The notes under the pieces were generated by a model that was not told the DNA's origin, made no database searches, and saw only the letters and a program-made list of their open reading frames with translations. A stretch of 64,000 nt of DNA, taken from Zygnema circumcarinatum SAG 698-1b. Lineage: Eukaryota; Plantae; Zygnematophyceae. This document shows positions 1-64,000 of the stretch, piece by piece. Each line of letters starts with the position of its first letter. Positions within the stretch are counted from its first letter, which is position 1. The position numbers and the translations under genes were made by a program. The stretch is from the NCBI GenBank assembly GCA_037447605.1, contig CM074815.1, positions 806,001 to 870,000 on the forward strand. Direction: 5' to 3'.

Positions 1-152
1 TTGTACTTTGGCTTTGGCTTTTGGAATTTGTATGTGGATGAATTGGTATAAGCTGAGTTGGGGATTAGGGATGAACATTGTTGGCGACTATTTGGCACTG
101 GTTGTTCATCTTGAATATAGTGGAATTTCATTGCTTGATCCAATGGTTCGAC
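1..152 (-). CDS. Possible first coding exon of a gene divergent from the golgin, running off the window
   Basis: Minus-strand acceptor ctgcacag at 153, ATG at 131 and an open frame MKFHYIQDEQPVPNSRQQCSS...KPKPKY to the window edge; no recognisable domain. Confidence 0.25.
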
Positions 153-294
153 CTGTGCAGTAGTAATGGCTTTTGAAAGTTAATGCAGAAGCAGTAACAG
201 AAAGGAGAGAAATTTGCATTTGGATCTCACGGTGAGCGATGCCCCATTGGACAAAAGCAGCAACAATTTTTCCGTAGGGTTATATGTAATTCGC

Positions 295-390
295 AAGAAG
301 CAAGTAGCAAGCAGCAAGCAGCAAGCAGCAAGCAGCAAGAACCAAGAAGCAAGCAGCAAGCAGCAAGAAGCAAGAAGCAAGCAAGCAACA
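295..390. repeat. Degenerate (AGCA/AGCAAGC)n simple repeat
   Basis: Directly visible. Confidence 0.8.
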
Positions 391-619
391 GAAGACGACA
401 ACACATAGCCTGTTGTCAACAAAGAGAGAAATCAGCCAAAGGAGAAGAGAGGGAAATCAGCCAAAGGAGAAGAGAGGATAAAAGAATGTCCTTTCCACAA
501 CTTCCACCACAACAATAATATTTAATGCTCTTGAATTGCGAGGCAAACGCCGCGAATGGCGTTGCTGCAAAAGGCAGGGAAGGAGGGAAGAGAAGGGAGG
601 GGAGGTGGCGGCTGACCGT

Positions 620-1330
620 CGCCTCCTGCAAACCCTAAAAAATTGTCGGCGGCGACGCGCGTACGGTAACCACGGTGGGCCATGGCGGACGCTTCAAATC
701 GTGCACGTGGCGATCGCTGATTGAAACGGCGTTGTGATGGAACTCGTCGTTTCATCGGCAAAACGGCGTCCTACGTGGACCGTAACGAGCTCGTTACGAA
801 ACGGGCTGATGGAAACCCACCCTGAGTCAAGGCGCCACGTGGCGAGTTTACCTACGTGGCAATAAATGATTTAACTGACGCACCTTTTCGGTGTGCGCTT
901 ACGGAATATGGTGGTGGCTTTACCCTCCCAGTTTTTCGGAAAATATTTTGAAGCAGCGGCGAGGTTCGAACCCTCGTTTTTTTTTGTTCGAATTTTGGAA
1001 TAGGACGGAGCCAAACGGAGCCGGTCACTGAAAGTGTACGGCAGCGCCTTGTTTCAGCACCTCTTACGGACAACCGTACGAACATGTACGGCGCCAGTCA
1101 CAGGCGGCCTTGGTTTCTCCTGAGGAAAATTTGCTCCCCTGGTAGCAGGGCCTGAGCTGGGCCAATGAATGGATGCCACGTAAGAATGCGTACCAACGTG
1201 ACGCTGACTTGGCGTACAGAGATTGGCTCCCGCAAGTAGAAATGGATGCCATGTAGGCATGCATGCTGATGTGACGTGCAGGGATTGGCTCCGTTGAAGG
1301 CTGGAGGGGCAGTCAGTTAGGGTTTGGAAC
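620..1330. promoter_or_regulatory. GC-rich, probably bidirectional promoter upstream of the golgin
   Basis: Telo-boxes AAACCCTAA (~629) and TTAGGGTTT (~1317), site II TGGGCC, G-box GCCACGTGGC (~834), several AACGG cores and an 18-bp perfect palindrome at 781-798. Confidence 0.5.
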
Positions 1331-1380
1331 TCCGCCCCCCCTCCCTCCTGCAGGCAGGCAGGCCAACTGGCCGACTGGGT

Positions 1381-1411
<31 letters not shown>

Positions 1412-1441
1412 GCTACTGCTGCTGCTGCTACTGCTGCTGCT
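1381..1441. repeat. (TGC)n trinucleotide microsatellite in the golgin 5' region
   Basis: Directly visible. Confidence 0.9.
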
Positions 1442-1750
1442 CTGCGACTGGCGCTTCGTTCTTGCAATATTGGGAATATTGGTGACACATGCGTTTCGGT
1501 ATACGTAGGAAAAAGCAGGTAAACTATTAGTCAGTGCAACTGAACAGGTTTCTCGGCTTTGTTTTTTTTTTTTTGGCTTTTTTGTTTCAAGAGGTTGAAG
1601 AATGGAAATGCATTGGAAGTTGCAGATCGTTTGGCTTCCTCAGTGCGAGACCGTGCAGCATTCAGCTGATGCACTTTTGGGAAGCTGCATAGTCAATATG
1701 AAGAGGTCTACTGCTTTGTAACTCCAGCTGATTTGCATCGGAGTGCAGAG

Positions 1751-4700
1751 ATGTGGAGCAGAATCGCGAATCTGAAAGATAACATCACAGCGATCGCAGC
1801 AGATGTCTTGGAGACTCAGGAGGAGATAGAGGCTGAAACAAATGGAGATTTTCTTTCACAGACTGATCCTCCGAGAAGCAGTAACTATGCAAGCACTGCA
1901 AGGAAAAGCAGAGACATTCAGGTAGGATTGTCGTATCAAGTGCTCACTATTAACGACTATATAAAGACCAAACATTGCCGCTGTCGGTATTGCCAGTCTT
2001 TGTTCAGCAGCAATTTTTCCATTAAAATTGTTCCATAACATAGATTGGGGTTGGGAGAGAGAATGTAGTGGTATAAGGAGGAGGTTGATCGGTTACAGTC
2101 GATCGAGAAAGACATGGAGATGACATTCAAGAGCTCCAACGATTCGCTACGGAAGAAAGAGGTCGGTTAGGTTAACCCTAAAGCAGCTTCACAATATTTC
2201 GAGTTTATGTCATCTTGGTAGTGCTAATCGCTGCTGTTCTCATTCATTTACCATCATCTTCATCATTTTTAAATGGTATCGCTAATTTCATGGCTGGTCT
2301 TATCGTTTTGGTTTATAGGAGGAAATGGTGGTTTTGCGGCGCCAAAACGAGGAGCTGAGAAGGCAGGTGGAGTTGGGAAGGCATGGCGGACATTCAACCT
2401 CAGGCACAGACGAGATCGTGAGCTTGAAAGAACAAGTTAAGGTAAGTCGACAAAACTGGAGCTTTTGCGAGGCTAAAATCTACTTTAGAGATATGAATCG
2501 GAAGTGTTTGAAGCTGAAATAGCAAGTGATTCCTAGCAGGCAAAAGGTGCTGAAGTTTGCGTCTGTAGACATTCTCTGCCATCCTTTTTTGATTGGGGGG
2601 CGGGCCTTCTCCTTCAAGGTTCAGTGAGCTAATTGCTTGTTTGCTCCACTGCTTGGGGGAAGGCTCTGCAAGCAGAACTCTCTCGCACCATCGAAAACCA
2701 TCAGGTGAGTTCGCCGTGTCAAACAATAAGGCCGCAGGTGTCACAAGTATAGAAACTTGGCAGCTCGCCATTCAGATGTTTTGCTGACAGTAATGGCAGG
2801 AGTGACGTGATCCAAGGAAGTTGGAGCAGAAGGGAGGAGAGGCGGGGGGAAGGGGGTGGGGGAAAGGGAGGTGAATATAAGTTTTAGTTTCTGCGGTGAG
2901 GAGTTTTTTGAGCTGCCGAAAACGACATTTAAAGAGTTCTGAAAACGAAGCTAGTTTTTTTATATCGGGCCTGTCTCGTATTTAAAGAGAAATTTCTGCC
3001 AATTGAAAGGTCCGCGGTGATTGTTTGCATTGCAGGAGAAAGTAGCGGCTGTGCAGGACAGTCACAGAAGACGAACAGATGTTATTTTTGAAAAGCACAA
3101 AAGGGAAATAGAAAGTTTACAGAAGGAGTCGAAGCTTAGGAATGGGATGGCAGACTCCCATCAGTCCGCTGGAGCCGGCAGCCATCCAAGTGGCAGCCTG
3201 GTGGATCAGAGGAAATTGGAAGAATTGGAGGAGAAATTGAAGCGGGCTTTGGAGAAAGAAAAAGTGAGCAGGCGCACCAAGCCTCAATTAAAGTGTCTTG
3301 GAACCATCCTTCTGCTTCCTTCCCTTCCCTGCGGCCCTCCTTTCTCCATTCTTACGGCCCTGCCCCTTTTTTTCCCTATCCCGCCATTCCCTCTACTGGA
3401 CCCCTTCTCCCAACTCAGAGGGGGTCCAGTTCCGTGATATCTGTTTGTCTACATCAAAGATATTGCCTGGCTTGTCGATCTTTTATGCTAGTCCTATGGC
3501 TCGGGAGATGTCGTCCGGGTTTCACTTTCTCCTCTAGCTTTCCTGCATTGAGTTTGTTTACCTTATTCATAGCCAATGGCACTGCCTTTCTTCTGTTCAA
3601 AACAATAAGCTTTTTGAAGGTCTTAAGGTTGCGCTATTGTGATGCAATTTTTAATCGTTAGATGGTTCTTCCTTTGTCTACGTGGCACAACTTGGGAAGA
3701 CGGAATAAGCAGCAAATTAGGACAAGAGAACGAAGCAGACGAACGGAGTGGCACACTTGCACTTCTTTATTGAAAGCTCTTGTCTGCATAATAGCTTGTA
3801 TTGATGATGCTTTTGGCGGATGCTGCAGACTCATGAACGGCAGGTTGCAGAGAAAGACCAAGCTTATGGAAAGCTCAAGAATTATCTTGAATCCTCATTG
3901 GCAGAAATCAATGACTTGAAGGGACAACTGGAGAAAGAGAGGGAGGCTTTATCCGACGCAAATTTGCAGCTTGAACGTCAGTTTCTTTTCCCAACCTTTC
4001 GTAAGCTCAAATAAGTTATATGAAGGACTAGAACTCATTCTGATGTTTTGCATTCCGCAATAGCTGGGCTGCTATTTGCAGCATTTGGCCTTGTTGAAGT
4101 TAACGATTCATATTTTACATCTCGCAGGAGATCACGGAGCGGTTGAAGCAGCCATGCGAGAATGCAACTTGCTGAAGGCTGAGAGGCAGAGGGTATGCTC
4201 TAATGGCCTCGCAATAAATGGACATTTCTCCTGCTACAAAATCCTTGGAGGAAGGTTTTAGTAGAAAAAACTTAATAAGTATTAAACACTGTAGCTGAGA
4301 AGAAGGATTGAGCATCTCTGCATGGTCTTGAATGGGCTTGTTTTGGCATGTTTAGAGCCCTGAGCCACAGTATGCAATGTTGGGAAATCATGCAGATGGT
4401 TGCGGAGATGGCAGAAGTTAACAAAAGTGCAGACGAGCGTTCGTCTTTCATGACTGAAGCTAAGGAACATTTTGAGCGAGCTCTGGCGGAACATAGTACA
4501 CGAATAGCCCAATTGCAGGTGAGCCTATTGAATTAAACCAATGAAGTCGAAGTTGTGGAGGTTGGAAGGGGGCGAGAAAATGGTTTGAGGGCAAGGGCAA
4601 GAAGGCGAAGTGAGTTATACAACCGTGTTTTTTGGTACTTGTGACGCTGTGGAAGTGCCATACATTCATTTCACAAGGCTTTTTTTTGCACGATTTGTCG

Positions 4701-7700
4701 GCATCATTTGCTGCCTTTCTGCATTGCCCTAGTAAGGTCTGTTCTTTGACCTTCAGTTTCACATCTTCACTCCACTTTCTACGATGGAAAACAAACTTAT
4801 ATTGGTCATCCGGGCCTATCTGCTAACTCTTTGGTACTGGAGCCTCGAGAGTTCTTTTGAGCCTACACCATTAATGAGTACCTTCTGAAGCTAGTCAGCT
4901 TCTGCCATTCTAGTGCAGGCGGAAAAGGATACTTTGCAGCAAGAGCTGAAGGAGAGTTTGGAGGCAATTGACAAGCTGAAAACTTCTGTTGCGGAAGCCA
5001 AGTCTACGAACTTCTCACGCACTGAGGAGGAGTATGGAGCACTAAAGATTCAAGCCGATGCAAATGCCGAAGAGGTACGTGGAGGGGAGAACACCCGTGG
5101 AATGGATTAGGAGTTCACTGAGCTTTCAACCTTCCTGATGTATTCGATGGGAGTGCTTAGGAGGGCCGTTAAACTGCAGTAGCGAGAGCTGCAAATGACT
5201 ATCGTTGTCTGAATGTGCAGTTGAAACGGGGGGCCGCGAGATTGATGGAGATGGAAGAGATGCTGGAACAGCAAAAATCTCAGCTTGGGACTGAGATTGA
5301 AGCAGCGAAAAAGGATAAGGACAAGGCTGTGAGGGACCTCATGAGACTAAAACAGCACCTGCTAGACATTGTATGTTTACATATCCGTCCCACTCCCAAA
5401 GCAAACATAATCTTTCTCCCTTTTTTAAGATCTTGTTTATCATTTCACCGTCAAAACTGTGTTAAAGGAGCATGTAGCATGAACTGTAAAAGTGAGCCTT
5501 TTGATGTTTTGCATTGAAGCTTTTGAGTGTTCAATGGTGGGAGCAGGAGTCAGCAGAGTCCGAAAAGATGGACAGAGACACGGAACGAATTCGAAACCTC
5601 GATGAGCAATTGCGGACATGGAAGGAGAAAGGGGCGGCAATGGAAGCAGCTTTAGGCAGAGCAGAGTCAGCCGCTGTGGAAGCAAACTTAAGGGCAGAGT
5701 ATGCTTTAGCAAACAATTCTGAGGAGCTTCAGCAGCTGAGAACGGAGGTGGCATCCTGTCATGCAGCACTTCAGGCGAAGGATGTCGAGTTGAATAACTT
5801 GCAGATTGCACTCGGGCAATACTATGCGGAGAGTGAAGCAAATGTAAGTACTGGAAAGGTTTCCGAATGTTGGAAATTGTTCTTTTGGGTCGACACCGAA
5901 AGTGTACTAGGTGTTGGGAATCTATGCAAAGAAAGCTAGCGAGCGGAGGCGCAGGGTAGCTAGCCTTCATGACTGTTGTGTCTTATGGGACTGAAACTGT
6001 CGTGAACATTGTGGTAAACCAGGAAAGGTTGCGTGGGGATCTTGCTTCAGCGAAAGAGGCTTTGTCCAGACTGGGAGAAGATTTGAGGGTAAGAGAGCTA
6101 TTTCTCATTTTTCATTTTCTCATTCATTCATTCATTCATTCAGAGTGCGTGATAGTGTATAGAGGTACGAGAGAAGCAATAGATTTTGCAGATTGTATTT
6201 CCTTGGCTACAGTGTGCTTGTTATGCCGGTGAAGGGGAAGAGAGAAGAGAGAGAAGACGAAGGATGAGAAGGAAGGAAGAGAGCTATCGTAAAGATTGAG
6301 TGCGGAATCTGCTGTGGAGACTTTTGGCATGGCAGATTTCGAAGGCCTTGGTGACAACAAAGGAGGAGGATATGGAGAAGGTGCAGAACAGGGCTGCATC
6401 TATAGAGCAGAGAATGACAGAAAGCCAACAGAAAACGCAAAAGCTTCAGGAAGAAGTTTCAATGTTGCGGCGTGCCTTGGAGCAAAGTATGATAAGGATC
6501 AACAGAATGTCAACGGATTCTGATTTCTATGTGGATAGGTAGGAGACTTTGCGCCCAAACTGCTCTCTTCAATCTTTAGGGGTATGATAAGCTTCGAAAT
6601 TCTGCGTATTCATACTTTGTTTCTTAGTTCATGTACTGTTTGTATCCCTGAAGTTGTGGGGAGGAAGGGAGCAAGATAGAAGTGAAACACGAGAGAATTC
6701 TGTATGAAAGAGGAGGATTGGAGAAGCAAGGGAGGAAAGGGAAGGAGGAGTATAGAGAGAGGAATGCACTAAAGAGTATTTATTTTGCAAATTTACCTTC
6801 TCACTCTCAGACATTTCTTATGGCTTTCTGCCTCTCTGCAGGCGAATAGTGATCAAGCTACTGGTGACATACTTTCAGAGGAATCATAGTCGAGAGGTGC
6901 ATCCCTTTCTCTCTCTCTATAGGCTCGGAGTGCAGGTTTTAATGTAGACGAGTACAAACAAGCAGATAATATACGCATATTCTTTTGCTTAAGCAAAGGG
7001 TAGTGGAGAAAGTGAAGCTATGTCGACCTGAAGGGAAGTGTAGTGGGGAGTATTGACGCTTCTGTGTAATATAGGTATATAGGTGTTGTCTTCTACACTC
7101 TTTAAGGTTATGGAGGAACTTGTTCAGGATCATCTCTTCGTCCATCGTTTTCCAATCAAGCAATGCTGCTGTGTGAGCAGGTTTTGGACCTTATGTCTCG
7201 AATGCTCGGCTTCTCTGAGGAGGAAAAGCAAAGAGTTGGATTGGCACAACAGGCAGGCGCTGGGGGAGTTGTGAAAGGCGTCCTCGGCTTTTCAGGCCGC
7301 CTTGTTGGTGGCCTGCTCAGAGGAGTGGCGCAGGAAGCAGAGTCGGCCCTGCCACCTGACGAGAACATGGTGAGTCACGCAATGTTATCATCATCATCAG
7401 TATCATCATCCCAATACTATCATTGTCATCATCATCATCGTTATCATTATCATTATCATTATCATCATCGCCATTATCATCATCGTCAAAACTGGTTTAA
7501 TCCATTGTCTTGCTGGACTTCCTGGTTTTTTGCTTTAGAACCATTCTGACTCAACTCGTTCATAGTGACCTTCTAAGATTGGGTGGTTGACTTGCTCAAT
7601 GTGTGAGTCGGTAAGTCTGCTCATCCGGGCACATATCTCAATTGGCAATCCTGAGGGTCGTCTAGGTTGGACTTGCTCTAGTAGTCACTACTTTCACAGT

Positions 7701-8422
7701 CAGGTGATGTCGGATTGAATGACAATTTTCTAAACAGCGATTTATCCCAAAGGGCGTCTTGAAAGCGTGTGTTAAGACATGATTTGCAGAGTCCTTGGCT
7801 TCTGCTCTGCACTTTCTGAGCGTGCACGTTTTTCAAATTTCTAGGCCCTACTGCCTCCCTCCCTCCGTCCATCCTTCTCTCCACCTGCTCCTAAGCTGAG
7901 CAATGTCCCCTTGGTCCCCCTTGTTGTCTCCAGACCTTCGGCGACCTTTGGATTGATTTCCTTCTCAAGGAGTCAGAGGAGCGGGAGAGAAGAGAGAAGG
8001 CCGACCAAGCCAGGAAGCAGCAACTGACCAATCCCACCCCGGCTTCTCCCAGAACCCCTCGGGCTCCAATAGTGTCGTCCTCTTCTGCCTCTCAATTCTT
8101 CTCCAACGCCTCTCCAAGGTCTCCCTCCAAGCCCTACACTCTCACTCCAAGGACTCCCCCGAGCCCAGTGAGGAGTCCAAGCCTTTCAGTGGTTCCGGAT
8201 GTGTACAATTCAAGGGAGGATTCGAGGAGGGAGACTCTTTCCAATGGCTTCCTTTCAGGGAACTCGAGTCCGGCAGTATCTCCTATATCCGCGGCGGATG
8301 CGAGTTACATGAGTGGGGGCGATTTTTCGCCAGTCCCATTGAACTCAACGACTCCAACGCCGTCGGCTGGCCCATCTCCGTACTCTCTTTCACAGTCGAG
8401 GTCGCTACCGTACTCTTTGTAA
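1751..8422 (+). CDS. GC4: Golgin candidate 3/4 (GMAP210-like coiled-coil golgin with GRAB domain), multi-exon
   Basis: N-terminus MWSRIANLKDNITAIAADV; coiled-coil exons (LMRLKQHLLD|ESAESEKMD, ELNNLQIALGQYYAE); GRAB region VDRRIVIKLLVTYFQRNHSREVLDLMSRMLGFSEEEKQRVG and TFGDLWIDFLLKESEERE; GT-AG introns; stop TAA at 8422. Confidence 0.88.
7386..7485. repeat. Intronic (CAT/TAT)n microsatellite
   Basis: Directly visible. Confidence 0.9.
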
Positions 8423-9511
8423 AGGAGAGCTTCGTTACCGTTGGAATGGCGGGGGGGGGCTCGGGTGAGAAGGGCGGAAGTTGCTTCTCTATGTGAAATT
8501 AGGCAAATTTAGGGTTTATCGTCAATTTGTGTATTATTCATATGAATAAATTGAGGTACTGCGGATTTCTGTAGGGTTTAGTGGAATAATGTGAGCTTCT
8601 CCATGTTGTACCGTTTATAAAAAATAGATGTGCCGAATTTCTTCAGGGGAGAAACCGCTTCTTATCAAAGTTGAGGTTCTGGAGGATTTTCATATTGTTG
8701 AAAGGGAAATTTCATTTCGTGTTTTCATACTTTTTTTAATCTGGATGGCAACTCTACTACTGTACATAGACCTCGCAGGAAGCTTGTTTCTGTGCGCAGC
8801 AGAGTACGGTACATTAATAAATAAATAAATAAATAAAAAAAAAAAACATTTTCCCCGTGCGCTTTCTGGAAACTCAGAAGCTGAATCTGCCAAACAACAA
8901 ACACAAAATTTGCCAAACGATGGCAACTTCTCTCTTGTACTCGCTACAATCTTGCAATCAAAGAATGCCATGTGCAGTTCCTCCTCTCGCAATGTACATA
9001 AGCCTAATCGACGCTTATCAGTTTGACGATCTCGTCTGGGCGTGTTTATTTCATGCTCGAATTTCATACTTTGCACAGCTCACTCAACAAAAAAAAAAGG
9101 AGGGCATGGAAGGGAAATGAATTTACAATTGAAGTCTTCCTTTCTCTGATTTGTCAGATTACAGCTTAACAGATCTCACGAAACGATGAGCTTTTCCCTA
9201 TATCTTTTCAGGCAGTTTTGCAGGAACCTTTTATTTTACATGCACAGTCGCTCCTCTGGATGTCCGTACACTATGGTACACGTTTCACACATACGGTACT
9301 ATTTTTTCTTTTCTGACAGCCGTCAACTACCCCCCCCTGCAAATCCCTATCGTATTCCCCTCCCTCCCTCCCTCCCCCCCCACCCCGTCTCTCATGAGTC
9401 GTGACACATTTTTTCCTCTCTCTCTCTCTCCCTCCCTCTCACTCGCCCACACACATTTCCCACGGCCTGCAGGTCAATCCACTAAGTCGAACCCGTAACC
9501 ACCCCAATCTT

Positions 9512-12239
9512 TCAGGACTTCACTCCCTTGACCAGCCCCTTCAGCGCCCCCTTGGCCACTTGCGTCTTCTTGAGCGCCCCCGTTTTCGAGGGAGTCAGAG
9601 CTTTTCGAAGCTTTGAGACCGTCCAGGCGGTGTGGATCATGTGCCCCGTGGTAGCCAGCCCGTGCTGAGCGAGCTCCCCCGCCTGGGCTCCATATCTGCA
9701 GCCCCCATACAGAAATCACTATTAATAGCAACAACAACAGAATTAATGATAATGATAAAAAAAAGTGCAATAGGCAATAGTAGAACTAACAGCACACAGC
9801 CTAGTACAGTACCGATGAGCCATATAGACTTAGAGTCTGTCGGATAGGTAGAAAAACCAGCAAGTAGCTTCTATTCTGGTCGGGTCATTGCATTGGAGTC
9901 ACTAATTGGAGTCACTAGTGACAAAACTTTACCAGTTACATATACATTGCTCGATCTCCAACCCCCCCATTAGTATAACCCTCCTACAACCTACTTGTGA
10001 GTTACGATTCCACTGGTTACAACAGATGTAGTATTTAGGACGTTTTTTCCAGCGAGCTCCACGGCATCGAACAGTTTTCCTGCATTGTTTCACAAACCCT
10101 CACGTGAGCTTCTTGGTAGTCAGTTAGAAGCGATGCCTTCAAGCTGTGAATGTACCTAATGAGTAGCAGCGCCGCCCACACGAGCAAGCAGCCGCAAAGA
10201 CAGGCAAGCAAAACTGCAAGCTCAGTGGAAAAGCAGCCAATGCGTGTGCCTGCATGCATGCCTTATTCCACTGCTAGTGATTATAAAAAGGCATCCACTC
10301 GAGAACACATAGTAAGTGACTTCATCATCTGAGAGAAATCAAAGTAAGCCAATAAAGCACATATGTAGATGGTGCATTCAGCGCCATGAGGAAGAAAAGT
10401 CGCTCACCAAATGCTTCCAGCGACACTATGACTACATCCCCTGGGAGGACCTTCCCAACTGCCGAATTGAGGAGAGTTTTCTTCAAAACCGCGCCTGTCA
10501 CAATGCCTGTCGTTGTAACCACTCCAGCCAACACGCTATCAGCAACTTTGGCTGTCATCTTCGACAACTTTCTCGCCCTGCATCCAATTCACACAGTTGT
10601 CGCATCAGTTGTGAAATCTGAACAACACTCCAACAAAAAGAACAACTAGAAGAAACAACTCCTTTTCAAAGTGTACAAGGCAGAGATAACAGCGCTGAAC
10701 TTACCGTCGCATGCTTTTCAGCACTGCAGGCTGAATCTTTAGTGGTTTCTCAGGATTCCCAGGCTTCAGTTTACTTCGAGCAAATGTACCCATCCTCTCC
10801 AAGTGGCTTGTCGCCTTGTTGCTCACATAGAATATGCCCTTGATCACTCCTCCCGATCCAGTCGCAATTCCACGCGCAACAGTGCCTCGATAATCATCCA
10901 CATTTGGCGCCACTTGTGTCCAATATTGCGCGTTCTTTTCTGCAAGCTGGCGGGCATCAGGATCCCTTGGAACAACTACTCCAGATTCATCTTGAACAAG
11001 CTCCCCTGAAACGATAACTCCGGATTCTCTCGCTTCTTGGACGCGACCTGTGTCTGTCCTACCGCTGGCAGCTGCAGAAGCTTTCGTCAGTTTTGCAGCA
11101 GAGTCCACATTTTCCTTCGACGCAGCAAGAACTGCGGTCTCTCCTCCGGATCCTGCGGAGGGAGCCACATCTGCAGATTTCCTGTTCTGGATTAAGAATG
11201 GAGGGGCTGCTGAGGAGGAGGCGGCGGTGGCGCCTACACCCTGAGAAGCGACCACCTCCGGCTCACTAAAAACGCAGTATTGCTGCAGACATGTGTCAAA
11301 CTGTTGTATAGATTCGAGGGGAATATCCCCAACTAGAGTTACGCCATATGACATGACTGCCATCTTCTCTTCCTTCCCATTCTCCACAGCCCCTCCCAAG
11401 ACTCCTGAACTTAGTGAACTTCCAGATACATGATTAAACTCGTCCTCCCCAGCATTTGGAGGGCGAGATGTACTGAGCTGCGGGCTTTCATCCTCATCCA
11501 AATCCTCAGATACACGCAAAGTAAACACATAGCGATGAGAATTAATCTTGAAGACGGGTTCATCCCATCCCAATGGCCATTGCAGATCGTTCCCGACCTT
11601 CACCAGCGCGACTACGCCTGTTCCTTCTTGAATAATGCGCACAACTCTAAGCTCTCCCATAGTAAGTAGAGCGCTTCCTTCTTGATCCACCATGTGAACC
11701 ATTGCTGCAGGTATGCTCAGCAACACCTCTTCACGTGCGTCCACTGCTGCCTCCCCCCTTGCAGCCACTTCTAGTCCCGCCTGCGCGACTACGTATGCCG
11801 AGTTATCCAGATTTGGAACTCCAGACTGTTCGGTGTATTGCTGAATACCATCTCCTTGAGAAACAGTGGCTCTCCCACTGGAGCTTACTGCAGGATAGAG
11901 CTGCTTCTCTCGAGGTATCCCTTGATTCCCTTCTTGATTATCCATTGCAACCAAAGGTGTGGTTTTTGAAGATGCAGAAGGTCCACTTGAAATGGCGGAG
12001 CCTGCATATCCTGAGGTTGTGTATGCAGTTGGAAGGTTGGGCTGCTCTTGAGCGTCTGTAGGTGAGTTTGAAGGCGCTTCAGCGCTGCTGATTACAGTGG
12101 TCCCTGCATGTTCCGGATTTTCTTCTGTATTCTGTGAAGGGCTTTGAGTGTTATCTCCAGAATATCCTCGAGATGATGCCATTTTGAAAGCGGGAACTTT
12201 CTCCTCTACCTTTGCAAACCAAGACTTCATCCCGCCCAT
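9512..12239 (-). CDS. ERD7: ERD7-like senescence/spartin-associated domain protein
   Basis: Exons 12239-10705, ~10578-10408, ~10079-9995, ~9695-9512; motifs EEVLLSIPAAMVHMVD, VKVGNDLQWPL, YWTQVAPNVDDY, ARGIATGSGGVIKGI, SLEAFGKLFDAVELAGKNVL, VTHKYGAQAGE...AWTVSKLRKAL. Confidence 0.88.
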
Positions 12240-12259
12240 GCGATCTGAATGATTGCCTC

Positions 12260-12350
12260 TCTCTTCTCTTTCTCTCCCTCTCTCTCTTTCTGTTCTCTCT
12301 CTCTCTCTCTCCCCCTCCCAGCCCCCTCTTTCTCTCTCTCTCTCTCTTCA
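12260..12350. repeat. (CT/GA)n tract in the ERD7 5' UTR
   Basis: Directly visible. Confidence 0.85.
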
Positions 12351-12513
12351 ATAATTCCCCCCCTAGTAGTAATATGACTTTCTAAGAAGCTCCAAAATCA
12401 AATGAAATGAGGGTGTGGGAGTGAAGGGGGTGAGAGCCTCAAGCGGGCGAACCCACAACGACAATTGAGTCACAGTCGTTTTCACATTATGAAAGGGATT
12501 AGAAATATCTTGA

Positions 12514-12744
12514 TACGTGCCACGTGTGTGAATGGAAAGCCCGTTTTTCCAGCCGGTCACCGCGCCAGCTCAGATTCTCGTCGGTCAACTCGAGTGCCAA
12601 GTCACCCTCCATATGACACGTGTCGACCAATGCCAGACCAGCGTTCTGGAAGCTCCACGTGTACAGCAGGCTGCCACGTAGGCTCCTCGTTTCACCTGTC
12701 ACGACGGAGTGGAGGGCCACGTTGACGAATATTGTAACACGTGG
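12514..12744 (-). promoter_or_regulatory. Cluster of ABRE/G-box (ACGT-core) elements upstream of the ERD7-like gene
   Basis: Seven ACGT-core elements (TACGTGC, CCACGTGT, GACACGTGTC, CCACGTGT, GCCACGTA, GCCACGTT, ACACGTGG) in 230 bp; GCCGAC DRE core at ~12852. Confidence 0.6.
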
Positions 12745-12859
12745 ACGCAAGTCGGACGGCGTCGAGGTCACGCGCGGCGCGGCGTGGTGTTCCGGGTGGG
12801 CGCGTTGTCGTTTTGGGCGGGGAATGGCCGGAGTGCCGGACAGGGGGTCGGGCCGACTA

Positions 12860-13570
12860 GGTCGATATATCGGAGGGCGTGGATGCAGGTCAATATATCG
12901 GAGGGCGTGGATGCAGGTCAATATATCGGAGGGCGTGGATGCAGGTCAATATATCGGAGGGCGTGGATGCAGGTCAATATATCGGAGGGCGTGGATGCAG
13001 GTCAATATATCGGAGGGTGTGGATGCATGTCAATATATCGGAGGGTGTGGATGCAGGTCAATACATCGTAGGGTGTGGATGCAGGTCAATATATCGTAGG
13101 GTGTGGATGCAGGTCAATATATCGGAGGGCGTGGATGCAGGTCAATATATCGGAGGGCGTGGATGCAGGTCAATATATCGGAGGGCGTGGATGCAGGTCA
13201 ATATATCGGAGAGCGTGGATGCAGGTCGATAAATCGGAGGGCGTTGATGCACGTAGATATATCGGAGGGCGTGGATGCAGGTCGATATATAGGAGGGCGG
13301 TGATGCAGGTCAATATATCGGAGGGCGTGGATGCAGGTCAATACATCGGAGAGCGTGGATGCAGGTCGATAAATCGGAGGGCGTTGATGCACGTAGATAT
13401 ATCGGAGGGCGTGGATGCAGTTCGATATATCGGATGGCGTGGATGTGGTCAATATATCGGACGACCTGGATGCAGGTCAATATATTGGACGGCCTGGATG
13501 CAGGTAGATATATTGGACGGCCTGGATGCAGTAGATATATCGGACGGCCTGGATGCAGGTCGATATACGG
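12860..13570. repeat. 28-bp tandem minisatellite, about 25 copies (GGTCAATATATCGGAGGGCGTGGATGCA)
   Basis: Head-to-tail units without spacers, decaying toward the right end. Confidence 0.97.
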
Positions 13571-14219
13571 AATTGTACGGTACCGTTCACTATCCGTACA
13601 TTGCCTTGTAGCTCGATGGCTCCGTGTCAAGCTTTGACATTTCTCAAAAAAAAATTATTTTTCAAAAACAGTACCTCCTTACCATAGAAACGTCAATCAC
13701 GAGTCAATCAAGAAGTACGCTTTCTCAAAAACTCTCGAACCACAATGTGGAAGTTTGTGACCCCTTGTCCAAATTACGCTGTGTCATACGTCAGCAGTTT
13801 TCCCCTCCTAAATCGACAGATTTTACGTCACTGATGACGTCCTTTCCATCCAATCAGCGCAGGCTTCAAGTACATTCTGCGTCACTTTTCGCGAGAAAGT
13901 GACGTCATTAAACCGCCAGTTTTCTCTTAGCAAACTAGTTGGACAGTGCCCCTGTTATGAAGCCTGCGCTGTGGGCAACCATGGCGGCCTGTCGCCAACT
14001 GTCGACCCCTTCCTCGAGGCTGACCCTGCATTCTTAACGAATTTTCTTGAACCTTCATTTAAAGGATCGGATTTATAAGAAGCTACCTATCTTTCATGCG
14101 CTCGTTAGAAAGCTGAAAACATTGCTATGGTTCATCTTTCACTTATACAGCTGCACGAAGAGTAAGGAAGTTAAGGTGGAGAAGAAGAAGAAGACGAAGG
14201 AGATTTTTCTCCAGCAGAC

Positions 14220-17200
14220 ATGGCCTGGTTGGCTCCGGAAAGTTCTGCACAGCCATGGCCGGAACTTGCAGGGCCTCCTCCCGCCAACTCCTCGTCCCCT
14301 GTGGCGCCGGAATCAGGGCAGGAGGAGGTCTTTGCCAGCCTCTCTATTTTGCTGCAGATTCTGCTTCTCGGGCTCGCTTTTGTTGTAGGCCACCTCCTGC
14401 GCAGACGCAAGTTCTACTACATGCATGAAGCCAGCGCCGCTCTGACCATCGGTATGAAGCAGAACAGAGCAGAATGCAAAAAACGTTTCTTGTAAGGCTT
14501 TGCATATTTGCATGGTCCTCTTCTTCTTAATTCGATCCACGATATACATGTTTCATCCTTCGTCCAAATGAGGAAAACGAGCCAGAGGAACTTGAAGCCT
14601 GCCTCTGTTCCATCTTGCTGGTGTCCAATTTAAACGTGAAATGAGGCAAGTACTGGGAAAGCCGTGCGGTTGAAACCAGAGAGCATTGAGTGCTTGCAAT
14701 GAAGAATCTGTATGTGTATGCAGGCCTTATTGCGGGAGCCATTGCTAATTTATGGAACAAGGAGGATAACTTCAGGTCAGAAGCTTCGGCAGTTGGGAAT
14801 TCACCCCCTCCTTTCTCTTGCTGCTCAAGTTTATTCTCTTGCATTGAGCTTCAAAAACGAGATGGCTCTGTTTCCTGAAGCCTGGCTCAAGCTTTTTTCC
14901 CCTTTGTATTTGGCTATTCTACTGCAGGAAGTGGTTGAACTTTAAGGAACAGTTCTTTTTCCTCTTTCTGCTTCCACCAATCATATTATATCCTCCTTCA
15001 AATTTGGAACGCTGCTTTATAGATCTTGTAACACGCTTTCTTCAGAGCAAATGGTTGCTATCCATCACATTACCCTTCATGTCTGCTCTAATTTCTTAGT
15101 CGACATCGAAGCATAGTCTCTTTGCCCCCAACTCCGCATGCATCTTTGCGAAGTTTGTGTTATAGAATGAAACACGGTCTTTTTCCGCAGTGTCTTCCTT
15201 GACCTTGCATTTGCACTGAGTCGGGATTCAGCCTCCAAGTGGTACGCAATCTATCTTTACTTGCTCGCAAGAGTAGGCCTTTCATTTACGGTTCTCTTTT
15301 TTCCTTTCTATGGTTACTTTATGTGCGTTTCTTAAGTTTGAATGTTCCTTTGCTTGGACAGACTGGAGGCAATGTTTTTATTTAGGAGTTTTTTATGCAC
15401 ATTTGGTGCCTCCTGGTTTAGGTGAATGTTTAGATGGCATTTGGCGGATCCTCTAGATTTAGCATTTGGGTAGAGGAAGGTTAAAAAAATGACTTAAATG
15501 AATTCAAATGACTGTTTGAAACGGCTTCGTGCCCGTCTGAAAAAGCTGGAATGGAGAATTGCATAGTTTCAAGTTTCAACGAGCTGCCTCTGGTTAGACG
15601 TCGCACTCACATCATTCATCTGCGTCTGCAGAAGCCATTTTTTTCAAACTTCGGAGCCATCTGTGCATTTGCGCTTGTTGGAACACTTATATCAGCAGTC
15701 GTTACGGGAATCTTGGTGTAAGTGTTTAATTGCAGAGGTAGAACGTGAAATACTTCCGATGTTCTTTTCCGCATTATGACACTATGGATTTCTGTCATTA
15801 TGCTGTTCCTTCTCAGTAGTTGAGACCCCCTTTTTTTGTCCACATCTCTAGGCATTTCTAGTTGTCGACCTCAAAATACAACCAAGTCTGTTTCTATCTG
15901 TTGTTCATTGCTCTGTTGGGGGCGCCATCTGGACAGGTGGATTGGAGGTTTACTCTTCCTCATGTATAGATTGTCATTTTTAGAAAGCCTGGTCTTTGGA
16001 GCAATTATATCGGCGACTGATCCTGTCTCCGTTTTGGCCATCTTCCAGGTATTTTCTGGCAGCAGTAAAGAATTTGTCAACAGGGTGTGGAAGGTGTGCA
16101 GTTGTAAAGTCGTCTAAGTTGTTAATTTTAGGCATGCAAGCATAATCTGTCACATATGGATCCCCTCAAACATGAGCAGTTGATAATATGATTGCTCAAC
16201 TTGGGCTACTGAGATTTTTGAATGCTAGAGTGTCATTGAAGTGTAGGTCTCGGTTCCCGCATAGATCATATTCAAGGATTTGAGAAGATTTGCAACGTTT
16301 CCTCCAGAATGGCAGTGGAACTATATCTCATGTTTAATGTTTCACCGGGTAATGTTTGAACCGCTAAAAGTGATGAATGCCACTTTTGAGCATTTTGTGT
16401 AACTCTTGTTGACAGGGAGTTTATGCTGCTTTCACTCGTTTGTGGTTGGCTGGGCAGGAGTTGGGTGCAAATACTAATCTTTACGCGCTCGTTTTTGGAG
16501 AGAGTGTGCTAAATGATGCGGTATGAATCCCTCAGCCCTTGTGAGCCAAACATGGCTGCAAACAACCATCTGACATGACACAAATATTCCTATGTTTTTT
16601 AAACATCCATATTTTCATAAATCCTTTTCTATACAAAGTTAATGTTTCCTGAGGTTTTGTTATACCGCAGCATCGTCCTTGTCTCATTGAGTACAGTAAT
16701 CTGCAAGGCATGTTCAAAGAGTCATCATAGTACTTGAGCCAGGTTGCTTCGATTACAGTGCTGACTAGCATATTCCTGTGTGTTCCAGTTTATCAAGTTG
16801 AGGTTTCATTGTAGTAGCCACTAAATCAACTAAACTTCACAGCTTCTTAAGTTCTCCATTTGAACGACCTTGTATGAAAAGACCACTTGAGCAATAACTG
16901 TTGATATTGAAAAAGCGCTGACCTTGCACCTCAAATGCGCTTTTGCAGGTTGCTATTGTCATGTATCGGTGAGGTTGCTTTGCCTCCCATTGGTCGCTAC
17001 CACATGGAGCAGAGATGCACAGACTAGTGGAAGGGAAATGAAAGAGTCACTATTTAATAGGACATGTGGGAAAACAGAAGGAGCTGAGGCCTGAAGACAT
17101 GTGCTGGATTATGATGCATCCTCCAAAAACATAACTGCGCGCTTTTTCCCATACGTTTTTCCAGATATTGAAAAAAGTAAAGAATTTGCATTGGTCTCAC

Positions 17201-20200
17201 GATGGCGATACCATCAAATGTACATGGAAAGAAACAACATGGGAACCAAGAGGAATCGGTCAAGAACAACAGAAAAAAGCTATGAGCTGGAATCTGTTTT
17301 TATTGAAAAACGTAGGACACATGAATGAGCCTGTTTGATGGTTAGGGTTTTCTCCCCCATCAAGCTCAGTGTTCCAGACAACACGGTGACTTCTTATGGT
17401 AATTTTTTAATTCTGACCTGTTGCAGGACTCTTGTGACTATTCTTAAGCATCCTTCAGCTGAGATCAGCCTGTTCCAGTCATTCCAGTACGCAGGGGTTA
17501 CATTTATTGGATCCCTTTCCATTGGTATGCCTCTCTCTCTCCAAAGCCAACTTCAATTCCATGCAAAAAGCATCCTTTGCAAGTGCTCTCTTGGTTTCCA
17601 GCCCAAAACCTGTCATGTGCTTGGCAGCAGGAAAGCTCATTTTCATTTGTTGGTGTCTTCGCTTTTTTAGGGATCGTTTCTGTTTGAAACTTTTTCATTC
17701 CAGATATGGTCAAGTCCTGTTCCACGTCCCAACAACTTTAGTTGAAACATTTTCTGTTTGAATCAGCTTAACTGAGTTGTGTTGTTCTTGAATGCAGGAG
17801 TTGTTGTGGCCTTGACTTGTGCTTTGATATCCTTTCAATCATTTTTTGCGGGTGTGCAAGCGGCATTTTAGATATCGATGGTTTGGTGACTTTTTTAAGT
17901 GATATAAAATGCGTATTCTGCAATTCAATTTGCGATAGGTGCAGTAGTTGCTGATGAGTCATCCTTAGAAGTCAAGCCTTTTAATGTCAAAAATGGAAAA
18001 AAACCGCAATTTTGAGGATGCACAGGCAGCCTTCTCTTTTCCCTTCCTGCACATACTTTCTCCTGTTTTATGTTTTTGGCAAGTTTCTTAGGTGAAACAC
18101 AGTGCCTCAACAAGTCAAAACCAGCCATAAGTTTGGTCCAATCCTAGACCTATTTTTTGCCCATAGCATGTCAGTACCAATGTCAGCAGTCCCTCAGAAC
18201 AGCTGTATCTCCATGTGGCTTGCAATGCTGACCATTTTGGGATAACTTTGAAAGTTTGAATTGTTCTGTGATCGGAAAGTCAATATTTCTTGATGGAAGA
18301 CCTTGACTGCTAAACACCTTTTTAAATATGCAGCGCTGGCAGTGCGCAAGTGAGTATTCCATGCACCAGCTGTCATTGTTCTCTTATGGCAAATAAATTT
18401 GCTGTCTCCACGTTGAGCTCATCGTTCTGTTGTAGCGAGAATTCAAAGTTATACTTGCTTTGCCTTTGCTTGATCCTTGCTAGCCTCCTTATTTGTTGAG
18501 ACATGGGAGAATGATCAATGTAATGGGAATGTTGACTTTTGATGCTTCATCGGGATGAGGTGGGGGTCTACAGCCTTCAGAACTTAGAGTGCTGCCTCAT
18601 TGTGCTCTTTCCCTACATCTCGTAAGTGCAAATTGCCACCGTGCATTTTTTCCATTTTTTTCTACTTGCTTTTGCCGACAGCTTTCTTGACAAGATTTAG
18701 TTGATCTGTCCTGCAAATTTGAGGGAAAGTCTTAGCCGTGACTGACACTTGTGGTTGGGAGGAGAACAGGTATATGGTGGCAGAGGGATTCGCTCTGTCA
18801 GGCATCGTTGCAATTCTGTTTTGCGGTGTGGTGAGTTTATTTACTCTTGTGTGCTTCGGGAAGAAATTGCAAATCTTTGATTTCTCTAGCCAGGGAAGAA
18901 TTTGGTTCATATTGCCTCTCGGATATCAAAAACTTTTGCTTGCTAGTGACTAGGAAGATGCCTTTCAGAGGTAAAATTTGCAGTTTTGTACTTTGCCTAT
19001 GTTCCAAACATGGAAACGTTCAGTACCCTCCTTCTCCCAGTAGATACTTGATCTTCTGTATTGCATGTGGGTATGACGGACAGTTAATGAAGCATTACAC
19101 CTTTCCAAATCTCTCGGATACGGCGCAAATACTCTGTGCCGGCTTCTTCCAACTTATTGCTTCATTGGCAGAAACGTTCACGTGAGCCCCATAGACATTG
19201 CGCATGGTCCTCCTATTTAGTTGTTACTGCTTGAGTGGGTGCATGAATGTTTATTTAGCTCAAACATTGTACGCACCTTTTATGCTGAATATGTACCATC
19301 TAGTCAAGGACAGACAATTGAGAAAGCGAAGGTTCATTTCAATCTTAGTTATTTTACCAGCACGCGGTGGAAACCACACATGCTCACATGTTAGGTTGGG
19401 AAGTACACTTGTTTTCTTTTTGAAAGGGGGATCACTCAAAGTGAGCTTGTTAAAGTCGTATAGACCCGGGCCCCTTTCAATGTGACCTGTAGCATTATTT
19501 GAGAGCTGGAATGCTGCACGAGTTGCAAAAGGACTGCATGCTGTTCTGTCAGATGATGGTTAAGTGGCTGAAGGCGACTAATCCCCACATTTCTGGTTTT
19601 GCAGTTTCATTTACATGGGGGTGGACATAGCATTGGGTGAAGGCCAAAGTTGGTCTCACATCAGCTTCATTGTCTTCTCAGTTGTATCCTTTCCCAGCCA
19701 TGCTGTTTTCTCTGAGGAATGAAAGGCAACTCCAAGTTTTAAGGTTCCCAAACCTATGTTCAGTGCCAATAAGTGACCAGATATTTGGCTTCAGTATATC
19801 TGCACGTTTGTGTCTGAATTAAGCAAGCATGCATGATTTACCATTTCGACCGTCAGGATTCCAAAGAGGTGTTCATCCTTGACTTCAAACGCTCGTGATG
19901 GACTCACAGATCTTCATTTGCATAGCTCGGTATGTAAGCAAACTGAAACTCAACCCTCAATAGACCTGAAAAGATGTCCTTTTACTGTTTCATTGTATCG
20001 TAAAACAACGCAACGTCCCTTCCATGACTAAATGGTGCTGGAAAGAGGGTGGCAGTGATGTTCAGTTGCAGGAAACCTGGAACCAAAATTTCTGATTTTT
20101 CTTCCCTGCCCTGCTTGTGGGACAGAGCGGCAAATGTCTTTCCTATTGCTTACGTTGTCAATCTGTTGCGGCCACGTGGCAAAAGGATACCCAAATCGCA

Positions 20201-22527
20201 CCAAAAGGCCCTTTGGTTTAGTGGTGAGGGCTCTCTCCCTGTCTACTAAACTGTGTAAGTGGGATGCTGTGCACGCGTTGCTGCTTGTCGTTCTGACTGA
20301 AAATATGAGTGATGGTGATGGCCCATGGCTGAATCTGTGAAAACAAAATGCTAGGGAAGGGTAATCTTCCCATAGCTTTCTGTATGTGGTAGATTGAGAG
20401 AATGTGATTATGCTGGTATGTTTCTGTCCTACAATGTGGATGCGGCATACTCCTGCTGCTTTCCTACCCGTCCCCTGTTTCATGGGCAGACTTCCTTTTT
20501 GCATATTTTGGATATTCAACTGTGAATTGATGAGCTATTACTCCAGCTCCTGTTCCCTCAGAGAGGTATGGATGGTAAGGGTGTCACGTCACTGTGCAGG
20601 TCTCAGGGGAGCCATGGCTTTTGCGCTTGCGCTGCAGTCGGTCCACGATCTCCCAAATGGGCATGGTGAAGCCATCTTCACCACCACCACTGTCATTGTC
20701 ATGCTCACAGTAAGTAGCTCCTGCTACTTGTCTCCTCTAAAGGAAAGTGAAAGGCGAGGTGATGGCTCTGTATCGGACTCGTGCTGCACTCAATTACAGA
20801 TTTGTAGAGAGGGTGTGGTAGGTTTTGGGTGCAGGTAAGGAGGCATGTTGACAATTGACCATTCATTTCGTACTTTGATTCGTTTTCCCTTTCGGGGGTT
20901 GGGACAAGAGCAGGTTTTTGTAATTGGAGGATCTACCTCCACTATGCTTGAGGAGCTTGGACTCGGTGGTGACCAAGGAGACAAGTCTGACTTTGATGTA
21001 AGAAAGAGTTTGGAGCTATGCCACTACCGAGAATGGGTCTCGTGAAGGAAGTTGGTTTTCTGTGATGGAGGCGATGCATGAGGATAAAATCATCTGGGGA
21101 TTTATTGTTTTGGAAAGTTTGGACTTAAATACGACTTTGTCTGAGTGTCTTTCTCCTACTCCTGCGTCTTTTCTCCGTCTTACTCCTGTGGAACTCTTTT
21201 ATCATCTATGGCTGCAGAGCGAGGAGGGGTATAATGATGAGCATCGTCCGTTGACAGTTCACATTCAAGACGATGATGATATCGGCCTCATGTCACCCCA
21301 GGACTTGCTCCAACGTCGGCTCCGGCTAATCTCCGAACAGTGAGCTGCAATCGCTTATATTTACGAGAGCGTCAAATCTCTAGCTTTGAATTCCATTTTC
21401 AATTGCAACGGTTGAGAAAGTCAGGAGGAAGCTTTAATGGTTGAGGATGATGAAGAAGAGATTGCTTCTTGACAAATTGAGGCCCCTGTTTCAAGAACAT
21501 GCTGAAATGAAAAAAATGCAAGAGAGAAGGTCGGGAGGGAGGGAAGGGAGGCGGGAAAGGGCTGCTAATCATTTTTCTGGAATGGTTCTTTCTGTCAAAG
21601 TGCAACCATGATAAAGGAAGGTTTGCTTTTGTAGGACGCCTTCATTTACCACACTGGATACAAAGTACATCCGTCCGTTCTTTACAGCTCAGAGTGAAGA
21701 TGGTGATCACCGAAGCGTGGCAGGAGAAAGTGTCAATGGTGAGCGCTCTTTCCAACATTCTGTGTGTTCTATTCTGCCCGTCGTTGTTACATGAAGCTCC
21801 TTATTACTTGTTGGCTTCAAAGTTTCAGACAATCTTCAGATTCTCTAATGAGAAAGGCCTAGCTCAGGGACTATGTCCAGACCGAGCTGCTTTTGGGGAA
21901 TCACCATGTTACTGTTGTAGAGGTGGGAGTCTTTCCATGTTTAGTAAAACAAGTTCGTAGCGTGTCATGGTGTGATGCAGAATACAGTCAGATTTCAGAA
22001 TACTATCAGAACCTTTCCTCTGCCCCTCCTTAAATGGAATGCCCTCCTCCTTATTCAGCCCAGGCCCAGGTAGCTCCTGTAAAGCTTCCAGCTTCCAACC
22101 GATTTACATGCCACATCACAGCACTCCGTCATGACGTGGAGACGGTTCTATGCTGACAGGTGGATAGCTGTATTCTGCCGACCGATGGGTGGCGCCAGAT
22201 TCTGCTCTTGATGACATGCCACACAATTCTGCTTCTCCGGACAATCAAGGGGATGAATCACAGAGGAGGAAGACACAGGCAGAGGAGCGCGGCTTATTGG
22301 GGCCACATGGCCGGCGGCAAAATTCCACCCCAAGCTTTGTCACCTCTACCCGTCAGGCAGAGAGTGTGGTCAAAAGCAGTTCCGCGGAGGATTGGAGCCA
22401 AGTCTTTTCTCAAAGCAGCGGTCACAATGGCATTAAGGAAAATAGGTCGGTTTCGGTACATCTGGCATCATCATCACCTTTCGGTGATGTGAAGCCCAAT
22501 ATCACACATTCGAACAGTTTGCTGTAG
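14220..22527 (+). CDS. NHX6: Endosomal class II Na+(K+)/H+ exchanger, NHX5/NHX6 type, multi-exon with three U12 introns
   Basis: Motifs [12 protein letters not shown]|[77 protein letters not shown]; stop TAG at 22527. Confidence 0.93.
14988..15216 (+). other. U12-type AT-AC intron in NHX
   Basis: Donor ATATCCTCC, branch TTCCTTGAC at 15195-15203, AC acceptor; splicing restores PPIIF-ESGF. Confidence 0.9.
17827..18317 (+). other. U12-type AT-AC intron in NHX
   Basis: Donor ATATCCTTT, branch ACCTTGAC at 18300-18307, AC acceptor; splicing restores TCAL-LFKY. Confidence 0.9.
19684..19909 (+). other. U12-type GT-AG intron in NHX
   Basis: Donor GTATCCTTT, branch TCCTTGAC at 19876-19883; splicing restores FIVFSV-IFICIAR. 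Confidence 0.8.
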
Positions 22528-23328
22528 TGGGTTCTAAGGTCTCTATGGGTACCTGACACGCGCTAGAATGGCCTCTATTCTCTTGTATGAAAATAAGAAG
22601 AGTCGAGGAGGCTGCCATGATTGGAATCAGGAGATGATCAGACCGGATCGAATCGGGCCTGTCATTGAATAGCATTGCGTTTCAGCACATTCCAGGAAGT
22701 CGTATTTTTCTGCTACTGTAGTTAATTAGTTAGTTTAAAAAAAGCTTATGGCTGAGAGTGGATTGGTCTGCCCAAACAAAAAGCATAGCGGGGGCGCTGA
22801 GCAGCTTTGGTAGGGTATCTAGAAGTGGGCTGCTCCCAAGGGTCTTCATGTACGCCTGCACTGTAATGTTGTCAGAACTGAACTGAGCTTGGATGTACCA
22901 TTCACATCGGCAGCGACCAGTGGCACACCCAGAATCCAATCATGCACTTTTGGAGTATGGGATCCCCAGCCCTGATTCCTCTCTCCTTCATCTTTCGGAC
23001 CCTGCTTTGGAGACTCAATTGGCCATGGTGTGCCTGCACTGTATGGCAGAATGCACCGTTGTTATATATGGAGATTGCTTTAGACGTTTGTAAAGGTGGC
23101 CACTCAGATGCCGGTTTTTGGTACAGATTTGTTAGAGCAATGCCTGGTTCTTGAGGCAATGGCTCCATGTGATCTTGAATAATTTTAGGATTTGTGCTTT
23201 GAGCGGTGCTGTGGCGGACCAACCCCTTTGCGTTCAACCTTCTATGGGGAAAACGAAGACTCTCTCACACGCCTCTCTTCAGAATTGAAGTTCAGTACGT
23301 GAATGGAGGCCTTGAACTCGCAATAACG

Positions 23329-23382
23329 CATCATCATCATCATCATCATCATCGTCATCATCATCATCGTCATCGTCATCAT
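23329..23382. repeat. (CAT)n microsatellite
   Basis: Directly visible. Confidence 0.9.
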
Positions 23383-23739
23383 AAACAAACAAAGTGAAAA
23401 GCAAACAAGCTAGCAAGCAACTTTCACAAACTTTCAAGCAAACTAAGTAAACATCGTCTTCCTGCAAACACCAGTGATATAAATTGGAACATTTGGAGCA
23501 ACGTTAAAACTACAGTACACAATTAAAAAGTGAAATAAAGTTACCGGTAAGTGCACACCTTTTCCCTCACTATGGCGGTACGAGCACACCCAGCACTGAC
23601 CCGCCTCTCGAAAGCAATGCGTGACATTAATGACCAACGAACAAAATTCAGTTTTTGGTACCGCGAGCACTTCTCACCACTTAGGCGTCCGTCGGCGGGG
23701 TATCTAATCCATCCAAAGCGTTCCCAGGCTGTATACCTG

Positions 23740-24070
23740 TCCCCGCCCGGCCCGGCCCTCCTGGCGCGGTTCGGTCCCTTCTGGGCCGGCAGGCGCGCGG
23801 GAGGCCGCCACGTGGCAAGGGCTACTTCCGGAAAGGCACTCCACGCGTCATGCTTGCGTTTGCTTTCCTCTCCTGAAGGGAAGGAGAGGGAGGGAGAGGG
23901 AGAGGGAGAGGGAGAGGGAGCGGGAGAAAGGAGAGGGAGAGGGAGGAGAGCTGTCGGGTGGAGAGGGAGGAAAACAGAGGGAAGGGAGGGGAAGGAAGAG
24001 GGGGAGTGGAAAGGTGAGGGAGGAAGCAGAGGTGGAAAAGAGAGGGAGAGGGAGACAGAGAGAGGGAGTG
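23740..24070 (+). promoter_or_regulatory. GC-rich promoter and GA-rich 5' UTR of the PITP gene
   Basis: GCCACGTGGC G-box (~23807), TGGGCC site II and a GA-rich leader. Confidence 0.45.
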
Positions 24071-24199
24071 TCTATGGTGGTGCAGGCCGGGAAAAGTTGA
24101 CGCTGCGCCCACTCAAGTTGCAGGTGCTGTTGGATCAGTTGGAGAGAGCAGTGCCGGAGGGGAAGGTGTTTTGGAAACTGAACTTAGTTGGGAGGAAAA

Positions 24200-27100
24200 A
24201 TGCCGACATTACGAGAATAGTATCCTTCTGAGTGAAACTGATTGGAGATCGATGTTTTCAGAGTCCTTTTTGGATGTTTGGCAGTTTTTGCTTCAAGATG
24301 AAACGGTAGTGAATCTTGATGGAGGAGAGTGTTGCAGTAAGCAGATCGAGGCATTAGTTTTGCAGCGTTGAAGTTTTGCAGAAAAATGAACAAAGGCCAG
24401 CTTTCTCTTTTTCGTCTGCGTGCCAATCTGTTCAGAAAGAAAGACTAGTTTCGGATGAAGTTGTTTTCTTGCAGTTTTTTGACGATCCTTCTTGATGATT
24501 AATACAAAACTTAACCATTTCGTAGTCGCATCATCATGCCCTTCACAGTGGAAGAGGTAAGCAATATTGTACGCTGCAGATTGTTATGTGATTTTGTCCG
24601 TATATGTGCGTCCCCATTGTTGCGATTGTTTCTGCTTTTAGGCTATTGTCTAGATCGCCTTCCTATTGCAGATACTTTCAGGACGTCTGTACTCTTCGGT
24701 CCGCATATCTCCTTCAACCATTTCTTTTCTTGCTGCACTGATTCGTGTCTTTAAGCCTTTCAGTGCCATTCTGATGAGTTGCGAATGGCGGATGTCTGCA
24801 GTACCGAATTGCTCAACTGTACATGGTGGCTAAGTTTAGTGCGGCAGAATCTGGGGGAAATGACGGCGATGGTGTGGAGATTTTGAAGAATGAACCGTAT
24901 AAGGATGAAGTACGCAGCGGGCAGTATACTCACAAAATTTATCACCTTGCAAGGTTGGCCGTTGTGTCACTGTAGACTATTGCCGAGTCTTAGCCACTGT
25001 CTTTGAGTTTTGAGTTCCATTTCGCATTACTCATTGTCCATGGACAGTGGTTGCATAGCATGGCAAACTTCTACTTTGGTGTCTCATGTTTGGTGATGCG
25101 AGACAAGTATCTCAGGGCTCAGGGCAGTTGTGAATACGGTGACCACTTTAGTTTTTGTAATATTGTGAATCATGTTTGCTTGGTCTTTGAAAATGCTTGG
25201 AGTCTTTTTGAAAAGTTGTTCATTCGTTGCATAATGTGTTTGGCAGCAAGTTACCATCATGGGTGGTGGCGCTTATTCCTAAAAAAGCTTTAATGCTCGA
25301 TGAGAAAGCATGGAATGCCTATCCATACTGCCTGACTGGTGAGCTTTCTGGACAAAACTTGCGATGTCTAGACAAGGAAAGTTCTCCCTTTTTTTCATTC
25401 TTTCTTATTTTTCTGAAGGACTGCGTGTCTGTATTTCTCTCTCCTCCGCTTGTACGTGCAGTTGTGGCCAGTTCTGAGCTCTTATCCCTATAACTTGCAA
25501 CAAATATAGAAATTACGAGTGTGTGTGAGAGAGAGAGGGGGATCACTTAATGGATAAAGCTGACGGCAGGCCGTTTGGGGTATTGGGGGAAATCTGTTTC
25601 ATCTGTTTCGTGGTTATGCGTTGGGCCCAGTCCTGACGGTAAGTGCACTACTTCTGACGTGGTCTCTCAGTTTTACTTCATTCTTTTGCTTACAATTTTC
25701 AAAATTTCTGTGCTTCTCTTGGAGTGGAAGAAAAGAGAGGACGAAAGTCTTTTTGGTTAGTGGTGGAAAAGCTGCACCCGTTTCTTGTAGTGATCGCGCA
25801 AAAACGTTGTAAGAAGTATTGCTAACTTTCCTTCCTCTCTCTTCCTTTTTATTCCATTTTATAACAGAGCCCCTATTTTACGAAATTCAAGTTACAGCTG
25901 GAGTCCCTCCATGTTGCTGATAGGTCTGAATCTGAAAATGTAAGTTTCCCATCTATGGATGGTGCCCCTATCTAGTTTTGTGTGCAGAAGCAGAAGAGTA
26001 ACCACTCTTTCTCTATTGTACGGAAATTGAGAAACACGGAATGCAGGCAGGTAAAGTCTGGAATGGTCTTCTATTCGTTTTTGAAACCACCTGCATGGAG
26101 AAACATTTCTTAATTTTTTGCTAGCAAACCAATAGGGATGCGGAAAAATAATATCCGCCTAGAAATGCAGTGTCTGTCTTATTTGACAGGGCTACTTGAA
26201 TGTGCTCGTCTTTCCGGATTCTTCTAACCTCCAATCTTTTTTTGGTGTTTTCATTTTTCAGGCCCTAAATTGTGACCCGGAAGCCTTGAGCAAGCGTATC
26301 GTGGAACATATTGACATTGGCGAAGACCCGGTGGACACTTATGTGGCGGCAGAGGACCCTGCCAAGTTCAAGTCTCAAAAAACAGGGAGAGGTCCTCTGA
26401 CTCCAGGATGGGCGGTAGGTCTTTTTGTCCTCCCAGTCACACACTGAAAATAGTTTAGCAGTTTTTTGTATTTGGATCAAAACCTGGTTGTGTTTGCGAG
26501 GTTGATCGCCACAGTAGGACACAGTATTGAAACCTTGCCCTTTTGATAGGACGAGCATCATCATAATCTGCATAGGCCTTAGTTACTCGCTATTCAAGTT
26601 AAAGCGATGGATCTGAAGTTTGCCAGATTTGATGTAACAAACTTTGTTAGGCTGGAACGTAATGTACAGCAGACTCTGAGCTCGTAAATTCCCACTTGTA
26701 GAAAACAATAGACGAGCCCTCTTCGTCTACTCTCGTGCGTCTGTGGATGAGATGTTTGCTACCTGTTTGGCTTAGCTGGCAAAAGTTGATCGTATGTTCA
26801 TAGGCGCATAGAAGCTTCTTTTTTTGTCGATTGGTTTCAAACTCACTTTGATGACTTTGATGACTCTCTTACCGCTCTCATTGTATGAACGACCTTGATT
26901 TTATGTAGTTAAGCCGGGCTCGTCAGACAGATTGAGATATGAACGGGACTTCGTGATGACAGAGGATATTGGGTATACATTTTAGGCAGTGCAGTGGGAA
27001 AGTCAGGATCAACGATGTTGAAGTGGATTTTCTTCTAGCCAAAGTTCACTTAACCTTTTTCCTTGCAATTTTGAACTTAGATGAAACTTTTTAGTAGCCT

Positions 27101-28372
27101 TCCACTGAACTTCTTAGTCGGCCTGTTTTCTCTCTATGCAGCAAACGTGTGTTCCAGTGATGACGGCTTACAAGCTAGTCCATGTGGATGTTCCATACTG
27201 GGGCTTCGGCACTCGCCTTGAAAAATACATCTCTAAGGTGTGAACAGCGATTCTTATGTTCGGCTTGTCAGTTTAATCATCAGAAAATTAAGTTGAGAGC
27301 CTGTAGCTGAAGCTATAACAGGTTGAAATGCCGAATTCCTACATTGGAATGTGGTCTGTCTGGGAGAGCAGACGGTGCAGCGGAAGGTTCAGACGGAGGG
27401 AAATCGAAAGGCCTTTTGTTGGATTGATGAATGGATCGGCCTTACTATGGCAGACATTCGCAAGATGGAGGATGAAACATTCGACCGATTAAATAAGGCA
27501 CGTCTACTTCCCTGTGTTGGAAGTCCTCATGGCTGTTAAGTGGTCGCCAAAGGAGTGAGAGTGGGGAGGGAGGAAGATGTGGAGGGGCGAAGGGAGAGAG
27601 GCAAGGAGGGAGGGCAAAGGGAGGGAGGGAAGGGAGGCAGGAGGTCAATAGAAGAATTGCAAATTGTCTCCGTTATCAGAGAGACAAGGAGAGATAGCCG
27701 TGAATGGAGATTTTGTCATTTGATTCCCTGCATCAAACCCTGGAATCCCTTAAGCCATGTGAGACAGAGGTTGAAATTCATAATTTTTTCTTTTATTTCA
27801 GGAGAGAGAGGCTCGGAAGGGTCAGATGGCCAGCCATGATTCTATGGAGGACTTGACCGGGGAGCGCCTTGTAGCGGTATTTGTTCCTTTTCTATGCACC
27901 CATTACCTGTTCTAGGAAGTGACAGGGATCAGCTTATGGCAGACCTATACGCCCGTTGCCACTTTTTCTTTACATTTTCTTACTTTTCCTGGACGTTGGG
28001 CCATTTTTTGCTTACAATGGTTTGGGGGTTTCAAACTTACATCCGAATGCTGTGAGGCCAACTTGTCCTTGGCCAGTTAGTGGGATTTGGGGTTCTCCTA
28101 GTCTCTTGGATGCTGAGGACTCCCCTTCAAGCTGGAAAAACTTGGAACAAGTTTGCCACTCAGAAATGCCCCTGGGTTTAATCGCATTATTTGAATTTGA
28201 AGATTTTACATTTTTCACATGTGAATCCGGACGTAACAGATCACCCTAAAGAGGTACGTAACATATTCTCGTGTAATTGAGAGCACTGAAACTGACGTGC
28301 CTTGCATTTCTTTGCTGTGCTCAGGAAGTAGGACGGAGAGGAGAGAGCATGGAACGCGAAATTCCTGCTTAA
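24200..28372 (+). CDS. Phosphatidylinositol transfer protein, START-like IP_trans (PITPalpha/beta-type) family
   Basis: Exons 24200-24219, 24526-24556, 24802-24953, 25247-25338, 25631-25638, 25868-25939, 26262-26414, 27142-27237, 27372-27497 (GC donor), 27802-27876, 28325-28372 (last exon tentative); [24 protein letters not shown]...[10 protein letters not shown]...[10 protein letters not shown]...KTGRGPL...MTAYKLV...[16 protein letters not shown]. Confidence 0.9.
24220..24525 (+). other. U12-type GT-AG first intron of PITP
   Basis: Donor GTATCCTT, CTTAAC branch about 11 nt from the AG, no long pyrimidine tract; splicing restores LREY-RII. Confidence 0.75.
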
Positions 28373-28629
28373 TTTTGGCGGCGGCTCCATCTTGAAGAAG
28401 ATTCGTTTTGGAAGGTTTCGGGTTTAGCTATTCAAGAAGCCTTTGGGCCGTATTTTTTATTGAAAAGGGCGGTGCTGAAGTGGCATTGCGTTTTTCATGT
28501 GTATCAGTTTTAACGGATCCTGGTTGCTGGACAGTATGGGATGGCACGCTATTGCCACGTTCGGCCAGAATTTTTTTCGGATATGTAAACGAAAACGTTT
28601 GTATGATGAAATAGGTCTATTATTGTAAG

Positions 28630-28955
28630 TGGAATTTGAGTTGAACCAAACTGAACTGATCTGGAAGTGCACTGCAGTGAATTGGAGTGACTTATCTGAA
28701 TTGCGCTTACCTGTAAGTGATCTGAACTGCACTAAATCAGACTGAAGGAAACAGAACTGGATTAACTGGATATAAGCAAATCTGCGCAGGTTGCCCATTG
28801 GGTCGGCAACCACTGGACAGGATTGGTTGACAATCACTGCAATGTTTGGCAATAGTGCCATCCAATGGCTCGGAACCATTGGCAACGTTGGCAACCATCT
28901 GATCCAATCGTTCGCGACCATTGCAATGGTTAGTCCAATATTGGGTCCGACCTTT
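28630..28955. repeat. Degenerate (AACTG)n pentamer tract followed by degenerate ~40-bp CCAAT/ATTG-rich repeats
   Basis: 5-bp periodicity at 28630-28780; imperfect direct repeats at 28790-28955. Confidence 0.55.
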
Positions 28956-29396
28956 GCAGACCTGGATTGGATGGAAGCGGGGTGGAGCACATGAAACATC
29001 TTTTTCCTTGATTTATGCTAAACGCACCTCAGACATCTTTCCTGCATGGTTTTCAATTAGCATACTGATACACTCTGTCAAAAGCTACCAAATAACAAGC
29101 AAGATTTGAGCATTGTGGAAACTTGCGTAGATTCTGAAAAGCATGAGCCCCTAGGCGAGTAGATAGGAAGGCAGGGAAAAAAGGGGAGTGAGAGACAGGA
29201 AAAGAGGGTGAGAGAGATAGAGAGAGAGAGAGAGAAGACCAGGCAGGGAGAGAGTGCTGTAGGAAATGGAATCAAGGGACCAAGGGATGGAAAATTCTCA
29301 ATAATGAAAATACCACACTCATAATACACCAGCTACATCCTAGCTGGATTTAAGCGTGCTGTTTCCTTTTGCCCATTGCTCTCCTAAAAATGGAGT

Positions 29397-32300
29397 TCAC
29401 GTGAGTGTGACAGAAGCATGACTTCGCAAAAACTCCGGAACTTGGTCGAAGGGAACACTCTCCAAACGAGCGACCTGCTCCATACACTCAAAACCAACAA
29501 AATTGCAGCGCCAAAGAAAGCCCCCCCAAAAATTTCACAATGTAAGCCCTGTGTTTCCGCCCTATTATGCATACACACACCCCATGCATGCACACATATC
29601 GTGTACGCATACATACTTACACCCCACATGCATGCGTAAACACTATTCATGCATAAATACGCCCAAATGCATGTTTACATACTATGTATGTACGCCCGCA
29701 TATATATATGGCGGGCATGGTTACATTTTTGAATCGGGTGAGCCATTAGAAGTGCCGCCAGAAACCTCTCCAGAATTGCTCACCGCTTCTACCAACCTAT
29801 GGATATGAATTTTTGGGTGTTCCTATTCTCCCAATGATTCTTGAACTCCCTACCTCTAGGGTGACTCCCTTCCACTACTAGCGCTCTCCCCCACACTTCT
29901 CCCTACGGCTCTTTCGAAAAGGCAGCATAAGGACATGGTAAAACAGACCCTCTGAATCGGTACAAAATGCAACATCAAGATGGCAGAGAAGCCGAGCACG
30001 AGAGCAAATCTGATAGCCTTCACACGTGGAAATTTTGAGAGAGTGTATGGCAGTATCATCATACCTCTTCCTGAAGGAGGTTCCACTTGAAGTCTCGCAA
30101 CGATTTCACACCAAACTTGGCCCATGTGACGCTGGCTGCTACCTGCCATTCCATACATACAGAGTCCAAGTCGTCTGTTGACTGAAGTAGCGCTCCGAGC
30201 AACATCTCTCTCCCATATTTACTCACAGAGCCAAAAAGGTCTTGCGGGAAAATGGCTAACTTAGGGTCAGACTAAGTTACCTTCTGATAGTGGACTTGAA
30301 AATTCTCCCAATCACAAACATGAAACATCTATACATTCTTATCCCCTTCGGAGAAGAAAGGCATCTGAGCTGGCAATCAGTCAGAGATGTCCACAACCAT
30401 CTAGTATCTCAGTTTTGTTTAAGGGAAATGGGAGTACGGCAGTTTATTTCTATAGGGCTCACCTTTTCCACGTCAGCCTCTGATGAGTCCAAGAAAATGT
30501 CCCGAATTTGCAGATCGATCGCCTGATTGGTGGCCCTCTCTGCGGCTGCATTTAGCTCAGCTTCCACTGCCTTTCTGCAGTTTCCAAAAGAGCAGATTAG
30601 GTCCTTTCCGCAGTTCGTACCATTGCCAAAGCCAATTTCCTGTTTGCTCCACATGTATTTCCATGTTTCATCAATCAACAGTAGGTTATTTTGCTTTGGT
30701 TACTTTCATATTCAAGAGCATGCATCCCTGATTTACCCTTACATAAATCTTGGATAGTCATAGAGCCGGAGATCACTACAAATGGCGGAACTTTTGGCAA
30801 GGTCCCTGGCTTTGGATTTATGAGACAATCTTATTTTTTATTTTTTTTCTATCGTCGATACAAGTTTTCATCAGACAAAAGCGTAACTCTGAGGCAACGT
30901 AAGAATGTTGAGAAATCTATTGCAAATGCTACGCAGATCTTGCTTTATTTCAAAAAAGAGAAGACAACTACCTCTGTTCGTCCGAAGAACGACCGTCCAC
31001 TTCAAGCACCTTCTTCACACCAATAGCCGTCACAGTTACGGTAAACTGCGCCCTGCCACATGGACCGCATATCCTCCGAAAAAGGTCAAAGGCTGCCATC
31101 CACAGCAGTGCTTCTATGCACAAGAAATAGGTAATGCAGCGAATTCTATTACACGACTGAGTAGCAATTTTGCAAGGCCTTGAAAACAACCGAGTGATTG
31201 GTCATGCGCCCATCCTCAAAGAATGGGCCGCCTACATGTCGATTAACAGGTCGAGGAAAGATTGAAGGTTGCCCATTAGCAAGCATGTACAGGTACGATA
31301 AGTGGGAAATATTATACAGGCCTAGGATGAGGGTAGTAGGCAGCACCTACTTCACGCCTGCAAGCGCCTTGGCTTTGTAGTCTGATGGGAATTGCAGTCG
31401 AAATGTCTTGCTCTCTTCCTAAAGTACAGATCACCCCCCTCTGTGTTAAGTACAAAAATGTTCCTCACTGTTTCCTCCCGCGAGATCCCCATAGTCTACA
31501 AGAGTATGCATGAATGGATGCACTACCTTATCAAGAATCATTTGGAGTTTGTACCAAAGGTCACACGACCTTAGCTGACTTGGAGTTCAAAGTAATTTCT
31601 TAATCTTGAGTTGGTCTCTAATGAGAAAAATGGTCCGCCCTTGATCAAGCCAAATTAACTGAACTCCAAGTCGATTGCAAAAATGAGCCATTTTGTGAAG
31701 GAATGCATCTAATTCACGAGAATTCGTTGTGCTTTGTATGGCCGAAGATGGTAAACCCACAACACAATTCACAGTGAGACAGCAGATAAACGACGTTGCA
31801 ACAATTCCACTCAGAATATGACTACATGTAAATAGCAGAGTCATCTATTATAGCAGAAATAGGCCATACCTGGCCCATGCCAGCCTTCGTTATCTCATTG
31901 ACAAATGACTTCCATGGCTCATCATCTCGCTCCTGCACTTTTCCTCCCGCATAGAAACATCAGTTCACCATTCATGCATAGTTCAAGCACAGTAGTATAT
32001 GATTCAGCTTCTGCTCTCAGTTAAAACCCGACCAGATTGGGCTGCAACTCTTTACCTTCAGCTCTAGCTCATAGTTGTCGGCCTTGGTGCCTTTAATCAA
32101 CTGGCCTGCATTCGGACCCTCGATGTACTTCCCCTCAAACCTGAGAACAACCTGATATATCCTCATCAAACCACATAACACACTCTCAGTACTAGGTCTG
32201 CTCCACTGCAGGCAGCTCAGTAAATGCGATAACTTATCTTTATTTTTCCTTGTTTTTCCCTTTCCCTTATAAAGGTATTCAACAAAAAAACGGACCGTGT

Positions 32301-33727
32301 GACCAATTTTGGCGCCCGAGCCAGTGAAGTTGATGCGCTCCAACACATACTTCTTATCCATCTTTTCCTTGTATGCCTGGCACAGTACATTTTAGTGTCG
32401 TGTTAGATGCCAAAAGAGACTTTCGGTCATCCAAGCAGCAGTACACGAGGGAAACATGATTAGCAAAGGTGAGAAAAGAAGGCAAATATTGTTTCTTATC
32501 GAAGAGTGCAATCAAGACAAAACATTCAATAGAAAGAGAAGTGGTAAAGAAAACAGCAGGCAAACATTAGGTTCTGATAAAGAGGAACTGTCACATGGAA
32601 ATTGAGATCAAGGAGGGTAGTGGGCAAGGGCAGTGGTGCCAACCTTCTCAATCTCCTCTGGAGTGACCTGGCATACATGAAGCAAAGAATGAACATGGTG
32701 AGAATGGCAGCAGAAGCTGACTACCGCATACTCAGCACACAGAGTAGAAAGGAAGAATTTCCGTAATACAGAAATAAAAGGGACGAGGCTTACATAGCTA
32801 CAATTAGAATCAACATGCACCAAAGAAGGCTTTTGCGAAAAAGAAACAGCTTTAATTGGCCCACAGCATATGCACGAGGACAAGAAAAAGGCCAAAGTAA
32901 GCCTGCCTTGGGGGCTGGAGCTGAAACCTTTATGGCGCCATCTTTGTATGGCCCCAACACAACACGAACTTTCTGTTCCGAACGAACCTCCGCCCGAACG
33001 AGGGGCTCATGCTTTCGGACTGCGAGCTGTCACATACATTGTGAAAGAGGAGTCAGGATGACTTGAACAGAGAGAAAAACTTGAACAAATAGAAACGGAA
33101 CAAGTCCTAACTGTGCCACAAGTCATAGGTCAACATTGCTGATAAAGGGAGCAGGCTTTATGGATTAGCATGAAGATGGAAAGATGCTCATGGCGGCAAA
33201 AGAGGTGCAGATGTGCCGCATCTCTATAATAGTAACGCCAATATCGAACGGAAAATTCCCTTGATGCACCCGAGCTCGAATTTTCGTTTTAATGTAAATT
33301 CTGAGGCTTTCGTTAGTGTCTGCTTTTTCTGTCTTCTCGTGACATTCCACTTAATGAAAATTCCTGGTCCTGGCAGCTGATGAGGGAAGAACAATAGTTC
33401 TGAACAAAGCAGATGATCGCCAGTAACCCTGAAGCTGCTTGAAAGGACGCTTTTTTTAAGACATCACGAGTCGTGGATATCTGTTCTTCCTCCACTCCTG
33501 GTTCTCTTGTCGAATGTCAGCAACACTCTCACCTTTTGATTGGAGCAAGGGGAAGCTCTTTGTCGAAATTCGTTGCTGCTTTTCAGCCACGATGAGCAGA
33601 GACCAGATTCAGGATTCGACTTCAGCGGGATACAGACAGCCAAAGGAGCCTCTCGTTCTGAGAAATTAACTGGTCCAGGCTTTGCCTGAACTCCAATTCT
33701 CGAACCACAAACTGCATTAGCGGCCAT
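29397..33727 (-). CDS. Plastid-targeted trigger-factor-like protein (linker, FKBP-type domain and short C-domain; no ribosome-binding domain), about 324 aa
   Basis: Exons 33727-33533, 33026-32928, 32667-32644, 32376-32296, 32151-32056, 31932-31870, 31418-31351, 31052-30972, 30574-30463, 30142-30065, 29474-29397 splice in frame; transit peptide ending LVRA; VVLGPYKDGAIKVTPEEIE; GAKIGHTVVLRFEGKYIEG...IKGTKADNYELEL...GMGQEESKTFRLQFPSDYKAKALAGVKAQFTVTV. Confidence 0.78.
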
Positions 33728-33814
33728 GCTTGCTTGCTCCTTAATGAGCAAAAAATATCTTCAGAGCCTCGCTCTGATGCTTCTCTGGTAAAGACTCTGC
33801 AGCTCTGGAAAGAC

Positions 33815-33915
33815 TCTCGAGTCCAATCCAAAGGATGCCAATCCCCAATTGTAAGTCCACACATTGCAGATCCACCCAATCAAAAAGTTTGCCCACCCAA
33901 TCAAAAGTCAGCAAT
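33815..33915. promoter_or_regulatory. CCAAT-box cluster in the bidirectional promoter between the trigger-factor-like gene and REV7
   Basis: Five CCAAT motifs, including a duplicated CCACCCAATCAAAA; start codons only ~550 bp apart. Confidence 0.5.
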
Positions 33916-34278
33916 TAGTGGAACCACATAGCGAATCCATAATCACGCGAAGGATCAACTGTTGATTCGTCTCGTTCTTCGAGGAAACAGGACTAGATGC
34001 ATTGAACTATGAGTTAACCTTGGCTGATAAAACCGTTGGAAGGTCTCTGATCTTGTAAGTAGACTCCAAATCCTCGAAAAGAATTGCTGCTAGAAACTGA
34101 ATGTTGAAAGCGCTCCAAATGTTTGGGAGCAGCTTTCGAGCAGACGGAGCTGCTCGCATAATAAGCATGCAGCTATTTGGGAAGCAGAAAGCCCTTATGT
34201 CTCCGGATGTGAAGAGCATTACTGATAGAACGAAAGTGTCAATCCTTTCTTCTGTTAAGTTTATTAGCCTATTTGTGT

Positions 34279-36359
34279 ATGGCACATTCCAAAGGTAAAA
34301 CCATATTTGTAAATGTTGGAGATGTCTATTTTGAGGATGGCCTGACATGGTTTGTGGAAGCTGCATCTGTTCCTGTGGATACGAGGTCACTCTTTTGTGT
34401 TTCCGCTGATGACCTATGTATAAGTCTTGTGTCGCAGATATATCTTACATCGCTTGTGAGTTTTTGGAAGTCGCCATCCAGTTGATTCTTTACGTAAGGG
34501 ACGTATATCCTGCAGGTTTGTGCTTTGCGATATTCCTAGCTTCTTTCTGCGTTCTCTGAACTTAATGGAGATAAACTCTTGTTCTCCTTCAACTAGAAAC
34601 TCATTCAGATTCCTATGTTTCAATATTTTGGGTAAAGTCGACTGACTAATCTTGACGTAAAGAGAAGAATGTCAAGTGGCAGACTGCTGAAGACAGCAAT
34701 GCAGGCAAGAGATCATTAGGAAAGTTGAATGTGAAATGCTCATGTTTCACGTTCAAGAGCTTTCTGTTCTCAAACGCAGTTGAATACATATCTCCACGTT
34801 TGTATGCAATTTTCAAGGACGCCGAAATCTGCAGAACCTCAGGACCGCAGAGGAAACCGCAGAAAACTTCAGTTGCTCATCTTTCGCTGAATGTAGTTGT
34901 ATGGTGTGAATTGACCCACTAAGATGTGATGGAAGACTGTAATGCAACTCGTCTTTTATGATCGATTTTCTCAGAAGTATTTGAGCGCCGGAGATATTGC
35001 GGAGTGTCTGTCCAATGGGCACGACATCCAGGGCTTCGGGACTACATACATACAACAGTGAGGAGCTTGGAATCATTGATACAGCAGGTTATAGCACGTG
35101 CCCTGCCTGCTTTGGATCCGCGTTCTCCATTTTGTTTATGATTATCCCCATGCGCAATTCAAACCAGAGCCAGACCCTCTGATGGTGTTTCGTTGAGCTT
35201 TGTATTCATTCACACGTTCTAATTCATGTGCTTAAATTTAGGAGTCCATTATTGATTGAGTTCGCATTTTTCGTCTTTGCATGCATTTGTTTTTGCAGTA
35301 GAATAGTATGCTGCTTATAGAAGTTTATACTGAATTTTAAGGACTTCCTTGATTCTTGCTCTAAGATTGACACTTGCAGGCTATAGAGGACTGAGCGCAA
35401 GAGTGTTAGTTTGTTCAATAATTGCGTGCCTGAAGTAAAGCGTGCCTGAAACGAAAGGGCCCCCTTGTGCTCGAAATTTCTTTTGCTCCCTTCTTGTGCC
35501 TGTATGCGAAAATTTCCGTATCCGTCCTTAAAGTTGATAAAGTTACAAGGAACAAAAGACAGGAAACTGACTTTCAAGCATGTTCTTCAAAGGAATTCAA
35601 AAGTTGTCCATGTGCTAAAACAACGGTACGTGGTTTCTTGAAAGAAGTCATGAGAATGGATGTCCCAAGGTATGCCATCTGATTTGGAATGAAGTTTCTT
35701 TGGCGTTATGTGCTTCAACCTTATTTGCAATTGGCTTCTGCGGGATGTATTTACTTTCCACTTCACTCTGGCTGCTTCAGGGAACAGTGGAGAAAATAGT
35801 TTTGGTCGTCTACGACGGGCAGAGGTGTCCTCTGGAACACTTTGTGTTTAGCGTTGGAGTGGACTTAACGTACAACGCTGCGGAGTTACCACAGGTCGAG
35901 CTGGAACATGCGTTGAGAGCATTTCTAGTCAAGATTTCTGTGTCAAATGCAACTTTGGGATCTCCACCCACTGGTAAGCTATTGCTGATTTACCTTTTGG
36001 TGCTGTGAAATGTCTAGTCAGTCACAGACTTTCAATTCCCTTCAAACATTTCGTCTTTCACTTCAGTTTACGTGCGTTCCTGGATAGATCTCTCTGTCAA
36101 GCATTGAATTTCCCAACAAGTAGTAGGTGGCTGTTTGATTATCCTACTGCTTCTCCTTGCAGATAGCACTTGGGAGCTTCTTGCATATTCTAAGGAGCTG
36201 CCGACAAGCACGTCCGAGGCAGGGAAGCTGTGGATAGCTGCAGAGGGGGGGCAGCTTGCCACGAATCGCAGCATAATTCCGGTCAAGTCACTGGCGAAGG
36301 GTCCGCTTCAGCTGCAGCTTCACGTGGAGCAGCCTTCTAAGGGCTCTGAGGACGCCTAA
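34279..36359 (+). CDS. REV7: REV7/MAD2L2 HORMA-domain protein (DNA polymerase zeta subunit)
   Basis: Exons 34279-34294, 34438-34515, 34975-35087, 35781-35973, 36163-36359: CEFLEVAIQLILYVRDVYPAEVFERRRY...WARHPGLRDYI...PLEHFVF...LRAFLVKISV...IIPVKSL...LQLHVEQP. Confidence 0.9.
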
Positions 36360-37997
36360 CGATGCAGGTCCCATGCTCGTAGTTCGGTCTGCGGTTTTAC
36401 TTGACGAGAGATTGTGTCCAACGTGGATGCATCCCATTCGCTGAAAACCGTGTTAGCCAATCGAACAAGAGCTTCATCTCAGAAATTGGAAAGCAATCGA
36501 GATCTTTACCTTCCCTGTATTTTAGTTGTTTTTTAGTTGGAACCTTCAAAGTTTTGGAAAGCTGTACTGTAGATTTGAAAGTAGATAGCAGATCGGACAT
36601 ATAATGCTTGTAAGGGCACCAGACTAACCAAAGGGAAACAAAGTCAGTTATGTGGTTGTGCACTTCCACTCCACTCCCTCTACTGAAAACCCAAGCTGGG
36701 GCACCACCTAGGTTTGTGCTTTGGCAAGCTGTGAAAGGTCCATATCGGAAGCCCCTAATTGCCGAGACCGGTTACGCCTTCACGTCATATCTGAATTGGA
36801 AAACCCTGTCCTGATATTCATACGTTTCTGATATGGTCATGATCACAGACCAAGCATGGCCATGCCCGCAGGGAATTCCTACCATTTGCACAGACGCAAA
36901 GTGCATTGTGTTCTGCAACAAAAAGCTTTCAAAGCTTGCCTCACATCGGTGACCTTCGCGGCTGCTTCTAGGGCTGCGTTGTTGTGCCTAGGCGTAGTTT
37001 TCCGCTCCTAGCTTCGTTTTATTGTGTTTCGGTCCTTTGTGACCAGTCCTTCGTGGTTCCACATTTTGCCTTTATCCATGTAAATTTGATGGCCTCGCCA
37101 TCGCGAGTTCAATGAAAGTTTGCGTTGTGTTTCAAAGCCACGCACTGTACACTGGAAAGTCTCTGGGATGTGTCCTCGCCTCCACGCCTGGTGACCGTCA
37201 AATGGCCTTCCGCCCGCGCCACGTGGCCGTGTTTCCGGGCCCGCCGCGACGTTTCCACGCCGTTTCACAGCGACACATGGACGCGCCGTAGAGCGTTGTA
37301 CGAAAATGTAACTAACTGGCTCCAACGCTCCTCCCTCCTTGCGTTTTCCGCAGGTTTTGGGCTCAACTTCAAAGACTTACATTGCAATGCAAACATAGTC
37401 TTCATCTGACACGCATTTTTCATTCCAAAGGAAAAAAAACAACATCAAATCAAACGTCCTCATTGCACGGTAGCAAGTTACAGCAATGTGGAACTAAGAA
37501 AAGTCGAATGTTTACGCAAGTGATGCAACACTAATGGGGTTGCAACTACAACGCTAATTATTTACGGAATGACTGAATCACGTGTCCTATTCCGTAGCGC
37601 ATGCAGGCATCATCACCTCGCCTATAGGACGAGTGATGTCTCCTTCTAACACTCCTCTGTCCTCTACAAATGAAAGACTGAAAGAAAAACTAAGGGCAAC
37701 TGTCCATTATTCAGCCCACTTTAACTTCTCTAATCGCGGACATTGAACCCAACACTTTCCTAAACGGGGCTGCTTACAATCAATCAATCAATCAATCAAT
37801 CGCGTATATCTACGGTACCAAATCACTTCACACCGCCCTCTAAAATTCGCCCTACTCCTCTTCTGCCTAAACGGACACTCTTCTAGCCAGCCAGCATCAT
37901 CAGCCCTCCTCGCATCCCATTTCTGAGCAGCCATGGCCGCCTCCCTCCCTCCAATCCTTCCTCCCTCCCCTCCTTCCTCCCTCCCTCCGTACTCGCT

Positions 37998-38345
37998 TCA
38001 GTCATGAAGCCTGCGGTGCTTGTACGGCTGGAAGGGCAGGTGGAGGGTGGCGAGAGCGATGAGCTGAGCGAGGACGAGGAGAGGGAGGAGGAGGAGAGAG
38101 AGGGGCGGGGAGGGCAGCGGCGGGAGGAGAGGGGGGAGAAGGAGAAGGAACGCGGCGCAGAGCGCCATGGGGAGGGCAGACCATGGCGGGAAGCTCTCCA
38201 GGAGGGAGAGGGAGGGAGAGGATTGTGCATGGCTGTGGACACCTTTGGATCGCAGCGAGTGAAGGGAGCGTCCACCATTGGACCATTGGGAGGATGGTTG
38301 GGAGGATCGATCTGCCGAGGACGGCAGCCATGGCTGCTGCAGCAT
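37998..38345 (-). CDS. ARGOS/OSR-like small two-TM protein (115 aa, intronless)
   Basis: C-terminal ALCAAFLLLLPPLLPPLPSPPLSLLLLPLLVLAQLIALA matches the OSR layout TM1-PPLPxPP-TM2; size is typical of the family. Confidence 0.65.
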   Translation of the reverse strand: MLQQPWLPSSADRSSQPSSQWSNGGRSLHSLRSKGVHSHAQSSPSLSLLESFPPWSALPMALCAAFLLLLPPLLPPLPSPPLSLLLLPLLVLAQLIALATLHLPFQPYKHRRLHD

Positions 38346-38597
38346 GGAGAGGAGAGGAGAGGAGAGGCGGGAGGGATGGAGGCAAGAGGGAGGATGCTAT
38401 ATGTAACGATCCCCCGCTGCCGCGTGCCGTTTATTTCCACTCCTTCCCAGCTGCTTTGCAGTGAATCCACGCCTTGATCTTGAAGAGAGGAAGAGAGGCG
38501 AAGGAAGGGAGAGAGAGAGGAGATCGAGACGGAGAGTAAGATACGGAGGGTGACGTACGGAGGGTGAGTGGCAGGTCCTTATGAGCGGGAGAGTACA

Positions 38598-38660
38598 GTA
38601 TGTATGCATGTATGCATGTATGCATGTATGCATGCATGTATGTACAGTACTGTATGTATG
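38598..38660. repeat. (ATGTATGC)n 8-bp tandem array upstream of the ARGOS-like gene
   Basis: Seven ATGTA cores plus overlapping CATGCA RY motifs. Confidence 0.8.
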
Positions 38661-39032
38661 GATATCGTACGGCTCGGGGGAGAGGCCCGGGGCGGGCGCC
38701 GGCGAGTGGCGACGTGGCCCGCTGGGGGACCTCAGCTCGCGCCCGCCCGCCCGCGCGCCACGAGGTTGGGCCGCCCGGGGGACGCGGGCGGGCGGGCGGG
38801 CGGATGTCGGCGCTTGGCGCCAAAAGGTATGAGAATCTGAGAGATACGGTACTGTCCGTGTCGCCTAGCGGGGAGGGCCGATCATTGATATGTACGGACA
38901 AAAGAGGCAGATTATTGACTTTTGTGTCCGCAAGTCGTGTCTGTAGGTCGGTGGTAGACAGACGGGGTGTTGGCGGAAGGGATAAAGGTGTGGTACCGTT
39001 TTGTCGTGATGTTCGGACAGTGGAGTCGGCCA

Positions 39033-39216
39033 TAGGGATGGCCCGCGTTATAAATTCCGAATATATTATATAATTTACAACGGGTTTAAAATTAGTAATA
39101 TATTACAAAGTAAAACACTTTATTACATATATTATACCCACTCATTTTGAACAATTAACGACCGTATGACCTTACTCGTACGGTCGCACGGTCGTACCAT
39201 ACCAAAATTAGGTCGT
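39033..39216. mobile_element. Left end of a hAT-like DNA transposon or MITE, interrupted by the retroelement stack
   Basis: TAGGGATGGC terminus typical of hAT TIRs, AT-rich body and repeated ACGACCGTA/TACGGTCG subterminal motifs. Confidence 0.45.
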
Positions 39217-39859
39217 TGTAGCACAAGATAAGTGGGGTTAAAGAGGCTGTTGAGCTAGTTCTTGAGGTCTTGTCTGACCCACTGGCGGCGTCCGTCTTTG
39301 GCCCGATGAAGGGTTGGGTTGGTTACGTGGGTGCGCTGCGGCATAGAGCGGGGATCCGGAGATTCAGAAGTACTTGTAGCGTGGCAGTAGGGATCACGAA
39401 GATGTTCCCACTTAGGCCGAGAATTTTGGACCCGATCATAAGGGGAAACCTTTCCTTGGGGGCTCTCCTCCCCTGTCCTCCCCTCGGCTAGTCTCTTAGC
39501 TAGGCTTCTAGTTATCATTGGTCATTGGGAGGAATGTAAGGCAGGATATCACAAGATGGTAGCTTGGCATAGTGACAGCAAAGGGGAAACAAGACTCAAC
39601 TTAGATAAAGGTTGTATTTTGGAAAGTCACCCCAGCCAGCGGTTGGCTGGGGATTGTCATTACAATGAAAGTATCTTCTCACTGAAATCTTTGTCAGGCT
39701 GGGCTGAATGGGACGTCTAAATGCTATCAACAAGAAGACTCTTTCTCTCTCTCTCTCTCTCTCTCTATCTATGGCATGGAACTCTCTCTGTAGCGAAACG
39801 CTACAGTCACCCCAAGGGGGAAGGGTTACTTAGAGCCCGGCGTGGCTTTATGTTTCCAT

Positions 39860-39939
39860 CCAATGCGGTACCTAATGGTTAGGGCATCGGATACCCTATA
39901 GGACGACGGAGGTCCTAGGTTCGAACTGTAAGAACTGGT
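39860..39939 (+). other. tRNA-derived segment (A box/B box) inside the 5' LTR of element X
   Basis: TACCTAATGGTTAGGGCA D-arm/A box, GAGGTCCTAGGTTCGAAC T-arm/B box and a vestigial acceptor stem CCAATGC/GAACTGG. Confidence 0.65.
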
Positions 39940-39971
39940 TCACCCGTGGGGCCACCAGGTAGGCTTGGTGG

Positions 39972-41292
39972 TGTTGAAGCAGGGGTCTGCTCCCCACTTC
40001 CGGCGCCACCTCGGGTGTCGCCCTCCATTGGAACTTGAGTTCCCACGGATGAAGACATTCAAACACTCAAAGCTCTATCTTACTTCACTCATGACCAACG
40101 GCAGAATGAAGCTACAAGACAACACGGAAATCAAGATGAGAGAGTGTTAGGAGAAACACAGCTCTAAAACCACTTCTAGTGAACCCTCGTCCCCACAATG
40201 AAGTTCTCCCACCACTTCAAGGTCCCTCTTACTCACTACCTCACGACACAAGTGTATGCAGCCTAGGAGCACAAGCAGCAGGTTCTGAGTAAGACCCGAG
40301 ACTATGACAGAGTAGTGTAGGTGGATTGCTTCCCATAGTAAAACTACGCACTATATAATATGGCGTATATGACGTGGCGCATCATCAGCGTCCCACATGT
40401 GACTCCATACAGCTGTGATCTGGGTGGCGCACTCAAAGTGGCAACTCCACTCGGTCCCTCGTAAACCTGCGGCGGCGCCAACCTCGCTCTGTGGGTCGTG
40501 CATCCATCGTGCAGTTTCACCGTTCAGCCAGCGCTGCTCGGCAGGTGTGACCCGCGACATCTCGCATTACAGCTGGATGGCAGTCACATCGCAAGTGGTT
40601 GCGATGGCCTGCCAACCGCGCCAATCTCTTCATGTCGTTAGCAGCAGCTTCCAGCTCCGCGTCGCGTCAGGTCGCAGCGTCCGGCCGCTCCGCATCATCT
40701 TCGCGAGTCCGCTAATCGTCGATCGTCATCTTCCACTTGCTGTATCAGCGAGCCCAGTGGGCACGCTCGTCGTACTGCGCACTCGCGGCGCACTCACCAA
40801 AGTCAGAGCACCGACATTACTAGATCTAAGAGCACTACGCCTGGCCAGTCTCATGTCGAGTCAGTACCGCGCACTTAGTATATGCCATACAATGTCTAAC
40901 TATCATACACTAACACTAGCAATCCCCCTCTTGGGACTCAGTTCTTCATGGGCCCTAGCTCAATCAACTCACTGCTCACTAGTAGTGTCTCCCCGCTGAC
41001 CCCTTTAGTCAACATGTCTGCAGCCTGCTCTTTTGTTCCTACAAACTTCACCACTATCATCCCTTCCTCTACCAACTCTCGCACATAATGATATTGCACC
41101 CTAATGTGCTTGGTTCTTTTATGGAACACAGGGTTTTCCATAAGAGCTATAGATGACTGGTTGTCCGTAAAAAGAGTCAATGGTGTTTGTGGTCGCTTAC
41201 ATTCATCAAAGAAATGTTGGAACCACATCCCTGCCTGGCCTGCATGGCACAGCTCCCCATGTCCTCTCCTTCGAGTCTGGCAGCGCCACCGA
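39972..41292 (-). mobile_element. Ty1/Copia 3' end (3' LTR 39972-40914, PPT, RNase H)
   Basis: LTR TGTTG...TAACA; minus-strand PPT AAGAGGGGGA; RNase H LFTDNQSSIAL..FHKRTKHIRVQYHYVRE; truncated by the N gap. Confidence 0.88.
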
Positions 41293-41392
41293 NNNNNNNN
41301 NNNNNNNNNNNNNNNNNNNNNNNNNNNNNNNNNNNNNNNNNNNNNNNNNNNNNNNNNNNNNNNNNNNNNNNNNNNNNNNNNNNNNNNNNNNN
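41293..41392. other. Assembly gap (100 N)
   Basis: Run of N. Confidence 0.99.
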
Positions 41393-44052
41393 ATTTGAGA
41401 ATTTTTCACCCAAATTTTCCTCGAAAAATCGTCGAGGAAGGTGATGAAGTAGCGAGCTCCTCCACTCGTTGCCGGTGTCACGGGTCCACACAAATCGGTA
41501 TGAACCAATTCCAGTTTCTCTTGCGCGTGAAATGACTCCTCTCCACTCCTCGAGAAAGGTCTCCTGTGCGCTTTCCCCTCTACACACTCTTTGCAAAAGA
41601 AGCTAGCTCATATACCGAGCTAAATGCGGCGTCTAACCATGGACCTTTAGCAGGCATTTGCGGTCCCTGTAGTTTAGATGACCAGAGTACACGATGCGAA
41701 TTTCTGCCCTGGGTTAGAAGCCATACCTCATCTTCTTCTCTCCTATAATGAAGGTAATACAGGCCTCCCTTCTCATACCCCTCAAACAGCCGCTTCCCCG
41801 ACTCTAGGTGAGTAGCTACACAAGACTTCTCCTTAAAGGTGACTTCGTACCCCCTCTTACATACTTATTGCTGAGACATGAAGTTACATTTGTGAGAGTA
41901 TGAAATGCATAGATACGGCAACTCTTCTCTTTCTAGCTTCTTCCGTAGATGATAGAGCGTCTCGAGGATCATCTTACTACACCTCCTTTTATGCTTATGC
42001 TCCTCTCGATTTGTCAGGTGAGCAGTCACGGTCCTCTCAAGGTGTCCCGGCGTAGAACATTAAACATGCGCCACATGTCGCGTGGAGGCGCCCGGTCCCG
42101 ATCAGCCATGTGGCCTTCAGATCAGTAACCTGGATCTTCTGCTCATCGAGAATGTTAGAGTCCCGGCATGAGATTCGTCTCAGCGCCACTTTCTGCAATC
42201 TGTGCTCTTGTGGCCTCGCTATACATTTAAAGCGATTCCCTTGAATCCCTTCTTGGATGGCGATGCTCCTCCGCGATCTTGGGGTATTTGTTCTTGCTTA
42301 ACGAGTCGGCGAAGTGGCGATCTTCGCCTTACGTGTAACCGCCGCGGCTCGTAGTCGTTCCCCCATGATGCATCTCGGCGCACCTCCTCGTCCGAACTTG
42401 TAGGTAGTCTTGGCGCCGACACGCTTCTCCCTGCAGTGCCTCTCAACGTCTTGGGCAGTGTTCTCCTCATAGTCCTTACGTTTCCCTTTGCTCAGGTCAT
42501 CCGGTGTTACGTTAGAAACGATCTGAAAGTATGACTGCTACATCCATCGGCCGGGCAGTCCCAGAAGCTGGCTGATTTTGAGTCTCCCTCTAACGGTTTT
42601 TACTTATAAATCTCTCATTAGAGTATCAAATCTGACCATATATTCACTCGCTTCTCTTGAGGACATCTTCATTTTCCCAATTTGCTGATGTAAAGGCTAG
42701 CTATCGTTCGTTATCCTTCGTCATACATCTCCTCTAGCATCTCCACATAGCATGTGAAGTCTCTTAAGGTCATCTGACATGTGGAAGAGGGACTTCCCCT
42801 ACAGCTCATGGCGATGCGGGTGAGGGCGGTAATGCATGGCCGGGTCACTCCGTGGCGGCGGCCGGGGCTCGGCTGGCTCGCGTGGCTCCACCGGCTGCGG
42901 TGCCTTGATAGTGCGTCGGCGTACTGACAGCCCTTGCCCACGGCGAGGAGCGGCCCGCCATCTCCACCCCTTGTGGTCGAACCATGAACATTTGGGATCT
43001 TTGGGCTTCCGTGGTCTTCACCGCCACCTTGAGCTCGTACCACTTGTTGAAGCGGGGTTTTGCTCCCGCCGGCGCCACCTTGGGTGTAAGCCACTCCCAT
43101 TGGAACTTGAGTTCCCCGCGGACGAACATTCAAACACTCAAAGCTTCCCCATCTTGCCAACTCGCCATGTAACAACGAGAATGAAGCTACAAGACAAGCA
43201 CGGTGAAATCCGCAATGAGAGTGTTAGGCTTCGCGGCTCTAAAACTCCTTATAATACAAAGCTGTCTTCCCCTGATGAAGTTCTCCCTTCTTCAGGTCCT
43301 CCTACATCACTACCTCCACGACACACACAAGTGTGGCGGCCTAGCGGCAGCGGGAGACGCAGAGGCCAAGACCGAGACTATGACAAAGTAGTGTGGGTGA
43401 GTTGCACTTCCCCATAATAAAACTATGCACTATATAATATGGCGTGTCCGTGGCGTGACACACATGTCGCGTCGCGTCATAAATACAAGCTATACTGGCC
43501 CGAGTGCAGTACTTAGGCACTGAATAGCGGCAAACTGCGCATATGCAAACCTTCTGGCGGCCTTGACCTAGTTCTTATTAAAACAAATTACACTGTCTCA
43601 AATGCAGTATACAGCGTTTCGCCCGGCGCTCCTTCGGTCTTAGCCCGCTGGCAAACACCTGCGGCGCGTACACTCGAACTGGCGGACCCGGCGCGGTGGT
43701 CCACGTGGCGCATTCGGTTGCGCGCGGAAATATCTTATATGCGTTTCAGCAACTTTGCGCTCGCGTTTGGCGCCCGTAGCGCTGATGATCAAAGTTAACG
43801 TAGCGTCAGTACTTCGCGAATCCGTGGTATATAAAACCCGATCAAAGTTGTCGTCCAGTTCTCGCGCACGTATTATTATTGTAGCGTCAATCGGCCTTCG
43901 TTGGTACTCCGTATTTCGCGAGCACTCCACGAGTCGCCGCTGCAGGCATTCCTAAATCTGGGCACTACGCTGCTTGAGATCTCATGTTCTACAAGCGAGT
44001 ACCACAACAAGTTGAGTGTGTGCCATCTGATAATAACTATCATACACTAACA
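41393..44052 (-). mobile_element. Ty1/Copia 5' half (5' LTR ~43045-44052, PBS, gag, protease, integrase)
   Basis: Integrase VHTDLCGP..ARYFITFLDDFSRKIWV; degenerate Met-tRNA PBS next to the LTR; LTR homologous to 39972-40914. Confidence 0.85.
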
Positions 44053-47000
44053 ACGGTAGCGTTCGTCCGTACAATTAAGTGCAGTTGAATACGGACGGTA
44101 CTGTCCGGGCTGCGGCGCGTAGGATCGGCAGGTGTTTTTAGCGACGTCTGGCGTACGTCGCGGCGCGTGAATCGTTGGCGTTAGATGCGTTATTGCACCT
44201 CGACCCGTTCGGGTGGGGAGGAGGAACCGTGGCGGTCTGCCATTGGGCCGACCCTTGCTTCCCGATCACTCCATCTTTGGTAGGGTTAGAGCCCGGAAGC
44301 GTGAAGTGAATTTATTTGTCGTGACCCAATCCATGCCGGCATTAGGTTACACCCACTCTTGACTGCGCCACCCTCTGAAACTCTCTCTCTCTCTCGCTGA
44401 ACTCTGAGTGCTGGTGTGTTGTTCCGCGCAGGCTGAAGAAGAGGCGGTTTTCAGTCGTTACATTTGGTATCAGAGCCGCGTTGCGGCCTTCTCTATCGCG
44501 AGAACCTCGTGGGTCATGGTGACCACTCGCCAGTGGTTGGGTCAAACGAAGGGTTACCTTCTTGCGACCAACTGTCCCCCCCTCCAGTGGGTAAGCTTTG
44601 CTTACCCAGCACTTAGAGGAGCCGCATACCGTGTGTATGAGGGCCTCTCTGATGAGATTGGGGACGATTGGGATAAGTTCAGAGATGAACTTATCAAACA
44701 CTTTGGGGCCTTGGATCCCGGCTTGGAGCAGGGATAAATTCGGAACATGGTGCAAGCCGTGGGTGTGAAAGCGGTTTAGAGACTGCGTCGAGAAGTATTA
44801 CCTCAAATCACCACTCACAAGCTGAGCGAGGCTGAGTTGCTTTCACCGGGGAATGGCTTGAAGCCACACACGAGAGCTAGAACTTAACCCGCGGACTCTA
44901 CAAAATTGGGACCCGACTCACGAGTTGTACTTTGTCGCGGCCATTAGGTTGGACACACGCCCTGCGGGCGATGCCGGGCCACTTCCGGAAAGCCCAGCAG
45001 GGGTTGAAGCTTTGGTCGTGGAAGGCGGGACCCTCGGCTCTGCTAAGATGGCGAGGGAAAAAGAACAAGCGAGCGTAGGAAGTATTTGCCCAGCCACCTT
45101 TGCACGGCGCGAAGTTGCTCGGAGGAAATGGAGAGATGCAGCGGAGAACAAAAGTATTTCCTTCTTATGAGGAGAGCTAAGGCCGGGATTTTGCCCTCTG
45201 AACACCAAAAAGAACAAAAGGGGCAAGAGAGTAGGAAAACCCCAACCCACCGGCCGAGCAGGGGGAATTGCAGATTCTTTGGTGGACATCTTTAGGCTTC
45301 AAGGGGGAGGAATGGGGAACGCCATCAGGATAGGGGAGCTATTGTTTGCTTTAGAACCTCGGACATTCTTAATTTGGTGGGCAAGCCTTTGGGAGTGCAA
45401 GATCTCTTTGTGTTTGATGTACTTCCTTTTTCCATTTCTCTTTCCCCTGCCACTGTAGTGACTCCTTCTGAGTTTATGGTTGTGGTGATGCATAGTCGAT
45501 GGAATGTGTTTATCCTGATATTTATGAGTGGCGATGTCTTGGTGGTGTGCACCCATGGAGGCCATGCATGTCATGCGGGGCGCATCACTATCCCTTAGAG
45601 GCTACATGTCTTCAGTTCCTCGGCACTTGGCGGTTCACCCACTTTTCCAAGCATAGCTGGCGGTTGGTAGCTTGATTGAGAACTTCTAAGGATTGGTGGA
45701 AAGGATCCACCGATTCCTTTGGTTAGGTCCCCACACACGCAATTGTGGAGGGCGGCTGCGTCCTCGGCAACCCATATAGTCGATCTATGTTCCACCTTGC
45801 CCATTGTGCCATGACCTTCGTCGGGTCAGCCGATGGCCACCTAGCAATTATACTGCTAGATACTGGGGCAGATGCTAACTTTGTTAGTTACGCATTCACC
45901 GAGAATTTGGGTTGACCGCCAGATCCCCATTGAAAGTGTTGACACTTTTGAGGGGATGGGCACTTAAGGAGCGAGACCTGCAGTAGGCGGCGTCACACTT
46001 TAAAGATCAAGCTCAATGCTATAAAGGCGGAGTCCAAGTGTCTTACGACTCATCTGGCCCACAGGCGTGTTATTTTGGGGAGTGCTTAGTTAGCGAGGTG
46101 AGAGCCCAATTGGACTTTCAGATCCCATGTTAAATGCACTTGCAGTGGTGCGGGCAGTTACCCTGCACTGGCAGCTCCACATCCTGTATCAAGCAACTGA
46201 CCTCCTTATCTGCAGCAGCGTACAATGGGCAAGGTGATGAGGATTGCACCTTATTCATGGTGCATGTTATGGCAACCAGGATGTTCGCGACGAAGATCGA
46301 GGAGTGGCGATCACACCTACTAGCGTGCTCTCCCTTTGTTTCACTCCCGATTCGACCTCTGTTGGATGAATTGAGGATGTCTTCACGATGATCTTCGAAG
46401 GTTGCCCCGTGAGGGTGGGGCACACAATCCCTCTCTTGAGCACGAGCAAAAGCATGGCGACGATCCTCGGTTAGTCGAAAGAAATGAGGGGAGATGTGGC
46501 GGTTGTAACTGCGTGACAAGATAGAACTTGATCGAAGCCCTTTGGAAACCCATCTTATTCGTTGGGAAAAAGATGGCTGCGTTGAGGATATTGCATTGAT
46601 TATGTACTCCAGCAAGATCCTTGATAAGAAATCGATTTGCTTTACGTATGATGATCTGGTGGATGGTCTTGGCGCAAGTGTTTACATCACTTGATCTTGC
46701 TCAGGGGTACCATCAGATCCGCGTCACAGAAGCTGATGTGCCAAAAACTGCGTTCCGGACGCCGATTGGTCATTTTCAATATAAAGTGTTGCCCTTTGGA
46801 TTGTCTTATGATCCGGCCACTTTCCAGGCTGTGATGAACGAGATGTTCATCGTGGCATGGGCGAGTTTGTTTTGGTTTACCTCGTTGATATCCTTGTCTT
46901 GGTAAGGCGGGAGGAGAAAATCTTGAACTGCGTTAGGAAAGTGTTTGAGACCACGAAGCAATTTATGCCAGAAGGGAAGAATTAATAGAAGCTTCATGCA

Positions 47001-47587
47001 GCAGCGAGTTGCTTTATCTTAGGCATATCCTCGATGGGGTCTTGACTGATCTGCCAAAGTTCGGCGGTAGAAACTTGGGCGCCACCGACTGACTTGCATC
47101 AGTTGCGATCATTCTTGGGATTTGCAAATTATTTTCGTAAGTTCATCCAAGGGTTTAGTAAGTTGGTTACTCCCTTGACTAATTTGACACGTTCCGGTGT
47201 CCCCTTTGTATGGACCCCTGAGTGCCACGAAGCATTTGAGGGTGTCCGCCATGCACTTGTTACCGCACCCACTCTCCGTTTAGCGGACCCGTCCAAACCT
47301 TATGAAGTGGTTTGTGATGCTTCGGGGTTGCCAGCAGGTGCCGTCTTGTTTCAAGATGGTCAACCTACAGTATGAAAGCGCCAATAGATCGGCGCCCAGC
47401 TATTACGCAGCGAGCGAGGCTGCTTGTAGTGGTCCGCGCCACGAGACATGGCGGTGCTATTTAGAGGCAAAAGCGGTCACAACTGATCCCCTTGACCACG
47501 CCCGGCCAGCGTTTCTCTCTACCCGCGAGACCACATCACAGAACGCACTTGTGATACGGGGATTCCCTCAAAGAGTTTGGCCTTAAT

Positions 47588-50500
47588 TGTTAGTATTGAG
47601 TGTGCTATAGTTAGACATTATGCGGGTTTCCTGCTTTATTGTTAGTAGTCCTGATTGAAACATGAGATACCTTTAGTAGTGTTCTGGGGAAATACGGTCG
47701 GGCCAAAATATGGGGTGGCCGGTACGCTTTTGGCCTTGAGGAGGATGCCGATTGATAGCCGGCGAGGTAGCGTCAGAACCCTTAGATGCTTGATCCGCCC
47801 GGTGTGGCAATTAACTACGGAGGAGACGAGTGGCAACCATGAGACAAGTGTGGCTGGCCGGAAATCACGGCAACGGAGGTATTTCATCGCGGGCGAAGCG
47901 CGGAAATATTATGCAGTGCAGAAACAGGCATCTTAGCCAGCAGCGTGAGCAGCGCTGTCTGAGGCGAAGCTGGCGGAAGTGCGCTTCCGAAGCGGGCGAC
48001 AAGGTTCAGATGAAGCGGCCAGGCTATGCAGACGACGACTAGATGCGTCTTTGGCGTAGGTTTCGCGAAAGACACATAAAGGCGGATGTTGAAGCAGCGT
48101 GCACAGGCTGGCTGAGCGCGCCAGGGCGGCCGTGACGTGACATCGGTCAACAAGGAAGATGTCACGTAACCGCGGCCATGGCGGTATATAGAGTTTAACT
48201 TTGTTATGAAAAGGATAACCACATTAGACTCGTAGTCCATTGACTTATTACGTGCACATAGGTGTTCTTTGGTACGCCACCTTGTGTCGCCAAGGTAGTG
48301 TAGTAAGGGAAGTAGCTGAGTGAGAGGAAAGGGAACTTCATGTGGGTGACATTCTTATTATAAAAGGAGTTTTAGAGCGTGAGCTTTCCTACTCCTATAC
48401 TCTCACCGATGTGTGATTTCAGCTATTGCTGCGTACGTTCATTCACAATGAGTTATGGGCTACATGGTAGAAGTGAGATAGAGTGAGAGTGAAGATGTCT
48501 TCATGGTGGGAACCAGGTTCCAATGGAGGCGACGAGGTGGCCGCGGGGCAGCGAGCGAATCGGGGCACCCAGCAAGTGGTATGAGCCAATGGTGGCGGCG
48601 GGGACCCGTGAGAGTTCAGCATTCCCGCGTGCGGCGGTCGAGGAAGCGCAAGGGTGGAGATGGCGGTGGTTCCCCGCTTTGCTCGTGGAGCAAGGCTGTT
48701 GGGAGTGCATCAACGCGGACACCATCCAAGGCACGGTGCTTTCTGGGAGGGAGCCGCGGCGGCGTCGGGAGCCACGAAGTGGCCTTTCGCCGAGATGGAG
48801 TGCAAGGACAACAGCGCTCCGCAGGATGCGTCACATGAGTGTGAGAAGTCCTTAAGTCCATGCATGCCAGTCTCAAGACCTCACATGCTATGTGGAGGTG
48901 CTTAGAAGAAGATGTATGATGTAAGGATAGCGTCACGATAGTGAGTCTTTGCAGCGGCTTGGGAAGATGAAGATGACCCGGATGGCGAGTGAATATATGA
49001 GTGAGGAGTTTGATACCTTGATGGAGAGAGGTTCATAGCTCTGGCAGATTAAAGTGACCATAAAGTCGGCCACGCTCTTAGGGGATTGACCTCTAGATTT
49101 GATGTAGCGTCCAGCGTGGCTTAGAATTTGTCCTAACGGGCACAAATGACCCTTGAGCAGAGTGGCGGAGGATCAAGGAGGAGGACACCGTCAAGACACG
49201 GGAGCACCGAGGAGAAGGTGCATGGCGCACTCCTGACGGGGACCGAGAAGGAGGTGCGCCCGAGGGAGTAGGACCCGAGGAGGAGCACTGCGGGAGGCGT
49301 GCTACGTGTGGCTTGGGCAGCCACTACCGGCGGTTGCTACAAGAACAAGAATTACAAGATAGGGAGGCCTTGTGACATTGACAGAAGAAGGAGAAAGAAA
49401 GGCTTCAAGGGATCACCAACTTCCAAGTGCAAGAAGCGAGGTCCTACAAGAGCACCGAATCACGGGAAGGTCGAATGAGAGACCAATCTGATGATGGTGA
49501 GAAAGGCCGAAGGTTCGGCATTTGGGAAGATCGGGTTCGGTCACGAAGCGGCCACAGTTGATCGACTTCGGGCGCTTCCCACACACATGTGTGGCGACAA
49601 GCAGATGTTCTCCACGTTGGACACGCTGGGAGAAGACTCGATCTGTTCACTCGGCAACCGGAGAGGGAGTGACAGTCACGAAGGGTGGAGTAGTCAAGAT
49701 GATTCTCGGAGACGGCTCTGTCATCTACGAAGAGGAGAGGGAGGAGCGTTTGTGTATCGGTGATGTACTCCACACCCCCGAGCTGAAACAGAACTTCATG
49801 TCTGTTAGCCAGGTGTGTAAGAGGGGGTACGAGATCACGTTCAAGGAGAAGTCTTGGTAAGCTCTCACTTGCTTGATGGCAGGGGAGGCTTGGCCCCATT
49901 TGAGGGGTATAGAAGGGAGGCACATGTGCTCTTCATTATAGAAGGGCCAGAGATGAAGATGTGATAGGCACGTAGGCTGAAACTGCCATAAATCTCAGCA
50001 TCGTGAGCTTGGACATCTTAACCGCCGGGGGTTGCAGCGACTTTAACTTCTATAGGGGCTGGTGCGTGGGTTGGAAAGTAGATGTCGTGGAGGAAGGGCT
50101 TTCGGCTTTTAGGTGTGTAGGGAAGGCATGAAGCCATTGCGAGGCGGAGAGAGGCGTACCATGCACGGGGGCGGAGTTGGTTCACACACCGACCTTTGTG
50201 GCCCATTGACACGGCAGCAGAGTGGAGGGCTGGGAGCCCACTTCATCACTTTCTCTCGATGATTTTTAGAGGAAAATTTGGGTGAAAATTCTCAAGAACA
50301 AGTCACGAGGCTTTGGGCCTTGGTGGCAGACTCAGATGGAGGCGAGAAGCTGGGGCGGCCGAAGACTCTGGGCTCCAGACTGGCGGAGGGAGTTCAAGTC
50401 GAAGGAGTTTGGCAGAGTACCTCCAAGGCTACAAGTGGAATTAGGCATGAAATTCTCTGCTCTACTCCCCTCAAAGTAATGGGCTGGCGGGTAAATAGGA

Positions 50501-53500
50501 CGTTGGGGGACATGGCGCTGACCATGAACATAGATTCCCCCTTCCCGACTGGCACACTGGGGAGGCGGTGATGACGCAACACCTTGGAATAGATGCCCAT
50601 CTTATTGCTCCAGGACGAGTTCACGAGGAGGTGTGGTTTGGGGAGAAAGCCTGGTTTCCCTGAAGGCTTTGGGAGCTGGCGATGCGGCAGTCTTGAAGAA
50701 GCGAAGACGAAGAGGAAGTTTGACCGCGAGCCGTTGAAGGATATGTTCGGCTACAACATGGACAGTCGCACCTACAGGATTTGGAACCCGCGAGCGAAGG
50801 AGGTGCAGAGCTCGAGGGACATCACGGTGGACGAGAAAGGGGCGGTGACACGGCTAGGTGAGACCCAGCCCCAAAAGGCAGGATTGGAGATTGTGTATGA
50901 GGACGTGGAGACCAGCGGAGAAGGCGTTGAAGCCTCTCGAGGTCCCGACTTTGGAAGTCGGCATATCTTGGGAGGAAGCGAAGGAGGCGGCTTTCGAGGA
51001 GGAGGCTTGATACGGTTGTCGGCGGGCGGGAAGTCGGAAACGAGAGTACATAGCGAGGAAGCGAGGAATGCGAGAGCGGCCCACTACACACTCACATCAG
51101 ATAGAAGGCTTCGGTCAAAGCGGCCTGCTGCACGGGCGAGTGTTCACGAGACTTGGATATGGCGAGAGGCGATGAGAGGCAGAGATACACTCCGGGATTT
51201 GTTCATTTTCTTCAACTCGAGGTAGGAAGCGCAGAGGCATGAGGAACAACCGATGTGGTGAGGAAGGCGAGCGATCTGACGTCATGGTCTTTGTGCAAGA
51301 GAGTGCTACGGACTCTGGCGACCTCGCGGGGAGTTGCCCCTTTGCTACATGATCAGCGAGCACTTAAACGCCGAGGAGGCTACGCGTGCAAATTGATGGA
51401 AGCGAAGTGGCGGCAGCGGTCGATAGCGGTGGAATAATTACGATAGAAGAGCGGGGCGTGGCGGCGGAGAAGCTGCCCAGAAGGGAAGGAGAGCCATTGG
51501 ATGCAAGTGGGTGTTCAAGGTGAAGCGAAAGGCGGACGGGAGTGTCGACCGTTACAAGGCGCGGCTGGTGGCGAAGGGCTACAGCCAGAAGTACGGAATC
51601 GACTACACGGAGACTTTCGCCCCGGTGGTGAAGTTTAACTCCCTCCGTGCCCTAATCTCGATCGCAGCTGCTGAGGGGATGCATGTCCATCAGTTAGATA
51701 TCAAGACCGCGTTTCTGTACGGAGATCTCGCTGAGGAGATCTACATGGAGCAGCCCGAAGGGAAAGTTGTCCCGGGGCAGGAGCATCTCGTCTGTCGCCT
51801 AGTGAAGAGTACGTACGAATTTGAAGCGGGCACCGGGGATCGATGCGGAAGATTGGCGTCTTACCGAGCAGCAGATTTCTTGCGCTTTGAGGCGGATCAT
51901 TAGTCTACCGACAGGAGGAGGAGATCTCATATCGTTGGGATCACGTGGATGACCTCATTATGGTGAGTCTCTCAGCACGGGAAGAATCAATGATCACGAA
52001 GAAGCTTTGCAGCTAACTTCCAAATGTCGGATCTGGGGAGCCTTGATATCTCACAGGGATCTGGCAATTTTGTGAGAGGCGGGGCGAATGCATTTCCCTA
52101 AGTTAGAAAGAAGTACGCCCTTGGATGTACTAGCGAGTTCAATATGGAGGAGTGGGGCCGTGCCCGGTCCAGATGGAGATGTGTGGTGTCGAATATGGAG
52201 CCAGCGGCAGTTGTGAGTGCAGTACATGTCTGAGTCTTGCGTCTGAGATCTCACTATCGGAGGCCAATGTACCCTAATGATTGAGTACCCGGCCCAGGAC
52301 TTGGCCGAGGCATGGCTGGCCGCCGTCGGTTCATGGAGAATCCCGGCCACCCCGAGCATTGCAGGAGGCGTAAGCGAATCTTTGGTTGTCACGAGAGGAC
52401 CACAGATGCAGACCGTTACGAGAAGGCGAATAAGTGATCCAGATACACCGACTCGGCGGGGAGAGTAGCGTGGAACCACTCCTTGTCGACCTCCGGATTT
52501 GTTTACACGAGCGGTGGAGGCGATCTCATGGGCTGAAACTCACGAGGATTGGGTTAGTTGTCTGTACCCAGAATTACATGGGAGCATGTCGCAGCGGCGA
52601 AGGAGGGAGTTTGGTTCAACATTTCTTTGATGAGTGTAAGGGGCACAGCGTCCCACTTGACTTTTGTTCACGCGGATGTCCGATTAGATCCACTTAACTC
52701 TTTGGGCAGCCCTGTGTTTTTCATAAAGGACAAAAGCATTAGAGTACAATACCATTATGTGCGAGAATTAGTAGAGGAGGGGATGATTGTTGTGAAGTTC
52801 GTGGGGACGAAGGAGCAGGCTGCGGATATGTTGACTAAAGGAGTTGGTGGTGAGGCGCTCTTAGTGAATACCATGGGAGCTTCGTGAGGCTAGGAGCCCG
52901 TGAGGAAGCTGAGGCCCAGAGAGGATTGTTGAGTGTTAGTGTCTTTATAGTTAGACATTATGCGGGTTCACACTAACATTGTTGTGGTCCTCGGTTGGCT
53001 GTAGAGATACGCTAGTAATTGATTTCTAGGAAATAAGTCCGGGCCAGTAGCCGGTGGCGCGTCGCTTTGAGCGCGGAGGAGGATGGCCGGTGATGTCAGT
53101 GAACGTCCGGACCTGGTGCGGTCGTGAGGCTCTGTGGCGAGTCAACTTCTGAGGAGGAGCCGAGAGTCGGCGGCCCGCAGCGGACAGGAATGTGGCTGGC
53201 GAAATGCGGCAGCGGAGATTTAAATGGCGGGCGGCGAATAATGTGCAGATGCCTTGTAGAAACAGGCATCTACAGGCGGCGTGAACCCAGCCTCCTGAGA
53301 CGAAGCGTGGAGATTACTGCCTTTCGAAACGGGCGACAAATTCGAGATGGTAGCCAGGCTATGCAGACATTTGACTAGAGTGTCTTTGGCGTAGGATTTC
53401 ACTGAAAGACATAAAAGCCCCAGATGTTGAAGCAGCGATACACAGCTCTTGAGCGCGAGGCAGCGTGGCGTGACATGTGCTGAGAAATATCATGCTTTCA

Positions 53501-53922
53501 CGGCCATAGCGGTATATAAGGTTTAACTTTATTTATGAAGGATAACCACATTGAACTCGTAGTCGTGACTTATTACATTACTTTGCACAAATGTTCTTTG
53601 GGGCACATACAGCACGTGTCATAGGTGAGTGAGTAAGGGAGAAGTAGCTAGTGAAGGGGAGAACTTCATGTGGGTGACATTCTTGTATAAAAAGGAGTTT
53701 TAGAAGTGAGGCTCTCTCACATGCTCTCTCAAATTGTGTGATTTCCAGCTGTGCTGCGTCCTGCATTCATTGCACATGAGTTATGGGCTATAGGTGAAGT
53801 GAGATAGAAATTGAGAGAGAGTGAAGATATGTCTTCATAGAGTGGGAGCAGGAGTTCAATGGAGAGGCTGACAGCGAGGTGGCGCCCGAGGAGAAGCGGC
53901 CCGAGCAGTCCAGACTCCAACA
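47588..53922 (+). mobile_element. Full-length Ty1/Copia inserted in the chromovirus pol
   Basis: LTRs ~47588-48574 and ~52927-53922; PBS at 48577; gag, protease, integrase (VHTDLCGP), RT KWVFKVKRKADGSVDRYKARLVAKGYSQKYGIDY, RNase H IRVQYHYVRELV. Confidence 0.88.
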
Positions 53923-54025
53923 CCAGTAGATTACATGTCGGCTGGAAGAATTTGATGTAGCAGAACCCAGCGGCGAGGCGGCCTGGGCACATCTTGCGGA
54001 TGGTGGCGGCTCGTGGAAACTCGGT

Positions 54026-55014
54026 GTTGGTGGTGGTGTTGGCAGTGTGCTTTATAGTTGGGCATTATGCGGGTTCACTAACATTGTTGTAGTCCTCAGT
54101 TAGGAAACATGAGATACGCTAGTAGTGTTCCTAGGAAATGCAGTGGGCCAAATGTCGATTAGCCATTACGCTTTTCAGCGAACGCGGAGGATAGCCGGTG
54201 ATGTGGCGGAACAGCGTCAGAGACCCTTAGTGCGGTCAGCGAATTTCAGCCGGCGGAGTGTCTGGAGGAAGACCGAGGTCAGCGGCCACCAGCGGACAAG
54301 TGTAACAGCGGAATCACGCAGCGGGAGATTTCGTCAGCGGGCCAGCGGGCTCAATAGTATGCAGTCTGCCTTGAGAGAAACGGAACATGCTGGCAGCGGC
54401 GGGCAGCGTGCAGGGCGAAGCGGCGGGGGATTCTAGCGGCGAGCGGGCGACAAACTCCGAGATGGCCCGGAAGCTATGCGGGCGGCGGCTAGGTAAGTCT
54501 TTGGCGTAGGTTTGCGAAAAGCCCCTTAAAGGCGGCCCCGGATGTTGAGCAGCGTACAGGCATTGAAGCGCGCATGAGGGCGGCGTGGCGTGACATCAGT
54601 CAACAGAAGATGTCACGTAACACGGCCATGGCGGTATATAGGGTTTAGCTTTTGTTATGAAGGATAGCCACATTGAACTCTTGTAGTCAAGTGACTTATT
54701 ACGTACACTTTCGTGTTGCTGGGCTGCCACTTGTGTATGCAAGGTAGTAGTAGAGGGAGAGAAAGTAGCTAGTGAGAGGAGAAACTTCATGTGGGTGACA
54801 TTCTTATTATAAAGGAGTTTTAGAGCCGTGAGCTTTCTCACATACTCTCTAGTGTGTGTGATTTCATTTGTGCTGCGTCTAGCGTTCATTACGTGAGTTA
54901 TAGGCTATGAGTGAAGTGAGATAGAGTGAAAGTGAAGATGTCTTCATCCGGTGGAACGGAGTTCCAATGGGCGACCTTGAGTGGCCGGGAAGCGGCAGCA
55001 GTCCAGAACTCAAC
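54026..55014 (+). mobile_element. Solo LTR of the same Copia family inside the chromovirus pol
   Basis: Homologous along its length to the LTRs at 47588 and 52927; flanked on both sides by Gypsy pol sequence. Confidence 0.8.
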
Positions 55015-57563
55015 GATTGGTGGAAGCGAGATAGCGAAGGTGAGGGGCGGCCCAGCCAGGAGTCTCTAGTCTCAGTATGCTGTCATAGATCCCACTCCAC
55101 GGTGGCCTTGATCAGCCTCCTTCTCTCTACGTCTCGAGGCAGAATATTCAGGAGAGGCTATCTGCGAGTGATCACTTTGTTCTGAATGGCAAAGGTAATA
55201 GGTATAAGGACAAGAAGTGGTAATAAAGGCAGATTTTTAGTACCACGGCGAGCAGTTGAGTAGTACTTGAGGCGGGAGGCTTTGTCTGGCGGCTCGATGC
55301 AGGTGAGCTACATGATCCTCAGGTACCGAGGAGTCACATGGGAGTGCAAAACACGTGAGGCCTTTGCTCAGAGAGTTCTGGTGGCCTGGACTCTCGAGGG
55401 ATGTGAAAGCGTATGTACTCGCTTGTCCAACTTGTCAGCGAAACAAACCCCGCACTGGCAGGATCCCTGGCCAGCTGCAACCCCTCACACCTCCTTTTCG
55501 GAAATGGGACAGTGTGGGTATGGACTTGATCACAGATCTTCCTGTGACACCTCGGGGGCATGACTCCATCCTCGTCTTTGTCGATCGGCTCAGCAAGATG
55601 GTGCATTTAGCACCAACTACTAAGCCCGCTGGGGCCGACGAGATAGCACGCTTGTATGTTGACAAAGTGTGGAGCGGCATGGTCTTGATCGAGAACTTGT
55701 GTCGGCGATCTAATTCACGGTATTTTTTGGGCGGAAGTGCTCAAAATCGTTGGGACCAAGCGGCGTTGAGTCTGACTTTCCACCCCTTAAGCCGTGGCGG
55801 GGCGAGCGGGTGAGCGGATCACGGAGGATTACCTCGGCATTATATGGGACCTACGGATGGGTGGGACGGCTGCTCCCGGTGGGTGAGTATGCCATCAATA
55901 ATGCTTACAAGGAATCCATTGCTACCACCCCTTTCGTCCTGAACATTGGTCAGCACCCTCTAAATCCCCTGCAACCAAGGGATCAGCCCCCTGATCCGTG
56001 GAACATGGGCGTCCACAGAACCCCCGATCCTTGGAAGCTGAGAGGAACTGATGGGACTCAACCTCCCGCAGTCAGATCTTTTGTCCGGTAATATGCGAGG
56101 CCTTTGCGAGAGGAGCACGGCGGAACCTGCTAGCGGCCCGGTCGCGACAAAGGCCTATGCTGACGATCCGCGTACCCAACTCACACCTTGATGAGGCGTG
56201 AGGTGTTCTAGCTGATGCGGCGAACTTGAGACTCAAAGCTTATGGCGGAACACGTAAGCTGTGGCCCCGTTTCATAGGACCTTTTAAAGTCGTGAAGCGA
56301 ATCAATGATGTCGCTTACCGGTTGGCTTTACCAGCTCATATGAAGGTGCATCCGGTCTTTCATGTGGGAGGTTGTTAAAGGCCTACCGTAGCGATGGGAG
56401 GATCCAGCCACCTCCCCCACCAGTGGAACTTGAAAGTGAACTTGAGTATGAAGTTGAAACCATTCAAGCCCACGATATTGTGAGCAAGAAGATTGATCTT
56501 CACGTCCGCGAATACCTGCGTGAAATGAATTTGGAGCTGTAAGTTTGAACATAGCATAGGAAGCCGAGGCAACAGCAATTGCAGGCTCATCCGCTTATAC
56601 TTTGGGAAGCGCGAGGCCGCGGGGAGAAGCTGACGAGGCGGCGGGGAAGTCGTGTGTAACCTTTCTGATCACCCATGGGAGAGTACTTAGGGCAGCGCTC
56701 CGTCCCACAAATACTCTCACCCGAGCGCGGGCGGTGGCCAAACGTCGGGGACCACAGAGACGGGGAAGGGTCACAGGATGAACCTGCGAAGGTTGCAAGA
56801 GGTTGATGCAGCGTATGACTATCTTGAGAACTTATATATGTATCGGCGTGTAGATGTGGTCGAGGATCCGCGGAGTCCCGGCCACATGCCTTCGTTTTGA
56901 GCACGTAACCGTCGTCCGTACAATTACGGGTCCGCAGATTGATGCGGGCAATTTGCCGATCGAATCAGCGCGCGCGCGGGATCAGCGTATTGCACAGCGT
57001 CTGTGGCCGCTTGGCTCATGGCCAGCGCCGCCAGGCGAATGCGGTGGCGTTCATGGGTATACACCTCGACCATTCAGGTGAGGAGAGGTTTCTACCGGCG
57101 ATCTGCCATTGGACGACCACTGCTTCCAATCCTCCATCTTTGGTAGGAGGTTCCAGCGGGAGAAGCGTAAAGAGGCTGAGGGTGGCTGTCATCACCCAAC
57201 AAGCGTGCCGGCATTCAGTTTGCACCCTTGTTGCGCCACCGCCGAGCGGCTCTCTCTCGGCGAACTCGGAGTCTTTGACCGAGTGTTATTCAGCGGTGAA
57301 GGAGTTAGATTCGGCGGCCTTACATTGACACTGGCCGTCCCCGCGCAACTCGGAAAGGGACTTGACCGGGATTATCGCAAAGCCCTCCCGGTTATCACGT
57401 AGACTTCGACGCGTGCCGTTGAAACTACGAGCTGCCTTTACTACCCCACACACGTGAACGAGGGCGTTCACATTCTCATAGGAGGGGAGTAATGTAGCGA
57501 AACGCTACAGTCACCCCAAGGGGGAAGGGTTACTTAAGGCCCGGCGTGGCTTTATGTTTCCAT

Positions 57564-57643
57564 CCAATGCGGTACCTAATGGTTAGGGCATCGGATACCC
57601 TATAGGACGACGGAGGTCCTAGGTTCGAACCGTAAGAACTGGT
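57564..57643 (+). other. tRNA-derived segment inside the 3' LTR of element X
   Basis: Same sequence as 39860-39939 with one substitution in the T stem. Confidence 0.65.
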
Positions 57644-60600
57644 TCACCCGTGGGGCCACCAGGTAGGCTTGGTGGGCCCCACATCAACCTTTAACGTACC
57701 CTCCTCTGTGTGGAAGAGGATTGGGACTTAACGGAACCACGGGACCAATCCGGTCCCGGATGTCAGACGCGGCCGAGATCCCCAGGCCAGCGTTTTAGGT
57801 CAGGTACAATTCACAGTTGCCGGGTTAGTGGTGAGGACGAGTGGCAGAATGAACAGCGGCAGCGTGATAGGATCGACCGTGCAGCGGCGTGCGGTGGCGC
57901 GTTGAAGGCGCGCTGGAATGCGGTGGCGTTACGTCACATTATACACCTCGGCATTGGTCGAGAGAGAGAGGAACGTGTGATACGCCATTGGGCGGCCACT
58001 TCCCGATCACTCCATCTTTGGTAGGAGGAGGTTGATTGGGGAAGCGTAAAGTAAAAGGTGGCTGTGCGGCCCAGCAACGTACCGGCATTCAGTTGCACCC
58101 GCGAGCTGCACGCCACCCTCTGAAAACTCTCTCTCTCTCTCTTCTTTGAACTCACGAGAGTCTTGGAATTGTGTTGTTGTTCAGCATTTGAAGAAGAAGC
58201 GGTTTCGATCGTTACACTCTCCTCTCTCTCACACTTAGCATCTGTTCTTTGGGCGAAGAGGAAGAAGAAGAACAAGACAACAAACCACACAGCAATGCAA
58301 AAGCCACTAAGCCCGGCACTAAAAGACAAACTAGCATCACTACATCCCATCTACTTTATGCCCGGCGGTAGATCACGAGTCTTAGCAGTGGCAGTCTGAT
58401 TGGCCAACTGCCCGAGGCTGGCCGGCTACTTGGAGCCTTATGATAGGTCAACAAATGACAATCCCGGCATTTTAGCGCTTCGAGGTGCGCCTAGCTGAAT
58501 GGTGTGTGCTGCGTTCATTGGAGCACGCCAACACTGGCGCCGCCTTCGCATTTTCCGTCACCGGCAACTCACGGATTATGCGGTCCGTGACACTGAATAT
58601 GAATATGTCAAGTACAACTGAGCGAGCGTGAGATCCGTGGAAACGCGCTCCGTTACGCTACATACATATACATGCGAAACAAAGCATACGCCCTTACTTG
58701 AGCTGCTTAATGAACAAAGAAGCGGGGATGAGACAATGATAGCGTGGGCGAGGCGCGTGAGGCGGAGTAGGGGAGTAAGGAGAAGCTTCGCGTACATTGG
58801 CAATGGGGGGAGTATTGGCGGGGCCCAGGAGGTGGATGAGGGTAAGACAAATTCAAAATCGAAAGGCTCACGGCCAATTTGGCCGAAATGGTGGCCGGCG
58901 GCAAAAGTGGCGGGGAGGAATGAGGAAATGGACCAATGAGGAGTGGAGTCATGGCGGTACGGGATGGCCGGTGCTGGCAGCTTCAGCGGGGGAGAACCGC
59001 AGGGCGTGGCGGCACGGAAAATACGTCAGTGTGACGCGCCCGGCGCGGCGTTTCCGCAGAGTCGGGAGGCCCTCCCGAAATGATGATGGCCCAACACGGG
59101 ATCTCCGGCGGACGACACAAATGAAGAGGGGCCCAACCCGCGGGGAAAACCCCGTTGGTCGGTTTGGCAAGATTCACGGGCAAATGAGCTGACGTGGCGC
59201 GGCGGGGTGGGGCGGGAGAAGCGGCCTTTGTCGGCGTCTCCCAAAGTGGGGTGAGTTGTGCGTCTGTCTTGGCGTTGAGGTGGTGGGGAGGAGGCCATGG
59301 AATCTAGGGTTTGGAAGCGCGAGGGCAGGCTGAAGCTAAGGCGACCGGGCTCAGGAGGCCAGCGTCGCCGTAGAAGAGAGGGGCTCGGCGAGAGAGAGGA
59401 GGTCAAAGGGAATGCGGGGCTTCACGGCCATAGAGGAGCTTCGTAGGGAGAAGCCCGGTGGAGGTGAAGCGAGGAGGTGAGTATGCGTGAAGGCGGGGAG
59501 GGATGACCTGGCGTTCACCTCTCGGCTACAGCGCGGCAGCGAGCGCCGCGCATCGCTTGACATACGTATGGTACGTTACGCGGCGGCTACGCGAGGGTAG
59601 GGAGGGCTAGGAATTAAGGTGAACTGATGCGGAATCACATGAAGCAGCAAACGCCCCCTTGTATTCGGTGCCATTGTCAGAGTGGACAGAGTAGGGGAGA
59701 GAGTGGCGGTGAATTATGGCCGTCAGGAGGCGAGCAGAGTGGATGGAATGCTTAGATTCTGTCGCGTGAACTTCCACCCACTTGGTGTATCTGTCCACGG
59801 CTAGGAAGACCCGAATGTAGCCAGAGGGGGTGTCGAGCTGGGGGATAGAAAAGGTGTCAATGTTCCAATCTTCGGCGACGCCTCGTATGGGGATCTCACC
59901 CATCTCCGGGGGTTAGCGGTCGGGGAAGCGGGCGGCTTGCCCGGCGTTAGCGGCGGAGTGCGGTTTTAGATGTAGGCTCACGCCGCGCGCGGGGGCGGGC
60001 CAATATGCGCGCTCTGCCGGCGGGGCGACCATCTTCTTACGGCCAGGTGGAATCCGCGGTGAGAATGCGTGGTGACATCAAGAATCTCCATGCGTTCGTT
60101 GGGGAGCGAGGGGAAGGCTAGAGGGAGTATAGAATGTCCTTCATCATCAGTTCGGCCTTGGCGGAGCGAGCCAGAGCCTCTCGGTGTCAAGTGATAAGGG
60201 GGGCTTATGTCTTGAGGTCATGGCGTGGCCTTGAGAAGGGAAAGTCTGAATGGGCGTCATTGTAGCCCAGGGAAGAAATAAGGGAGGAAGGAAAGGAGGC
60301 GTGGCCATCATATACATAGAGTTCCCGCGGATCCGCATGGGGGTGGCCGTGGGTGAAGTCAGGGTCCTGCCAGCGATGGAGGGTGGTGGCCCGTGGCCGG
60401 AATATCGATCAGCCCATCTGCGAATATGACATCATGCAGGTCTTGATCGGCAATAAAAATCTCAATGGGAAGATGCTCAGGGTTCAAGAGGGTGGGTGGA
60501 GGGATGGGTTCATGAACGGCCGGATCGTGACAGAGGAGGGGAGCCGAAGGATTTCGACTGAGGCCGTCTGCATTGCCGTGGCTCCGTCCGGGACGGTGAG

Positions 60601-62150
60601 TGACCTTGAGTACATTATACTCCTCCAACTTCATCACCCATGGAGTGCAAACTTAGATTAGGTAGGGTTAGCCATGATGTGCAACCAGAAGTGGTGGCAT
60701 GTGTGGTGGTCCTAATGATAATATAGGCTGGTAGGCCGTAAAGAGCTTGAACTTCTCGGTCTTGAGAGAATGGCGTACCTGGCTCGGTAAGAACGTACTT
60801 TGGTCTCGGTTTTCAGAACAAACCACTTCCAGCATAAGCGTTGTTCCCCATCAGAAGGCTTGACCCGCCTTGCCGCCCGTCGGCGGCGGTCGGCGTCGAT
60901 GATGGTGGGCGGTGGGGTCAATTGATCACCGGACAAGGAGGAGCGGAAGGGCGCGCTGGAAGGCGGAAATCTTTCGGCCATTAGTGGTGGACTCAGGTGC
61001 TTCTCCAAAGGCATGTAAGGGGCCTTGTGATAAAGGGAATAGCCCTTGATGAACCGGCGATAGGATGAGGTGAGTCCCAAGAAAGACTTGAGCTGAGTGA
61101 GGTTCTGTGGAATCGGCATAAGGTCAATCGCTTCAATCTTGTCGAGTGATGGTTTCAGGCCATTGATGCCGAGGCGGTGCCCGAGATGAGTGATCTCCTG
61201 ATGGCCCCATTTGCACTTCTTGGGTGCAATCTTCAAACGCGCACTGATGAGCTGTTGAAGTACTTGGTCAATGTTCTTGAGGTGGGAGGACGGTCCTTCT
61301 TTGTCAGGGAGGAAGCATCATCCGCGTAAGGCTGCATGAAAGAAAGGCAGCGACAGGGCGAATACCTGGTTATTACAGGCTTGCTTGTCCTTTGGAAGGA
61401 AGCACTGTCCACTGCACGGCGTGTGGCTGTCTGTGAAACCCCGTCTTACGCTTGTCGGCCTGTTGCGAGGGGGATACGCGAAGGACTTCTGCATGTCGGG
61501 CCGAAGAACCATGCGGTCCTCAAGGAGAACGCAGTAAGAATCAGGTCCACATCCGGTAACATATAAGGATCCCACTTCGTTATGGCATTCAGTTTCCGAT
61601 AGTCTCCACAAAAGCGGAGTGTGCCATCCGGCTTTGGGGGCAGAACGGCCGGGCTGGCCCAAGGCCCTTCTCCGGGTTCCATCAATCTAGCAGCCACGTT
61701 TTCATCGATCTGTCGCTCGACGTTGGCCTGCTGAGCGGCGGAAAAGCGGTAGGTAGTCATGGTCATCACGGGAGGGGCATCCCCCGTATCGATGTGATGC
61801 TCAATCAGGTGAGTCTTGCGATGTCGAGTGAATGGCGTGCAAAAACCAGGTGATTTCGGCGCAGCACTTGGCGTAATTGAGAATGCTTGATCGGGTGCGA
61901 GACTGCTGGCTATCGCATCGACCCTCTATCTCCGGCCACTCTTCATCCTTGATGGTCTCCGTGGCTGCAAAATCTCGTCACGGCTTATCACACGGCGGCA
62001 AAAAGGTCTTCGTCGTACCGCGAGAGGCTACAGACCCTACGAGGGAATGCGAGAGGAATCTCGTCTTTAGTACTCCCGAGAATTGGCCGATCCATAGGAA
62101 GAATGGGGGCTGCCGACCGCATGGTACATGGTGATCTCTGGGTAGGAGAC

Positions 62151-64000
62151 TGTTAGTGTATAGTAGTTAGTCACTAGACAAGTTGTTGTTAGGTTATTGA
62201 ACATTGTGCGTGTGTTGTGTCATGTGGCCCTTGGCGTGATGTGCGCCTAGACGTGTGAGTGATGCGGACTTTGGTCGATTGGAAGCTGGCCTTGTGGTGA
62301 GAGGAGGTGGCGAGCGGCGTGACGATTCGAAATAATGACGTGTATGGGGCCAGCGGCCGCGGTCGCCGAATCAGAGATTGTGGCGTGACAGCATGAAACT
62401 GCGCGCCAAATTTGAAAGTGGCGTGGCGGTATTGTACTTTAGATTGATTTGGACTTAGTATGAAGTGGCGTGGTGTCGGCGCGCGATTGAGAATTATGCG
62501 AACTCGTAGGTATGCGGTGGCGTGAGATAGCGGTTGTGGCGTCATCTATCTTAGAGGCAAAAGGTGAGATCTCTGGCGCCAAGGCGTGGATTGAAACGAC
62601 TGGTAGGATCCGTGAGCCAATTTGAATCGTGTGAGTCACGAGGATCGGCAGTATGAAGTTAAGATCGGGATAGGGCCCTTGCGGGCCGCTGATGCGATGT
62701 TGTTAGCTCAAATAGCATGTTATCCCGTGTGTAGTGACATAGTACTTAAGAATTGTTTTGTTGTAGGCAAACAATTCATTGAGCCTGTAGTAGTCTGTTA
62801 TCTTTGTTGGGTGTTGGAGCACTACACTTACTTTTCGTCTTTGTGAGGTAGTGGTACGTGAGATTACTGGGTGGCCGATTTGAGAGGGGTCCTCTCAATG
62901 TATGAGTGAATTCACTATTAAGGAGTTTTAGAGCCTGGAGCTTTCTCCTATTCATTTCTCTCTGTTATTCCGCTGTGCATTATTTGCTGTGATTCACTCT
63001 GTGAGTAAAATGGGCTATGAGTGAATGTGAGAGATTTGAAGATGTCATCGTCGATTGGAACGCGAACTCCGATGGAGGGTGACCCGAATGGAGGAACGGA
63101 CGGCAGCAGTGGAGGAGTCCCTCCACCAACAAGTGGTATCAGAGCTCATGGAGACTCGGAGGACCACGTCAAGTTCAGCATTCCGGCCTTTGATGGGCAG
63201 GATTACAAGGCGTGGAGATGGAGGTTGGTTCCCCTGCTTGTTGGCAAGGGGTTGCTTGGGTATGTTGATGGCAGCATCAAGGCGCCGGAGTTACCGGTTG
63301 GAGCCTCAGCGGAGCAGCAGTCGGAGCACGACGTGGCGCTCGCACGATGGAAAGCCAAGGACAACAAGGCCCTGACGCAGATTGTAATGAGCGTAAGAGG
63401 AAGTCCGTCCTCTATGCTATATGATCTGAAAACCTCTCATGCCATGTGGAGATGCCTAGAGGAAATGTATGATGTAAAAGACAATGTGACGATCGTCAGT
63501 CTTTACACGCAGCTAGGCAAGATGAAGATGACTTCAGATGAGAAACTAGAAGCTTATATGGTCAGGTTTGATGCTCTGATGGAGAGGTTCATAGCCCTTG
63601 GGAAACCATTAGAGGCAGACCATAAGATAAGCCAGTTTCTAGGGGGTTTGACCAGTAGATTCGATGTGGCAGTGGCGGCTTTGAGGACAGTCCTGACTAA
63701 TACCACGATGACTCTTGAGCAAGTCAAGCGTAGGATAAAGGAGGAGGACTCCATTCAGGATGTCGGCAGCCCTGAGGAGAAAGTGCTTGCGTTGCACACT
63801 CGACCGAATCGAAGAGGAGGCGCCCCGAAGTCAGCCCGAGGAGAACGCTCGGCAATTACGTGTTACACGTGTGGCAAGACCGGCCACTACTCCAGCGATT
63901 GCTTCAAGAACAGAGGCAGCCAAGAGAAGGGAGGAAACGCGACTTCATCCGGCAAGAAGGAGAAGAAGGCGTTCGGTGGCACTTGCTTCAAATGCAAGAA
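62151..64000 (+). mobile_element. Ty1/Copia 5' end (LTR 62151-63131, PBS 63134-63145, gag), running off the window
   Basis: TG...CA LTR, perfect TGGTATCAGAGC PBS and gag with zinc knuckle CYTCGKTGHYSSDC. Confidence 0.9.

Follow-up and report, generated by a model that had tools for sequence, protein, structure and literature searches.

The locus under study raises the question of whether the LTR of a retroelement in Zygnema circumcarinatum carries the remains of a tRNA gene and, if so, whether these remains still serve Pol III. Within the 64,000-nt stretch of DNA that was analyzed, hereafter referred to as the window, a 183-nt sequence occurs twice. An earlier note had described its two copies as belonging to both LTRs of an element and as housing a segment with the geometry of a tRNA. 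The explanation that best accounts for the observations overall, and which we consider reasonably probable, is that the 183-nt repeat constitutes the 5′ head of an LTR from a Ty3/gypsy-lineage family and that the relic block within it is a passenger.

The direct repeat and the complete LTR

The two copies of the repeat, 39789-39971 and 57493-57675, lie in the same orientation, start at the same first base, and are 98.4% identical (blastn E 2e-86), with the three mismatches between them located at repeat positions 45, 46, and 139. The first 25 nt of the LTR head are found at these two places only in the window, with 0 occurrences expected by chance. Only these two near-identical head-bearing copies were available in the window; a search of the metagenome contigs with 22 nt of the LTR head gave 0 matches, and a protein search with an ORF inside the complete LTR, undertaken for further copies, found none. 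The strings quoted in the earlier note were read from the sequence at the positions assigned to them. The features of the repeat and of the LTRs considered here are as follows.

39789-39971, plus strand: LTR head, copy 1, truncated at 39971/39972 to a stump of the LTR that copy 2 opens
57493-57675, plus strand: LTR head, copy 2, comprising a hairpin, a spacer, the tRNA-like block, and a terminal hairpin (repeat family D2)
57493-57509, and also 39789-39805, plus strand: terminal hairpin TGTAGCG-AAA-CGCTACA, the first 17 nt of the LTR, which forms in the MFE fold
57493-58216, plus strand: LTR B, complete, 724 nt, TGTAGCG...CGTTACA, with TG..CA ends, beginning 3 nt after a polypurine tract
57480-57489, plus strand: AGGAGGGGAG, the polypurine tract as read from the sequence, ending 3 nt before LTR B
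57325-57479, plus strand: what is left of the interior of the head-bearing element, non-coding, extending from LTR A (which ends at 57324) to the polypurine tract
56580-57324 (start approximate), plus strand: LTR A, a related Ty3/gypsy 3′ LTR without head or block
43466-44462 (start approximate), plus strand: LTR C, a related Ty3/gypsy 5′ LTR without head or block
57938-57949, plus strand: TATA-like motif, ATTATACACCTC, from the three-LTR alignment, columns ∼790-815

As can be seen, copy 2 opens a whole LTR (57493-58216), but copy 1 is a 183-nt stump that abuts an LTR of another kind, such that the expression "both LTRs" in the earlier note holds for the former copy and not for the latter. That the repeat is retroelement LTR sequence, as had also been claimed, is borne out by the polypurine tract, the TG..CA ends, and the homology of the 3′ part to gypsy LTRs. 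Specifically, over its 3′ 230-300 nt LTR B shows ∼71% identity with both LTR C (44239-44462, E 2e-15) and LTR A (57037-57227, E 1e-11). LTR C is followed by an iMet primer-binding site, TGGTATCAGAGC (44465-44476), and then by gag, an aspartic-protease motif, RVT_1, and RT_RNaseH_2 (Pfam). LTR A is located downstream of an Integrase_H2C2 ORF (55355-55813) and of a pol stop at 56540, and is preceded by a similar polypurine-tract context, CATAGGAAG. Because its 3′ part is homologous to LTRs with gag-pol neighbors and because it displays the anatomy of an LTR, LTR B belongs to the Ty3/gypsy LTR lineage. It is the 3′ LTR, or a solo LTR, of the head-bearing family.

The part common to the three LTRs, ∼230-400 nt at the 3′ end, consists of the TATA-like motif, R-U5, and an end that reads ...GTTACA or ...CTTACA, whereas the U3 parts of LTRs A and C upstream of the TATA-like motif cannot be aligned with that of LTR B. 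No homologs of the head or of the block were found in LTR A or LTR C, a point that counts against the explanation favored here. The TATA-like motif, which is conserved in LTR A (57057-57072) and LTR C (44190-44205), is a putative Pol II core promoter. Given that this motif and all that lies downstream of it are shared by the three LTRs, the tRNA-like block would be positioned in the distal U3, ∼310 nt upstream of the motif, and the earlier placement of the block in U3 thus stands.

The feature in the window is one complete LTR and one stump, with no coding capacity of its own. LTR A and LTR B are separated by 168 nt (57325-57492), including the polypurine tract and a TAA, and it is these 168 non-coding nucleotides that are left upstream of LTR B; no gag-pol of its own, enclosed between two LTRs of its own, was found. 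The internal remnant at 57325-57479 contains neither an ORF nor a primer-binding-site-like TGG motif matching the iMet site of 44465, and there is no TGG-type primer-binding site 3′ of LTR B. In the neighboring gypsy element, no chromodomain was detected by Pfam at E<=10 in the 77-aa C-terminal ORF (56309-56539), a weak negative in that this copy is degraded. The head-bearing family is not called a chromovirus for the reason that no chromodomain is detectable in this degraded neighbor.

Anatomy of the tRNA-like block

The tRNA-like block is ∼80 nt in length and is positioned about 70-150 nt into the LTR. Its two copies are organized as follows.

39860-39939, plus strand: tRNA-like block, copy 1, with the D-arm/A-box 20-mer at 39871-39890 and the B box, GGTTCGAAC, at 39918-39926
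57564-57643, plus strand: tRNA-like block, copy 2, with the 20-mer, CCTAATGGTTAGGGCATCGG, at 57575-57594 and the B box, GGTTCGAAC(C), at 57622-57630

The D-arm/A-box part and the variable-loop/T-arm/B-box part have kept the right order and the right strand, a surplus of 6 nt separates the two, and pairing has been lost in all four stems. The A box matches TRGCY at four of its five positions (TACCT), and both the YGG (as TGG) and the GGTTC elements are present; the bases equivalent to T8 and G10 differ from those in the SINE heads described below. The B box of copy 2 is exact, GGTTCGAACC, and in copy 1 a T is found in place of the C at the C61-equivalent position, 39927. A TTTATG/CAA context is situated just upstream of the block. 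Folding of the copy 2 head as RNA gave a z of -2.9, and the MFE structure is composed of other hairpins and contains no cloverleaf.

Probable tRNA ancestry of the block

Programs and models that rely on tRNA structure did not recognize the block. ARAGORN reported no tRNA at its default, 95%, or 90% thresholds. Its call at 80% was rejected as noise, in that it concerned copy 2 only and the window gives 37 such matches. With Rfam model RF00005, there was no match to the block at E<=10 on either 401 nt or 101 nt of sequence, and the Rfam searches of the window at the gathering threshold and of the block at E<=10 returned only chance matches (whalefall-1 and mir-58). A cloverleaf covariance model was built from 17 E. 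coli class-I tRNAs and run without filters; the block is not listed at E<=10, which is to say that it scores below 6.8 bits. By this lack of a cloverleaf signal the block does not qualify as a tRNA gene or pseudogene of the RF00005 type, the positive controls having scored 26-33 bits.

A sequence-only tRNA profile, referred to as R2 and built from the same 17 E. coli class-I tRNAs, does respond to the block. In a search of the window on both strands, copy 2 was matched at 57581-57630 with 9.4 bits (E 0.073) and copy 1 at 39877-39925 with 8.5 bits (E 0.14); these E-values are roughly calibrated and, taken alone, borderline. The match runs from model position 18, in the GG of the D-loop, to position 60, in the T-loop, with one 6-nt insertion. 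Among the matches from the two strands of the entire window, the two copies of the block take 2nd and 3rd place. The presence of an R2 signal versus the absence of a cloverleaf signal is in accord with the earlier observation that the loop (box) sequence is kept better than the stems.

The 20-mer CCTAATGGTTAGGGCATCGG was found as an exact match in 15 metagenome contigs, and in all 15 it is located in the D-arm/5′ anticodon stem of a tRNA-derived SINE head. The 20-mer was picked from the block after the fact, and ∼1 random match is expected in a collection of that size. Given that the 15 matches all fall at the same tRNA position and that a B box comes next at close to the expected distance, we judge from the sequences that they are not due to chance. 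The SINE heads themselves score 12-33 bits with the cloverleaf model, with 11 of the 15 exceeding 15 bits, and 16-32 bits with the profile. With RF00005, values of 30.4 and 26.1 bits were obtained for SINE heads, which serve as positive controls for the negative results with the block. The block is much more decayed than typical SINE heads.

In the LTR the B box starts 27 nt after the 20-mer, versus 21 nt in the SINE heads, and on the same strand. This D-arm-to-B-box distance, longer by 6 nt, agrees with the 6-nt insertion in the R2 match. In a MAFFT alignment without the 6-nt gap the B boxes are not lined up; in the R2 alignment they are. No other homology between the SINE contigs and the LTR was found. 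Additionally, GGAGGTCCTAGGTTCGA is identical at 15 of its 17 bases to the variable-loop/T-arm piece of the Helenus-1_SMo LTR (PMC10886601 supplement), a comparison made by eye and with a 17-nt pattern.

On the basis of these sequence comparisons, the block is very probably the relic of a tRNA gene or of a SINE head. It could be argued that it is instead ordinary U3 sequence in which a B-box-like 9-mer and a D-loop-like motif happen to lie near one another. The region was, after all, picked by eye from 64 kb, no tRNA model gives a structural signal, and ARAGORN at relaxed thresholds calls as many as 37 "tRNAs" in the window. Such a chance resemblance would nevertheless have to include an exact 20-nt identity with the D-arm of 15 SINE heads together with a perfect B box near the right distance, and by our own arithmetic a B-box 8-mer would turn up 15-40 nt downstream of any chosen point with a probability of ∼4e-4. 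It would also have to place both copies 2nd and 3rd in the window by the sequence profile, and we regard it as very unlikely.

Certain details of the tRNA likeness described in the earlier note did not survive this analysis. The block does not have tRNA geometry with correct stem spacing, for ARAGORN, RF00005, and the cloverleaf model are all negative and the D-arm-to-B-box distance is 6 nt too long. The acceptor stem with five of seven positions paired was drawn in a register one base off that implied by the SINE heads. Infernal with RF00005 had been named among the checks on the proposal, and the result, no covariance-model signal, is formally the one that was to count against it; the sequence evidence, on the other hand, speaks for the tRNA ancestry that had been proposed.

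Relationship between the two copies

Whether the two heads derive from one insertion or from two depends upon what surrounds copy 1 and what lies between the copies. The relevant features are listed here.

39784-39788, unstranded: CTCTC left of copy 1, one half of a candidate 5-bp target-site duplication
39972-40380, minus strand: LTR of a degraded Copia element, designated K, which cuts copy 1; its apparent partner, ∼75% identical, is at 43046-43462
58217-58221, unstranded: second half of this candidate duplication, CTCTC to the right of LTR B

The homology of copy 1 to LTR B stops at 39971, and a Copia-type LTR terminus, TGTTGAAGC, starts at 39972; the stump abuts TGTTGAAG, the terminus of another LTR. 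LTR positions 184-724, which would follow copy 1, were not found anywhere in the window. The heads are 17.7 kb apart with a patchwork of 17.5 kb between them, and a single insertion extending from 39789 to 58216 would measure 18.4 kb. Copia element K encloses a 100-N assembly gap (41293-41392) and a minus-strand rve fragment (41393-41508, Pfam), with stop-ridden frames to the right of the gap. The interior also contains a gypsy element with its own LTRs as well as a degraded Copia pol surrounded by three more LTR-like repeats of ∼930 nt. The pol genes between the heads reside in elements with other LTRs and are full of stops. A protein search with a Copia RT ORF gave best matches of only 61-67% identity.

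Of the pentamers in the window, 0.24% are CTCTC, but 11 and 4 occurrences were counted in the flanking 200 nt, both flanks being CT-rich. Because of this local frequency, a match between the two flanks would have a probability of a few percent of arising by chance. To the left of copy 1, the only similarity to LTR 3′ ends resides in a (CT)n microsatellite.

It is possible, although we lean somewhat against it, that 39789-58216 represents one retroelement and that the two heads belong to its 5′ and 3′ LTRs. The common orientation, first base, and 98.4% identity of the copies are in keeping with such an arrangement, as are the polypurine tract before the 3′ copy and the identical CTCTC outside both ends, in flanks that are CT-rich as if they had once been contiguous. 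The CTCTC match, however, has odds of ∼2-5% of being fortuitous, neither a primer-binding site nor a gag-pol can be assigned to such an element, and the rest of its 5′ LTR is nowhere in the window. What lies between the heads is a minus-strand Copia element, a gypsy element with its own LTRs of unrelated U3, Copia pieces, and the 100-N gap, and these nested elements look much older than an LTR pair that is 1.6% diverged. Possible exits from this age paradox are inter-element recombination or a scaffold join giving mismatched LTR "pairs," gene conversion between the heads, or a young family having recently inserted twice.

By another reading, the 183-nt unit is a free-standing small element, either a SINE or the solo LTR of a Helenus-type TRIM, that was inserted twice. 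There is a hairpin at both ends of the unit, and the copies are far more alike than their surroundings. However, with flanks of CTCTC/TGTTG and AGTAA/GCCCC, neither copy has a target-site duplication around it; the tRNA-like part is found 70 nt into the unit instead of at the 5′ end; and there is no tail of the A-rich or LINE-like type. Furthermore, copy 2 starts right after a polypurine tract, continues into gypsy R-U5 homology, and ends with CA, and copy 1 ends at the terminus of another element. A free-standing unit is in our estimation most improbable, and the 183-nt repeat is taken in what follows as the head of a longer, gypsy-lineage LTR.

Comparison with known elements

The closest published parallel is provided by Helenus (TRIMp3), a group of TRIMs from fungi, animals, and one plant, Selaginella moellendorffii (Helenus-1_SMo), with tRNA-like sequence in their LTRs (Kojima, 2024; PMC10886601). 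Helenus elements are recognized by a box A (TRGCY ... YGG) and a box B (GGTTC) and are non-coding, 311-1263 bp in length, with two short LTRs, a primer-binding site, and a polypurine tract; those of plants and fungi are flanked by a 5-bp target-site duplication (PMC10886601). According to Kojima, "not a few LTRs" in Repbase have tRNA-like parts, the insertion of a SINE into an LTR is the proposed origin of Helenus, and autonomous partners are expected not to share LTR sequence with TRIMp3 (PMC10886601).

The LTR described here resembles Helenus in that a decayed tRNA-like stretch with A- and B-box remnants lies in an LTR, the defining boxes are found, and, as for most Helenus, no functional tRNA is predicted. 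It also has TG..CA LTR ends and a polypurine tract. The CTCTC pentamers would correspond to the 5-bp duplication of plant and fungal Helenus if 39789-58216 were one element, but both flanks are CT-rich. It differs in several respects. LTR B, at 724 nt, is longer than the 120-nt LTR of Helenus-1_SMo and has a 3′ part with homology to the LTRs of protein-coding Ty3/gypsy elements. It does not form a TRIM: there is no second complete LTR, no primer-binding site was found, and the heads are separated by 17.7 kb. Outside of the tRNA part, the LTR, its termini included, bears no relationship to that of Helenus-1_SMo, and the block in LTR B is more decayed and carries the 6-nt insertion. The earlier note had raised the prospect of a new tRNA-LTR family. 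As a kind, tRNA-bearing LTRs are already published as Helenus, with a plant member from Selaginella (PMC10886601), and LTR B is a further member of this published kind.

Cassandra TRIMs are similar in that they, too, contain a segment that stems from a small-RNA gene inside the LTR. That segment, however, is 5S rRNA sequence, a Pol III promoter, rather than a tRNA. In the passages of PMC10886601 that cite it, Cassandra is a short non-autonomous element of 565-860 bp with demonstrated Pol III transcripts, whereas the LTR in the window is long. The 5S rRNA sequence that marks Cassandra was matched neither over the window at the gathering threshold nor around the block at E<=10.

The heads of the SINE2 elements that contain the 20-mer, for example those of a CORE/MIR-like SINE (contigs L009 and L011-L022), agree with the block in the identity of the 20-mer and in the B box, GGTTCGAAC, that follows downstream in the same order and on the same strand. 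In the SINEs the head is at the 5′ end, scores as a tRNA (RF00005, 26-30 bits), and is succeeded by the SINE core. The block, in contrast, starts ∼70 nt inside the repeat, has no covariance score, and is accompanied by no SINE body or tail; target-site duplications are found at neither copy, and it does not qualify as a SINE2. The metagenome contigs with the 20-mer carry young invertebrate-type SINEs.

Transcription by Pol II or Pol III

One additional feature of LTR B bears on the polymerase that would transcribe it.

57793-57796, plus strand: TTTT, the only run of four or more T's on the plus strand of LTR B (located by script); 163 nt past the B box, it could act as a Pol III stop

A single insertion of a SINE or a tRNA into an ancestral LTR would have brought the block into the distal U3, much as Kojima has proposed for Helenus. 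Being part of the LTR, it is copied whenever the LTR is reverse transcribed. For an element with LTRs of this length, Pol II would probably produce the full-length RNA from the TATA-like motif ∼310 nt downstream. A Pol III transcript initiated from the relic, on the other hand, would be expected to meet the TTTT after ∼240 nt, would fail to reach the 3′ LTR, and would not be usable as a template. In light of a presumed Pol II start at the TATA-like motif and an early Pol III stop, the block in LTR B is most likely a passenger relic. Since the B box is preserved, with the C61 equivalent as well in copy 2, TFIIIC may still bind there, and at most a putative TFIIIC site might act as an enhancer or a boundary or give rise to a short RNA.

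The use of Pol III by the long LTR appears unlikely on these sequence features. The earlier note had raised the possibility that the element uses the block as a Pol III/TFIIIC module, whether to be transcribed, to be insulated, or to escape silencing. The exact B box of copy 2 and the better preservation of the loops than of the stems are consistent with it. The A-to-B spacing is ∼50 nt, a value inside the range tolerated by tRNA-type promoters. In Helenus, the conservation of the boxes is taken by Kojima as a sign of function (PMC10886601). The A box departs from TRGCY, however, with T8 and G10 equivalents unlike those of the SINE heads, the C61 of the B box is a T in copy 1, and the TTTT lies only 163 nt downstream. 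The length of the LTR and the conserved downstream TATA-like motif point to Pol II, which, per Kojima, autonomous partners must use (PMC10886601). A working module of this type is, in our view, improbable. Against the passenger reading, a functional site under selection would likewise be compatible with the intact B box, the TTTATG/CAA context, and copies that are 98% identical.

Significance

LTRs that harbor the relics of small-RNA genes blur the divide between SINE-type (Pol III) and LTR-type (Pol II) elements, and they inflate the counts of tRNA pseudogenes. The contribution of the present window is one truncated, non-coding instance together with quantitative tests of its tRNA likeness. 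It is conceivable, although we hold it to be doubtful, that in a gypsy LTR lineage of a non-flowering streptophyte a TFIIIC-competent, hairpin-headed relic has been kept in the distal U3 as a selected module, whether as a boundary, an enhancer, or the source of a short Pol III RNA, and that this lineage is the direct progenitor and helper of the Helenus-type TRIMs of the genome. LTR sequence would then be common to a TRIMp3 element and its autonomous partner, a situation that Kojima (2024) considered improbable. If the head should prove to be common to long gypsy LTRs and to miniature Helenus-type elements, the two would form a concrete autonomous/non-autonomous pair. Were this true, TRIMp3 would have been born by internal deletion of a long LTR, a point that was left open by the 2024 description.

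LTR heads and neighboring retroelements

The 183-nt direct repeat referred to as the LTR head, which is present as a stump in copy 1 and opens the 724-nt LTR B in copy 2, is closed by a second hairpin, CCACCAGG-TAGG-CTTGGTGG. This hairpin is positioned at 39951-39971 in copy 1, where it is adjoined exactly by the truncating Copia LTR, and at 57655-57675 in copy 2. Additional features of the window are as follows.

12747-13558, tandem array with a 28-nt unit, about 29 copies
41293-41392, assembly gap of 100 N within a minus-strand Copia element
47599-48533, LTR-like direct repeat of ~930 nt
52938-53862, second such repeat of ~930 nt
54044-54975, third such repeat of ~930 nt

The copies in the middle of the tandem array are 90-97% identical. 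The assembly gap is flanked on the left by the end of RNase H and on the right by the start of the integrase core, and thus at least 2 kb of Copia pol is missing. As a consequence, the spacing of the two LTR heads in the assembly may not represent the true distance.

A gypsy gag-pol region is bracketed by LTR C on the 5' side (43466-44462) and LTR A on the 3' side (56580-57324). These two LTRs can be aligned in the last ~180-400 nt only, with an identity of about 72%, and their U3 regions are unalignable; they do not, therefore, constitute a simple single-insertion pair. The gypsy pol has its RNase H at 47094-47375 and its integrase at 55355-55813, and these two parts are split from each other by a degraded Copia pol (Pol_BBD, SH3_retrovirus, and RVT_2; 49.5-51.9 kb), which is enclosed by the three ~930-nt repeats. 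The mutual identity of these repeats is only 71-73%.

Other tRNA-like sequences

The top match in the window to the cloverleaf model, a covariance model built from 17 E. coli class-I tRNAs and run unfiltered, was a mini tRNA-like sequence of 47 nt at 38854-38900 on the plus strand (15.3 bits, E 0.022); LTR-head copy 1 begins ∼890 nt downstream of it. This sequence is characterized by a perfect acceptor stem of 7 bp, a D-arm (GCCU...GGGC), and a short anticodon hairpin, and it lacks a T-arm. A perfect T-arm hairpin of the tRNA type, CGAGG-TTCGAAC-CCTCG, is located at 950-985, directly followed on its 3' side by a run of nine Ts. It gave a local match of 10.9 bits, and no complete tRNA was found around it in the covariance-model scan of the window.

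Metagenome contigs with tRNA-type heads

Metagenome contigs L009, L011-L014, L016, and L018-L022 carry a young SINE that has a tRNA head and a CORE/MIR-like body and whose copies are almost identical to one another, and two further tRNA-headed repeats occur among contigs L015/L017 and L008/L010. These contigs are AT-rich, with GC fractions of 0.36-0.44, and are probably of invertebrate origin. Their tRNA-type heads have an exact 20-mer in common with the plant-lineage LTR block, the ∼80-nt tRNA-like segment inside each LTR head.
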